A stretch of DNA of 64,000 bases from Octopus bimaculoides. Taxonomy: Eukaryota. The notes below the pieces were generated by a model, which was not told where the DNA came from, ran no database searches, and saw nothing but the letters and a program-made list of their open reading frames with translations. A program made the position numbers and the translations under genes. The stretch spans positions 43,471,089 through 43,535,088 of the forward strand of contig NC_068983.1 of assembly GCF_001194135.2 (NCBI RefSeq), in the 5' to 3' direction. This document shows positions 1-64,000 of this stretch, piece after piece (position 1 is the stretch's first letter; every line of letters starts with the position of its first letter).

Positions 1-2079
1 GCATGGTGACCTCGTATCAAGGTAAACAGTGCATGACCTTGCAGTTGGAGCCCAGGTAGAATTTTCTTCAGGTTGAGTAGACCATCTCACTCAAAAAGTC
101 CCTGAATATGGTTTGTTTAAGAATGATGAATGAAACACCCATGTTTCCAGAGTTGAATTATTCAAACCCCTAAAAATCTTTCTCAACACATGGCTATGAT
201 GCTCCACCGCTACTCCTGCTCATGATCAGAGATGCACATATCATCAGTCACTAAAGGACATGCTCAAATAGTGGAGGTCAAACAACTGATAAGCAAATCT
301 GTGGTTTTGAGTAGAATATTTGCTGTAGCCCATCTTTAACACCAAAACAAAACGTGTATGGGTTAAACCATCTAATTTTTAAGATCAGAAGCCACGAAAG
401 CCAGTGCCTGGTATTGCATCAGGGTACATCATTACTGTTGTTTCACAGAATTGGTATTTTAAGTGGTTTAGTTACACTTTCTAGGATAAGGATCATTTTG
501 TGTATTATTTAAAAAAAAAAATTTCTGTTCTGTATATTTATTTTTACATTGTACTGAGGACTTTTCAAGTAATTCCTGCTGAACCTAACAGATATGTTTT
601 CTGCACTGCATCTACTCCCAGATAAAGTGAAGCTAACTGAGGTTTGTTTTATAAATTTTACATTCATTTTCGCTACAAACGTTTTGCTGTGCTCCTGAGC
701 AAGGTAGACAACTCTGTCTAATTGTAGAAACGGGTCACATCCTGAGTTAATTTTCTAAAACACAAGTCAGCCTTGATAGAACAGACCTCTGGTCAAAGGC
801 GCCCCAGTCATGACTGTTTCATGTTTTTTTTTTCCAGATATAATGCATCTAGAAGCACATTATCTCATTTTCCTTTTATTTAATGCAATAATGTGATTTG
901 AGGGAGATTTGTCTCAGTTTCCCTGTTTCAAACTAACAAGGTTATCTTCATCACCATTTAACATCTGTTCCCCATGCTGGTGTAGGTTTTCCAATACCCT
1001 TACACAAAGTACCTGAGAAGTGATGCACATACTCACAAAAATTCTTCAATCTTCTTCGATAAGGTTTTTAGAAACATGCCACAGTATGTCATTTCCTCAA
1101 AATGTACAACTGTCTGACCATCAATTTACAACCTGGACACCTCACAAATCTGTGTTACTTCCACAAAGATTCTTCAAAGAGGGCATTACAGTAATGTTTC
1201 CTTCACTGTGCACAACTTTCTACCTCAGCCTCAGCAGAAGGACACAATAAGGTGGCGAGCTGGCAGAAACGTTAGCACGCCGGGCAAAATGCTTAGCGGT
1301 ATTTCGTCTGTCTTTTCGTTCTGAGTTCAAATTCCACCCAGGTCAACTTTGCCTTTCCCTGAAACTTGCTGGCCTTGTACCAAAATTTGAAACCAATATG
1401 TCTATGAAGAGATTTTATGAGACAATTCCACAACATAATGCCTTTTAACAGTGTCTATACATTTTTTATGATACACAGATAACAATTTTAATTTAACCTT
1501 TCAGCATTCAGATTACTTTGTCAAATGTAATACTTATTTATTCACATTTGTTTTCAATTATTCAGGGATTATCTCATACATTCAAGATTTCAATGATGTG
1601 GTGGTTATTTTTTACAATGACACTGTAGGGTATTTATGAGAGGCCAGATCTGGCTAGTTTAAACATAAAACAGGAAGAGTATTCGGACCGGATATGGCTA
1701 GTTTAAATGCTAAGGGACTGATGCTGTTTCATTTGCATATGACAACACATTTTTCAAAATGCTTAACCATTCATATATATCTTCTAACATTTTAAATTAC
1801 ATTTTTAAATATTCACATCACACATAGATATCACTTGTAATGAATCATTTGAGAATCCTACTGCTGTAGGATCTCATTTGTGTTTATAAAGAGTGAGAGA
1901 AGTTCTCTAATTAGTTTTAATCATCATGGTCTGGGCCATGCTGGAGCACTTTCTCCATAAGAGAGAAAAGAAATAAGAAAAGAGAGAAAGAGTTTTCAAA
2001 GCCTTTATTCACAAAATAATGAATATCTTTAAAACACATGGTGAATATGGAACAAATAAATTAAATAAATCCGGCAAAT

Positions 2080-2112
2080 TCATCTGTCTAAGATCTTGAA
2101 GAAATATTCAAC
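2080..2112 (-). CDS. NME7: NME7 terminal coding exon (VEYFFKILDR*)
   Basis: Acceptor ttcctttcttgtAG, phase 0 matching the upstream exon. Matches the human NME7 C-terminus VQYFFKILDN. TGA at 2080-2082; minus-strand AATAAA at 2004-2009. Confidence 0.93.
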   Translation of the reverse strand, partial: VEYFFKILDR

Positions 2113-2640
2113 CTACAAGAAAGGAAATATATTAAAAAAATTATCCTGTTTCTATAAAATGGTTTATTTTAATTAGTTAAGAAAAAAAATATAGATGTAA
2201 ATAGTTAAGAATTTTAGATATCATTACCACCATCATCATCCTTTAATGTCTGTTTCCCATGCTGGCATTGGTGCCATGTAAGAAACACCCAGCACATTCT
2301 GTAAAGTGGTTGGCATTAGGAAGGGCATCCAGCCATAGAAACCTGGCCAATACAATGAAGCTTGATGGAGTTCTTCGGCTTGCTAGCTCCTGTGAAAACA
2401 TCCAACCCATGCCAGCATGGAAAACAGATATTAAATGATGATGATGATCTCATGATGTATCATTCATACTTGCCAGTTGAGTTGAGTGAAGCAACATGCA
2501 ATAAAGCATCTTGCTCAAGGACACAACACGCTACTGAGAATCGAACTCACAACCTTGTGATCATGAGCTGAACACCCTAACCACTAAACCATGTGCTTTC
2601 ACATGAACTGTCATAGGACTAGATTAAATGTAATACTTAC

Positions 2641-2748
2641 TTCTAAAATGCCATCTTCAGGTAGATCTGTGCAGTGGACAGCATTTTTGATTTTATCAAT
2701 TCCAAAAAGGGCACGTAGTGAGCGTGGTCGTAAATGTCGAGCTATCTC
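2641..2748 (-). CDS. NME7: NME7 exon, end of NDK domain B (EIARHLRPRSLRALFGIDKIKNAVHCTDLPEDGILE)
   Basis: 108 nt, ttttcttcAG / GTaagt, phase 0/0. Close to human EIARHLRPGTLRAIFGKTKIQNAVHCTDLPEDGLLE. Confidence 0.96.
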
Positions 2749-3715
2749 CTGAAGAAAATCAAAATAGAAAAAAACAATATTTTGTCAGCCGGACTCTTTT
2801 CCTAACATTTTTATTTATTTCTTTTTAGATTTTTAATTTTTAACAATTAACAATCTGGATTATATCATTTAATTATTTATTCATTCATTTTGTATTACAA
2901 CTGCTGAACAATAGAATTGGTAAGGTCAGGGCCCACACCAGATTTTATTGTCTGTTTTGGTATGGTTTCAAGGGTTGGATGCCCTTCCTAATGCCAACTA
3001 CTTTACAGAATGTACTGGGTGCTTTTTGTGTGGACCCATGTAAGTAGCATCATGCTTCTTATGTGACACCAGTATCAGTGCTTTTAATGTGACACTATCA
3101 CCGGCGCTTTTTACATGACACCAGCAACAGTGCTGTTTACATGAGACCATCACTGATGCTTTTTGTGTGGTACCAACACCAATAAGGTCATCAAGTAACT
3201 AGCAAGACAAAAATCTCTTCAGTTGGAAGAGAAGCATTAACCAAGGTGGTTTAAGACATCACAACACAAATATATTGCACATAAGTGCCTCTTTTTTACT
3301 ATGCACAACATCCACTTTTCCATGCTGCATGGCTCATATGAAATTAATTGAGGCAGATTTTCTACAGTCAGATGCTCTTCTTGTCATCAATCATCATTTG
3401 CTTCCAAACAAGTTAACAATTCCTCATGGCTGAACAGTGGAAGTGAAGGATAATGCTTCTATGGTAGTAACACCTTTTCACAACTTTCATAGAATGTCAA
3501 GACAAGGAGAGCAAACAAACATACACACACATAATTATATGACAAATCTCTTTCAGTTTCCATCTGCCAAATTCACTCACAAAGCTAAGGTCAGCTTGAG
3601 GTTATAGCAGAAGACGCTTGCCCAAGGTGCCACGCAGTGGGACTGAACCCAAAACCATGTGATTGAGAAATAAATTTCTTAACTACACAACAATGCCAGT
3701 GTAGTTTATACATAC

Positions 3716-3764
<49 letters not shown>

Positions 3765-4340
3765 NNNNNNNNNNNNNNNNNNNNNNNNNNNNNNNNNNNN
3801 NNNNNNNNNNNNNNNNNNNNNNNNNNNNNNNNNNNNNNNNNNNNNNNNNNNNNNNNNNNNNNNNNNNNNNNNNNNNNNNNNNNNNNNNNNNNNNNNNNNN
3901 NNNNNNNNNNNNNNNNNNNNNNNNNNNNNNNNNNNNNNNNNNNNNNNNNNNNNNNNNNNNNNNNNNNNNNNNNNNNNNNNNNNNNNNNNNNNNNNNNNNN
4001 NNNNNNNNNNNNNNNNNNNNNNNNNNNNNNNNNNNNNNNNNNNNNNNNNNNNNNNNNNNNNNNNNNNNNNNNNNNNNNNNNNNNNNNNNNNNNNNNNNNN
4101 NNNNNNNNNNNNNNNNNNNNNNNNNNNNNNNNNNNNNNNNNNNNNNNNNNNNNNNNNNNNNNNNNNNNNNNNNNNNNNNNNNNNNNNNNNNNNNNNNNNN
4201 NNNNNNNNNNNNNNNNNNNNNNNNNNNNNNNNNNNNNNNNNNNNNNNNNNNNNNNNNNNNNNNNNNNNNNNNNNNNNNNNNNNNNNNNNNNNNNNNNNNN
4301 NNNNNNNNNNNNNNNNNNNNNNNNNNNNNNNNNNNNNNNN

Positions 4341-4371
<31 letters not shown>

Positions 4372-4588
4372 GGGCTTCCACACAGTTTCTATCTCGCAAA
4401 GTCACTCACAAGGCTTTAGTCAGGCTTGGTTATAATAGAAGACCCTTGCCCAAGGTTCCACACAATGTGGTTGAACCCAAATACCATATGGTTACCTGTT
4501 TAACCCTACAAACATGCCTGTGACTAAAAGTCTACGAAAAACAGCATAAAACACTCTTTTAGGAAAGACAGGAACTGAAGTAACTTAC

Positions 4589-4824
4589 AGGATCAGCAGG
4601 ACCAGTCATTTCCCGGAAGGCCTTCGGAGCATCTTTTGCCCGCAGAGCAATAGCCACACATGGTCCACTGGTCAGTTCAGTGACCATCGATGGATATTCT
4701 GGCACAACTCCTTTGTACACTTCGAGGAATTCTTCAGCACAGACTCGTTCCAAGTGAAACATCTGGATCGCAGTTATTTCAAAACCAGCATCTGTTATTG
4801 CTTTTATGATTTTAGGAGCAAGCC
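4589..4824 (-). CDS. NME7: NME7 exon, NDK domain B (GLAPKIIKAITDAGFEITAIQMF...REMTGPADP)
   Basis: 236 nt, tttaattcAG / GTaagt, phase 1/0. Matches human GKILMAIRDAGFEISAMQMF...FREFCGPADP. Confidence 0.96.
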
Positions 4825-5016
4825 CTGAATTAAAAACCAAATACAAAGAAAGATTTTCAGTTTAATTCAAACAAAGATCACATGAATTTATTTAACTATT
4901 TACTTATTCGTCCACCCTGTATCTACCTTTCGCTACATTCACCACATAAAAGGCACCTGTGCCAGTACCATACCTAAAACACCCATGCTGATGTCATGTA
5001 AAAAGGCATTCATACC

Positions 5017-5113
5017 CACTAGCGTAGCTCTCGGACCCCACAAAAAACACATATTGCCTACAGCAGACCCAAAAGTGCTGACCCTACCGCCTCCACCCCT
5101 AGTTACGCTAGTG
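5017..5113. mobile_element. Small MITE with CACTAGCGTAGCT-type TIRs
   Basis: cactagcgtagct...agttacgctagtg. A second, longer copy with the same ccccacaaaaaa..catattgc.tacag/aacagacc core lies at 48832-48961. Confidence 0.65.
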
Positions 5114-5859
5114 CTTGTACCGGTACCAAGTAAGTGGCACCCATGTCAGTAACAAGTAAGGAACATCCATACTAGAACCATGTAAGAGGCACTTGTGCCA
5201 GTGCGACATAATCGGCACCCGTGCCAGTGCCACATATTAAGCACCTATGCTGGTGCTATGTAAAAAGCACCCAGTACACTCTGTAAAGTGGTTGGCATTA
5301 GGAAGGGCATCTAGTCATAAAAAGACCATGCCAAAACAGACAATGGAGCCTGGGCACCTCTCTGACTGTCCAACCCATGCCAGCATGATAAACAAACACT
5401 AATTCTTCATTCATTATTTTCACACACACCTCATCAATTCTTCCATACACTTTTGTAACATTTATTCACCCACACTCCTGGTTTTTCTACCCCCATTCAC
5501 TTCTCACCTCATACCTTGAGGATTCACCCAGACACTTCATCATCACAATTTTTATCCCTTCCCTGCTCCCTCAGCAGAAGAACAAAATAAGGTGGCAAGC
5601 TGGCAGAAACGTTAGAAATATTGGGGTCAATTTCGTTGACTGTTTCCTGCCTCGAATGTTCGACTTTATGTCTTAAGCTGGCAGAATCATTGAGACACTG
5701 GACATTGGACTTTATGTCTGGTGGAATCATTGAGACATTGGACAAAATGCTCGGTGGCATTTCTTCCAACCCTTTAGTTTCTGAGTTCAAATTCCACTGA
5801 GACACCATGTAGAGGATCCCTTGTTGGCTTGATGTTTTTATGAGTTATGTTTCAGATCA

Positions 5860-6212
5860 GCAAAAGCGAAATCGTTATGGCACCTGTGCCCAGTGTCGCC
5901 TTCCTGGCACGTGAAAAGACATTCAAGCAAGATCGTTGCCAGTGCCACTGGACTGGCTCTGTGCAGGTGGCACGTAAAATACACCATTTTGAGCATGGCC
6001 GTTGCCAGTACCGCCTGACTGGCCTTCGTGCCGCTGGCGCGTAAAAGCACCCACTACACTCTCGGAGTGGTTGGCGCTAGGAAGGGCATCCAGCTGTAGA
6101 AACTCTGCCAAATCAGATTGGAGCCTGGTGTAGCCATCTGGTTCACCAGTCCTCAGTCAAATCGTCCAACCCATGCTAGCATGGAAAGTGGACGTTAAAC
6201 GATGATGATGAT
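5860..6212 (-). mobile_element. Abundant SINE-like family (catcatcgtttaacgtccgctttccatgctagcatgggttggacg...)
   Basis: Dispersed near-identical copies at ~2230-2450, 8500-8865, 26370-26720, 27065-27230, 28790-28985, 30100-30440, 37990-38410, 39590-39885, 40857-41180 and 47755-48120, in both orientations, with (CAT/GAT)n ends. Confidence 0.8.
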
Positions 6213-6300
6213 CAGCTTCATAAGAATTTATTTCATTCCCACAGTAACCAAATTCATCAAAAAAGAAAAACAAAATGGAAATCTAAAGAAACAAACTCAC

Positions 6301-6450
6301 CACTGAGGACAGCATGTGGTTTGACCACGCAACAGGTACAATCTTCCAGGACAACAGAGTTCCTACGAATAATACCACCAGAAGTTGGGAAGAAAAATTC
6401 TAGCTGCTGTGCTGCTTCACCGGCACATCTTGGTCCATAGCAGAGATTAG
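6301..6450 (-). CDS. NME7: NME7 exon, end of domain A and start of domain B (ANLCYGPRCAGEAAQQLEFFFPTSGG...CTCCVVKPHAVLS)
   Basis: 150 nt, tatttcccAG / GTgagt, phase 1/1. Matches human NAAHGPDSFASAAREMELFFPSSGG...CTCCIVKPHAVSE. Not in the ORF track. Confidence 0.93.
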
Positions 6451-6754
6451 CTGGGAAATATATAGAATCTTATTAAATATTAAATTCATCTCATAAACTA
6501 AATTAATATCATCATCATCATCATCGCTGCCGCCACCACCACTACCACTGTCATTCATTTCCAGTATTCTGTGAAAAACACACCTGAGGATATGTTACCT
6601 TGCTGGGAAACAGTGAGGGTTGGTAACAGGAAGGGTATCCGGTTGTACATCTGCTTCAATGAATTCTACCCAACCAGCGCAAGCATAGAAAAGTGGACGT
6701 TAAAACAATACTGATGATGGTGGTGGTGGTGGTGGTGGTGACTATTCAACATAC

Positions 6755-6909
6755 CTTCACCAAACTGAGAAGCTACAGTCAGTGGAGCACTTGCAACAGC
6801 CTCTTCTGCATTTTCAGGACCTATCGCTCTTAACCAGGCACATATGGCATCATCTCCCAATAATTCCAGAGCCACTACAGGACCAGATGTCATGTTATCT
6901 ATCAACTTG
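6755..6909 (-). CDS. NME7: NME7 exon, domain A (KLIDNMTSGPVVALELLGDDAICAWLRAIGP...SQFGE)
   Basis: 155 nt, attggcAG / GTatgt, phase 2/1. Matches human ELIQFITTGPIIAMEILRDDAICEWKRLLGP. Confidence 0.93.
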
Positions 6910-7472
6910 CTGCCAATCAATAAATGGGAAAATAAATGAATTAATTACAGAGATGTACTTGCATAGCAAATAATGTGATCTGAGATCGTGTGCTGAAACA
7001 AAAACAATTGCAGCATGGAAGGTGTTTATAAGCCATTTAAAAACACAGAAAAACCATTAGATTCACTTCAACATGTAAATTTAATTTGTCAAAATATGTT
7101 CATCACTTTGAAACCGATGTGGCATGGTTTTCTACAGCTGGATGCCCTTCCTAACACCAACCACTCCGAGAGTGTAATGGGTGCTTTTACATGTTACTGG
7201 CACAGGTGCCATTTGCTTGACACTGATATCTGCCACGACTGCAATTAACTAAATACCATAAAATATTTTGTCTACCATTTTACCAATTCTGCCACTCCGT
7301 TCAGACACTTGAGCTGCAGACAATCAGGCTCAGCAGTGATTGCTTTGTTTCCAGCAGTGATTGCTTTGTTTCCAGCAGTGATTGCTTTCTTAAGTTGGTT
7401 AGAAGAAGACAAAAAAAAAAACACTAAATAAAAAGAGAATGAATAGTTGTATAAATGCGATTTGAAATTTAC

Positions 7473-7634
7473 AGGTAAAATTCTTTGTCCTTATAACCGA
7501 CACAAAATTCTGCAGCTTCTGCTCGCGTCAGCACACACATCTTCATCTTTGTTATCTTTAATCCTTTATTCTGAATAAATTCAAGCATTTCTCCCATTTT
7601 CGGAACAGCTTTCGAATTCAGCAAGCCAAGAGTT
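7473..7634 (-). CDS. NME7: NME7 exon, start of domain A (TLGLLNSKAVPKMGEMLEFIQNKGLKITKMKM...KEFYL)
   Basis: 162 nt, ttttctttcAG / GTaaat, phase 2/2. Matches human TLALIKPDAISKAGEIIEIINKAGFTITKLKM. Confidence 0.92.
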
Positions 7635-10249
7635 CTGAAAGAAAAGGAAAAAGAAAACAAAAAAAAGTGTCGTGTCACCAAGAAAATATCAGAAAATATT
7701 TTGGATAGGTGCAAACATGTCTGGTCGAAAAGTTTGCTTTCCAACCAGCCATTGAAAGCACTAGACTTAACATTGCATGCTAAATAGCCATCAGTTACAG
7801 GGTACTTGCTGTTAGGATTGCAGGGGTAGAAAGAAAATGTGAACTACACAAGTCTAGAACTAATTCCATGCCTTCAGTCCTAACAGAACACCAGTGCCCA
7901 ACCTAACTGGTCATGGCCAAACACACCATGTCCCATCTTCTCCCATGTGATGTCCTTCATCATTGTCACAAACAACAGATGAACTGATAATACTGCCTAG
8001 AGCCAAGGTGTGACCTACATTAGATCACTGTTCACATAAGTGGGACAGTGATAATGCTACACACACACGGACATAATGAACCACATCCAAATGAAGACCA
8101 TCTCCCTAATTGGGAGGAATTCACTCTCAATATTCAGCAATCACTGGCTCACAGGTATGCAGTTTCATCATCATCATCATCATTTAACATCTATTTTCCA
8201 TTCTGGCATGGGTAGGACAGTTTGAAAGGATCTGGTAAGGCCAGGGGTTTCACAAGTCACCATTGTCCATTTTGACATGGTTTCTATGGCCAGATACCCT
8301 TCCTAACTCCAACTACTTTACAGAGTGTACTGGTTGCTTTTTACATGGCACCAACACCAGTGGATTTAACGTAGCCATGTTAAATCCACTGGTGCCAGTG
8401 CCTTTTACATATTGGTTTCAAATGTTAGCACAAGGCCAGCAATTTCTGGGGAGGGAGTAAGTCGATTACATCAACCCCCAACCTCAGCAAAATTTGAACT
8501 CAGGTTGATGCCAGTGCTGGCTGACGTTGATGCCAGTGCTGGCTGACTGGTCCTGTGCTGGCAGCATGTGAAAAGAACCATTCAAGCCTGTTCGTTGCCA
8601 GTGCTGCCTGACTGGCTCCCATGCCGGTGGCACGTAAAAAGTCGTGGTCAATGCCAGTACCTCCTGACTGGCCCTCATGCCGGTGGCACATAAAAAGCAC
8701 CCACTACACTCTCAGAGTGGTTGGCCTTAGGAAGGGCACCCAGCTGTTGAAACCTTGCCAGGTCAGATTAGAGCCTGGTACAGCCTTCTGGCTTGCCAGT
8801 CCCCAGTCAAACCGTCCAACCCATGCCAGCATGGAAAGCGGATGTTGAACGATGATGATGATGAATGTAAAGACAAACAAAAGCATTGTGTCCAGCATGT
8901 TAATGATTCTATCAGCTCACTGCCTTATACCTAACAATACATACTAATACAACCTGTTAATGAAGTAAAATTGGCTATATTAGGTTATCACTGTCCCACA
9001 TATGTTAAATAAGATTTATGAAATATCAATTAACTCATCAATATGGATGCTGGGTCAATCATGTATGAATCAAATCACAATAACAAGAGAAGATATTGAT
9101 TAAAACAAAACTAGATTAAAACAAAACAAAAATCTCTAATGTTTTTGACACCAACTTGAAACCACCCCTGGCTCTATGATACAGACACCATTTTGTGGTG
9201 ATTTAATTTGAAACCTTTTTGAAATTTCATGTTAATTTATGTTTCAAAGTTATCTTGATAAATTTTTCATTATTTCAAAAATTAATTGACATAAAGAGAT
9301 TATATTTCAACAGAAACATAGTAACAGAAGGGTTAACATGATCAAAACTAAAACCTTGCCACAGAATTTCATGTTTATATTCCAAACACCAGCATAATAG
9401 TGACAGTTATTTTACTAAATTCTTCATTATTTTCAAAATTAGTTGAAACAAAAGCAGTNNNNNNNNNNNNNNNNNNNNNNNNNNNNNNNNNNNNNNNNNN
9501 NNNNNNNNNNNNNNNNNNNNNNNNNNNNNNNNNNNNNNNNNNNNNNNNNNNNNNNNNNNNNNNNNNNNNNNNNNNNNNNNNNNNNNNNNNNNNNNNNNNN
9601 NNNNNNNNNNNNNNNNNNNNNNNNNNNNNNNNNNNNNNNNNNNNNNNNNNNNNNNNNNNNNNNNNNNNNNNNNNNNNNNNNNNNNNNNNNNNNNNNNNNN
9701 NNNNNNNNNNNNNNNNNNNNNNNNNNNNNNNNNNNNNNNNNNNNNNNNNNNNNNNNNNNNNNNNNNNNNNNNNNNNNNNNNNNNNNNNNNNNNNNNNNNN
9801 NNNNNNNNNNNNNNNNNNNNNNNNNNNNNNNNNNNNNNNNNNNNNNNNNNNNNNNNNNNNNNNNNNNNNNNNNNNNNNNNNNNNNNNNNNNNNNNNNNNN
9901 NNNNNNNNNNNNNNNNNNNNNNNNNNNNNNNNNNNNNNNNNNNNNNNNNNNNNNNNNNNNNNNNNNNNNNNNNNNNNNNNNNNNNNNNNNNNNNNNNNNN
10001 NNNNNNNNNNNNNNNNNNNNNNNNNNNNNNNNNNNNNNNNNNNNNNNNNNNNNNNNNNNNNNNNNNNNNNNNNCAGTTTAACATATACCGTATTTCAACA
10101 TGTATAAGGAACCCGTTTTTGTCAAAAATTAGGTTAACAAAATATGGGAGTTTCTTATACATGGATAGAATTATAATCCCTTACAAAACCGTTTTTCCAA
10201 ATTTTAAGCCCCAAAAATTAGGGGGTTCCTTATACACGTTAAAATTGTG

Positions 10250-10628
10250 GCACTCCGTCAGTTATGACGAGGAAAGTTCCAGTTGATCTGATCAACGGAA
10301 CAGCCTGCTCGTGAAATTAACGTCTAAGTGGCTGAGCACTCCACAGACATGTGTACCCTTAAAATAGTTCTCGGAGAGATTCAGCGTGACACAGAGTGTG
10401 ACAAGGCTGTCCCTTTGAAATACAGGTACAACAAAAACAGGAAGAAAGAGTGAGAAAAAGTTGCGGTGAAAGAGTACAGCAGGATTCGCCACTACCCCCT
10501 GTCGGAGTCACGTGGAGTTTTAGGTGTTTTCGCTCAATAAACACTCACAATACCCGGTCTGGGAATCGAAACTGTGATCCCACAACCACGAGTTCACTGT
10601 CCTCACCACTGGGCCATTGCGCCTCCAC
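10250..10628 (-). mobile_element. tRNA-derived SINE (third family)
   Basis: Minus-strand head gtggaggcgcaatggcccagtggt...gtttcgattcccagacc. A closely similar copy lies at ~30500-30782. Confidence 0.8.
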
Positions 10629-11984
10629 ACACGTTAAAATAAAGTAATAACAATAAAATAGTGTGAATAAGCATGCTATAAAATAATATGCTCTCCAACT
10701 ACATGGTTTGGGGTTCAGTCCCACAGTGTGACACCTTGAACAAGTGTCTTTTATTAAAACCCAGAACCAACCAAAGCCTTGTGGGTTGATTTAGTAGATG
10801 GAAACAGTCACTAAGCAGAATAAGATCTGCTTTTCTTCTCTGCCAAAACGAGAATACTAAAAATGAACCCGACTGCTCTCAAAAATAAAGTAAAAAACAG
10901 GAAAAATAATCCAGAATCCTTGTCTGGTACTGGATCAATCCCAAAATCTAATGAATTTGTGCCAGTCACGAGGCCAAATATCTCTAAAAGTTTCATCCGA
11001 ATCCATCCAGCAGTTCTTGAGATATCTTGTCCACAGACAAACAGACACGACTGAAAATACCTCCACCTTCGCTAAGGTAGAGGTAATAATACTAATAACG
11101 ACGATGATGATGATGATAATAATAATAATAAAAATGGTTTCAAATTTTGGCACGTGGCCAGCAATTTTAGTGGGTAGGGGTCAGTCAATTTTATTCACTC
11201 CAGTACTTCATTGGTACTTTATTTTATTAACCCACAATGGTAGAAAGGCAAAATTTCAGTAGTAGTAGTAGTAGAAGTAGCAGCAACAGCAGCAGTAGTT
11301 GTGGTGGTAGTAGTAGTAGGAGTAGCAACTACAACAACTATTTTTAATTTAAGCACAAGACCAGGAATTTTAGGAGAAAGGGACAGTTGATATCAAGGTG
11401 AGATTTTGAAGAGTATTTCTCTGAATTTCAATTGAAATATTTCATGCTTCTCTCCCAACTTCATTGACCCCATTCTGCAGTTATCCACCTGTTGTTTGTT
11501 TTTTCATTGAGAACAAAAGAAGTAGCACAAAATTAAACCAACATTTCAGATTATGTTTCCCACAACCTACCAATATATCAACATCTACTGTCTCTCTACC
11601 ACCACCACCACCACACCAGCTGTTACATAGTGTTGTTGGTTTGTTCCTATTTCTTTTGTCCATAAATTCAGTCTTTCTAAGACAAACAACCATTAAACCT
11701 TGAATAATTATATATTTACTACTGTTCAGCCCCAGGAAAAAATCTTTTCCAGCTGGCTATTGACACACAGTTTCTGTCCTGGGACCGATAAACTCCCTTT
11801 CTCATGCCATACGGGCACAAGCTGTGTGTCGGAAGCCAGCTGGAAAAGATGTTTTCCTGGGGCTAAACAGTAGTAACATCATCCTGTGTAGGACTGTCAC
11901 ATTCTGTTGGCAAATAAGCTTTACTCTTCGGTGCTGTAACTGTATATCTCTCACTTATAGATTTAAGACAATTTGTTTTTCTCT

Positions 11985-12385
11985 TTACTCTTTTACTTGT
12001 TTCAGTCATTTGACTGCGGCCATGCTGGAGCACCGCCTTTAGTCGAGCATATCGACCCCAGGACTTATTCTTTGTAAGCCTAGTACTTATTCTATCGTTC
12101 TCTTTTGCCGAACCACTAAGTGACGGGGACATAAACACACCAGCATCGGTTGTCAAGTAATGCTAGGGGGACAAACACAGACACACAAACACATATATAT
12201 ATATATATATATACATATATATGACGGGCTTCTTTCAGTTTCCGTCTACCAAATCCACTCACAAGGCTTTGGTCGGCCTGAGACTATAGTAGAAGACACT
12301 TGCCCAAGATGCCACGCAGTGGGACTGAACCCGGAACCATGTGGTTGGTAAGCAAGCTACTTACCACACAGCCACTCCTGCGCCT
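11985..12385. mobile_element. Composite of two SINE-like units (ctcttttacttgtttcagtc... and a tRNA-type ggctgtgtggtaag...gttcagtccc) joined by (TA)n/(CA)n
   Basis: The same composite recurs at ~13225-13560, 24190-24600, 29320-29722, 54780-55165, 55877-56165 and 57075-57510. The tRNA-type head has A/B-box-like motifs. Confidence 0.8.
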
Positions 12386-12955
12386 ATAAAGCCACTCCTA
12401 TATTTCTTATGGTCCCTCTTTCTTGTTAACTTTCTCACTCCCTTTTTTTCTCTCTGGCTGGGTAACCAAGTACCTTCTCTAGAGCAAAACATCTGTTTCT
12501 GTCTCTGTTGCACTATAATCATTCATCATCTGACATAAGATCACCTCCTCCAATGCCCCCTCTCTTCTCAAAAGATCTTTGTCTTACAAAGTTACTTGGC
12601 GGGCCTATCAGAGCAGGCACCATTTAAAAAGCATCCAGTCTACATAGTAAATGATTGGCATTTGGAAGGGCATCCAAACTGCCCTAACCACCGGACCATT
12701 GCGCCTCCACATAGCTAAAGTATGTATACAGAGAAACTGTCTGTGTACAGCTAATGTATACATATAGCTAATGTATGCATATAGTTAATGTATGCATATA
12801 GCTTAATGCATGCATATAACTAATGTATGTGTATAGCTAATATATAAGTATAGAGCAACTATGGGAAGCCAGTTAGGGCAAAAATCACTACATCAATATT
12901 CTGGTCTTGTGAATCTTGGCTCCCCAATAAATTCATTAGATTTAATTATACTTAC

Positions 12956-13066
12956 CATTTCCACAGACTTGTCTTTAGGGTAGTAGAGAAACTGGTAGCG
13001 CCGTGTCAGTGAAGCAACAGCATCGTACCAGTCGACAACGAAGCAGTAACGCTTACCATCTTCCTC
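12956..13066 (-). CDS. NME7: NME7 exon, DM10 domain (EEDGKRYCFVVDWYDAVASLTRRYQFLYYPKDKSVEM)
   Basis: 111 nt, ttcttttgtgcAG / GTaagt, phase 0/0. Matches human ERFVFIAEWYDPNASLLRRYELLFYPGDGSVEM. Confidence 0.95.
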
Positions 13067-14468
13067 CTGCACAAAAGAAAAAGATGAAACATGTCTGTCT
13101 GTCTTGTGAGTCACTACAGCAATGATGTTTTTCTCACTCCAATGTACATAAATGTTTTAACACAAGTCCATGAAGAGATTTTATTTCAGACAATGACACA
13201 GCATTAAACCTTCTAACAGTGTTCTTTTACTCTTTTACTTGTTTCAGTCATTTGACTGCAGCCATGTTGGAGCACCGCCTTAAGCTGAAGAAGGTGACCC
13301 CAGGACTTATACTTTGTAAGCCTAGTACATATTTTATCAGCCGCTTTTGCCGAACTGCTAAGTTACAGGGATGTAAACACACCAACATCGGTTATCAAGC
13401 GACGGTGGGTGAACAAACACAGATACACAAATATATACATACATACATACATATATATATACGACAGGCTTCTTTCAGTTTCCATTTACCAAATTCACTC
13501 ACAAGGCTTTGGTTGGCTCAAGGCTGTAGTAGAAGACATTTGCACAAGGTGCCATGCAGTGGATTTTCGTAACATAAGAGAAATATTTTTTTAATAATAT
13601 TTTCTAGAATTACTTTTTAGATGATGCAGTGCAAATCATAGATATTTTCTTCCTTTCTTCTTTTTTTTTTTTTTTGCGTTTNNNNNNNNNNNNNNNNNNN
13701 NNNNNNNNNNNNNNNNNNNNNNNNNNNNNNNNNNNNNNNNNNNNNNNNNNNNNNNNNNNNNNNNNNNNNNNNNNNNNNNNNNNNNNNNNNNNNNNNNNNN
13801 NNNNNNNNNNNNNNNNNNNNNNNNNNNNNNNNNNNNNNNNNNNNNNNNNNNNNNNNNNNNNNNNNNNNNNNNNNNNNNNNNNNNNNNNNNNNNNNNNNNN
13901 NNNNNNNNNNNNNNNNNNNNNNNNNNNNNNNNNNNNNNNNNNNNNNNNNNNNNNNNNNNNNNNNNNNNNNNNNNNNNNNNNNNNNNNNNNNNNNNNNNNN
14001 NNNNNNNNNNNNNNNNNNNNNNNNNNNNNNNNNNNNNNNNNNNNNNNNNNNNNNNNNNNNNNNNNNNNNNNNNNNNNNNNNNNNNNNNNNNNNNNNNNNN
14101 NNNNNNNNNNNNNNNNNNNNNNNNNNNNNNNNNNNNNNNNNNNNNNNNNNNNNNNNNNNNNNNNNNNNNNNNNNNNNNNNNNNNNNNNNNNNNNNNNNNN
14201 NNNNNNNNNNNNNNNNNNNNNNNNNNNNNNNNNNNNNNNNNNNNNNNNNNNNNNNNNNNNNNNNNNNNNNNNNNNNNNNNNNNNNNNNNNNNNNNNNNNN
14301 NNNNNNNNNNNNNNNNNNNNNNNNNNNNNNNNNNNNNNNNNNNNNNNNNNNNNNNNNNNNNNNNNNNNNNNNNNNNNNNNNNNNNNNNNNNNNNNNNNNN
14401 NNNNNNNNNNNNNNNNNNNNNNNNNNNNNNNNNNNNNNNNATGTAAACAGAAAAAGACTTCGACTTAC

Positions 14469-14501
14469 TGAATCCTGATGTTCTAAAGAACCTCCTAACA
14501 T
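14469..14501 (-). CDS. NME7: Candidate first coding exon of NME7 (MLGGSLEHQDS)
   Basis: ATG at 14501, 11 codons, strong donor CA|GTAAGT in phase 0 matching the 13066 acceptor. Directly downstream of a promoter-like motif cluster. No homology support, so inference only. Confidence 0.45.
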
Positions 14502-14588
14502 CGTGATGTAAGTAATTTCTTATTTTTTCAACGCAGAGAATTCTAAATCAAACTTATGAAAATCGAGCCATTTTCTTTTAGTTTGGAA

Positions 14589-14645
14589 GTTGTTGTTAGC
14601 AACGGTTCTAAACCGGAAGAATTTATAAATATCTCTTCCGGAAAC
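14589..14645. promoter_or_regulatory. Candidate NME7 proximal promoter: RFX X-box-like site plus two ETS-like CCGGAA motifs
   Basis: GTTGTTAGCAAC at 14592-14603, ACCGGAAG at 14612-14619 and TTCCGGAA at 14636-14643, about 100-140 bp upstream of the candidate ATG, in locally CpG-richer non-repeat DNA. Confidence 0.4.
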
Positions 14646-15384
14646 AACATTAAACCATTCACAGCTGACTTAGACGGGGCTTCTATGTGTTAGAAGCTTC
14701 GAAATGCTAGAAATAGCTGCCAGGTTTCTCCCAAATTACGGCGAGCTGTGTTTTAAAGAAGAAAGACGTATTGGTGTGATAGCCAAACAGAAAAGATCCA
14801 AGTTCTGGATCTGGATAATCTTTGCTGGAATGATCACAGTTGGAATAACTTTTGATGATACGTTTGCTCAATCTCGGGGTGCTAGGAGCTTCGAAATGCT
14901 AGAAATAGCAGCCAGATCATTTTGGTACTGTAGTTTTGGACCTGGGTGCGTTTGACCTCGGGGTAAACAACAACGGCGATAGTTATTCGCAATAAAGAAG
15001 AGGAAAATATATCCCAAGCGGTGCGAGTGTTATTACTTAAATAGACGTCAGGTAGATCCTATCATACAATGTAGTGAGACAAAATCTTCGATTTACTCAA
15101 ATTATCTATGCAATTCGTGAACAAAAGCTCCCTATATGTGTTTAAAATCTCAAAAACAAATATCGAGATTACTTTATTAAAAACTATTCAAGACGATGTG
15201 AGTGAATCTTTTAATCTTGTTTCAGTCCTTAGATTGCGGCCTAGCTGGGGCACTACCTTGAGGGATTTAGTACTAATTTTTTTTTAAGTCTAGAACTTAT
15301 TCTAATATCTCTCTTGTCGATCCACCGATGTTACGAGGTTGTAAACAAACCAACAGTTCTATATTTAAGAGATGAGGAATTATG

Positions 15385-15549
15385 TACATTATTTACATTT
15401 GACGGATATTTGTCCTCATCTTGTTTGTTGTTAACACGTTTCGGCTGATATACCTTCCAGCCTTCATCAGGTGTCTTGGGAAAATTTTTGAACCTGGGTT
15501 CTCATTGCTGAGGTATTTTTCGATGTTGTTGTTGTTATTATTATTATTA

Positions 15550-15607
<58 letters not shown>

Positions 15608-15672
15608 GTGGCGTAGTGGTTAAGAGCGCGGACTACTAACCCCAAGATTCCGAGGTCGATTCCAGCCAGCGA

Positions 15673-15717
<45 letters not shown>

Positions 15718-15866
15718 CAACAACATCTAAAAATACCTTAAGAATGAGAGCTCAGGTTTAAAATTTCCCCAAGACACCAGAAGAAGGCTGGAGTGTATAT
15801 CAGCCGAAACGTTGTGTTAACAACAAACAAGATGAGGACAAATATTTGTCAATTGTAAACAATGTA
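15385..15866. mobile_element. Inverted pair of Penelope-like terminal fragments around (TTA)n / tRNA-like head / (AAT)n
   Basis: 15385-15540 is the reverse complement of ~15715-15866. Each arm has a hammerhead-like core (CTGATGA or CAGAAGA...GGCTG/CAGCC...GAAACG). A/B-box-like segment at 15608-15676. Penelope assignment is inferred from the hammerhead type. Confidence 0.65.
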
Positions 15867-16399
15867 AACCAACATTGATTGTCAAGCAGTGTGCGCGAGA
15901 GAGGTACACAAGCACAAGGACACACACACACACACACACACTCACAGAAATGTATATATACATAATGGGCTTCCATAAAGTTTCGTTCTACCAAATTCAC
16001 TTACAAGGCATTGATCGACCAGGAGCTATAGAACATACTTGTCCAAGGTGTCTTGCAGTGGGATTGAACCGAAACCCACCTGGCTAAAGAACGAACTTCT
16101 TAATCACACAGTCATGTCTACGCCTTGTCTTTGAAGTAACAATCCTGTTTCAGCCCTCTTACATTTCCTAAGCGAAGCATAATATTCAACGAAATCCGGC
16201 AATTAAAATACTACAATATGTCTGTAAATAATACTTTCAACTTGTAAATTTATAAGTAAGGGAACGAATTTTGCTCGGGGAATGCAAACCCAGGTCCGAT
16301 GAAGTTTTTCAGGAGAATGTTCAAAGCGTTTTTATTGACCCATGAAAATTTTTGTGGGTGCTCTTGTAACCCTTGCATCTCTTGTTCCCGATCCTATGT

Positions 16400-17800
16400 G
16401 TGGCTTTTGAAACGTTGAAGAATGGGTACTGGTCCCCTAGCAAGACTAAGTTTTGATTTCGTTTGAGTCCTATCTCATTAAAGTATTAGAGAATGCTCGT
16501 GGGGTGGGGATGCTGGATGTTTCAACGCCCCAGCCTTGCAATTACCTGCGCTGATGGCATATCTTGGGGTCTCTAAAAAATTTAGAAAGGAACCAATTTC
16601 CTCTGACCTGATTATAGCTGAAATACAATGAATGGCGCGCTTGTGCTATCGTTGTGATTATTTATTTATTGGTTTTATTTGCCTTTATTCTTTATATTCC
16701 TTTTCCATTTTCTAACTGTTTACTTTTATATTTGACGTAACCACGAATCTGGTCTCCATCATCCTTTGTGTCAATACGCTCTTCAAAACCTTTCCATTAA
16801 CACTAACCAGTGATACTGGTTGGCACTGACCAATCCTTTTAACATACTTCACCCCTTCCGCAATATACTTCAAAGTGCTCATTATAACTCCTTTCCGGAT
16901 AGAGAGCCCATTCTAGCCAGCCTTTACCATTTGTAACACAGCATCAACCACCCTCAGTTGCATATCACCCACGTCAAACCTATACAGTGGTTTTATTGGT
17001 GTGCTCAAACCTGAGGTCGCCATGAGTGGCTCACTCCATTTCTCATCCGAACATGTGGATTTCAGCTATGCTTCCAGCTCTTATTTCAATACCTTCAGGA
17101 ATTCGAATGCTCTTTCTGCATGCATCGTCCTCTCAAATACATTTTGGTCTTTATAGAAATCCTTTCACCGTTTCTCTCGGTACTTCCTCTTCTGGAAATG
17201 TTATTCTGCCTTTCTCTTGTTTATGAACCTCCCCTTCACATCATCATAGAGCTCTAAACGGCCTGCTTTTATTTCTTCCTGAGCCTTCAACATCTGTCTC
17301 CAAAGAATTTTTTTTCTAGGCCTGAAATTCGCCAGCAGACGCCGCTTTCTTCGACAACTTCCATCCCAAATTGTTCGGTTTCCTCTACTCAACATGGACT
17401 TGGGGACTTGGCCCCAAATTCTTCCGTTGACCAATATTAACGCAGTTTTAGCACCCTCTGCTTCCCTTCACTTCACTCTTCAATTCCATCTTCATTCATT
17501 CTTCGTTTGTAGCTACCCGCTGACGGCTACAACATGAAAACCATCCTCTCTCCCTTCTCTTGTGCAGGGTGAGGGTCTGTAGTATTGTGGTTTGAAACCT
17601 AATATAAGGCTAACCGAATCCCGCATTTGCAACCTTTTACTTCCCCATAACCTAGTCTTGGGCACCACAATACCTCTCCACTCACCTTTATACACCCTCT
17701 TGCATATCTCGGGAAAATCTTCGGATCCCTGTCCACCACAACTTAAGCGGGAAGACGGTTGCAGTAGACGTTTTGTCAAGGAAGCACACACCCACCAATA
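16400..17800 (-). mobile_element. Highly decayed retroelement-like relic (tentative)
   Basis: Non-SINE, purine-rich on the minus strand, with broken coding-like stretches (ITFPEEEVPRETVKGFL, KSIRIPEGIEIRAGSIAEIH) interrupted by stops. No diagnostic motif recognised. Confidence 0.25.
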
Positions 17801-20457
17801 GGAGTTAAAACCTCTTTATCATTCCAGTAAGTATCAGAGACAACTGGAGGTACGCTTCGGTCTTATTAGCTGTCATCAGTGAATCATAGACTTCACTGTA
17901 CTGTAGAGACGAGAGAATCACTGAGTGTAGTATACTGGCAGGTGTGAAATGATGCCATATTTAGATAATTAATTTCTGTGGCTAATTACTCTCTGACGTC
18001 ACTTACATAAACACTACAACAATTAACTTCAGTAATTAACCATAGTAATTCATTCGCTAAAATATGTTGTTTCGATCCCAGTGACGACGAATGCGATGAC
18101 GTCACTATGACGACGAATACGATGAAGTCACTGCTTCGCTGAGGAGACCTAACAAAACGAAAACATGTCCAGAATTGTTTCCCATGTTCCCATGGTCATT
18201 GAGCAAACGTTGTCTTTTCTACACCACATAATTTTTCCTAAATAGAAATAATTATAAATTAAGTGTCATTGTGTTTCATCGTTACATTCTGAGTTCAAGT
18301 TCCCCCTATTCCAGTTAAAGCCCATAAAAGTGGACTCTGGTACACTCTGCTCCTCACCCATCTCCATAAATGATATGACCCAGTGTCTATATAAGATTTT
18401 ATTATTGCTAATTGTTTGGTCTTACTGTCGAAAGAAAGCTAACTCCAATGGTTTGCACCACTTAAATGTGTGGACTGGGAGAGACTCTATATCCGTTCCA
18501 CCTGCAAGAAATAACAGCTAAATTTCCCTTCAATCACATCTTAATGTCTTAAGGAGAGTACGCGCACGTTCTACGATGTGTTCCTAGATACACCGTGAGC
18601 TGAAAAGAGATGCCCACGAATGGAACCTTATATATATATATTACATACATACATATATATATGTGAGTGCATGTGTATATGCATATGTGTATATATATAT
18701 ATATATATNNNNNNNNNNNNNNNNNNNNNNNNNNNNNNNNNNNNNNNNNNNNNNNNNNNNNNNNNNNNNNNNNNNNNNNNNNNNNNNNNNNNNNNNNNNN
18801 NNNNNNNNNNNNNNNNNNNNNNNNNNNNNNNNNNNNNNNNNNNNNNNNNNNNNNNNNNNNNNNNNNNNNNNNNNNNNNNNNNNNNNNNNNNNNNNNNNNN
18901 NNNNNNNNNNNNNNNNNNNNNNNNNNNNNNNNNNNNNNNNNNNNNNNNNNNNNNNNNNNNNNNNNNNNNNNNNNNNNNNNNNNNNNNNNNNNNNNNNNNN
19001 NNNNNNNNNNNNNNNNNNNNNNNNNNNNNNNNNNNNNNNNNNNNNNNNNNNNNNNNNNNNNNNNNNNNNNNNNNNNNNNNNNNNNNNNNNNNNNNNNNNN
19101 NNNNNNNNNNNNNNNNNNNNNNNNNNNNNNNNNNNNNNNNNNNNNNNNNNNNNNNNNNNNNNNNNNNNNNNNNNNNNNNNNNNNNNNNNNNNNNNNNNNN
19201 NNNNNNNNNNNNNNNNNNNNNNNNNNNNNNNNNNNNNNNNNNNNNNNNNNNNNNNNNNNNNNNNNNNNNNNNNNNNNNNNNNNNNNNNNNNNNNNNNNNN
19301 NNNNNNNNNNNNNNNNNNNNNNNNNNNNNNNNNNNNNNNNNNNNNNNNNNNNNNNNNNNNNNTATATATATTCATATATGTATGTGTGCATGCATACACA
19401 TATATTTATACAAGCACCCTCCACACACGTATATGTAAGTAAACACTATCTACACGATAATTAATACTGTCCATTCTTTCTCATTACCTGTCAACTACCG
19501 TGTTAATATTAAAGAACCTTCACTCGTCTTGTAAAAAAAAAAACTGAAAAGCATTATTATTATTTATTTATCATAATTTCCCATCACCACCATTCTCATT
19601 TTCCTGTAACGAATAGAATATTTAATTTTTTGTTGAAACTATTTGGTAATTATAACTAAAACAACTATACACACAGCACTTAACCTTGTATCTTTCTCTC
19701 TCTTCTTCCCTGCCTGTTTCTACTCGCACTCACTTTCTCCTTTCCTCTTTCTATCTTTCTCGTGTTCTCTCTTCCCCCTCTCTCTGCCTGTCTCTGTTTT
19801 TTTCCCTCCCTCTCCTGCTTAGCTGCTTCTTTCACCAAGTAGTAATGTTTTTGTGTTTCGTGTGGCAGTAAAACTTCCAACTCACTTAGCTCTGGTTTCT
19901 GTAAGTACTTTCACCGCTTTTATTTATATATAAATAGATAGATATAGATATAATATATGTGATTGCGATTTCGTTGTTTCATTTAAGTTTTGCTTAACCT
20001 GTTATAATACTTTAAATCTTGTCAGGTAATTTATAACAACACTCCCCTAGTTTATGTATGTATTCATTTGATAAATTCATTTCTTGCAATAAATATTACT
20101 ATTAGTAGTAGTAGTATTAAAACCAACTTATTCTAACACTTTGTGTAAAATCTTACAATCTCTAACAATCTTGGTATTTAAAACAACATAATCGATCTTT
20201 TATGTAAAAAAAAAAGACAAACTAATTTCAACGAGGTACATACATCTGCCAATATATAGGTTAAAAGTACAATATTTATGCATTCGACATATATAAATGT
20301 TTCACTACACATTGTTCTTTGTTATTTAATTTGATTTTAATCAACTGAAATCTTAAAAACAACGGCTGATAGGGAACGTTTAATTTATATTTTATAAGAA
20401 ACCTGAACTTTAACTAGACTTCAAACGTTACCTGTGCCAATATATTTATATATATAA

Positions 20458-20502
<45 letters not shown>

Positions 20503-23500
20503 GTGTGTGTGTGTGTGTGTGTGTATAGTAAATATATTATGTGTATGTATGTATATGCAATTTGTTTACATCTTGAGAATTTAGAAAGTTCAGGAGATAT
20601 AAAATACATCGTTTTGATCGAACTCGAAGTAAATAAAGCTATAAATAACTGTGTGGAACATTGGATTGAGAAACCTCTTAGATGAGAAAAAAAAAAGTCT
20701 TCGACTCTCGATTCCTCCATTCTTCTTTTTCTTCATTCTAGTCATCTCTTCCACGTAATCATTTATTTCGTCACTTTTTAAACGACAGCCAAATGTTTTA
20801 AGCAATTATATATAAATACATATAGACACACACTGCTCACACCCACACACGAAAACGGCGACCAGTTCCTTAATATTACACCTTTCTAATACATCAGTCA
20901 TATCCATTCTTGATTTTATCTCTTCGCCACGATCTCTCTCCCACTATCTATCACACAGACACAGAAATATGTATGTATACACACTCATTATATATATATA
21001 GATAATACATACATACACACATATAGATACGCACACGTCCGTTTTAGTTGTAGTTCTTATATTTTTATTATGGTAATTGAAAGCAAATCCTCTTCATTTA
21101 GAATATATATTTTTCATTCTCTCTCTGTCTGTCATTAATAATGATAATAATCTACAGTTATACATGCGCGTGTTTGTATGTATGTTATATATATATAGTG
21201 TGTGCGTGCGCGCGTATGAAGTAGTACATCGCTAATATAATGCACACACCAGACACATGTCCATTTCGCCTCCACACATGACAAATGCTGTCGTTTCCAT
21301 GTTTTTTTTTCTTTTTTGGAAAAGCACGAACACACATACACTCTCTCTCCTATATATATATATATATGTATATGTATGTGTATAAAGTGGCACACCGCTG
21401 TATTTAAATACACTCCAACACATGTTTATTCCGCCTCCTCCCTTCCACCATATATGTATATATTTGATTACGTAAATTTTAATTCTTTAAAGACTAATTT
21501 AACTTTTGTATATGAACCAAAAGCGAAAAGAAAAAGAAAGAAAGCTTAATTCCTCTAATTAAACACAATTAGTTCTATCTATCTATCTAGCTACAAATAG
21601 ATAGATAGATTTGTCGTTTGTCTTTTCTTCTCAGTCACACGAAAACAATTGGTATGGAAATGTAATTGACAACGGATTTTGTATTTACTTCATTCTGCCT
21701 TTTCATTGCTTTCAATTTTCCCATCGTATGCGGCTAATAAATCTCTTTTCTGTATAATAGAGTAAAAGATATATAACGGTATGCGTTTACAAAAGCGTCG
21801 AGCAGAGTGAAACCTTTTTGATTTGTAAGCTTTTGTAGGTGGTTAAAAATTGCATTGTAGTGAGTAAAAGCATTATTTAATTTTTTTTAGCATACATGTA
21901 GAAACAGTGAAATTATAACATTTAATTGGTTTAATTATACGTTATGAGCGGTTGAAAAACGAAACTTAGCATTCAGTTCCTTTCAGTTGAATATTTTGAC
22001 ATGGCGAAATTACAAAATAAATTTGATACTTTCGTTTTGCTTATTAAAAGCTTCACGAAAACGTCACGTTCGCCGACGCTATTGTATACTCTTAACACAA
22101 CATTAAGAATCTCGTAACATTACGTAGATGTGGAATTAACCAAACAAACAAAATACGTAAATCTTGTTGTTAGTGGTGACATTTGCTTATATAATAAATG
22201 TAGAAACGTGCTTGATATATTTGTAAGATATACAGGAAATATCAACACCGAGACAGATATAAAAGTATAAAAACTTTCTTCAGCCTTTTTAGAATATAAC
22301 TATATGTTATTCTTTTTCCCTTTTTTTTTTTTTTTGACGACCGTATCCCGAAGTGAACCATTTAGATGTCATTAATACGGACGACAATACCTTAGTGTTA
22401 TTATTTTTAACACTCACATCTACCCTGTGTATATTCCAATCATGACTAACCTGTCTTTTGAAAGATATCTCTGACTACACTACCGAATGTGTACTTTCTG
22501 TATTTAAACTCGGTGTGGTGTGATCTAAGTGAAATTTGCCTGCTATTTCTTGCAGGCCGGTTAACCGTAGAGGATCGCTTGGTGGCTCCAACAACGTGGA
22601 ATGCAGCTAAATATTTGAAATTATTCACACTACACCGTCGTTATCATTGTTTATTTAAGAATGTCAAAGCATTATCCTGCTCTGAATTTAACTGAATAGT
22701 TCTGAGAATCGTGATAATATTAATATATTTTTGTATCAGTTTATGGCCTGAATGAAAGAAGTATGTAGCGGTGAGGTAATTGTGCTCTCATTCGCACAAC
22801 TCTGTCCATTGTATGGCTAGGCGAAATGTGAGTGGGTGAGTGAACTGGTCGCTTATTCATCAAAAGGTGTCCTGGTATTTTGTTATTTGTCTTTGTGTTT
22901 CATTTTCGTTGTCCCCATCCATTTCCTCTCTCTCCCTGTGTGTGTGTGTATAAGCATGGCTGTACGGTAAGAAGTTTGCTTCCCAACCACATGATTCTGG
23001 GTTCAGTCCCATTGCAAGTGTCTTCTACAATGGCCTCAGGCCAACCAAAGCCTTGTGTTCAGTCCCATTGCATAGTACCTTGGGCAAGTGTCTTCTACAA
23101 TGGCCTCAGACCAACCAAAGCCTTGTGAGAGGATTTGGTAAATGGAAACTAAAAAAAAAAAAAAACCTATTGTATATACAGGGCCGGCTCAAGGTACAGG
23201 CAACTCAGGCAGTCGCCTGGGGTGCCATGTTCTGGGGGGTGACAAAGACAAGGAAATTTCCACAACCGTAGGCTTGTACACGCTGAAGTTCAGCTTGCCC
23301 GGGGCGCCAACAACGCTAGGGTCGGCCCTGCGTACATATGTATGTACGTGCATCTTTGTGTCTGTATGACAACCGGTGTTGGTGTGTTTAATCTCCATGA
23401 CATAATGGTTCAACAAAAGAGACCGATAGAATAAGTACCAGGTTTGAAGAAAAATACTGGGGTCAATTCATTAGACTGAAATTCTTCAGAGGTGGTGCCC

Positions 23501-23754
23501 CGGCATGGCTGCAGTCATGACTGAAACAAGTGAAAGATAAAAGTGTGAAAAAAAAAAGCCTCTTAAAAGCTACATTAGTAACTTAAGGACTTAGAGTTTC
23601 ATACTAAAGCGCATACATATACATACAAGCTGGCAAACCTGATTATAAAGCTCTACATGCATGAATAAATGCTAAACAATAACATAACCGAAAAATTTAA
23701 TCGCTAGAAGTTTTCCATAACAACTTTCCGTTACAAACTAACATACACTCCTAA

Positions 23755-23973
23755 CCTTTTTGATACCAACCTGGCTGAAACTGGCCCTGTAATACAAATG
23801 TCTTGCTTCCATAAGTTTTGAATGAAAATTTTCCACCAAACCTTAGTCATAATTTATGTTCCTAGCACTAGCTTAATGATAACTAAGTTATTTTACTAAA
23901 TTCTTTGTTATATTTAAAGTAATTGAAAGAAACACTAAACATCTCAAAATAAATAAATACAGTAACGAAAGGG
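23755..23973. mobile_element. piggyBac-type MITE, same family
   Basis: Sequence matches the 36145 copy and ends AAAGGG|TTAA. Other copies lie at ~9141-9332 and 40632-40853, with a partial copy at ~42030-42128. Confidence 0.8.
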
Positions 23974-24357
23974 TTAATTATCAAACAAGTCTCAGCTTAC
24001 CCTAGAAAATATTAACTAAACAGTGATTATATAAAACTAAGATGAACTCAAATGTACCACAGTTCAATGATGCCTTAGCTGGCTGAAACTTCGAAGTCAC
24101 TGTCAATAATATTCTTGTTAAAGAAGAATAAATTTATGCTCTACTATTAAGTAATCCTTCAGTTTAACGTAAAACTGTTTTTGTTCAGGAGTGACTGTGT
24201 GGTAAGTAGCTTGGTTACGAACCACATGGTTCCAGGTTCAGTCCCACTGTGTAGCACCTTGGGCGAGTGTCTTCTACTATAGCCATGGGCTGACCAAAAG
24301 CCTTGTGAGTGGATTTGGGAGGCGGAAACTGAAAGAAGCCCATCGTATATATGTATG

Positions 24358-24402
<45 letters not shown>

Positions 24403-25321
24403 CACACACATATGTGTGTCTGTGTTTGTCCCCCTGCCATCTGATGTTGGTGTATTTACGTCCTCGTAACTTAGCACTTTGGTAAAAAGAGATCAGTAGA
24501 ATAAGTACTAGGCTTACGAAGAATAAGTTCTGGGGTCGATTTGTTTGACTAAAGGCGGTGTTCCAGCATGGCCACAAATGACTGAAACAAATAAAAGAAT
24601 AACAGAATACAAAACATAAAGCAGACATTTGTGTGTGTGTGAGGGTGCCTGGCCTAGTGGTTAGGGTGTTGCACTCATGATAATGAGCTCAGAGTTTCAG
24701 TCCCTGGACCAAGAAGTGTATCGTACTTTTAAGCAGATCACTTCATCTCTCATTGCTCTGCAATCACTTCCGCACCTGTTCTGCGAAGAATCCTGATGTA
24801 GACTAGTGCATTTCCCTATAACTCATCTCTTTGACAGAATTGCAGTCAACTGTGGGTCAACGAAGGGTCATGATTGGGCACTTGGCATCTATAACATGGT
24901 CAGGTGTTCATATGTTTTTACTAGGTGGGCAGCGCCATTGGTGATATGTCAAGTGGTGTACCCCTTAAAGCTGTGATTCTGAAACTAATTTTGGCCCCTT
25001 CCTTCATGTTCTAACCCAGTGTTTCCCAACCATTTTGTTACCCATGAACCCTTTTGGTTCCTATTTTCCTTAAGTGGATCCTTGTAATCATTCAATGTTT
25101 AAAAAAAGCCTGTTGTATTTCCATAATTAAATATTATTAATAATTGTATTAAAATATTTTGTGTATATGTTTGTGTCTGTGTTTGTCCCCCCCCCCAATC
25201 ATCACCTGACAACCGATGTTGGTGTGTTTACACCCCCGTAACTTAGCACTTTGGTCGATTTGCTCGACTAAAGGCGGTGCTCCAGCATGGCCGCAGTGAA
25301 ATGACTGAACAAGTAAAAGAG

Positions 25322-25367
<46 letters not shown>

Positions 25368-27229
25368 ATGTATATATTTGTTTGTGTTTGTTCACCCACC
25401 ATCGCTCGACAACCGATGTTGGTGTGTTTACATCCCTGTAACTTAGCAGTTCGGCAAAGGAGGCTGATAGAATAAGTACCAGGCTTACAAAGAATAAGTC
25501 CTGGGGTCAACTTGCTCAACTAAAGGTGGTGCTCCAGCATGGCTGCAGTCAGATGACTGAAACAAGTAAAAGAATAACTGATTTATTGCAGATAAATTTT
25601 AACAACAAAATTTTATATGGATCCCCAAAGGCCATATAAACCCCTGCTCTAACCTTTTGTCACTTAGTATAAAGCTTCTTTTCTCAACTCAATCAAAGGG
25701 ATTTTAGTTTTGCAAGGTCCAGGGAGACCTAGCACTCGGTACACTTTGTGGAGTAGTGGGCCTTAGGAAGGGCATGAAAACCATGCCAAAGTAGACAATG
25801 GAGCGTCACATATTCGTCTGTTCTGTGGGATCCTGTCAAACTGTCCAATCCATGCCAGCATGGAAGACAGATGTTAAAAGATGCTGATGGCATTTTTTTT
25901 TCTCTTCTGCTCTTTCTGTAGAATTTGTAACCATAAAATTTCTTCCTTTACGCCGTAGTGTTGGACGCACTTAATAACCATCTTAATTTTATTGAACATG
26001 GCAATTTATCTAGTCCATTGTCATCCCCCAGAGCCACAATTGCCCCTGTTTATTTTAATTCCTGTTATCGAGGCTTAGTGGTGTACAAGGGAGAGTGGTG
26101 ATATTTTTGTGGAGATTCTAGCATTGATAAAGATCAGTTCAACAACTTGGTCTAGAAGGCATTCAGCCAACATACAATCAGCACTGGATTAACCATTAAG
26201 CAAAATAAGCACGTGCTATAATATTATTCAGAATGTTTTATCTCTACCAGTTATAGAAGCAGATGTGTTACGTAAGATTAACTTTGTGGATTTGATCAAA
26301 GACCTTCCAGTTTAAAAAAGTAGGAGAAAACTTTTTATATATAAAGCAAAAGTTTACAAAGATGAACCAGCGTTGCCTTCTAGCACTTGTGCTGGTGGCA
26401 CGTTAGAAAATCATTCAAGCAAGGTCATTGTCAGTGCCGCTGGACTGGCTCCCGTGCAGGTGGCATGTAAAAAACACCTTTTTGAGTGTGCCCGTTGCCA
26501 GTACCGTGTGACTGGCCCTTGTGCCAGTGGCATGTAAAAGCACCCACTACACTCTCGGAGTGGTTGGCATTAGGAAGGGCATCCAGATGTAGAAACTCTG
26601 CCAGATCAGATTGGAGCCTGCTGCAGCCTTCTGGCTTGCCAGTCCTCAGTCAAATCGTCCAACCCATGCTAGCATGGAAAGCGGACGTTAAACGATGATA
26701 ATGATGATGATGATTTTACTGTTAGTTTTGTTTTATTTTGAAAAATAAAAATTTATTTTCTGGTTTATAATAGTTTATATTTTGAAGTTCATATTTATGG
26801 GAGCACCAAAAAAATCCTTGAAGTGTTTAGGGCCTTTGTGGGTCTTCATCTGGCCCTGCATACTACAAATAACTTCAAAAAGACCTCTTTCCTTTAGGGT
26901 TAGGCATATTTATACTGCCAGCTGGTCCTGTCCATGATGCATGTAGAGTGACATAGTCCACAGCCATGCTGCACACACTCATGTCTGAACAATGCTGACA
27001 TCAACAGAAATGTCAAACAGCTGTTGTTACATGTAGGACACATCTGGCCATTAGTCAAGTCCAGCTTATCATCATCATTGTTTAATGTCTGTTTTCCATG
27101 CTGGGATGGGTTGGACGGTTTGACTGAGGTCTGGAGAGCCAGTGGCTGCACCAGGCTCCAATCTGATCTGGCAATGTTTCTACAGTTGAATGCTCTTCCT
27201 AATGCCAACCACTCTGAGAGTGTAGTGGG

Positions 27230-27835
27230 TACTTGTTATGTGCCACCGGCACAGGAGCCAGTCAGGCGGGCCTGGCATCGATCATGTTCAGACAGTGCTT
27301 TTTACATGCCACCGGCACAAGAGCCAGCCAGGTGGTACTAGCATTGGCCACAATCGGTTGGTGCTTTTTACTTGCCACTGGCATGGGAGCCAGTCAAGCA
27401 AACCTGGCATTTGGATGGTGCTTTTTACGTTTGGATGGTGCTTTTTACATGGCACGGGAGCCAGTCTGGGGGTACTGGCATCAGCCATGTTTGGTTGGTG
27501 CTTTTTATGTGTCACCAGCACAGGAGCCAGTCAGACGGGTCTGGCATCAGCCATGATTGGATAGTGTTTTTTACGTGCCACCAGCACGGGAGCCAGTCAG
27601 AAGGTACTGGCATCGGCCACGATTGGTTGGTGCTTTTTACGTGTCACTGGCACGGGAGCCAGTCATGGGATACTGGCATCGGCCATGATTGGTTGGTGCT
27701 TTTTATGTGCCACCGGCACGGGAGCCAGTCAGGCGGGCCTGGTATCAGCCATGATTGGATGGTGCTTTTTACGTGCCACCAGCACAGGAGCCAGTCAGAG
27801 GGTACTGGCATCGGCCATGATCAGTTGGTGCTTTT
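27230..27835 (+). repeat. Tandem array of about nine to ten ~63-bp units inside a SINE-like repeat
   Basis: Unit approximates gtgcttttacgtgccaccggcacgggagccagtcaggcggtactggcatcggccatgattggttg, degenerate. The same unit occurs in 1-3 copies in other members of the family. Confidence 0.85.
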
Positions 27836-28316
27836 GCCAGTCATAATAATCTTTTATGCTGTAAGCACAAGGCCTGGAATTTTGAGAGAAGGGGATAATC
27901 AATGTAACAGACCCTAGTACACAACTGGTACTTATTTTATCAACCCTGAAGGCATGAAAGGCAAAGTCGACTTCAGTGGGATTTGAACTCAGAACATTAA
28001 GACAGACAAAATGCTGCTAAGCATTTTGCCCAGCATGCTAATGATTCTGCCAGCTTGTCACCTTTTTATTGTCAATATTTATGAATATTATCCTTTGACC
28101 TTTTCTGTGTTTGAAGCTTTTGAAGGTTTTGTTATGACAGCCAATCTTGACAGCTCAGTAAAAATATTTAAAAGTCATTATGTCTATTTACTTGTTATAT
28201 TCTCAGTTAATTAATTTTCTTTTTTTTGTTTTGTTAATTTCAGCAATAATGAGTTGGTGTGAAGATATCTCTCTATTGTAATATCAATATCGAAATAAGC
28301 AGAGAAAAAAGTGAAA

Positions 28317-28625
28317 ATGAAAGGTGCTAAGGGCCAACGCAAGTTAGTGAAAGCTAACATTGCAGACGGTTCTACCATCATTGTTAAACATCCACAACCA
28401 AAACACAGTAACCAAATAAATTCCAAATCTAAAAAGGAGCCAAATAATCTGAGAACCTCCACTGCTTTTAACAACCCTCAACCAGAACAGGGTATGGATT
28501 TGTCTGTGGTGCCAAATAATTCCCATCCGTCCTCATCTTCCAGTAGTTCTATTGTCTATACAAAAGCTAAGAGATACTCAACAGAGCCTCTGTCAGACTC
28601 ACTAAATTCCAGTGGACAATTACAG
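28317..28625 (+). CDS. BLZF1: BLZF1/golgin-45 first coding exon (MKGAKGQRK...SGQLQ)
   Basis: Exon starts at 28244 after a long T-tract and cAG. In-frame TAA at 28296, ATG at 28317, donor CAG|GTAAG in phase 0 joining the next exon. The N-terminal sequence is divergent, so assignment rests on splicing continuity. Confidence 0.75.
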
Positions 28626-31600
28626 GTAAGTGTTCATTTATTCAGCTTGGTAATGAAGGGCTTATATCATATCATCATTATCATCTTTTTAACACTCACT
28701 TTCCCATGTTTGCCTGGTTCAAATGGAATTTGTTGAGGAGTTTCCACAGCTAGATGCCCTTGTCACCAACCCTCACCTGTTCCAAGTAAAGACACCTAAA
28801 ACACACCCACTACACCCTCAGAGTGGTTGGCGTTAGGAAGGGCATCCAGCGGTAGAAACCTTGCCAGATCAGATTGGAGCCTGGTGCAGCCGCTGGCTTT
28901 CCAGATCTCAGTCAAACCATCCAACCCATGCCAGCATGGAAAACGAACATTAAACGATGATGAGGATGATGATGATGATGATGATGTGTGTGTATTTTGT
29001 GAATTGGTTGTAAACAAACGCTTCACTAATGGTATCATTTGCTTGCTGTCTCCCACAAAAACATTTCTTCGTTTCTTGACATGTTGCAAACAAAAAGCCT
29101 CATTTTTGTGACATTTGTTTCCTGTTATCTACAGGAGCTTATCTAAGCTGTTTTGTTGCTTGATTGACTGGGAGATTATTACCTCACTTGCACACAAGTA
29201 AGGGTTAGCAATAGGAAGAGCATCCACATATAGAAAACTCAACTCCAGCATATTCGCATTAGGTCCATGCAGGCATGAAAAATATACACATTAAAACATG
29301 AGGATAATATACACACACAACTCTTTTACTTGTTTCAGTCATTTGACTTTGGCCATGCTGAGCACTGCCTTTAGTCGAGCAAATCGATCCCAGGACTTAT
29401 TCTTTGGATGCCTAGTACTTATTCTATCAGTCTCTTTTGCCGAACTGCTAAGTTACAGGGACGTAAACACACCACCATCAGGTGTCAAGCGGTGTTGGGA
29501 GGACAAACACAGACACACAAACATATATACACACATACATATGTATATATACACATATATACGGCAGTCTTCTTTCAGTTTCGTCTACCAAATCCACTGA
29601 CAAGGCTTTGGCCGGCCTGAGGCTATAGTAGAAGACACTTGCCCAAGGTGCCATGCAGTGGGACTGAACCCAGAACCATGTGGTTGGTAAGCAAGCTACT
29701 TACCACACAGCCACTCCTGTGGGAAAAGAAACAATAAAAAAATGAAGACGAAAGAACAGATGCAGCAGACCAGCGTGTGACTGCTGCCACTCGCTGTGAT
29801 GGGCAGGCAAAATAGATGGTGAGGACCTGGTGGATGCAGGAGAGGAAGGAAGGAGGATGAAGAGAAAATGAAATGCTCATGGAGCTGCAAAGCGTACGAC
29901 ACCATCACATCATCATCATTTAACATTCGCTTTCCTTACTGGCATGAGTGAATGGTTTGACAGGGAACTGGTGATCTGTCAGACTGTGTCCTGTGTCAAG
30001 CTCTGGTGTCAGCTTCAACTGGACGCTCTTCCTTATGCCAACTACTTTACAGAGCACACTGGGTGCTTTTTTTGTGCCAACTGCACTAGTGAAATTGCCA
30101 TGCAATCTGTAAGGCATAAAAGGGCCGGTAGCACGTAAAAAGCACCATTCAAACGTGGCTGTTGTCAGTGCCGCCTGACTGGCTCCTGTGCCTGTAGCAC
30201 ATAAAAAGCACAGTCCACACATGGCCGATGTCAGTGCCCCTGACTGGCTCCTGTGCCAGTGGCATGTAAAAAGCACCCACTACACTCGGAGTGGTTGGCG
30301 TTAGGAAGGGCATCCAGCTGTAGAAACCTTGCCAGATCAGATTGGAGCTTGGTGTGGCCTCCTGGTTTGCCAGTCCCCAGCCAAGCCGTCCAACCCATGC
30401 CAGCATGGAAAGCAGACGTTAAGCGATGATGATGATGAAAAGTACAGAGAGAATGGAAAGGGGAAAAAGCTCACACACCCCCTACCACACACACACATGC
30501 ATGTGGCTGAGCACTCAACAGACACGTGTACCCTTAACATAGTTCTCGGGGAGATTCAGCGTGACATAGTGTGTGACAAGGCTGGCCCTTTGAAATACAG
30601 GTACAACAGAAACAGGAAGAAAGAGTGAGAAAAAACTGTGGTGAAAGAGTATGGCAGGGTTTGCCACCACCCCCTACCGGAGCCTTGTGGAGTTTTAGGT
30701 GTTTTCGCTCAATAAACACTCACAACGCTCAGTCTGAGAATCGAAATCGCGATCCTATGACTGCAAGTCCACTGCCCTAACTGCTTTATATATATATATA
30801 TATNNNNNNNNNNNNNNNNNNNNNNNNNNNNNNNNNNNNNNNNNNNNNNNNNNNNNNNNNNNNNNNNNNNNNNNNNNNNNNNNNNNNNNNNNNNNNNNNN
30901 NNNNNNNNNNNNNNNNNNNNNNNNNNNNNNNNNNNNNNNNNNNNNNNNNNNNNNNNNNNNNNNNNNAACATTCTTTCCTTATTTATGGTTTGAAAATATT
31001 TTTTTATTGTTTTATTTTATTTGATTTTGGTATTAGTTTTAGTTTTATGATATTTAATTTTTCTTTGACTTTCATGTCCAACCAATGATTCTGACGTGTG
31101 TGGTTTGGAAGTGTCGGCTTAGACTGTTTGAGTGTGTTGCTTGATTTTCTAGGTTAGACCCCGCTTAGCATGTTATCTTCACTAAGGGATCCAGGTGGGT
31201 TGATGGCTCATGTTGGTCAACCACATGCCACTGGCACCAGTGAAGTCACTAACTCAAAATTCCTGTTGGATGAGATTCCTCAACTGAGTTGGGATGCAAT
31301 ATCAAGGGAGGAGGCTTTGTGCCAGGTGTTGAGAGGCTAAAGTATAAAGGGAAGGGATGTGTCTTGTTGTAGAGGAGATATATGGTAACCCCAGCAGAGA
31401 AGGGAGAAAAGCTGGTGGGGATGAAGTACTAGGACATACTCTCATACAAGAAGATGGATTAAGAGAGAACGGGGACAAGGGATCAAGGATAGGCGGATGG
31501 GTAAGTTCACAAGACTATGAAAGGAGAGTGACAGACGGTAGAGATGAGGAAAGAAGTGAATAGAGTGAGTGGTGAATGTGGGTGGAGGTGTGGTGAATCT

Positions 31601-31723
31601 CAGGGTGGGGTGGAGGGTATGTGGCAAAACATAAAAAGGTGAGGTGGGGTGGTGTACAGAAAACAGTATAAGAAAACCAAAGTCTTCATAGTAAAGTTTA
31701 TTCCTTTCTCTTCTATTTTCCAG

Positions 31724-31987
31724 AGAGTTTTAAAACCTGTGAATGTGGTCGATCCATTGATGGCAACCAGTGTTGATATGACAGTTAGTACTAATAATTT
31801 GGATGGAGGCAACCATTCTAATACCAGTGCTGGAGAAACTTTGAGTGGTTCTGTGATACCATCTTCCATTTCCCACCTTGATTTAATCAATGGACCAAAA
31901 TGTTGGAGAGATTCTTGTAATGATGAAAAGAAATATTTCCAACGAGAGATTGATTCATTAAGATCCCAGCTAGATGTTCAAGTACAG
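31724..31987 (+). CDS. BLZF1: BLZF1 coding exon 2 (RVLKPVNVV...FQREIDSLRSQLDVQVQ)
   Basis: 264 nt, ttctattttccAG / GTaaga, phase 0/0. The end aligns with human QDKEGLSNQLRVQTE. Confidence 0.88.
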
Positions 31988-33189
31988 GTAAGAAAGAATT
32001 TCATTTGCTAATCAGTACTTAAATTCTCTGTAATTAAATTGATATATTTGATGTATGTAAGCACAGGTGTGATTGTGTGGTTAAGAAATTTACTTCCCAT
32101 GCACATGGTTCTTGGTTCATTCTCACTGCATGACATCTTTGACAAGTGTCTTCTGTAAATCTTGGCCGACCAAAGCCTTGTGAGTAAATTTGGTAGACAG
32201 AAACTGAGTGAGAGAAGGTGACGAGCTGGCAGAAACATTAGCACGCTGGGCGAAATGCTTAGTGGTATTTTCACCTGTCGCTACGTTCTGAGTTCAAATT
32301 CCACCGAGGTCGACTTTGCCTTTCATCCTTTCGGGGGCGATAAATTAAGTACCAGTTACACACTGGGGTCGATGTAATCCTTTTGTCTGTCCTTGTTTGT
32401 CCCCTCTATGTTTAGCCCCTTGTGGGCAGGAAAGAAATAAGAAACTGAGTGAGAGAAACCAGTCATAAGTGTGTGTTTTCAGTATCATCATCATTTAATG
32501 TCTGTTTTCCATGCTGGCATGAGTTGGATGGTTTGCCAGGAGCTGACCAGACTCCAGTTGTCTGTTGTGGCATGGTTTTTACAGCTGGATGCCTTTCCTA
32601 ATGCCAACCACTTTACAAAGTGTGCTGCTTGCTTATGTATACTTATGTATATATGTGTGTTTGTGTCTCTTTGTCTCGACACTGTGTGGTTGTTATAAAT
32701 GAGTCACACAGTGTCATTAATTTCTAGTAATCTGTGGAAACATGTCTGGTCATGGGGAAATATTCCATTCCACCTTTGCTCTCAAGCATATTGGGCAGCA
32801 AGTTGATACCACTGGTTTCTCTTGACTGCAGTTATGAATGTTCTGCATTACATAGCTTTCAGTTTTCTTCTGGACACCAATGGTGTCTGTTTGAAATTCA
32901 TAACTGTTGGCAACAGTAAAAAAATCTGCTTCAATAAACAGCCTAACCCCAGTGGAAAAGTGGATGTTAAAACAATGAGGATGATGATGATGATGAGGAG
33001 GAGGATGGCAGCAGTGATGATGATCCTAGTTCTTAATTGCAATCAGTATATTGACACAAACTTAACTAGTGCTGGTGATGGTACCATGTAAAAAGCACCA
33101 ATTTCACTCTGTAAAGTGGTTGATGTTGGGAAGGGCATCCAGTTGTAAAAACCATGTGGAAACCGACTATGGAACCTGGTATAGCCCCT

Positions 33190-33440
33190 GGCCTTGCCAG
33201 CCCTTAGCCTTGCTAGCTCCTGGCTCTGCCAGCTCCTGGCTTTGCCAGCTCCTGGCTTTGCCAGCTCCTTGCCTCGCCAGCCCTTTCCCTCGCCAGCCCT
33301 TTCCCTCGCCAGTCCTTGGCCTCGACAGCTCCTGGCCTCACCACCCCTTGGCCTCGCCAGCTCCTGGCTTTAGCAGCTCCTGGCCTCGCCAGCCCTTGAC
33401 CTTGCCAGCCCTTGGCCTTGCCAACTCCTGGCCTTACCAG
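33190..33440. repeat. GC-rich minisatellite (~15-16-bp gccagctcctggcttt / gccagcccttggcctc units)
   Basis: Direct tandem repeats inside a SINE-like copy. Produces spurious ORFs 33069-33494 and 33213-33515. Confidence 0.85.
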
Positions 33441-33968
33441 TTCCTGTCTAACCATCCAACCCACACTAGCATGGAAGTAGACATTAAGTTTTGAGACCAT
33501 GGCTGCCAAAGTCAATAAAGCACCATCTTGCTGCTAGCTGACTTCTTGCAGTTGTACTTAATCCATCTAACAGATAATCCATGGTGTGTGTTACTTAACT
33601 AACCATAATTAAATCACTTCCCAATCACATGGTTTTAAGTTCAGTCCTCACTCCTACATCTTGGGCAAGTGTCTTTTACTGTAGCCGCTAGCTGACCAAA
33701 GCCTTGTGTGTGAATTTGGTCGATGGAAACTAAATGAAGCCCATCAGTATATGTCATCATCATCGTTTTAACATCCACTTTTCCATGCTTGCATGGGTCA
33801 GACGATTGTTGTTCAGGAAGCATGCAATTTTTGAAGAATGCATTGTCATGACAGCTAACAACTGATGTGGTTAGTTTATTCTATCTTGCATGACCGCTTT
33901 TCCAGATATTTTTAATTAAACTTACAACATTGCACAGTTGTATTTCATTTCTATAATTTTATTGTCAG

Positions 33969-34045
33969 GTGAATAGTGAATTAAAGAAATTGCTGGTTGC
34001 CTCCCTTGGTGAAGATTTACAATATCGAGTGGAGAAGCTGCTGAG
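33969..34045 (+). CDS. BLZF1: BLZF1 coding exon 3 (VNSELKKLLVASLGEDLQYRVEKLLR)
   Basis: 77 nt, AG / GTaggt, phase 0/2. Close to human VNRELKKLLVASVGDDLQYHFERLAR. Confidence 0.95.
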
Positions 34046-34175
34046 GTAGGTTTTTTTCTTTCTTCATTTTATTTACTTTTAATGCTGATCGATATTTTGA
34101 GTCATCTGTCTGTATAGTAGAACTCTATTCAAATTTGTCATCCTAATAAATATACAGATTCCTATTTAAAGCCCA

Positions 34176-34740
34176 TTACCCCTATCTTGCTCAGGACATT
34201 GACCTCCTGGAAACTGTTCAGAGACATGCAACCAAGCAAATACCCTCCATCAGAAATCTACCATACTCTGAACGCCTTGCTTCCCTGGGCATAGATACAT
34301 TGAAGCTCCGACGTCTATCAACTAACTTGGTAAACACCCACAAAATTATTAACCACCTCGAGCACCTTTTTGAGCTCCATGTGTCTAACACATGTGGGCA
34401 TGCCTACAAAGTCAGAAAACAGCACAGCTCCCATGACTTTCAGAAACATTTTTTTACACTCAGAGTTGCTGAAGCATGGAACAAACTACCTGCATCAGAT
34501 GTTAATTGCTGAGACATTGCATCCTTTAAAACCTCCATGCTTCCTGAAATTCGCCAACACTACACCTGATATCCCCCCCACGCCATACGTATGTACACAT
34601 GTATATCATGACTCATACACTGTTCACTTTCCTGACTTTTGTACATAATTCTATGTACTGTACATGCACTTTTGAGGAGTTGTAGTGCACCTGAGCACTG
34701 TACACAATAATCTCATTATTATTATTATTATTATTATTAT
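34176..34740 (+). mobile_element. 5'-truncated CR1/L2-clade LINE (RT C-terminus, 3'UTR and (ATT)n tail)
   Basis: Translates as PYLAQDIDLLETVQRHATKQIPSIRNLPYSERLASLGIDTLKLRRL...FFTLRVAEAWNKLP, the typical CR1-like C-terminus. A second copy of the 3' tail lies at ~35124-35220. Confidence 0.88.
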
Positions 34741-35990
34741 TCCCTTTCTCTCTTTCGGAGAGGCACAAGCACATACACAGACATATACACACATGGCAGT
34801 AACTTCCGCCTACCAAATTCAATCACAAAGCTTCGGTCAGCCTGGGGCTATAGCAGAAGACACTTGCCCAAGGTGCCACACGGTGGGACTGAACCCGAAA
34901 CCATGTAGCTGGGAAGCAAGCTTCCATTATTATTATTTATTATTATTATACACACACACACATATGCAAATGAGTAGAATGAGATCTGGATTCAGAGAGC
35001 TCAGAGCACCTTTTGTGGCCTTGGCTATCAAGTCCACATACTAATCAAGTACAAATTAATATAATGTTAACCTATGGAAGTCAGGTGGAGAAGACTCATT
35101 AAGCCAGATGAAGCCGTAGTTACTTTCCTGACTTTTGTGCATAATTCTGTGTACTGTACATGCACCTTTGATGAGTTGTAGTGCTCCTGAGCACTATACA
35201 CAGTTATTTTGTTATTATTATACTCTTATAAATAGATGACCCCCTTGTACAAAATAAACAACCTCTACTATGAATAGCTAAAATCATCATTTAACATCCA
35301 CGTTCCATGCTGGCATAGGTTGGACGGTTTGACAGGATGTGATGGGTCCAAGGGACTGTATTGTGCTCCAGTCTCCTCGTTGGCATGGTTTCCACCCTTC
35401 CCAATGTCGACCACTTTACAGTGTCTTATCTGGGTTGTTTCATTGGACCATTGGTACCATTGAGGTCACCATGCAGCTTACAAGCCTACAAAACACAAGG
35501 CCCGATGGACTCAATGCTATCAGTTGACAGTTAAGGAGAAAGGGTGGGACACAACAGGTTCTTGTTATAGGTGAGTTACATGGCTGCTTACATTTAGAAG
35601 AGAGAGTGAGGAAGGAATCATTAGTAGCTGCAAAGCGATAAATATTGGTGATGAAGTGTCCAGGTGGCACTTCAAAGTATGAGCTAATATTCGTCAGCCA
35701 TTAACAAGAATTGAAAGTCAACTTTATCATTTACAAAGATAAAATATCTTCATTTGACTTGATGGTCTTAGTAGTTTTTAAAGAAAAATTCTTTTTGAGA
35801 AGGTACTCTGAGATGAAAGGCAAAGCTGATCTCGGTGGAATTTGAACTCAGAATGTAGAGACAGGCGAAATACGTCTAAGCATTTTATCCAGTGCCCTAA
35901 CAATTTTGTCAGTTCGCTGTTGCCTTAATGATGATAATAATAAAGGATAAATTTATCCAATTATATTTGTTTGTCTTCATGTTTTTACAG

Positions 35991-36113
35991 GGATAAAGCT
36001 CAATTATCTTTGGAAGTCGGTGGTTATACAAAGAAAGTTTCAGAAGATTATGAAAACCTTGACCGATTGTCCATTCAAGCTGACATTTGGAGAAGCAAAT
36101 TTATGGCCAGCAG
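35991..36113 (+). CDS. BLZF1: BLZF1 coding exon 4 (DKAQLSLEV...LDRLSIQADIWRSKFMASR)
   Basis: 123 nt, gtttttacAG / GTaaat, phase 2/2. Matches human EKNQLILE...LERMSIQCDVWRSKFLASR. Confidence 0.95.
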
Positions 36114-36144
36114 GTAAATTACTTCCACAATAAATTCTTATTAA

Positions 36145-36596
36145 CCCTTTCGATACCAACCCAGCTGAAACCGTCTTGTTTCCATAAATTTTGAATTAAA
36201 ATCTTCCACCAAACCATAGTCACAATTTATGTTCCTAACATTAGCTTAATGATAACCAAGTTATTTTACTAAATTTTTTGTTATATTTAAAATTAATTGA
36301 AAGAAACACAGAGCATCTCAAAATAGATATGGTAACAAAAGGGTTAAAATATATAATAGCAAAACCAATTCTTAACCCTTTTGATACTAACTCGGCTGAA
36401 ACCACCTCTGGCTCTGTAGTACAAATGACTTGTTTTCAAAAGTTCTGAATTAAAATCTTCTACCAAACCTTATCCACAATATATGTTCCTCACACTAGCT
36501 TAATGATGACTAAGTTATTTTACTAAATTCTTTGTTATATCTAACGTAATTGAAAGAAACACAGACCATCTCAAAATAAATGCAGTAATGAAAGGG
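36145..36596. mobile_element. Two tandem piggyBac-type MITEs (36145-36343 and 36376-36596)
   Basis: Each runs TTAA|CCCTTT...AAAGGG|TTAA, is ~200-220 bp and AT-rich, with no ORF. Confidence 0.85.
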
Positions 36597-36836
36597 TTAA
36601 AATTTTGAAAATATAAATGTAACATTTAAAAGTATTTACTTGGCTGATTAGTATAATGAGTGTGGATGGGAGGAGTATAGGATTCATAATACTTAATCTT
36701 TGGCAGCTATTGGCAGTGATATCACATGTTTGGTAGCTATTAGTGATGTTAGTTGACAATTTTCTGTTAACAGTTCATCCAACAAGAAAAAAAAATGAAA
36801 GAGCTGGAATATGAAAATTCTTACTTTTATTATATA

Positions 36837-37382
36837 CGAGGTCTGTTCAAAAAGTATTAGGACTGGTGCTAAAAAAAAAAAAAAAAAAGAGATCTACAAC
36901 ACATCAATCCAGCATTTAATCTCCTTCGAATTAGTCCCTTTCTAAAGCCGCACACTATATCCAGTGTTGTTTCCATGGATGGAAGCATTCGTGGAACTTC
37001 TCTTTTGGGATAGCAGGCTTCTGCCTCATTTCATTCTCTTGGATTTCCTCAAAATCTTGAAATCTTGTTGGAGTCTTCCACTGCAAAGACCCACACTTTG
37101 TCACTAGCCATAGACCCATGCTTTCTCTTCTGTTGTGGCTGTTTTCAAAATGTCTTTCTTTCTCGGCACAATCCAGAAGATCCTGTGCAGCTGCAACTTG
37201 ATCTACACTTGACAAACTTTACTTCCAAGCACTACTATAAACAGTGAAAGTGAGCAAGAATGTTACAGCTTAGTGTGCATGTGAGACAGAGTTCAAGGCG
37301 TACCTGTACCAAGCAGCTTCATTCAGTGTACTTTAGCTCTGTTACCATAGCAACAATCCTGATATTTTTTAATCAGATCTTG
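36837..37382 (-). mobile_element. Internally deleted Tc1/mariner element with transposase C-terminal remnant
   Basis: Imperfect ~29-bp TIRs (CGAGGTCTGTTCAAAAAGTATTAGGACT / reverse complement CAAGATCTGATTAAAAAATATCAGGATT), with TA on both sides. Minus-strand RFQDFEEIQENEMRQKPAIPKEKFHECFHPWKQHW resembles the mariner C-terminal helix region. Confidence 0.85.
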
Positions 37383-37807
37383 TATTTATATACATATATA
37401 TGTATGTGAATGTTTTTTTCTCACTTCACATTAAATCTGTTGAGCTAACAAAGCTAGTTTATTGACATGCTCTGCCAACAAAATCGTTATCTAGTTCTGT
37501 GCTTTTGAAGGTATTTGGATTTTTTTAAAAATCTAATCTCTTGCTTGAAAAACAGGTAAATGTGAGCAACAAGAAGGGTATATTTCCAGTTAAATAAACA
37601 GAATAAAAAATTATACTCAGTTTAGTGTGATTTTTCTGAACTGAACACATATCACATAAAAAATTGTTTCTTGTTGATTATTCAGTAACTACATCACAAT
37701 CACTATAAAACCACATTACTCTAGCGTTCCACTTCTAAACACCATATTATTGTACTGTTTTGAAATATAGATGCCATATAAAATACTTTTGTATTTTCTC
37801 CTATTAG

Positions 37808-37936
37808 AGTTCTAATTGATGAACTGGCCAAAGGAAGAGGATTGTTATCTTCCCAATATCAAGAATCTCAAGATGCCATTCAAAGGTTGTTAAACGAACG
37901 ACATGAATTACAGTCTCACCTCATGGAATCTTACAA
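37808..37936 (+). CDS. BLZF1: BLZF1 coding exon 5 (VLIDELAKGRGLLSSQYQESQDAIQRLLNERHELQSHLMESYK)
   Basis: 129 nt, ttttctcctattAG / GTaagt, phase 2/2. Matches human VMADELTNSR...AIQDLLSEREQFRQEMIATQK. Confidence 0.93.
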
Positions 37937-38646
37937 GTAAGTCAAAAAAACATTTATTAATTTTATCTAAGGCCTCAGCCAGTCCACTTAGGCGAACCTT
38001 CCTTCATTGGACACGAAACTCAGTTTGCAAAGACTTATTGGGGCAAGCGAAAGCGAAATCGGGATGGCACCTGTGCCCAGCGTCCCCTTTCTGGCACTTG
38101 TGCCCACAGCATGTGTAAGGACTTTCGAGAGAGATCGTTGCCAGTGCCCCTGGACTGGCTCTTGTGTGGGTGGCACATAAAATACACCATTTTGAGCGTG
38201 GCCATTGCCAGTACTGCCTGACTGGTCTTCGTGCCGGTGGCGCATAAAAAGCACCCACTACACTCTCTGAGTGGCTGGTGTTAGGAAGAGCATCCAGCTG
38301 TAGAAACTCTGCCAAATCAGATTGGAGCCTGGTGTCGCCTCCTGGTTTGCCAGTCTTCAGTCAAATCGTCCAACCCATGCTAGCATGGAAAGCGGACGTT
38401 AAATGATGATGTTTTAAACTGGAAAAGTCAAATGGCTACATGGATTAAGTTGTTAGACTGGTATTATATTAGTCAAGGGTTCAAATTACTTGCAAATATT
38501 TCATTGTGCTTTTAAACTAAATTTTGATTAAAGTGTTAAATTTGTGATTTAGGTAGAACTAGAGAAAGCTAAATCATAGATAATCCTTTTGTAACCAACT
38601 TGTCAGAGATTACTTTTGATTTTCGGGTACAAGCTTCTTATTTTAA

Positions 38647-39276
38647 CCCTTTAGCATTCTGATTATTCTACCAAATCTAATACTTATTTATTCGCAGATA
38701 CAGAAGTAATTTATTCTCAAACGCATGATAATGCTAATACAATAGCATGAACAGAATAAACTATCCATATATTGCAGAAAAATTTGTTAGTAGCCATGAG
38801 AATAAATTATTTCCATATCTTTCAATACATCTCAATGCTTCTAAAGCAAACTTTGTTTGTTTACTTTCATCGTAAGTTGAATTTATTTATTCAGGCCGTT
38901 GCCAGTACTGCCTGACTGGCCTTCGTGCTGGTGGCACGTAAAAGCACCCACTACACTCTCGGAGTGGTTGGCATTAGGAAGGGCATCCAGCTGTAGAAAC
39001 TCTGCCAAATCAGATTGGAGCCTGGTGTAGCCATCTGGTTCACCAGTCCTCAGTCAAATCATCCAACTCATGCTAGCATGGAAAGCGGATGTTAAACGAT
39101 GATGATGATTTCAAATTAATCATGCATTATCTCATAGCTTTGAGATTTTGATGATATAATTGTTTATTTTTAGAATGATGTTATAGGGTTGGTGTGAGAG
39201 TCTGTATCTGGATGGTTTGAGCATAAAAACAGGTAGAATATTTGGGCCAGATATGGCCAGTTTAAATGCTAGAGGG
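38647..39276. mobile_element. Second TTAA MITE family (CCCTTTAGCATT...AAATGCTAGAGGG) with nested insertions
   Basis: TTAA on both sides. A shorter copy lies at ~1497-1716. This copy carries ~410 bp extra, including a SINE fragment at ~38893-39110. Confidence 0.7.
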
Positions 39277-39998
39277 TTAAAGTCATATAGATTCAAATGG
39301 CACTTTGAAATTTCATGTTAAAGTTTATTGCAAAATTCAGCTCAATAATGAGAAATTATTTCACTAAATCTTTCCTTGTTTTCAAAATTAAATGAAATAT
39401 AGAGTGTGTATTTCAATAGAAATATATATTAACAAAAGGATTCAAGATCACAGCCATAGCCTATACCAGTGTCACATAACCAGCCCGTTTAAAAAGTACC
39501 TTTGAATTGTCAGGCGACATGCCGTGCTTGAGGAGACCTATTGAGTCAAGTAAAATCAAAATCAAAAATCAAATCATAATCAAATGGGAATGGTGGTTGT
39601 GGCCATGCCAGTGCCACCTGACTGGCTCCCGTGCTGGTGGCATGCAATAAGCACCATTCATGCGTGGGTTGTTGCCAGTGCTGCTTGACTGGCTCCCATG
39701 CCAGTGGCACGTAAAAAGCACCCACTACACTTTTGTAGTGGTTGGCGTTAAGCAGGGCATCCAGCTGTAGAAACCTTGCCAGATCAGATTGGAGCTGGGT
39801 GCAGGCTACTGGTTTGCCAGTCCTCAGACAAGCCATCCAACCAATGCCAGTGTGGAAAACGGACGTTAAATGATGATGATGATGATTCATAGGGTTAGAA
39901 TATTCAACCCAAGCAAGCATGAAAATGTAGTTTTCAAAATGATGATGAGGAGGAGGAGGACGTACAGTTCTTTTATCTTTAATTCTTGAATATTTCAG

Positions 39999-40236
39999 AT
40001 TTTTGAAGCAAGTCAATGAGGCATTTGATCCACTGAATTCTCAGAATCTCTTCTCATTACCAAACACTTCCAACATTTTAGAATTAGTTAAACTCATACA
40101 ACAGCTCTCTGAAGCCATCCGTTTTCGTCTTCTGCCCGGGAGGGTCTCTTTACCAAGTTCTACATCACCCCTTCAGTCCGGAAGCAATTTTGCTGCTCAG
40201 AATGCATTAACTCCAGCCGAAGCTCAAGCACAAGAG
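39999..40236 (+). CDS. BLZF1: BLZF1 coding exon 6 (FLKQVNEAFDPLNS...NALTPAEAQAQE)
   Basis: 238 nt, tatttcAG / GTgagc, phase 2/0. The TPAE motif matches human STPAEKMAET. Confidence 0.88.
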
Positions 40237-40452
40237 GTGAGCAGTCTTTCTATTTATTACCTTTCATTTCTACAGATAATATTTCCTTTTTATTGCTATT
40301 GTTATTATTTAATATCTCTGTTCTGCTTGGCTCAGGTAGACCCAAGGTGGGTGTCAGTTGAACACTTCACAAAGACTCAAAGGTCTCCATGTGATTATTG
40401 ATGTTGTTTAGTCTTAGATTAATCCTGATTGAACAAACCTAGGTCTACTAGT

Positions 40453-41315
40453 TTACTTGTAAGATTCCATGAGGTGAGACTGTAATTCATGCTGCTTGTT
40501 TAACAACCTTTGAATGGCATCTTGAGATTCTTGATATTGGGAAGATTACAATCCTTTTCCTTTGGCTAGTTCATCAGTTAGAACTCTAATAGGAGAAAAT
40601 ACATAAAAACATTATCGTCATCATTATTTAGCCCTTTTGATACCAACTCGGCTGAAACCGGCTCTGGTTCTGTAATACAAATGCCTTGTTTTCATAAGTT
40701 TTGAATTAAAATCTTCCACCAAACCTTAGTCACAATTTATGTTCCTAACACTAGCTAAATGATAACTAAGTTATTTTACTAAATTCTTTGTTATATTTAA
40801 AATTAATTGAAAGAAACTCAGAGCATCTCAAAATAAATACAGTAACGAAAGGATTAATATCCATTTTCCATGCTGGCATGGGTTGGATGGTTTGACTGAG
40901 GACTGGCAAGCCAGTAGGCTGCACCCAGCACCAATCTGATCTGGCAAGGTTTCTACAGCTGGATGCCCTTCCTAACACCAACCGTTCTGAGAATGTAGTG
41001 GGTACTTTATACATGCCACAGGCATTGGAGCCAGTCAGACAGCACTGGCATTGACCAGATTCAAATGGTGCTTTTAATGTGCCACTGGCATGAGAGCCAG
41101 TCATGGGTACTGGTATCAACTATGTTCAGATGGTGCTTTTTACATGCTACTGGCACAGGGAGCCAGTCAGGCAGCACTGCAGAGTATTTTATGCAGTATC
41201 TAGATTTCAAAACAGTACAATAACATGGTGTTTAGAAGTGGAACACTAGAGTAATGTGGTTTTATAGTGATTGTGATGTAGTTACTGAATAATCGACAAT
41301 GAACTATTTTTATGT
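40453..41315 (-). pseudogene. Inverted, interrupted duplicate of BLZF1 exon 5 plus its upstream intron (source 37654-37940)
   Basis: 40457-40585 is the reverse complement of exon 37808-37936 with 8 mismatches, including a new TAA. Splice flanks are copied through ~40603. Homology resumes at ~41183-41315 against intron 37654-37790 after a MITE and SINE insertion. Confidence 0.92.
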
Positions 41316-42441
41316 CTGATTTGGGAACACTCTGTACTTTATACATGCCACCATCACCAGCTGGGTCACCAAGTAACGTGCAAGATGAAGACCTCTTAGT
41401 CAGCAGGGGGAATGGAACCACAGGAAGTGGCTTTGTGCCAGGTAAGAGATTAGGATATAATAGAGGGATAGAGATGGGAACAAAAGGATTAAAAAGAGAA
41501 AAGTATGTTAATAGAATTTGAATGAAGTTGAAGAACACAAAGCTTCCTGAAGTTGATTTCATAAGGTTTTTTTGAGAATGAAAATATGTTGTAGAGAGAA
41601 ATAGTTATTGAAATGAAATGAACATGAACAGCAACAAATAGAGACTGAATACTGGAGATGAAGAGAAGATCAGGAAGAGTGGGTGGGTGAGTTCATAAGA
41701 GTGAGAGGATAGTGGCAGGTAATTTAGAGAGAGATGGACACAGAAGTGAATATGATGAATGATGTACAAGGGTGAAGATGTGGTCAATGGTAAATATCGG
41801 TAAAAGGGAGAAGTCAAAAGAGGTAGCTCAGGAAGGAGGAGGTGGTAAGTGGAAGTACAAGAAGGATGGAGAATAGTTGTATCATAAACTTGTACATATA
41901 AGTGCAAGAGTGGCTGTGTGGTAAGTAGCTTGCTTACCAACCACATGGTTCTGCGTTCAGTCCCACTGCGTGGTACCTTGGGCAAGTGTCTTCTACTATA
42001 GCCTCGGACCGACAAAAGCCTAACACGAGCTTAATGATAACTAAGATATTTTCCTAAATTCTTTGTTATATTTAAAGTAACTGAAAGAAACACAGAGCAT
42101 TTCAAAATAATTACTGTAACGAAAGGTTAAGCAAGAGAACAGCATATGCAAAGGTTTTCAGTTTTTATCAATTGTCTTGAGCCTCGAGTTCAGTGCCTTG
42201 AGATAAACAGCATGTTTGGTACAGCATCACACTTCTCTGTTGCTTGTACAGTACGATTCCAATCACAAGTTCCTTTCTGGCTGTTGAACTTATTTCCATT
42301 TATTGTAATGTAGGTGCAGGAGTGGCTATTTGGTTAAAAAGTTCATTTTGCAACCATGATTTGAAGTGCAGTCTCAATGCATGACTGGTGTTTTCTACTT
42401 TAGCCATAGGAAGCCTATTGTGTGTGTGTGTGTATATATGT

Positions 42442-42475
<34 letters not shown>

Positions 42476-45049
42476 ATATATATATATACATATATATACA
42501 CACACACACACACACATATCCTTTTATTTGTCTTAGTCATTTGATTGTGGCCATGCTGGAGCACCGCCTTTAGTCAAACACATCGACCCCAAGACTTATT
42601 CTTTGTGAGCCTAATACTTCTTCTATCAGTCTCTTTTGCCGAACCGCTAAGTTACGGGGACACAAACACACCAGCATCAGTTGTCAAGCGATGGTGGGGA
42701 CGCAAACCCAGAAACACATATTTATGTCCCCTGTAACTTAGCAGTTCAGCATAAGACCAATAGAATAAGTACTAGGCTTACAAAAGAATAAGTACTGGGG
42801 TCGATTTGCTCAACTAAAGGCGGTGCTCCAGCATGGCCGCAGTCAAACGACTGAAACATATAAGAGAATAACTTATAGACACACACGCACACACACACTA
42901 TTGGGTTCTTTCAGTTTCTGTCTACTAAATCCACTCACGTGGCTTTGATTGGCTGGGGACCAAAGATTCCACATAGTAGAACTGAACCAATGACCATTTG
43001 GTTTGAAAGCAAACTTAACCACACAGCCACTCCTGCAAGTGTTTGGTTAAAAAATTCCCCCTACAACTTATGTAATTGTAGGTTCAGTCCCATTGCATGA
43101 TACCTTGGTTACTTCACTGTTTAAATGCTACCTTAGTTACAGTACATCCTTTGCAGTCTCAAACCAAAGGCGGAACCACTATGCAGTCGCTCAAACAGTT
43201 AGAAATAGCAGTCAAATAACTCTGAAAATACACCTTGAAAGGACAAATTAAATAATGTATAGTCTGAGATACTCCTAAAAAAAATAGCTAAGATGGTCAA
43301 AGCTAGAACGTCTTTTGTTATAGGGCTGCTCAATCAGTTCTGACCTAGGGCTAAACAACAATCTGTATTGTCTTTTGATTTAATTTTTTAATTAAGAATG
43401 TTATTCAGAACCTAATTCATTCTCTAATATCTGAAAATTTATCATGCTGTCTTTAAATGTTTGTTAATATTTCGTCATCATCATCATCATCATTAGTAAT
43501 CGTCATCAACGGTTTAAGATTTTTCCCTACATTTAATGTGTTTGGTGAATGTGGAGGAGCAGGGGGTATGGGGGATTATCCAATGTTAATTAAAATTGCA
43601 TCTGCGTTGAAGAAAGAAAATTTCATTAGCTACACAATCAAGACTAGTCATAAAGACACGGGAGACAACTCTGAAATTTTATTCATTCCAGAGTTACTTC
43701 CCTTGCCTTAGAATTAATCATTAAACTAATGTCTTTTCTATCCTCCCTAAGATTCAAATTTAAATTTCATTACTGACTACATTAACTAAATTAGAACTCA
43801 TTTTATTACCAAGTATTTTCCATGCAGAAGGTATCCATGGGTATTCCACCGCCCCCAGTCATTTCTCCGTTTGTTTATGTTTTTTTTTAACATCTACTTT
43901 TCTATGCTAGCATGGGTTAGATATGGCATTGTGGCATTGTTCGCTGCTGGACGCCCTTCCTATCGCTAACCCATACCTGTTTCTCATGTAAAGGGTTTCT
44001 TATTCCACACATCTTCAAAAGTGCAAAGCCAGGAAGTGGTTCGTTGACAGGGGAAATGACAACATCACCACCACCACTTGTAGCTCAGCAATTTCAATGA
44101 AATGTGAATGTAAACCAGTGTTGCTCAACCGTTATTTTACCCATGAACCCCTCCGATTCCTATTCTACTCAGGGGTACCCCCATAGCCATCCGATGTTTA
44201 GAAAACCCTATTATATTTTTAGTATTAAATATTATTGGGAAATGAATAAAGAAAATTAAAATGTTATAACCAATTTATTTTGCATAAATTTTAACAACAA
44301 AATCTTATAATGGACTCTCAAGGGTCTTGTAGACTCCAGTTGAGAACCCCTGATGTAAACAGTCAAACAATAGGCACATACACACATACATATATACATG
44401 CATGTATGATGTACATACATATATATATATATATATATATACATATGTACACATGCTCACACACGTATACGATGGGGTTCTTCCAATTTCCCCCTGACAA
44501 ATTCACTCACAAGGCTTCAAATGCTCTGGGGCTGTAGTAGAAGACATTTGACTGAGCCTCTGTGAAGTAGGACTGAGCCAAAAACCATGTGATTGGGAAG
44601 TGGATGTTTTAACTATACAGTCCTGAATTGGTAACTGGTCAATATCTTCTTTTAATCTTTTTATCTTTTTACTCATTTCAGTCACTTTGACAGTGACCAT
44701 GTTGAGACACTGCCTTGTTTAAATTTTAGTCAAATGAATCGACCCCTGTACTTATTTTTTCTTTAAGCCTGCTATTTATACTACAGGGATGTAAACTCGC
44801 TAACACTGGTTATCAAGTGGTGGTGGGGGATAAACCCACTCACACACATATATATGACAGGTTTCTTTCAGTTTCCATCTACCAAATCCACTCAAGGCTT
44901 TGATTGGCCTCAGGCTATAGTAGAAGACACTTGCTCAAGGTGCTATACATTGCGACTGAACCTGTAACCATGTGGTTGGGAAGCAAGCTTCTTACCACAC
45001 AGCCACACTGCGCCTATATGTACATACATACATACATATATATATATAT

Positions 45050-45427
45050 ATAACGTTGTAGTATATTGTCAACTTAATGTGACAATCCCAAGAAGGGAAT
45101 ACACTACTGCCGTTTAGCCCTAGGAAGCTGGATCGCTTCCTGTCGGCCTTGACACTATACTATGATTATATAAGTTGCGAGAGCTAGACAAACTTCTTCA
45201 ACCAGCTGGCAGGCTACTTCAGGCTGATGACGAGCAAAGACTCAGAAACATGTCCCTGAATGCTGGCTAGGCTGGGTGGAGGAGTTTGTCTCCCCCTCGC
45301 AAACTTAAGGACACAGTAATTGTGTCAAGGCTGACAGGAAGCGGTCCAGCTTCCTAGGGCTAAACGGCAGTAGTGTATTCCCTTCTTGGGATTGTCACAT
45401 TAAGTTGACAATATACTACAACGTTAT
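45050..45427. mobile_element. Foldback element with long TIRs and a central hammerhead motif
   Basis: The first 83 bp (45050-45132) are a perfect inverted repeat of the right end, extending to ~106 bp with 2 mismatches. TA flanks ACGTTGTAG...CTACAACGT. Confidence 0.85.
45218..45260 (+). ncRNA. Type I minimal hammerhead ribozyme motif
   Basis: ttcagg-CTGATGA-c GAG caaaga CTC a-GAAA-CATG-TC-cctgaa. Perfect 6-bp stem I, conserved core and palindromic ACATGT stem III. One C-A mismatch at the base of stem II. Confidence 0.6.
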
Positions 45428-46313
45428 CGCACCACTACTGCTTAAATCTCTCTGAGAGATTTAGAAATATAATATTTCTAATATATATATATATATATAT
45501 ATACACAACACACACGTGATGGGCTTCTTTCAGTTTCCATCTGCCAGATCCACTCATAAAACTTTGTTAGGCCCATTGCTATAGTAGAAGACACCAGCCC
45601 AAGGTGCCACAGAGTGGGACTGAACCTAGTTCCTTGTGGCTGGGAAGCAAACTTCTTACAATGCAGCTATGTCTGCACCTAGTGTAGTAATAAATTATAT
45701 GTCCTTAGCTCCAAGAAACTTTTAAGGGCCAGATGTTGTTGTTTAGTCACAAATCAACCCTGATCCTCACAAACAGAGGTAGTTTTGAACCTTCACACAT
45801 GTTGCTAGTCTCTAATCCAGCACATGGTGATCACCATGACCTCTGACCCTTGCATAGCATGGTTGAGAACCCAGTTTTGCTGATGTATTTGACTGATTCA
45901 TTGATTTTTTTTTTTTACTTTTAATCTTCGAAGGTCACTGTGTCAATTGTTTTGGCCATTATCTCTATTTCTAATTGACATTTAATCCATTAGAATTGTT
46001 TTTCTCTTTCCGTCTCATTTAATCCCTCTCAGTTGTTTATTCAATGTCTCTATATCATTTAATATAAAACTTGTGTGGTAAGGAGCTTGTTCCCAATCAC
46101 ATGGTTCTGGGTTTCGCCCCTCTGCTTAGCACCATGGAGAATGTCTTCTACTCTAACCTCGAGCCTACCAAAAGCTCATGGGTGGATTTAGTAGACAGAA
46201 ACTGAAGGAAGCTTGTCGTGTGTGTGTGCTTGACAACAAGTGTTTGTGTGGTTATGTCACAGCAACTTAGCAGTTCATCAAAAGAGACTGCTAGAATAAG
46301 TACCAGGCTTTAA

Positions 46314-46536
46314 CCCTTTTTGTTGCCATATTTCTGTTGAGATGCTCTGTGTTTCTTTCAATTAATTTTAAATATAACAAAGAATTGAGTAAAATAACTT
46401 AGTTATCATTAAGCTAGTGTTAGGAACATAAATTGTGACTAAGGTTTGGTGGAAGATTTTAATTCAAAACTTACGAAAACAAGACATTTGTACTACAGAG
46501 CCAGAGGCAGTTTCAGCTGGGTTGGTAACAAAAGGG
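46314..46536. mobile_element. piggyBac-type MITE (same family, opposite orientation) inserted into a SINE
   Basis: TTAA|CCCTTTT...AAAGGG|TTAA. Splits a SINE between aataagtaccaggct and aaaaaaagtact. Confidence 0.85.
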
Positions 46537-46643
46537 TTAAATAAAAAAAAGTACTCGCATCAATTCAATTGTCTAAAAAGGTAGTGCCCCAGCTTGGCTG
46601 CAGTTTAATGATTGAGACCAGTAAAAGATATGAGGAAAAGATT

Positions 46644-46880
46644 AAGGCGGCGAGGTGGCAGAATTGTTAGCATGCCAGGCAAAATGCTTAGCGGTATTTC
46701 ATCTGCTGTTATGTTCTGAGTTCAAATTCCACCAAGGTCGACTTTGCCTTTCATCCTTTCGGGGAAGATAAATTAAGTACCAGTTACGCACTGGGGTCGA
46801 TGTTATCGACTTACTCCCTTTGTCTGTCCTTGTTTGACCCCTCTATGTTTAAGCCCCTTGTGGGCAATAAAGAAATAAGT
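46644..46880 (+). mobile_element. SINE with gagctggcagaa...ttctgagttcaaattcc...gcctttcatcctttcggggtcgataaa core
   Basis: Copies at ~1249-1395, 32215-32440 and 46935-47150, plus reverse copies at ~27930-28050 and 35800-35920. Confidence 0.75.
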
Positions 46881-49800
46881 AAAAGATATAAGGAAAAAAG
46901 GTAATTACTCATTAACACTAGTCTCTTCTTTTAAGTGGTAAAGAGGCAGGGTTGTTAGCATTTCAGACAAAATGCTTAGTGAAGTTTCTTCTAACTCTTC
47001 ATATTCTGAGTTCAAATTCCACTGAGGTTGACTTTGCCTTACGTCCTTGGGGTTGACAAATTAAAGTATTTATCAAGTATTGGCAGAGTCATTGATGTAA
47101 TTGACTGCTCCCCCGCCACTTCAAAATTGCTGGCCTTGTACCAGAATTAGAAAGAATTAACACTGCTGTCATCTTCTACAACCCTCACTATCTGATGAAC
47201 CTTGCATTAGCTTTGACAACGAGTCTTTCTTCAATCAACTAGACTAATTACTTGTTAAATTTAATTCATTATCATAATTTAAAATCTGTTTTTCATGCTG
47301 GTATGGATCAGACATTTTGACAGGAGCTGACAAATCAGAGAACTGCATCAAGCTCAACTTTCTGTTTTCTACAGCTGGATGCCCTTCCTAATGCCAATGC
47401 TCTTCTTAACATGCTGACTGAGTATTCCACAGACATGCCTTAATGTAATCCTCAGGCCAAATAAGCATGACACAACATTTGACATGGCTATTCCTTTGAA
47501 CTACAGGCACCATCCATTTGTTGGGATTCCTAACAATTTCTATCTACCCATTTTTTTCTTCCAAGTCAACCTGAGACTTGTAAGATGTCATGCAATGAAA
47601 TTGAACCAAGGACTTCATGATCAAACAGAGTAGCAAAACTATATCAATCTCACAAGCATATATCTTACCTCTTCATTAAGGAACTACTTGAAAGATCTTT
47701 CAGTATTGCTTCTTCTCAAACTAATTAGTAAAACAAATTCACACACATGCATCATCATCATCGTCGTTGTCGTCATCGTTTAACATCCGCTTTTCATGCT
47801 GGCATGGGTTGGACGGTTTGACTGAGGTCTGGCAAGCCAGAAGGCTGCACCAGGCTCCAATCCGATCTGGCGATGTTTCTACAGCTGGATGCCCTTCCTA
47901 ACACCAACCATTCTGAGAGTGTAGTGGGTGCTTTTTACATGCCACCAGTATAGGAGCCAGTCAGGCGGCACTGGCAATGACCATACTTGAATAGTGCTTT
48001 TTACGTGCCACTGGCACGGGAGCCAGTCAGGCGGCACTGGCAACGATCACGCTCAAATGAGGCTTTTTACGTACCACTGGCACGGGGTCAAGCAGCACTG
48101 GCTTCGACCACGCTCAAATGCATTGTAGGAATTTAGAAACTTTGAGAGATATGAGGTGTGTTATTTATAATAAAGAAATTTAAAGTAGATAATGCTTTGC
48201 AGATAACTCAGTGGTTCTCAACCACTTTTTTACCTGTAGATTCCTATTTCACTCGAATAGACCTTGCTAGCCATTCGTTGTTTTAAAAATCCTATTATAT
48301 TTTTGTACTTAAACATTATTAGGAATTGTATAAAATATTGTTAAAATATTTTGTGTTGTAGAAGTATAACCAACTGATTGCACATAAATTTTAACAACAA
48401 AATCTTATATGGACCCCGGTGGAGAATCACAGCTGTAAAAAATAGTGTGTAGAATATTAGGTTAAAAAAAAATCCTCCTTGGGTGGAAAAACAATCAAAG
48501 GCTGTCTGTGGCACTTGAACCTACATTTTTCTGTAAGCTTGACAGACGTTCTGCAGTTGTATCAAAGCAACACTTCAAACTTTTTACCATCCACTTTAGA
48601 AGCTTTGTTTTTACCTGTGAGAATTGTATATTGTTTACATTACAAGAATTTAGAAACTTCAAGAGATATGAAAAAGTGAGTCATTTTGGCTTCAAGTTTT
48701 GGCATAAGGCCAGCATTTTCAGGGGAGGGGAGGAGTCGACTATCTTCAACCCCAAAAGGATGAAATTCGGTGAAATTTGAACTCAGAACATTAAGACAGA
48801 CAAAATACTGTTCAGCATTTTACCCAGTGAGCACTGGCATAGCTAGAGTGTGTGCCACCTGGTACAGCCCTTCTGTTTGCTGCCCCTTGACCCCACAAAA
48901 AAAACCCATATTGCTTACAACAGACCTAAAGTGCCCCCCCCCTCTCCCAGCTACACTAGTGCCGGTGAGCTTATGATTCTGTCAGCTTGCCACCTTGAAA
49001 GTAAATCATTTCACTTGTGGAACTTGAAGAAGATAAAACTACAAATGAAAGTGTGTAAATATTGGGTTATGAAAGCCTTGGGACTCAAACTCACATCTGT
49101 GAACATGACGAATATACCAAATATACCAAACCAATATACCAAAGCAACATTTTGAATTTTCTTCATCCAATTTAGAAACTTCATTCCTAATGTTTTTTTT
49201 ATATTGTTAGAATTTAGAAATTTCAATATGAACAGCTTACAATTCTCCTTCAATAAGAACAAAACTGATGAAGAAAATTTGAAATGTTGCTTTGGTATAA
49301 TGGTAAAACATCTGTCATGTGTACAGATGTGAGTTCAGGTCCTGTGAACAGCCTTTGATTTTTTTCTCCATCCAAGGGATTTTCTAATTCAGCATCCTAC
49401 ATGCTGTTATCCACCTTTACATTCTGAGTTTGAATTCTGCCGAAGTTAACTTTGCCTTCTTCCTATCAGGGTCAATAAAATAAAGTACCCATTGAATATT
49501 GGGCTCGATATAACTGACTTAACCTTTCCCCTAAAATTGCTGGCTTTGTGCCAAAATCTGAGACCGTTATTATTATTCCACTGAGGTCGACTTTGCCTTC
49601 ATCCTTTTGGAGTCGATAAAATAAGTTACCAGTTGAGCATGGGTCAATGTAATCAACTTATCTCCCCCACCTCACTTCACCCCAAAGTGCTAGCCTTGTG
49701 CCAACATTTAAAACCAATATTCTGCATACTATTATCCATAGCTTTATCTAATTCAAGGTCCACCATTAAAAATAGCATACTTCACACACAGCTTTTATGA

Positions 49801-51780
49801 AATACTTGCCTGTAATTTCCAATTTAAAATTCACAAAAGTGTTTTCACTCTTTTCTCTTTTCTGCATGTTTTACTGTAGGGTTTTTTTCATTCTTTTCTT
49901 TTGGCTGTTATTCTTAAGAAATCTATATTTCTAGTTTGTTGATCACTTTGTTTTTTTTTTTTGTTTTTTTTTTTTTACTTCCAAAAATGGTTGTTTGTTT
50001 TATTTATTTACTTGTTTAATTTTTCTTAAACTTCCATTGAAATATTTTCCGAGGAAATTGCGTCGGATGGAGAAGACAATCATCATTACTATTTAATGAT
50101 CATCTTCCATGCTGGCATGGGTTGGATGGCTTCATAGGATCTAATGAATCTGAAAAGTGCTGTGTGCACCAATGTCCGATTTGACATGGTCTCTGTGGCT
50201 GGATGCCTTTCCTAATGCCAGTCTCTTCACAACATGTACTGGATGCTTCTTTCATGGCACCAGCATTAGTGAGGTTGTCATGCAGCTTGCAAGATTAAAA
50301 TCCTGAGAGAGGTGGCTTTATGTTAGGGGATGAGAGATTAAAAGTATGAGAGAAGGTGCCAGAACAGAAATGGTTTCTTGCTGTAGAGGAGCTACATTTT
50401 AGAAGAGCGGGTCTGAGCACTCACAGTGGCACTACAAAAAGCTAAAAATAATGCCAATGAAGTATTAGAGTGGGCCTTCAAGATAGAAGATGCTTAAGAG
50501 TGAGAGGGAACAGGAGAACAGGAAATGTGGGTGGGTGGAAATAGTGTATGGGAGAGAGAGAGAGAGACTGTTAGAAATCAAGAATGGGTGAAGCAGTAAA
50601 TAATAGCAAATTGTAAACAGAAAAAACAACAAAATGATTTGATATTAGGGATCTCTTAATTTTTGAATTTCTTTCTTCATGTGTTTCACAAGTAAAAGAA
50701 TGTACCAAAATTCTATAAAGCTGTCTACAAAGCCAATATAAAAATTTAACCATCTCGTGCCATGTTCCTGGTATAGTGAAAGTATTTTAAACATAATCTC
50801 TACTGGATTCCCATTAAAGCAGTAATGAACAACACACGTAGGGAAAAGAAGATAAAATACTGAAAATAGACAAGCAATCACATTGCAGCTTTGGAGTCAG
50901 CTGTCTTTATGACTCATTGTTAACGGTGGCCTCCATACCTGTTGTTTACTTTTGTTTTTAATCGCAAAAAAAGAAATGATTTTGTGATGAAACAAGTATG
51001 TGACGAACCCAGCACCTCATCTTGTAAATAAGCAAGGACTAGACTCTTTTATGGTTGAGGAAATTATTGATGACATTTATTCTTCAGATGAAGAGTTTAC
51101 ATTTATACAGACAATGAGAGTGAAGCAAACAATCAAACTGGTGAAAAAGATGAGGAATGTTTCGGCTCAGCTAAACAAATACAGCAGTTGAGAGAGATAG
51201 GCCTATTATTGATATTCTGTGGAATTTTTTTGTGATTCTCTCCATTAGTTTTCCCGCAATCATTACTCTTGAGTTGCACATGCAACTATTTTTTGTTTTG
51301 CTCAGGAACCCATGTGGCAGGTAAAGTTAGACGCAGGGGTCCAAGTCCGAGAGGGTTAAGCTTTTAGCAACAGTTTGGTAAAGTCATTGCAACTTCAAAC
51401 AAAATACCTGCAGTATTTAATTATGGTCATTTATGTCCTGAGTTCAAACCTTACCAACGTTAACTTTGTCTTTTGTCTTTTTGGGGTTAATAAGATTCTG
51501 TTTGTCTATGTTTTTACTTAGTCTGAGGTGAAAGGAGGTGGAAATCTGTTAGAAAAGTGTGCATATTAGAGATGGGGGTAGATCTTGGTTTCATGATAAA
51601 TGTGCAAGTTATGTGAGCCAAGAGGTCAGGCTGATCCCATGTATATAGCAAATAAATAGAGGTGTTTCCTTCTTGCCTTCATTCCTGATGGAGTCATGGA
51701 GGTGCTACCATGAGATACAATGTCTTGGGAATTTTCACCTGACAGAGCACATTCTTTTCTGGATATAAGAACAATTTCTT

Positions 51781-51815
<35 letters not shown>

Positions 51816-53299
51816 TATAAAAAATAAACACATGCACTCACAAATTGAGAGAGAGAAAGAGAGAGACGAGTCAGCTCCAGTACTAGACTGGTACTTTATT
51901 TATTAACCTTGGCAGGATAAATGATGAAGTTGATTTTGATGAATTTGAACTCACAGTGCAGAGAGCCTGAATGAACACCACAATACCTCATGATCCTTAT
52001 CATCATCATTATTGACCTCCTAGACATAATTGTCTTGAGCCCAAGGACACAGGGGGCCAGTTGCCCAGGTCCCATGGTGTGTAAGTGATCAAGGTCCCCA
52101 CCCCCCGAATGAATGCCGATCCGTTGCAGGGTTATTCATTTACAATCAAGTAGACTTTAGCAACATGAAACTGTTTTGCTCAAAAACACAACGCATCGCC
52201 CAGTCCAGAAGTTGAAACTACGATCTTGCAATCATGAGTGCAACATTTTAACCACTCAGCCATGTACTTCCACACTCATCTGCATATATGTAAATTACAC
52301 ATACATTTATGTAAATAAATTAGTGATTCCATAAGAAATAACACCAACAAAGAACGGGACACCAGTCTGTCATAGGTTTATTTATTTACAACTGAGTGGA
52401 CTGAGGCAAAATGAAATGAAGTGTTTTGCTCAAGAACATAACATGGGTTAGGGAATTACGGTCTTGATTTTGCAATCCTGAATACAGCACACTAACCACT
52501 GAGCCACATGCTTTTATACAGAACCACAAGGCATCCTAAAAGCTGTGGCAGCTGGGATTTATGAGAAAAATCAATGTAAGAGAGAGAGAAGTGTGGAGGT
52601 ATTTGGTATTGGAAAATCTATCAAATCCATACATAACGTAGGAAAAAAGTAACCATATACTTATGAAGAGATGTATTTCATTTATTGACTGTTGGTCACA
52701 CTATTTTTTTTTAATAACTGGGCATTTTTGGATGATAGAATACTTATACAGAAATCAATATTGAAATTTTATTTTATATATTCATTTTCATTTCTAACAA
52801 AAATACTTCCTCTTCTTTTTTTCTGTATTTGTGCGTGTATATATATGGACAGGTCTGATGATGCAAACAGGGATAATAGCACTCAAAACATATATATATA
52901 TATAAAATGCAAGGGTCAAGGTGTAGGAAGAAAGTTAGCTTTAAGCAAACCGTATTGAATTTTTAAAAAAATAACTTTCAGGAACAATAGTGGTTTATTG
53001 AGACAGAAGGTTGTGGATTTTCTTCCTGTGAAAGTACAATAAATTGAAAAAAATTATTTTGATATTTTCATGGTAGGCAATCAGGGTTGTCAGGTATGTG
53101 AATAAGAATACAAGAGTTAAGGAATTGAGTCGATAAGATCCGGGTTAGATATGTTTCATAGCGAGCGAAACCTTGGAAGTGGTAAAAATCCAAGCGAGGG
53201 ATATACCACAGGCTACTCTTTGAGCCAAGGATATCTTGATTAAATGAAAGTTTACATTGTCACAAGCAGGTTCATGTTAACACATGGAAGATTCAATCA

Positions 53300-53344
<45 letters not shown>

Positions 53345-54217
53345 NNNNNNNNNNNNNNNNNNNNNNNNNNNNNNNNNNNNNNNNNNNNNNNNNNNNNNNN
53401 NNNNNNNNNNNNNNNNNNNNNNNNNNNNNNNNNNNNNNNNNNNNNNNNNNNNNNNNNNNNNNNNNNNNNNNNNNNNNNNNNNNNNNNNNNNNNNNNNNNN
53501 NNNNNNNNNNNNNNNNNNNNNNNNNNNNNNNNNNNNNNNNNNNNNNNNNNNNNNNNNNNNNNNNNNNNNNNNNNNNNNNNNNNNNNNNNNNNNNNNNNNN
53601 NNNNNNNNNNNNNNNNNNNNNNNNNNNNNNNNNNNNNNNNNNNNNNNNNNNNNNNNNNNNNNNNNNNNNNNNNNNNNNNNNNNNNNNNNNNNNNNNNNNN
53701 NNNNNNNNNNNNNNNNNNNNNNNNNNNNNNNNNNNNNNNNNNNNNNNNNNNNNNNNNNNNNNNNNNNNNNNNNNNNNNNNNNNNNNNNNNNNNNNNNNNN
53801 NNNNNNNNNNNNNNNNNNNNNNNNNNNNNNNNNNNNNNNNNNNNNNNNNNNNNNNNNNNNNNNNNNNNNNNNNNNNNNNNNNNNNNNNNNNNNNNNNNNN
53901 NNNNNNNNNNNNNNNNNNNNNNNNNNNNNNNNNNNNNNNNNNNNNNNNNNNNNNNNNNNNNNNNNNNNNNNNNNNNNNNNNNNNNNNNNNNNNNNNNNNN
54001 NNNNNNNNNNNNNNNNNNNNNNNNNNNNNNNNNNNNNNNNNNNNNNNNNNNNNNNNNNNNNNNNNNNNNNNNNNNNNNNNNNNNNNNNNNNNNNNNNNNN
54101 NNNNNNNNNNNNNNNNNNNNNNNNNNNNNNNNNNNNNNNNNNNNNNNNNNNNNNNNNNNNNNNNNNNNNATATATATATATATATATATATAATATATAT
54201 ATATATATATTTGTTTG

Positions 54218-54655
54218 TTTATTAATATTTAGCAAAAGCAACAGAGTGACTCACAGAGCTTTACACATTAACACTTATCAAACTAGATACAGATTGAGGG
54301 CTTATGAAATTATGTACCAGCGATAATAACATTTCCCTGGATAGTTCTGGAACAAATTATAAAAACAATTTGAACATCAGGTGGATAATTCATATTTCAA
54401 ATAGTATACCAATTATGCTGTTCAGTAAGTAAATACATAAATAAATATTTACTTATTGAGCAGCATTGGAAATATGAATTATCAACCTGACATTCTAATT
54501 ATTTTTATGATTTGTTCCAGAACTATCCAAGGAAATACTATTATCACTGGTATATAACATCACAAGCCCTCAATCTGTGTCTAATTTGATAAGTGTTAAT
54601 GCATAAACCTTCCAGTTCTTGAGCCACTCTGTTGCTTCTGCTAAATATTAATAAA
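54218..54655. repeat. 438-bp imperfect palindrome (foldback MITE-like)
   Basis: Arms of ~215 bp, e.g. tttattaatatttagc...gctaaatattaataaa, with a ~10-nt loop at ~54436-54445. Confidence 0.85.
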
Positions 54656-57298
54656 AACGTAAAGGAGTGGCTGTGTGGTAAGTAGCTTGCTTACCAGCCA
54701 CATGGTTCCNNNNNNNNNNAATTAATCCTTTGTCAGCTGCCTCTATTCTAACTAGACATTTCGAAGATACATAGGCGCAAGCATGGCTGTGTGTGGTAAG
54801 TAGCTTGCTTACCAACCACATGACTCCAGGTTCAGTCCCACTACATAGCACCTTGGGTAAGTGTCTTCTACTATAGCCTTGGGCCAATCAAAGCCTTGTG
54901 AGTGGATTTAGTAGACAGAAACGGAAAGAAGCCCGTCTTACATATATGTATATATGTGTGTGTGTGTCTATGTTTGTCCCCCCACCATCACTTGACAACT
55001 GATGTTGGTGTGTTTATGTCCCTGTAATTTAGTGGTTCGGTGAAAGAGACCAGCAGAATAAGTACTAGGCTTACAAAGAATAAGTCCTGGTGTCGATTTT
55101 TTTGACTAAAGGTGGTGCTCCAGCATGGCTGCAGTCAAATGACTAAAACAAATAAAAGAATATATATATANNNNNNNNNNNNNNNNNNNNNNNNNNNNNN
55201 NNNNNNNNNNNNNNNNNNNNNNNNNNNNNNNNNNNNNNNNNNNNNNNNNNNNNNNNNNNNNNNNNNNNNNNNNNNNNNNNNNNNNNNNNNNNNNNNNNNN
55301 NNNNNNNNNNNNNNNNNNNNNNNNNNNNNNNNNNNNNNNNNNNNNNNNNNNNNNNNNNNNNNNNNNNNNNNNNNNNNNNNNNNNNNNNNNNNNNNNNNNN
55401 NNNNNNNNNNNNNNNNNNNNNNNNNNNNNNNNNNNNNNNNNNNNNNNNNNNNNNNNNNNNNNNNNNNNNNNNNNNNNNNNNNNNNNNNNNNNNNNNNNNN
55501 NNNNNNNNNNNNNNNNNNNNNNNNNNNNNNNNNNNNNNNNNNNNNNNNNNNNNNNNNNNNNNNNNNNNNNNNNNNNNNNNNNNNNNNNNNNNNNNNNNNN
55601 NNNNNNNNNNNNNNNNNNNNNNNNNNNNNNNNNNNNNNNNNNNNNNNNNNNNNNNNNNNNNNNNNNNNNNNNNNNNNNNNNNNNNNNNNNNNNNNNNNNN
55701 NNNNNNNNNNNNNNNNNNNNNNNNNNNNNNNNNNNNNNNNNNNNNNNNNNNNNNNNNNNNNNNNNNNNNNNNNNNNNNNNNNNNNNNNNNNNNNNNNNNN
55801 NNNNNNNNNNNNNNNNNNNNNNNNNNNNNNNNNNNNNNNNNNNNNNNNNNNNNNNNNNNNNNNNNNNNNNNNNNNTCTTCTATTATAGCCTCAGGCCGAC
55901 CAAAGCCTTGTGAGTGGATTTGGTAGACAGAAACTGAAAGAAGACCGTCGTATATATGTATATATATGTGTGTTTGTGTGTCTGTGTTTGTCTCCCCAAC
56001 ATCGCTTGACAACCGATGCTGGTGTGTTTACGTCCCCGTGACAAAAGAGACCGATAGAATAAGTACTAGGTTTACAAAGAATAAATCCTGGGGTCGATTT
56101 ACTCGACTAAAGGTGGTGCTCCAGCATGGCCGCAGTCAAATGACTGAAACAAGTAAAAAAAAAAAAGAGTATGTATACTCATGTTTTGAGTTCTATTTTT
56201 CCTGTTTGCATAAACTAAAACCTGTTCTTTGCTCTTATTTTGATGAGCTCCGTCAACAAACTTGAATGCCAGCACGGGAAATTATTTTGTACTGTATTCA
56301 ATGGAGAATGTGTGTGTTTGTACACAACTGTGGGCTATGTTGAGGCACAGACATGACTTTGCAGTTAAGAAGTTTACTCCCCGACTGCTTAGTTTCAAGT
56401 TCCGTCACACTGCATGACACCTTGAGCAAGTGTCTTCTACAATAGTCCAGGATTCTACCAAAACTTTTTAAGTGAATTTAATAGATGGAAACTGTGTGGA
56501 AGCCCATCATATAGGTGGAAGGATGGTTGTTAGTTTATTGTTGATATTGCTTGATAGTTGTAAATGACAGTCATACAAACAGTGTCATTCATTTACAATA
56601 TCCTGTGATAACATGTGTGGCCAAGGGGAAATATTACCTTGCTGAGAAACAGGTGAGGGTTAGCAACAGGAAAGGCATTTGGCCACATAAAAATCTGTCT
56701 CAATAAAAACTCTGTCTGGCTTTAAAATGATGATGATATGGCGATGATGTGTGTGTAAAAAGCACAGGTGCTGGTGCCACATAAAAGGCACCCAGTACAC
56801 CCTGTTAAGTGATTGGCATTCCCCTCTAATTTTGTCTGATAACAGGCATTTAGTGCGAGCCTGCAAGACAGTGCCCAATCATGTGGCTGGGGATTTGGTA
56901 AGTTTAAAGAAATATTGGTGGCACGCAATAAGCACCATTCATGCATGGGTTGTTGCCAGTGCCACCTGACTGGCTCCCCATGCCGGTGGCATGTAAGAAG
57001 CACCATCAGAACATGGTAAATAAAAATAAAAGAAAGAGGAAATAGCAGGAACTTATCTTCAGAGGGATCACATTCTTTTACTTGTTTCAGTCATTTGACT
57101 GCAGCCATGCTGGAGCACTGCCTTTAGTCAAACAAATCGATCCCAGGACTTATTCTTTGTAAGCCTAGTACTTATTCTATCGGTCTCTTTTGCTGAACCA
57201 CTAAGTTAGGGCGACGTAAACACACCAACATTGGTTGTCAAGCAATGGTGGTGGGGACAAACACAGACACAAATACATACACACACACATTATATGTA

Positions 57299-57345
<47 letters not shown>

Positions 57346-58239
57346 ATGGGCTTTTTTCAGTTTCTGTCTACCAAATTCACTCACAAGGCTTTGGTTCTTT
57401 GGTTGGCCCAAAGCTATAATAAAACACACTTGCCCAAGGTGCCATGCGAGAAAACTGAACCCAGAACCATGTGGTTGGGAAGCAAGCTTCTTACCACACA
57501 GCCGCTCCTGTGTCTATAGATGTTTCTGAATTTCTTTCTGATGAGGAAGAGTGTTTTGATGGCAAAAGTGATGAAGATCTTCAAGACTCCATTCAAAATA
57601 TTTACAGCAACATGGACAGATAATACAATAGCCATATATATTTCTGATATTGAAAATACATAATTGTAAATCATTCTTATTTTTACACTTACTGACCAAA
57701 TCTTTAAATTTCAAGTCTGTGCTTGAATTAAGAAAGTTGCAAACAAATAATGCCCTCTTGACCTTGGTTTAATTCGTAATATTGTGAATAAATAGGTTCT
57801 AACTTTTGACAGAGTAATTTCAGTGCCAAAATCTAAGTGATATATTTTTGCTTTTCCTAATTCATACTTGTGTGTCTAATGATGATGATGATAAAAATAA
57901 TAATGATAATAATAGTAATAATAATAATAATAATACTGTGGTGTTTAGTGAGTCCCTAATTTGTCCTATCCTTGACAGGCAGCTAAACATGATGTAATTG
58001 TTGGGACATACCAACATTGAACCAATGGTGAGTGAGACACGGAATATATTTTGTATTCTGCTTCATTTGTCTTCAGAAAACAAACAAATCTAAATACAGA
58101 CTCAAAGACTGCTTGCAGCATTATTCACGTCTCATTTCTTTCTTGAGTTTTATTCTTTGTTTTATACAGCTGTGTTATTTTCAATGTTTTCTTCGAAAAA
58201 AGATTTCATTTTCTTTTTCACTGGTTCTACATGTTTATG

Positions 58240-58630
58240 TTATATATATGGTATGTGTGTGTATATATATGTGTATGTATATATGTATGTATGTGCATAT
58301 GTATATATAGATATATGTATATGTATATATGTATATGTATGTATGTATATATGTATATATATATGTGGGTGTGTATCTATGTATATATATATATATTTGT
58401 ATGTATATGTATATATAAATGTGCGTATATGTATATATATGTGTGTATATGTATATATATCTGTATATATGTATATATATATATGCATATGTATATATGT
58501 ATATATATGCATATGTATATATGTATATGAATGTATATTTGTATATGTATATATATGTTTATATATATGTATGTATATGTATGTGTGTGTATACATATAT
58601 ATATATGGATGTATATAAATGTATGTGCTT
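58240..58630. repeat. Long degenerate (TA)/(TG) microsatellite
   Basis: About 390 bp of TATG/TATA variants. Similar tracts border most N gaps. Confidence 0.95.
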
Positions 58631-61600
58631 AACGTAGTTATTTCTTCTATCTATTGTATGTGTCTGGATATGTAATATGCATCCATATTTAGGTATATAT
58701 AACCTTGAAGATTTGTTGGTCGTGCCTTTAGAACTGGTTTTTCAATCTTTTTCATATCAAGGCCAGATTCAGAATGTGGATTTCAGATGGAGATGGTGAG
58801 GGGTGCGGTTTAGGGGGACCAAAAAAAAAATAAAACACAAGTCAAAAAAAAAAAAATTCATATTTACAGAGGGGCTCTGTCGAGGATCGCAGGCAACCCT
58901 GGGAGCTGCTGTTGAGAACTGCTTTAGAAGGATCAGTTTTTTTAAACGCTTTCTAAATGCAGTTAAACAGTTCACTTTTTGTCCCTCATGTTTTCTCACT
59001 CAGATGTGACAGTCAGTTCCCTCTACATTTACAGTGTACAAAGCACACCTATTCCTCTCCTAGGATTGGTGAAGGAGCAGAGGAAAAGGATATTGAGATG
59101 TCCCTTATTCCTCTCTCACCAAAAGTTTGAAAACCTCCCTTGAGCTGATGCTATGAAAAATAAGATCCAGTACACATTGTGAAGTGAATGACAAACAAGT
59201 TTAGAATGCATACGGTTGTGAAGACACTTTCGTTCTGTCTTGCTGAGGGCTTGACAATTTCATGATCCTTCAGATCTTCTCTGACCGGTGAGAAGAAGGG
59301 AGCTATTCTCAGAATGCAGACCTGACTTGAATGCTTGCAATAAAGTGGACCCTACTAAAGACCAGATAGTGGTGTTAAACTAAGAGACATATTAAGTCCA
59401 CTTCTCAATGATCAGAAGTTATATCTGTGGGCCTTACTATATTCATCTTTAGGGTCTTGGAAGAACCTATAAAGATCAGAGGAGAGTCTGTAAATGTCTT
59501 GGGCTCTATCCCTGTACCTTTGACTATTTTAGAAACAGTGTTAGATCTTCAGTACCTAATTTCCCATTAAATTCAATCCTCATGAACCAAAACTTCTCAG
59601 CTGATGAACCAATGACTAAACCTCTATGTAGTCACTAAACTTACTAGAAATAGCTGCCAAATCTCTCTCAACTCACATCCTGTTGTTTTTTAATAAGGCA
59701 AAGTCATCTTAATGTAATCCTATATACTTTTTTAAGAGATATGATGGTCATAATTGAGATCCTTTTGATCATGGGGCCATGCCCTGAATAATAGATTTCC
59801 TCCTTTGCCTCACAAGACATCTGTTTATTTTACTTTTGAACTGAGTGTACTCAGTAATTACCAACACAGACCACCACTACTGACATTACTTTTTCAGAAG
59901 AGGTAGGTCAGCATCCATGACCGTTTTTAAGGTCTCTGGAAGTGATGAACGAACAAAAGGTAGTTATACTTGGACTAGAGACATGACACGAATGCTTACA
60001 GCTGGGGACCCTGCTAAAGGTAGCCTTCAAAACCATGTGGAGGTATTAAACCAGGTGATGGATTAAGTCTTCCACCTAAATGAATAGAAATGATTCCTGC
60101 CACAGATGGATCCTTTTGTTTAGAATTACATATTAGTATGACCCAATCTCTCTGAACCTTTCAATTATTTACTCATCATCATCATCATCATCATCATCAT
60201 TTAACATCCATTTTCCATACTAGTATGTGTTGGATAGTTTGACAGAAGCTGGTCAACCAGAGGGCTGCACCAGGCTCCAATTGTCTGCTTTGGCATGGTT
60301 TCTGTGGTTGGATGTCTTTCCTAACACCAGCCACTCATCATTCTCAATTCCAACATAAAAGATTTAATAAAGAGTCATGAAACACCCCTTCACTTCCATC
60401 ATCTTTTCTTTTCTCACTAATTGTCACCTAAGTTTTAGGGAACTTAGATTTACTAGAAATCGTCTCTCCTACATTACACCAACAAAGGTTTTTGATCATG
60501 AAGAGAACTTCCAAGCTGAGTACTTGGATCAGAACCTTCCCATCAGAATGCTCCTCCCCTCCACCCTTTGAGGCCCAGAGAATATATAAGTCTTAATGAC
60601 TTGTTGACTGTTTTGGTACTTACATATCTAAGGTGATGCTGCTATGTTACGCATTAATATATTAGACCATGTATCCCACCAAAATGGCATCCATCTAAAT
60701 ATTGAAAAGATTTTCACAAAGACAACTTCTGGTTCGTGGGAATACTGGATCTTTTCTTTGGTTCATCTGTTGTAACTTCCATATCAACTTCTTTGTAACT
60801 TGTAACTTCCATATCAACTTCTTTGTAAGCACACTTGAGGCACATCTCTCTCCTCTCTTCATAATCTATATTGCATGAAATGCTTTACCCAATACCTCTT
60901 CATTAGAATTTACATCCCTTTGAAACACATTACTTGCCTACATTTTCCCTTAAAGATCTTAATCTGAAAAAATCATTCAACATTCATGTTCCATGCTTGC
61001 ATAGGTTGCATGGTTTGACTGGATCCGATGTGTTCAAGGACTGCATTGTCCTCCAGTGTCTACTTTGGTAGGTTTCTGCAGCTGAATGCCCTTCCTCACA
61101 CCAATCACTTCACAGAATGTATAGAGAGTTTTTTCTTTCATAGTACTGGCACAAATGAGGTCACCATGCAGCCTGCAAAACTAAGATCCCTTCTTGACTG
61201 AGTGGGGCTGCAGTATAGAGGGATCCAGCTTCTCTGAAGATGTTACCAATCGAGGCAGGTCTATAAGGTCTCTATTCATTGACTTAGCAATTAAATAAAA
61301 CCTGGTACAAAGTTAAATGGTAGTTCCATTTAACCCCTTCATACCCACAACTGGGGCATTAAACTACACACTCATTGTAATCCTCATCATTCTATGTCTA
61401 CCATCCAATACAATGGATGACAGTCTCATGCTCCGGTGTTCCAATACAATGGATGACAGTCTCATGCTCCGGTGTTTCAGTTTTGGCATGATTTGTATGG
61501 CTGGAATCTCTTCCTAATACAATCCATCTGCCAAAGCATACTAATTATTTTTTTCATGGCACCAGCACTAGTGAGGTATATTTGTACCTGGCAAGACCAA

Positions 61601-62035
61601 AGAACTGCCATACTGAAGGAAGAAATGAAAGAGAGGATGTTTTTATGTGAGGTGATGAAAATATCTCTTATCAATATGGAATCCTTTTTATTTCATTCTC
61701 ATCTGAATTTATCCATTGTCTTCATATCTAATTCCATCTCTATGATATACTATTTAATTTATTCTTCCTGCATGCTTGCATGTATATATTATTACATTCA
61801 TATAATTTTTGTGCATGTCTACAGCTAAAGACTATACATATAACATAACATTATGCATATGCTTGCATGTATATGTGTCTAACCTCTTGTGTATGATTGC
61901 ATGTGTATTATATAATTTGTCTATACTTATTTACATATATAGCATGGAAGGCAGACGTTAAACGATGATGCTGATATATATATATGTGTGTGTGTGTATA
62001 AAATACTTCTCGCACATGCCTGTATGTGTATATGG

Positions 62036-62079
<44 letters not shown>

Positions 62080-63154
62080 ATATGTATGTGTGTGTATGTA
62101 TATATATATACACACACAAATGTAACGTCTTCCTTTCTTTTTCTCTTTTTCTTTCCATTCTTGGCTTGTTACTAACATTGAAAATTAGTAATGCAGATAT
62201 ACAAAAAGTAAGTCTCGTCATTTCTCTATGTCTACCAAATGAAATTGAATCAATAGAAGTTGTTCTTCTGGGTGATCACTACAGGGTGGCTTTCTTAAAA
62301 GGTTCTTTTCAAATTTCTTTTTCTTTCAAAACAAAGAAAACAGTGGGCAAATGGTAATTTTAATATTTGGTAAATTATTGCTTATTCGCATTTTATTTTC
62401 AACAAACCAAAACTTTTCAGGAATTACACAAGGAAATATCATCAACACAGCATCAGCCATTTTAGTAGTATTTTTTCTGGCTCATAACATTCTGAGTTAA
62501 ATTCCACCACGGTTGTCTTTTTGGGGTCGTTAAAATAGAGGACCAATCAGCTATCCCCCTACTTCTAAAATTGTTGGCCTTGTACCAAAACTTGGGACCC
62601 TTATTATTATACTCTTTTATCCATTTCTGTCATTTAACTTCGGCCATGCTGGAGCACCGCCTTTAGTTGAACAATTCAACCCCAAGACTTATTCTTTGTA
62701 AGCCTAGTACTTNNNNNNNNNNNNNNNNNNNNNNNNNNNNNNNNNNNNNNNNNNNNNNNNNNNNNNNNNNNNNNNNNNNNNNNNNNNNNNNNNNNNNNNN
62801 NNNNNNNNNNNNNNNNNNNNNNNNNNNNNNNNNNNNNNNNNNNNNNNNNNNNNNNNNNNNNNNNNNNNNNNNNNNNNNNNNNNNNNNNNNNNNNNNNNNN
62901 NNNNNNNNNNNNNNNNNNNNNNNNNNNNNNNNNNNNNNNNNNNNNNNNNNNNNNNNNNNNNNNNNNNNNNNNNNNNNNNNNNNNNNNNNNNNNNNNNNNN
63001 NNNNNNNNNNNNNNNNNNNNNNNNNNNNNNNNNNNNNNNNNNNNNNNNNNNNNNNNNNNNNNNNNNNNNNNNNNNNNNNNNNNNNNNNNNNNNNNNNNNN
63101 NNNNNNNNNNNNNNNNNNNNNNNNNNNNNNNNNNNNNNNNNNNNNNNATATATA

Positions 63155-63878
63155 TATAAACATAATTAAGGGATCAGCAACAGTTGCTTCACCATATACC
63201 GAACTTTAGAAATAGCAGTTAAAGTGCTAATCCTACTACTACAATAAGTCTCCAACAGATAGCAATACTTGTAACTCACAAAGGCAAAACAAGAAGAAAA
63301 AAATAACAAAACTAACCAGTCTTAGTCAATCATAGACACGTTTCTGGATCAGAATAGTAAAAAAATTCATTTCCGTTATGATATTCTAGATTATAAATTT
63401 GAAAATGCTGGCAAAAACCATGTATGCTCGATCAGGCGACGTCGCACATCACATATCACTCCTTGATAGTAAACCGTAGATTTTCTGTGGTGTTGCTTGT
63501 GACGCACATGGTGATTCTTGAGGATGGATATGGATTGACTCATCTATATAAATTCGGAAATGCTGCTTATCTTATGTGATGCGTGACGTCGCCTGGTCGA
63601 GCATACATGGTTTTTGCCAGCATTTTCAAATTTATAATCTAGAATATCATACTGATGACGGAAATGAATTTTTTTACTATTCTGATCCAGAAACGTGTCT
63701 ATGATTGACTAAGAAAGATTAGTTTCGTTATTTTTTCTTCTTGTTTTGCCTTTGTGAGTTACAAGCATTGCTATCTGTTGGAGACTTATTGTAGTAGTAG
63801 GATTAGCACTTTAACTGCTATTTCTAAATTTCAGTATATGGTGAAGCAACTGTTGCTGATCCCTTAATTATGTTTATA
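63155..63878. repeat. ~720-bp foldback with ~300-bp arms and ~117-bp spacer
   Basis: 63155-63455 is the near-exact reverse complement of 63573-63878. Confidence 0.9.
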
Positions 63879-64000
63879 ATTTTAAAAGAACTTTTTTATA
63901 TAAGTTCTTTACTGATAATGGTTTTTTACATACCGAACTACTTGGTAAAAATTATTAATTATTAATGAATTAATAATCCTTTACCCTATATCTGTAATTT

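Follow-up and report, generated by a model that had tools for sequence, protein, structure and literature searches.

A decaying inverted copy of golgin-45 coding exon 5 in intron 6 of the same gene in Octopus bimaculoides, predicted to pair with its parent exon

In Octopus bimaculoides, coding exon 5 of golgin-45 recurs in reverse orientation within intron 6 of the same gene, together with both of its splice sites and part of the intron upstream. The orthologous loci of O. sinensis, O. vulgaris, Argonauta hians, and a decapod lack this inverted copy, which has decayed in a neutral-looking manner. We consider it probable that this is a local inverted duplication, lineage-specific, unconstrained, and tolerated as a structural variant, any editing of the exon being a by-product. 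The exon 5:copy duplex predicted by folding is a credible ADAR substrate.

The window analyzed here is a 64-kb stretch of O. bimaculoides CM046603.1, identical to the chromosome-scale assembly GCA_001194135.2, and coding exons 1 to 6 of golgin-45 (XP_014779668.1) were located inside it using tblastn. The identity of the gene was taken from named homologs, its protein cluster having 8 members, all NCBI-derived; Pfam and PDB sequence searches returned no golgin-45 family, just weak coiled-coil matches. Exon 7, the last coding exon, falls ~7.8 kb past the window end (L007 46531-46704), hence intron 6 spans ~31.6 kb. This corrects the gene end drawn in an earlier sequence-only reading of the window, as does the absence of the ORF-like stretch following the copy (41312-41443, MSDLGTLCTLYMPPSPAGSP...) from every golgin-45 RefSeq protein. 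As a candidate exon this stretch was rejected, being in no RefSeq isoform and out of phase with exon 6, and it has no counterpart at the O. sinensis and O. vulgaris loci. The peptide encoded by exon 5 is identical in all three Octopus species (O. bimaculoides, O. sinensis, and O. vulgaris) and 91-100% conserved across other cephalopods.

Local alignment places the 287-nt source 37654-37940, which runs from the last 154 nt of intron 4 through exon 5 into the first 4 nt of intron 5, in reverse complement at 41315-41183 plus 40616-40453. Source, copy, and the exon between them are arranged as follows:

37654-37807, plus strand: intronic part of the source arm; final 154 nt of intron 4, with the 3' splice site and the likely branch-point region; aligns with 41315-41183 and 40616-40586.
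37808-37936, plus strand: golgin-45 coding exon 5, 129 nt, encoding ..VLIDELAKGRGLLSSQYQESQDAIQRLLNERHELQSHLMESYK (tblastn of XP_014779668.1).
37937-37940, plus strand: opening bases of intron 5 (GTAA, 5' splice site), where the duplication stops; the alignment ends at 37940 / 40453.
39998-40239, plus strand: golgin-45 coding exon 6, in the loop between the two arms (tblastn); conserved at the decapod locus.
40431-40452, no strand assigned: left filler, 22 unmatched bp between the end of O. sinensis/vulgaris orthology (40430) and the copy.
40453-40616, minus strand: copy piece 1; pseudo-exon 5 (40457-40585) flanked by 4 nt of 5' splice site and ~30 nt of intron 4; matches the reverse complement of 37777-37940 at 150/164 positions.
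40617-41182, no strand assigned: insert splitting the copy, 566 bp made up of interspersed repeats; neither the source arm nor its orthologs have it.
41183-41315, minus strand: copy piece 2, from intron 4 (37654-37787); 118/129 identical, plus 4 further bases.

A repeat search recovered the same arrangement as two inverted pairs, I3 (37778-37940 / 40453-40615, 163 nt, 92% complementary) and I5 (37659-37787 / 41183-41311, 129 nt, 91% complementary). The copy sits ~2.5 kb downstream of its source, the arms being 2.5-3.4 kb apart. BLAST of the arm against the whole window gave just two pieces (E = 7.7e-65 and 4.3e-49); chance does not account for a match of this strength, and the arm is no dispersed repeat. 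The anatomy first read from the letters, namely an inverted exon with both splice sites and upstream intron, set in a downstream intron and later split by repeats, is borne out by these alignments. So is the claimed exon identity of 121/129 (37808-37936 against 40585-40457), along with two exonic adenosines opposite C at third codon positions. Read as RNA, the 8 mismatches comprise 5 G:U or U:G wobbles, one U:U, and the two A:C, the latter at 37898 (GAA) and 37901 (CGA); both A:C sites are synonymous, and one of them is preceded by a disfavored 5' G. On translation, pseudo-exon 5 contains a stop codon (TTA>TAA).

The sequence of the copy comes from a single individual's assembly, and inverted joins can arise as assembly artefacts. 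A chimeric or fold-back join is nevertheless barely credible here, as the arms differ by ~8% with polarized, copy-specific substitutions, and a 566-bp repeat insertion is nested in the copy with none in the source, whereas a fold-back would be identical and contiguous. We thus agree with the earlier judgment, made from the 8 substitutions and the nested insertions, that misassembly is the less likely explanation.

The complete golgin-45 loci of O. sinensis, O. vulgaris, and Argonauta hians each contain exon 5 once, in forward orientation, as does the decapod contig within the 20-kb stretch compared. This orthologue check spoke against a conserved element residing in the introns of other octopods, all relatives compared lacking it. 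The source arm 37654-37807 is collinear with its O. sinensis and O. vulgaris orthologs; around the copy, orthology with these species stops at 40430 and resumes at 42721, with differing sequence in each lineage. The orthologous site in the sister taxa is not cleanly empty, its gap having been filled differently per lineage.

After polarization, the exon part carries 7 copy-specific changes in 129 bases vs 1 exon-specific change, and the intron part (154 bases) ~7-7.5 copy-specific vs ~3-3.5 source-arm changes. A three-taxon comparison assigns ~6 changes in the 154 bp of intron to the O. sinensis/vulgaris branch. The copy has therefore decayed at equal rates in its exon-derived (5.4%) and intron-derived (~5%) parts, and this equality, together with the stop codon, the repeat insertions, and the absence from relatives, points to a lineage-specific, unconstrained inverted duplication. 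Since the copy-specific branch (~5.1%) is slightly longer than the ~3% per-lineage divergence from O. vulgaris/sinensis, the duplication could predate the split, with later loss in the O. vulgaris/sinensis lineage; the three-taxon branch lengths fit a duplication near the species split and do not separate before from after. The copy has persisted for about as long as the species have been separate, which could hint at tolerance mechanisms or use.

The same data weigh on a different explanation, in which the copy is a selected exon-complementary sequence (ECS) providing clustered exon-5 recoding and/or exon 5/6 splice control in O. bimaculoides. We regard this as unlikely. Consistent with selection, the copy has long persisted, two A:C mismatches offer a favored ADAR context, and of the 7 changes specific to the copy in its exon part, 5 preserve pairing as G:U wobbles, which is somewhat above our informal neutral expectation, though the counts are small. 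Coleoids also recode extensively (PMC9068888), and intronic ECSs classically define exonic editing sites (PMC4053846; PMC1920255). Set against this, the copy is missing from O. sinensis, O. vulgaris, Argonauta, and the decapod, the exon-5 peptide is invariant in Octopus, both A:C sites are synonymous, and the copy decays equally in its two parts while bearing a stop codon and a 566-bp repeat disruption.

The most likely route to the copy would be a replication or repair template switch beside an unstable, microsatellite-rich spot, which would have placed the 287-bp segment in reverse orientation in intron 6, ~2.5 kb downstream of its source. In time, the event probably falls at or shortly after the divergence from the O. 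vulgaris/O. sinensis lineage. By eye, neither a target-site duplication nor clear microhomology was seen at the copy junctions. The left junction holds the 22-bp filler, unique in the window allowing up to 3 mismatches, and the right flank (41316-41895) is unique sequence; no further copy of either flank (40431-40452, 41316-41895) was found in the window or at four related loci. Transposon capture of a Pack-MULE or Helitron-like kind was rejected because the copy is bracketed by neither terminal inverted repeats (TIRs) nor a target-site duplication, and its flanks have no second copy in the window or the four related loci. The copy holds intron 4 sequence and extends 4 nt into intron 5, and on these grounds descent from a splicing intermediate or retrocopy was dismissed. 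A literature search for ECS origin by exon duplication yielded no direct precedent.

Interspersed repeats in and around the copy are placed as follows:

38191-38411, plus strand: SINE-like repeat 1 of intron 5, family D1; forms inverted pair I2 with 40854-41065.
38898-39104, plus strand: SINE-like repeat 2 of intron 5, lying inside a MITE (38642-39281) whose TIRs are 17 nt long.
39605-39878, plus strand: SINE-like repeat 3 of intron 5; forms inverted pair I1, 197 nt, 86% complementary.
40624-40860: MITE-like interspersed repeat of ~237 bp, the first part of the insert.
40854-41179, minus orientation: SINE-like repeat in the insert; many copies at the O. sinensis locus.

The ~237-bp repeat has at least 7 copies at the O. 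sinensis locus (89-91% identity), and both insert repeats recur in multiple copies within the window and at the O. sinensis/vulgaris loci. The copy had been described as split by a MITE and a SINE; the 566-bp repeat insert is indeed present and a MITE is plausible, its ends matching by eye as an inverted repeat at 12/16 positions. The repeat search flagged no clean TIRs on the ~237-bp repeat, and ARAGORN detected no tRNA-like head in the SINE-like repeats. Searching 36000-43000 against Rfam gave sub-threshold miRNA-family matches alone, all on the (TG)n(TA)n microsatellite 42413-42527, and these were discarded as low-complexity artefacts.

Folded together, the exon arm and the copy are predicted to form 147 intermolecular bp (ddG ~-193 kcal/mol). 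In the fully unspliced 3.8-kb RNA, the minimum free energy (MFE) structure contains zero exon 5:copy pairs and instead pairs the minus-strand SINE-like repeat in the copy with plus-strand SINE-like repeat 3 of intron 5, its thermodynamically preferred partner (I1, 39673-39869 / 40854-41050; 175 bp in the unconstrained MFE). As this helix crosses the exon:copy helix, a nested fold can hold only one of them, and enforcing the exon:copy helix in unspliced RNA costs ~52 kcal/mol. Given this cost and the competing helix, masking both exon-5 splice sites would require kinetic trapping. In the intermediate that has lost introns 4 and 5 but retains intron 6, 126 of the 129 nt of exon 5 are predicted to pair with the copy (mean pair probability 0.97; z = -14.5 vs shuffles). 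Copy piece 2 gives 125 bp with the source arm in all folds tested. The ~150-bp pre-mRNA duplex envisaged by the sequence-only reading is thus recovered between the two arms and, for the exon, in the spliced intermediate, but not in the unspliced MFE. Since intron 6 is 31.6 kb long, the copy would remain tethered to exon 5 long after the neighboring introns could be spliced; the earlier objection that the transcript might be spliced before the copy is made therefore concerns splice-site masking, not editing.

For a selected ECS, the very stable predicted duplex spanning the whole exon is favorable, whereas the inserted repeat has created a competing helix that is ahead by ~52 kcal/mol in unspliced RNA, and an exon-5-skipping isoform is not annotated. 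RefSeq golgin-45 isoforms from O. bimaculoides and O. sinensis vary solely downstream of exon 6, none of them lacks exon 5, and the isoform set is the same in the species with the copy and the species without it. The functional role first proposed for the copy retains its duplex potential, while the lineage restriction, the neutral-like decay, the synonymous A:C sites, and the lack of an exon-5-skipping RefSeq isoform count against it. Published resources gave no further indication: no golgin entry stands among the rows of Table S5 of PMC9989829 up to scaffold KQ417510, the supplements of PMC8382921 contained no match, and a literature search on golgin-45 in octopus brought up just an unrelated paper. 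That the copy is a new-born ECS, with species-specific, regulated, and useful recoding of exon 5 and possibly modulation of exon-5/6 splicing, appears quite unlikely to us. If true, it would make local inverted duplication a coleoid route to new editing sites.

Inverted SINE-like pairs I1, I2, and I4 (155-212 nt, 80-86% complementary) bracket exon 6, resembling the reverse-complementary flanks that drive circRNA formation (PMC8938519). The main RNA effect could accordingly fall on exon 6, with flanking inverted matches leading to back-splicing (a circular exon-6 RNA) or to exon-6 skipping, an outcome we hold to be improbable. Upstream lie the exon-5 arm and three plus-strand SINE-like repeats, downstream the copy and one minus-strand repeat, and the pairing of 39673-39869 with 40854-41050 contributes 175 bp to the unconstrained MFE. 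However, all linear RefSeq isoforms include exon 6, skipping this 242-nt exon would shift the reading frame, and the effect would be owed mostly to the SINE-like repeats rather than to the exon copy. Unlike circRNA flanks, one upstream "match" here is an exon.

The hairpin could also give rise to hpRNA- or endo-siRNA-like small RNAs directed against golgin-45 exon 5, although we consider this very unlikely. To our knowledge, no cephalopod endo-siRNA pathway acting on such hairpins has been described. Furthermore, the region matches no Rfam family, and ADAR editing would oppose dicing. The idea draws on the long, near-perfect intramolecular duplex of genic sequence predicted here and on plant hairpin genes, which are documented as arising from inverted target duplication (bioRxiv 10.1101/682591). 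Hairpin RNA and MIRNA genes of that kind likewise gain a long hairpin from inverted genic duplication; unlike them, golgin-45 has an intragenic duplication pairing with the parent exon in cis.

The closest functional analogs are the ECSs of GRIA2 (Q/R and R/G sites; PMC1920255; PMC4053846), in which a downstream intronic stretch is complementary to a coding exon in the same pre-mRNA, the duplex is possible only while the intron is unspliced, and A:C mismatches are included. Copy positions 40453-40616 are 92% complementary to 37777-37940, as expected of an ECS; unlike an ECS conserved between species, the copy is absent from the compared relatives and shows neutral-like decay. Classical ECSs lie in an adjacent intron, are short, imperfect, and conserved across species, and direct few selective sites. 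The golgin-45 copy is instead a full-length inverted exon paralog, two introns from the upstream splice site of the exon; its 129 near-perfect bp predict promiscuous editing, and it is species-specific and decaying. SLC9A6 similarly has a coding exon placed in dsRNA by an inverted partner in a neighboring intron, and its inverted LINE pair was presented as an example of editing-site birth (PMC4053846). There, the exon itself is repeat-derived and the arrangement is conserved across mammals, with verified editing, whereas golgin-45 exon 5 is ancient and its putative pairing partner recently gained.

The arms also resemble Alu, B1, and other SINE pairs that form hyper-editing substrates, being young inverted copies a few kb apart in one transcript (PMC9989829; PMC4053846), and both kinds of pair are lineage-specific and probably neutral. 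PMC9989829 counts as such pairs inverted copies that are at least 80% identical across 50 nt or more and lie within a few kb of each other. The golgin-45 arms reach 92% over 163 nt and 91% over 129 nt, and their spacing slightly exceeds the search span of that study (4,001 nt centered on each site, ~2 kb to either side). They differ in that they stem from a local segmental duplication rather than from two insertions, and in that one arm is a functional, conserved coding exon, so that editing would alter the protein.

Long duplexes are edited promiscuously by ADAR, giving clustered A-to-I changes. Under the tolerated, unconstrained duplication that we favor, the copy would have been free to change since it arose, gaining a stop codon, diverging by ~5%, and taking in 566 bp of repeats, and it may act as an accidental exon-complementary sequence. 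Splicing of intron 5 would remove the competing plus-strand SINE-like repeats, while exon 5 and the copy would stay on one nascent RNA during transcription of the 31.6-kb intron 6. The resulting duplex would be 129 bp long and nearly perfect, with exon 6 in a ~455-nt loop, and ADAR would be predicted to edit it promiscuously, with clustered A-to-I sites, probably to no adaptive end. Metazoan editing is mostly hyper-editing of dsRNA from young, lineage-specific inverted repeats, often of no selective value (PMC9989829; PMC4053846).

Exon 5 contains 46 adenosines, and editing would recode 27 of them. Heavy editing of this highly conserved coiled-coil exon should be costly, and the long survival of the copy in spite of that runs against the by-product view.

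ECS origins are poorly documented; most known ECSs are old and conserved, and most young dsRNA derives from transposon pairs. In a single octopus species, a coding exon of unique sequence has here acquired a cis partner that is antisense to it over its full length. If merely tolerated, the copy is an ordinary structural variant. It still offers a clean natural experiment, with the same exon and the same protein in the presence or absence of the partner, and two closely related, partner-less species having public genomes and transcriptomes. The comparison asks whether a long intronic partner suffices for coding-exon editing in a coleoid and how promiscuous such editing is, and whether splicing is disturbed or the effect damped by the later SINE insertion with its competing helix. 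Even a null result at the RNA level would inform how distant, and how late in transcription, such partners can act.

Golgin-45 exon 5, together with the end of intron 4 and 4 nt of intron 5, occurs a second time in inverted orientation in intron 6. Joined, the conserved exons matched golgin-45 of Octopus bimaculoides (XP_014779668.1, 437 aa) and named golgin-45 proteins of many molluscs. The window was identical at every base to chromosome CM046603.1 of GCA_001194135.2 (locus L007; 35,684 bases compared; window = L007 + 25316), and the coding exons were placed by tblastn as follows.

Golgin-45 coding exons (window positions unless L007 is named)
28317-28625, exon 1
about 31649-31990, exon 2
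33966-34046, exon 3
about 35983-36113, exon 4
37808-37936, exon 5
39998-40239, exon 6
L007 46531-46704, last exon (aa 381-437), ~7.8 kb past the window end

Given the position of the last exon, intron 6 spans ~31.6 kb and the copy starts 213 nt into it; on CM046603.1 the stretch with source arm and copy falls at approximately 43,508,700-43,512,500. A repeat search of 36500-42500 returned two inverted pairs, 37778-37940 with 40453-40615 (163 nt, 92% complementary) and 37659-37787 with 41183-41311 (129 nt, 91% complementary), and local alignment resolved the 287-bp source arm, 37654-37940, as the reverse complement of 41315-41183 plus 40616-40453. A BLAST query with 37600-37999 matched only these two copy pieces in the whole window (E = 7.7e-65 and 4.3e-49); hence, the match goes beyond chance and the source arm does not belong to a dispersed repeat family. 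The 121/129 identity claimed in the sequence-only reading was reproduced: 37808-37936 and 40585-40457 differ at 8 of 129 positions, which as RNA pairs are five G:U or U:G wobbles, one U:U and two A:C mismatches (37898, 37901). Translation of the copy, VLTDELAKGKGL*SSQ..., contains a stop codon. An exon-like ORF following the copy (41312-41443) was rejected as a golgin-45 exon and occurs in no golgin-45 isoform.

The same reading held that the copy had been split by later repeats, and this was borne out by a 566-bp interruption at 40617-41182 that is missing from the source arm and the orthologues, and is thus younger than the duplication. That the inverted pair is an assembly artefact is an extremely remote prospect. 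The repeats in and around the copy were as follows.

Interspersed and SINE-like repeats
40624-40860, interspersed repeat of ~237 bp in the copy insert
40854-41179, minus strand, SINE-like repeat in the copy insert
38191-38411, plus strand, SINE-like repeat in intron 5
38898-39104, plus strand, SINE-like repeat in intron 5
39605-39878, plus strand, SINE-like repeat in intron 5

The ~237-bp repeat is present in at least seven copies in the O. sinensis locus (89-91% identity, some tandem). Its identification as a MITE is plausible from an inverted match of its ends at 12 of 16 bases by eye, although the repeat search reported no clean TIRs for 40624-40860. ARAGORN detected no tRNA-like head in the SINE-like repeats. 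A separate MITE in intron 5 (38642-39281), with 17-nt TIRs TTTAACCCTTTAGCATT and AATGCTAGAGGGTTAAA (94% complementary), has the SINE-like repeat 38898-39104 nested within it.

Orthologous golgin-45 loci were compared in O. sinensis (L009), O. vulgaris (L010), Argonauta hians (L008) and a decapod cephalopod (L001). Exon 5 was single and forward in each, and neither tblastn nor sensitive blastn found an inverted exon-5 copy in golgin-45 of O. sinensis, O. vulgaris, Argonauta or the 20-kb decapod stretch. Orthology between O. bimaculoides and O. sinensis/O. vulgaris extends past exon 6 as far as 40430 and is picked up again from 42721, leaving a non-orthologous interval of 2.29 kb in O. bimaculoides; the same spot in the other two species holds 0.58-0.96 kb of transposon-like sequence that is unrelated to it and has (TA)n in front. 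Since unrelated sequence fills the interval in each lineage, there is no clean empty site, and 40430-42721 is a turnover hot spot remodelled in both. The (TA)n tracts lie directly past the last orthologous base (L009 about 20226-20242, L010 about 20943-20958), and the transposon-like fragment behind them (L009 20243-20760, L010 20960-21880) is G+C-richer and measures 0.5-0.9 kb, being longer in O. vulgaris. Within the O. bimaculoides interval, the 22 bp flanking the copy (40431-40452) had no match in the window or the compared cephalopod loci, nor did ~580 bp at 41316-41895 elsewhere in the window or in the O. sinensis, O. vulgaris and Argonauta loci. The latter, purine-rich and unique, directly adjoins the copy and may have arrived together with the duplication; a 69-aa ORF (41312-41521) includes, at 41441-41444, a site resembling AG|GT. 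Positions 42419-42519 are taken up by a (TG)n(TA)n microsatellite, where Rfam miRNA matches were rejected as low-complexity artefacts. Judged from these alignments, the ~2-kb block 40431-42418 may be one O. bimaculoides-specific insertion beside a hairpin-prone repeat.

Differences were polarised on the five-way alignment.

Polarised differences between source arm, copy and orthologues
Exon part (129 bp): 7 copy-specific, 1 source-specific, 1 separating source and copy from O. sinensis/O. vulgaris
Intron part (154 bp): about 7 copy-specific substitutions, 3 source-specific, 3 separating source and copy from O. sinensis/O. vulgaris

The copy has changed by ~5% in its exon-derived and intron-derived parts alike, as expected of unconstrained DNA; CpG>CpA accounts for two of the changes in the copy. 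According to Argonauta, the exon change separating source and copy from O. sinensis/O. vulgaris is derived on the latter side. Branch lengths date the duplication near the O. bimaculoides/O. vulgaris split, fitting either an origin just after that split or an earlier one, with the copy subsequently lost on the other side. The sole source-specific change in exon 5 is synonymous (37898, GAG>GAA), with G kept in O. sinensis, O. vulgaris and the copy; the A:C mismatch there is owed to a G>A mutation in the real exon, the C that faces it having stayed as it was. An ancestral G:C duplex pair thereby became a mismatch that editing would restore as I:C, at one site and no more than a curiosity.

Two-strand folding predicted 147 intermolecular bp between the exon arm and copy piece 1 (ddG -192.8 kcal/mol), 125 between the intron arm and piece 2 (-143.5 kcal/mol) and 140-185 for three pairings of plus- with minus-strand SINE-like repeats (-157 to -194 kcal/mol); these and the following folds are thermodynamic predictions that take no account of pseudoknots, protein binding or the kinetics of transcription. 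As the two copy pieces flank the minus-strand SINE-like repeat and the two arms enclose its plus-strand partners, the SINE:SINE and exon 5:copy helices cross and are mutually exclusive in a nested fold. For unspliced RNA (37600-41400), the unconstrained MFE of -1369.0 kcal/mol contained 175 bp of SINE:SINE and 125 bp of intron-arm:piece-2 pairing and zero exon 5:copy pairs; enforcing the exon helix gave -1317.1 kcal/mol, and forcing the minus-strand repeat single-stranded returned exon 5:copy pairing to 126/129. By these folds, loss of the minus-strand repeat would be expected to raise editing of exon 5. The proposal that a duplex masks both exon-5 splice sites in the pre-mRNA thus does not describe the predicted equilibrium state, in which SINE:SINE pairing is preferred, and such masking would be kinetic at best, as transcription passes piece 1 about 240-400 nt before reaching the minus-strand repeat.

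Splicing of intron 5 takes away all plus-strand SINE-like repeats, and exon 5 stays on one RNA with the copy for as long as intron 6 is being completed. For an intermediate made up of exons 4, 5 and 6 and the initial 1161 nt of intron 6, folding predicted that exon 5 pairs with the copy at 126/129 nt (mean in-register pair probability 0.97), and a 752-nt minimal construct had a folding energy of -309.8 kcal/mol where shuffled sequences gave -171 +/- 9.6 (z = -14.5). Because removal of introns 4 and 5 leaves the pairing opportunity intact, the structural half of the original idea is strengthened. Use of the inverted pair as a small-RNA hairpin is very improbable.

RefSeq golgin-45 isoforms (O. 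bimaculoides X1-X3, O. sinensis X1-X4) differ only downstream of exon 6, and none loses exon 5 or exon 6; joining exon 4 to exon 6 would remove 129 nt in frame. SINE-like repeats bracket exon 6, three of them on the plus strand of intron 5 (38191-39878) and one on the minus strand of intron 6 (40854-41179). Inverted repeats bracketing an exon are the usual arrangement favouring back-splicing; that the matches flanking exon 6 act mainly through an exon-6 circRNA or skipping is quite doubtful. Isoform X2 ends in an alternative terminal exon (57961-58032, exon about 57976-58017; ...AQAQE + AAKHDVIVGTYQH*) that cuts golgin-45 short before its C-terminal domain. By tblastx it aligns with decapod L001 15883-15954 (LSYP*QAAKHDVIVGTYQH versus LSYYQQASKHDVTHSSYQQ), which suggests that this alternative 3' end is conserved across coleoids.

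Near-perfect duplexes of >100 bp undergo promiscuous editing of both strands by ADAR, as is generally known (PMC9989829). Editing would recode 27 of the 46 adenosines in exon 5 and be silent at 19; the exon-derived part of the copy (40457-40585) has 33 adenosines. The two A:C mismatches put forward as favoured sites are present, but both are silent if edited (37898, GAA>GAG; 37901, CGA>CGG); the 5' neighbour is A at 37898 and a disfavoured G at 37901. The exon-5 coiled-coil segment is identical in three Octopus species and nearly so in Argonauta, and heavy recoding of so conserved an exon would more probably do harm than be of use.

While the inverted copy and its predicted duplex stand, the functional half of the idea, editing or splice control, is unsupported, since the element is confined to one lineage, decays like neutral DNA, has been interrupted by repeats whose own helix competes with the predicted duplex, and has no annotated splicing consequence. 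A selected exon/editing complementary sequence (ECS) or splice switch is accordingly unlikely. The copy is probably a local inverted duplication tolerated in O. bimaculoides golgin-45, whose RNA duplex with exon 5, if formed, would give editing as a by-product. It would act like an intronic ECS in its predicted pairing with the exon, but lacks the conservation expected of one; source arm and copy also have the sequence features of an inverted-repeat hyper-editing substrate. Unlike transposon pairs, this one sets a conserved, single-copy coding exon against its own inverted paralogue, whereas the usual ECS is short and evolved; this pairing of a coding exon with its own paralogue is the unusual point. 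We found no published mention of the copy, a literature search for golgin-45 in octopus giving only an unrelated paper. Its value lies in a natural with/without experiment, O. bimaculoides versus O. vulgaris and O. sinensis.
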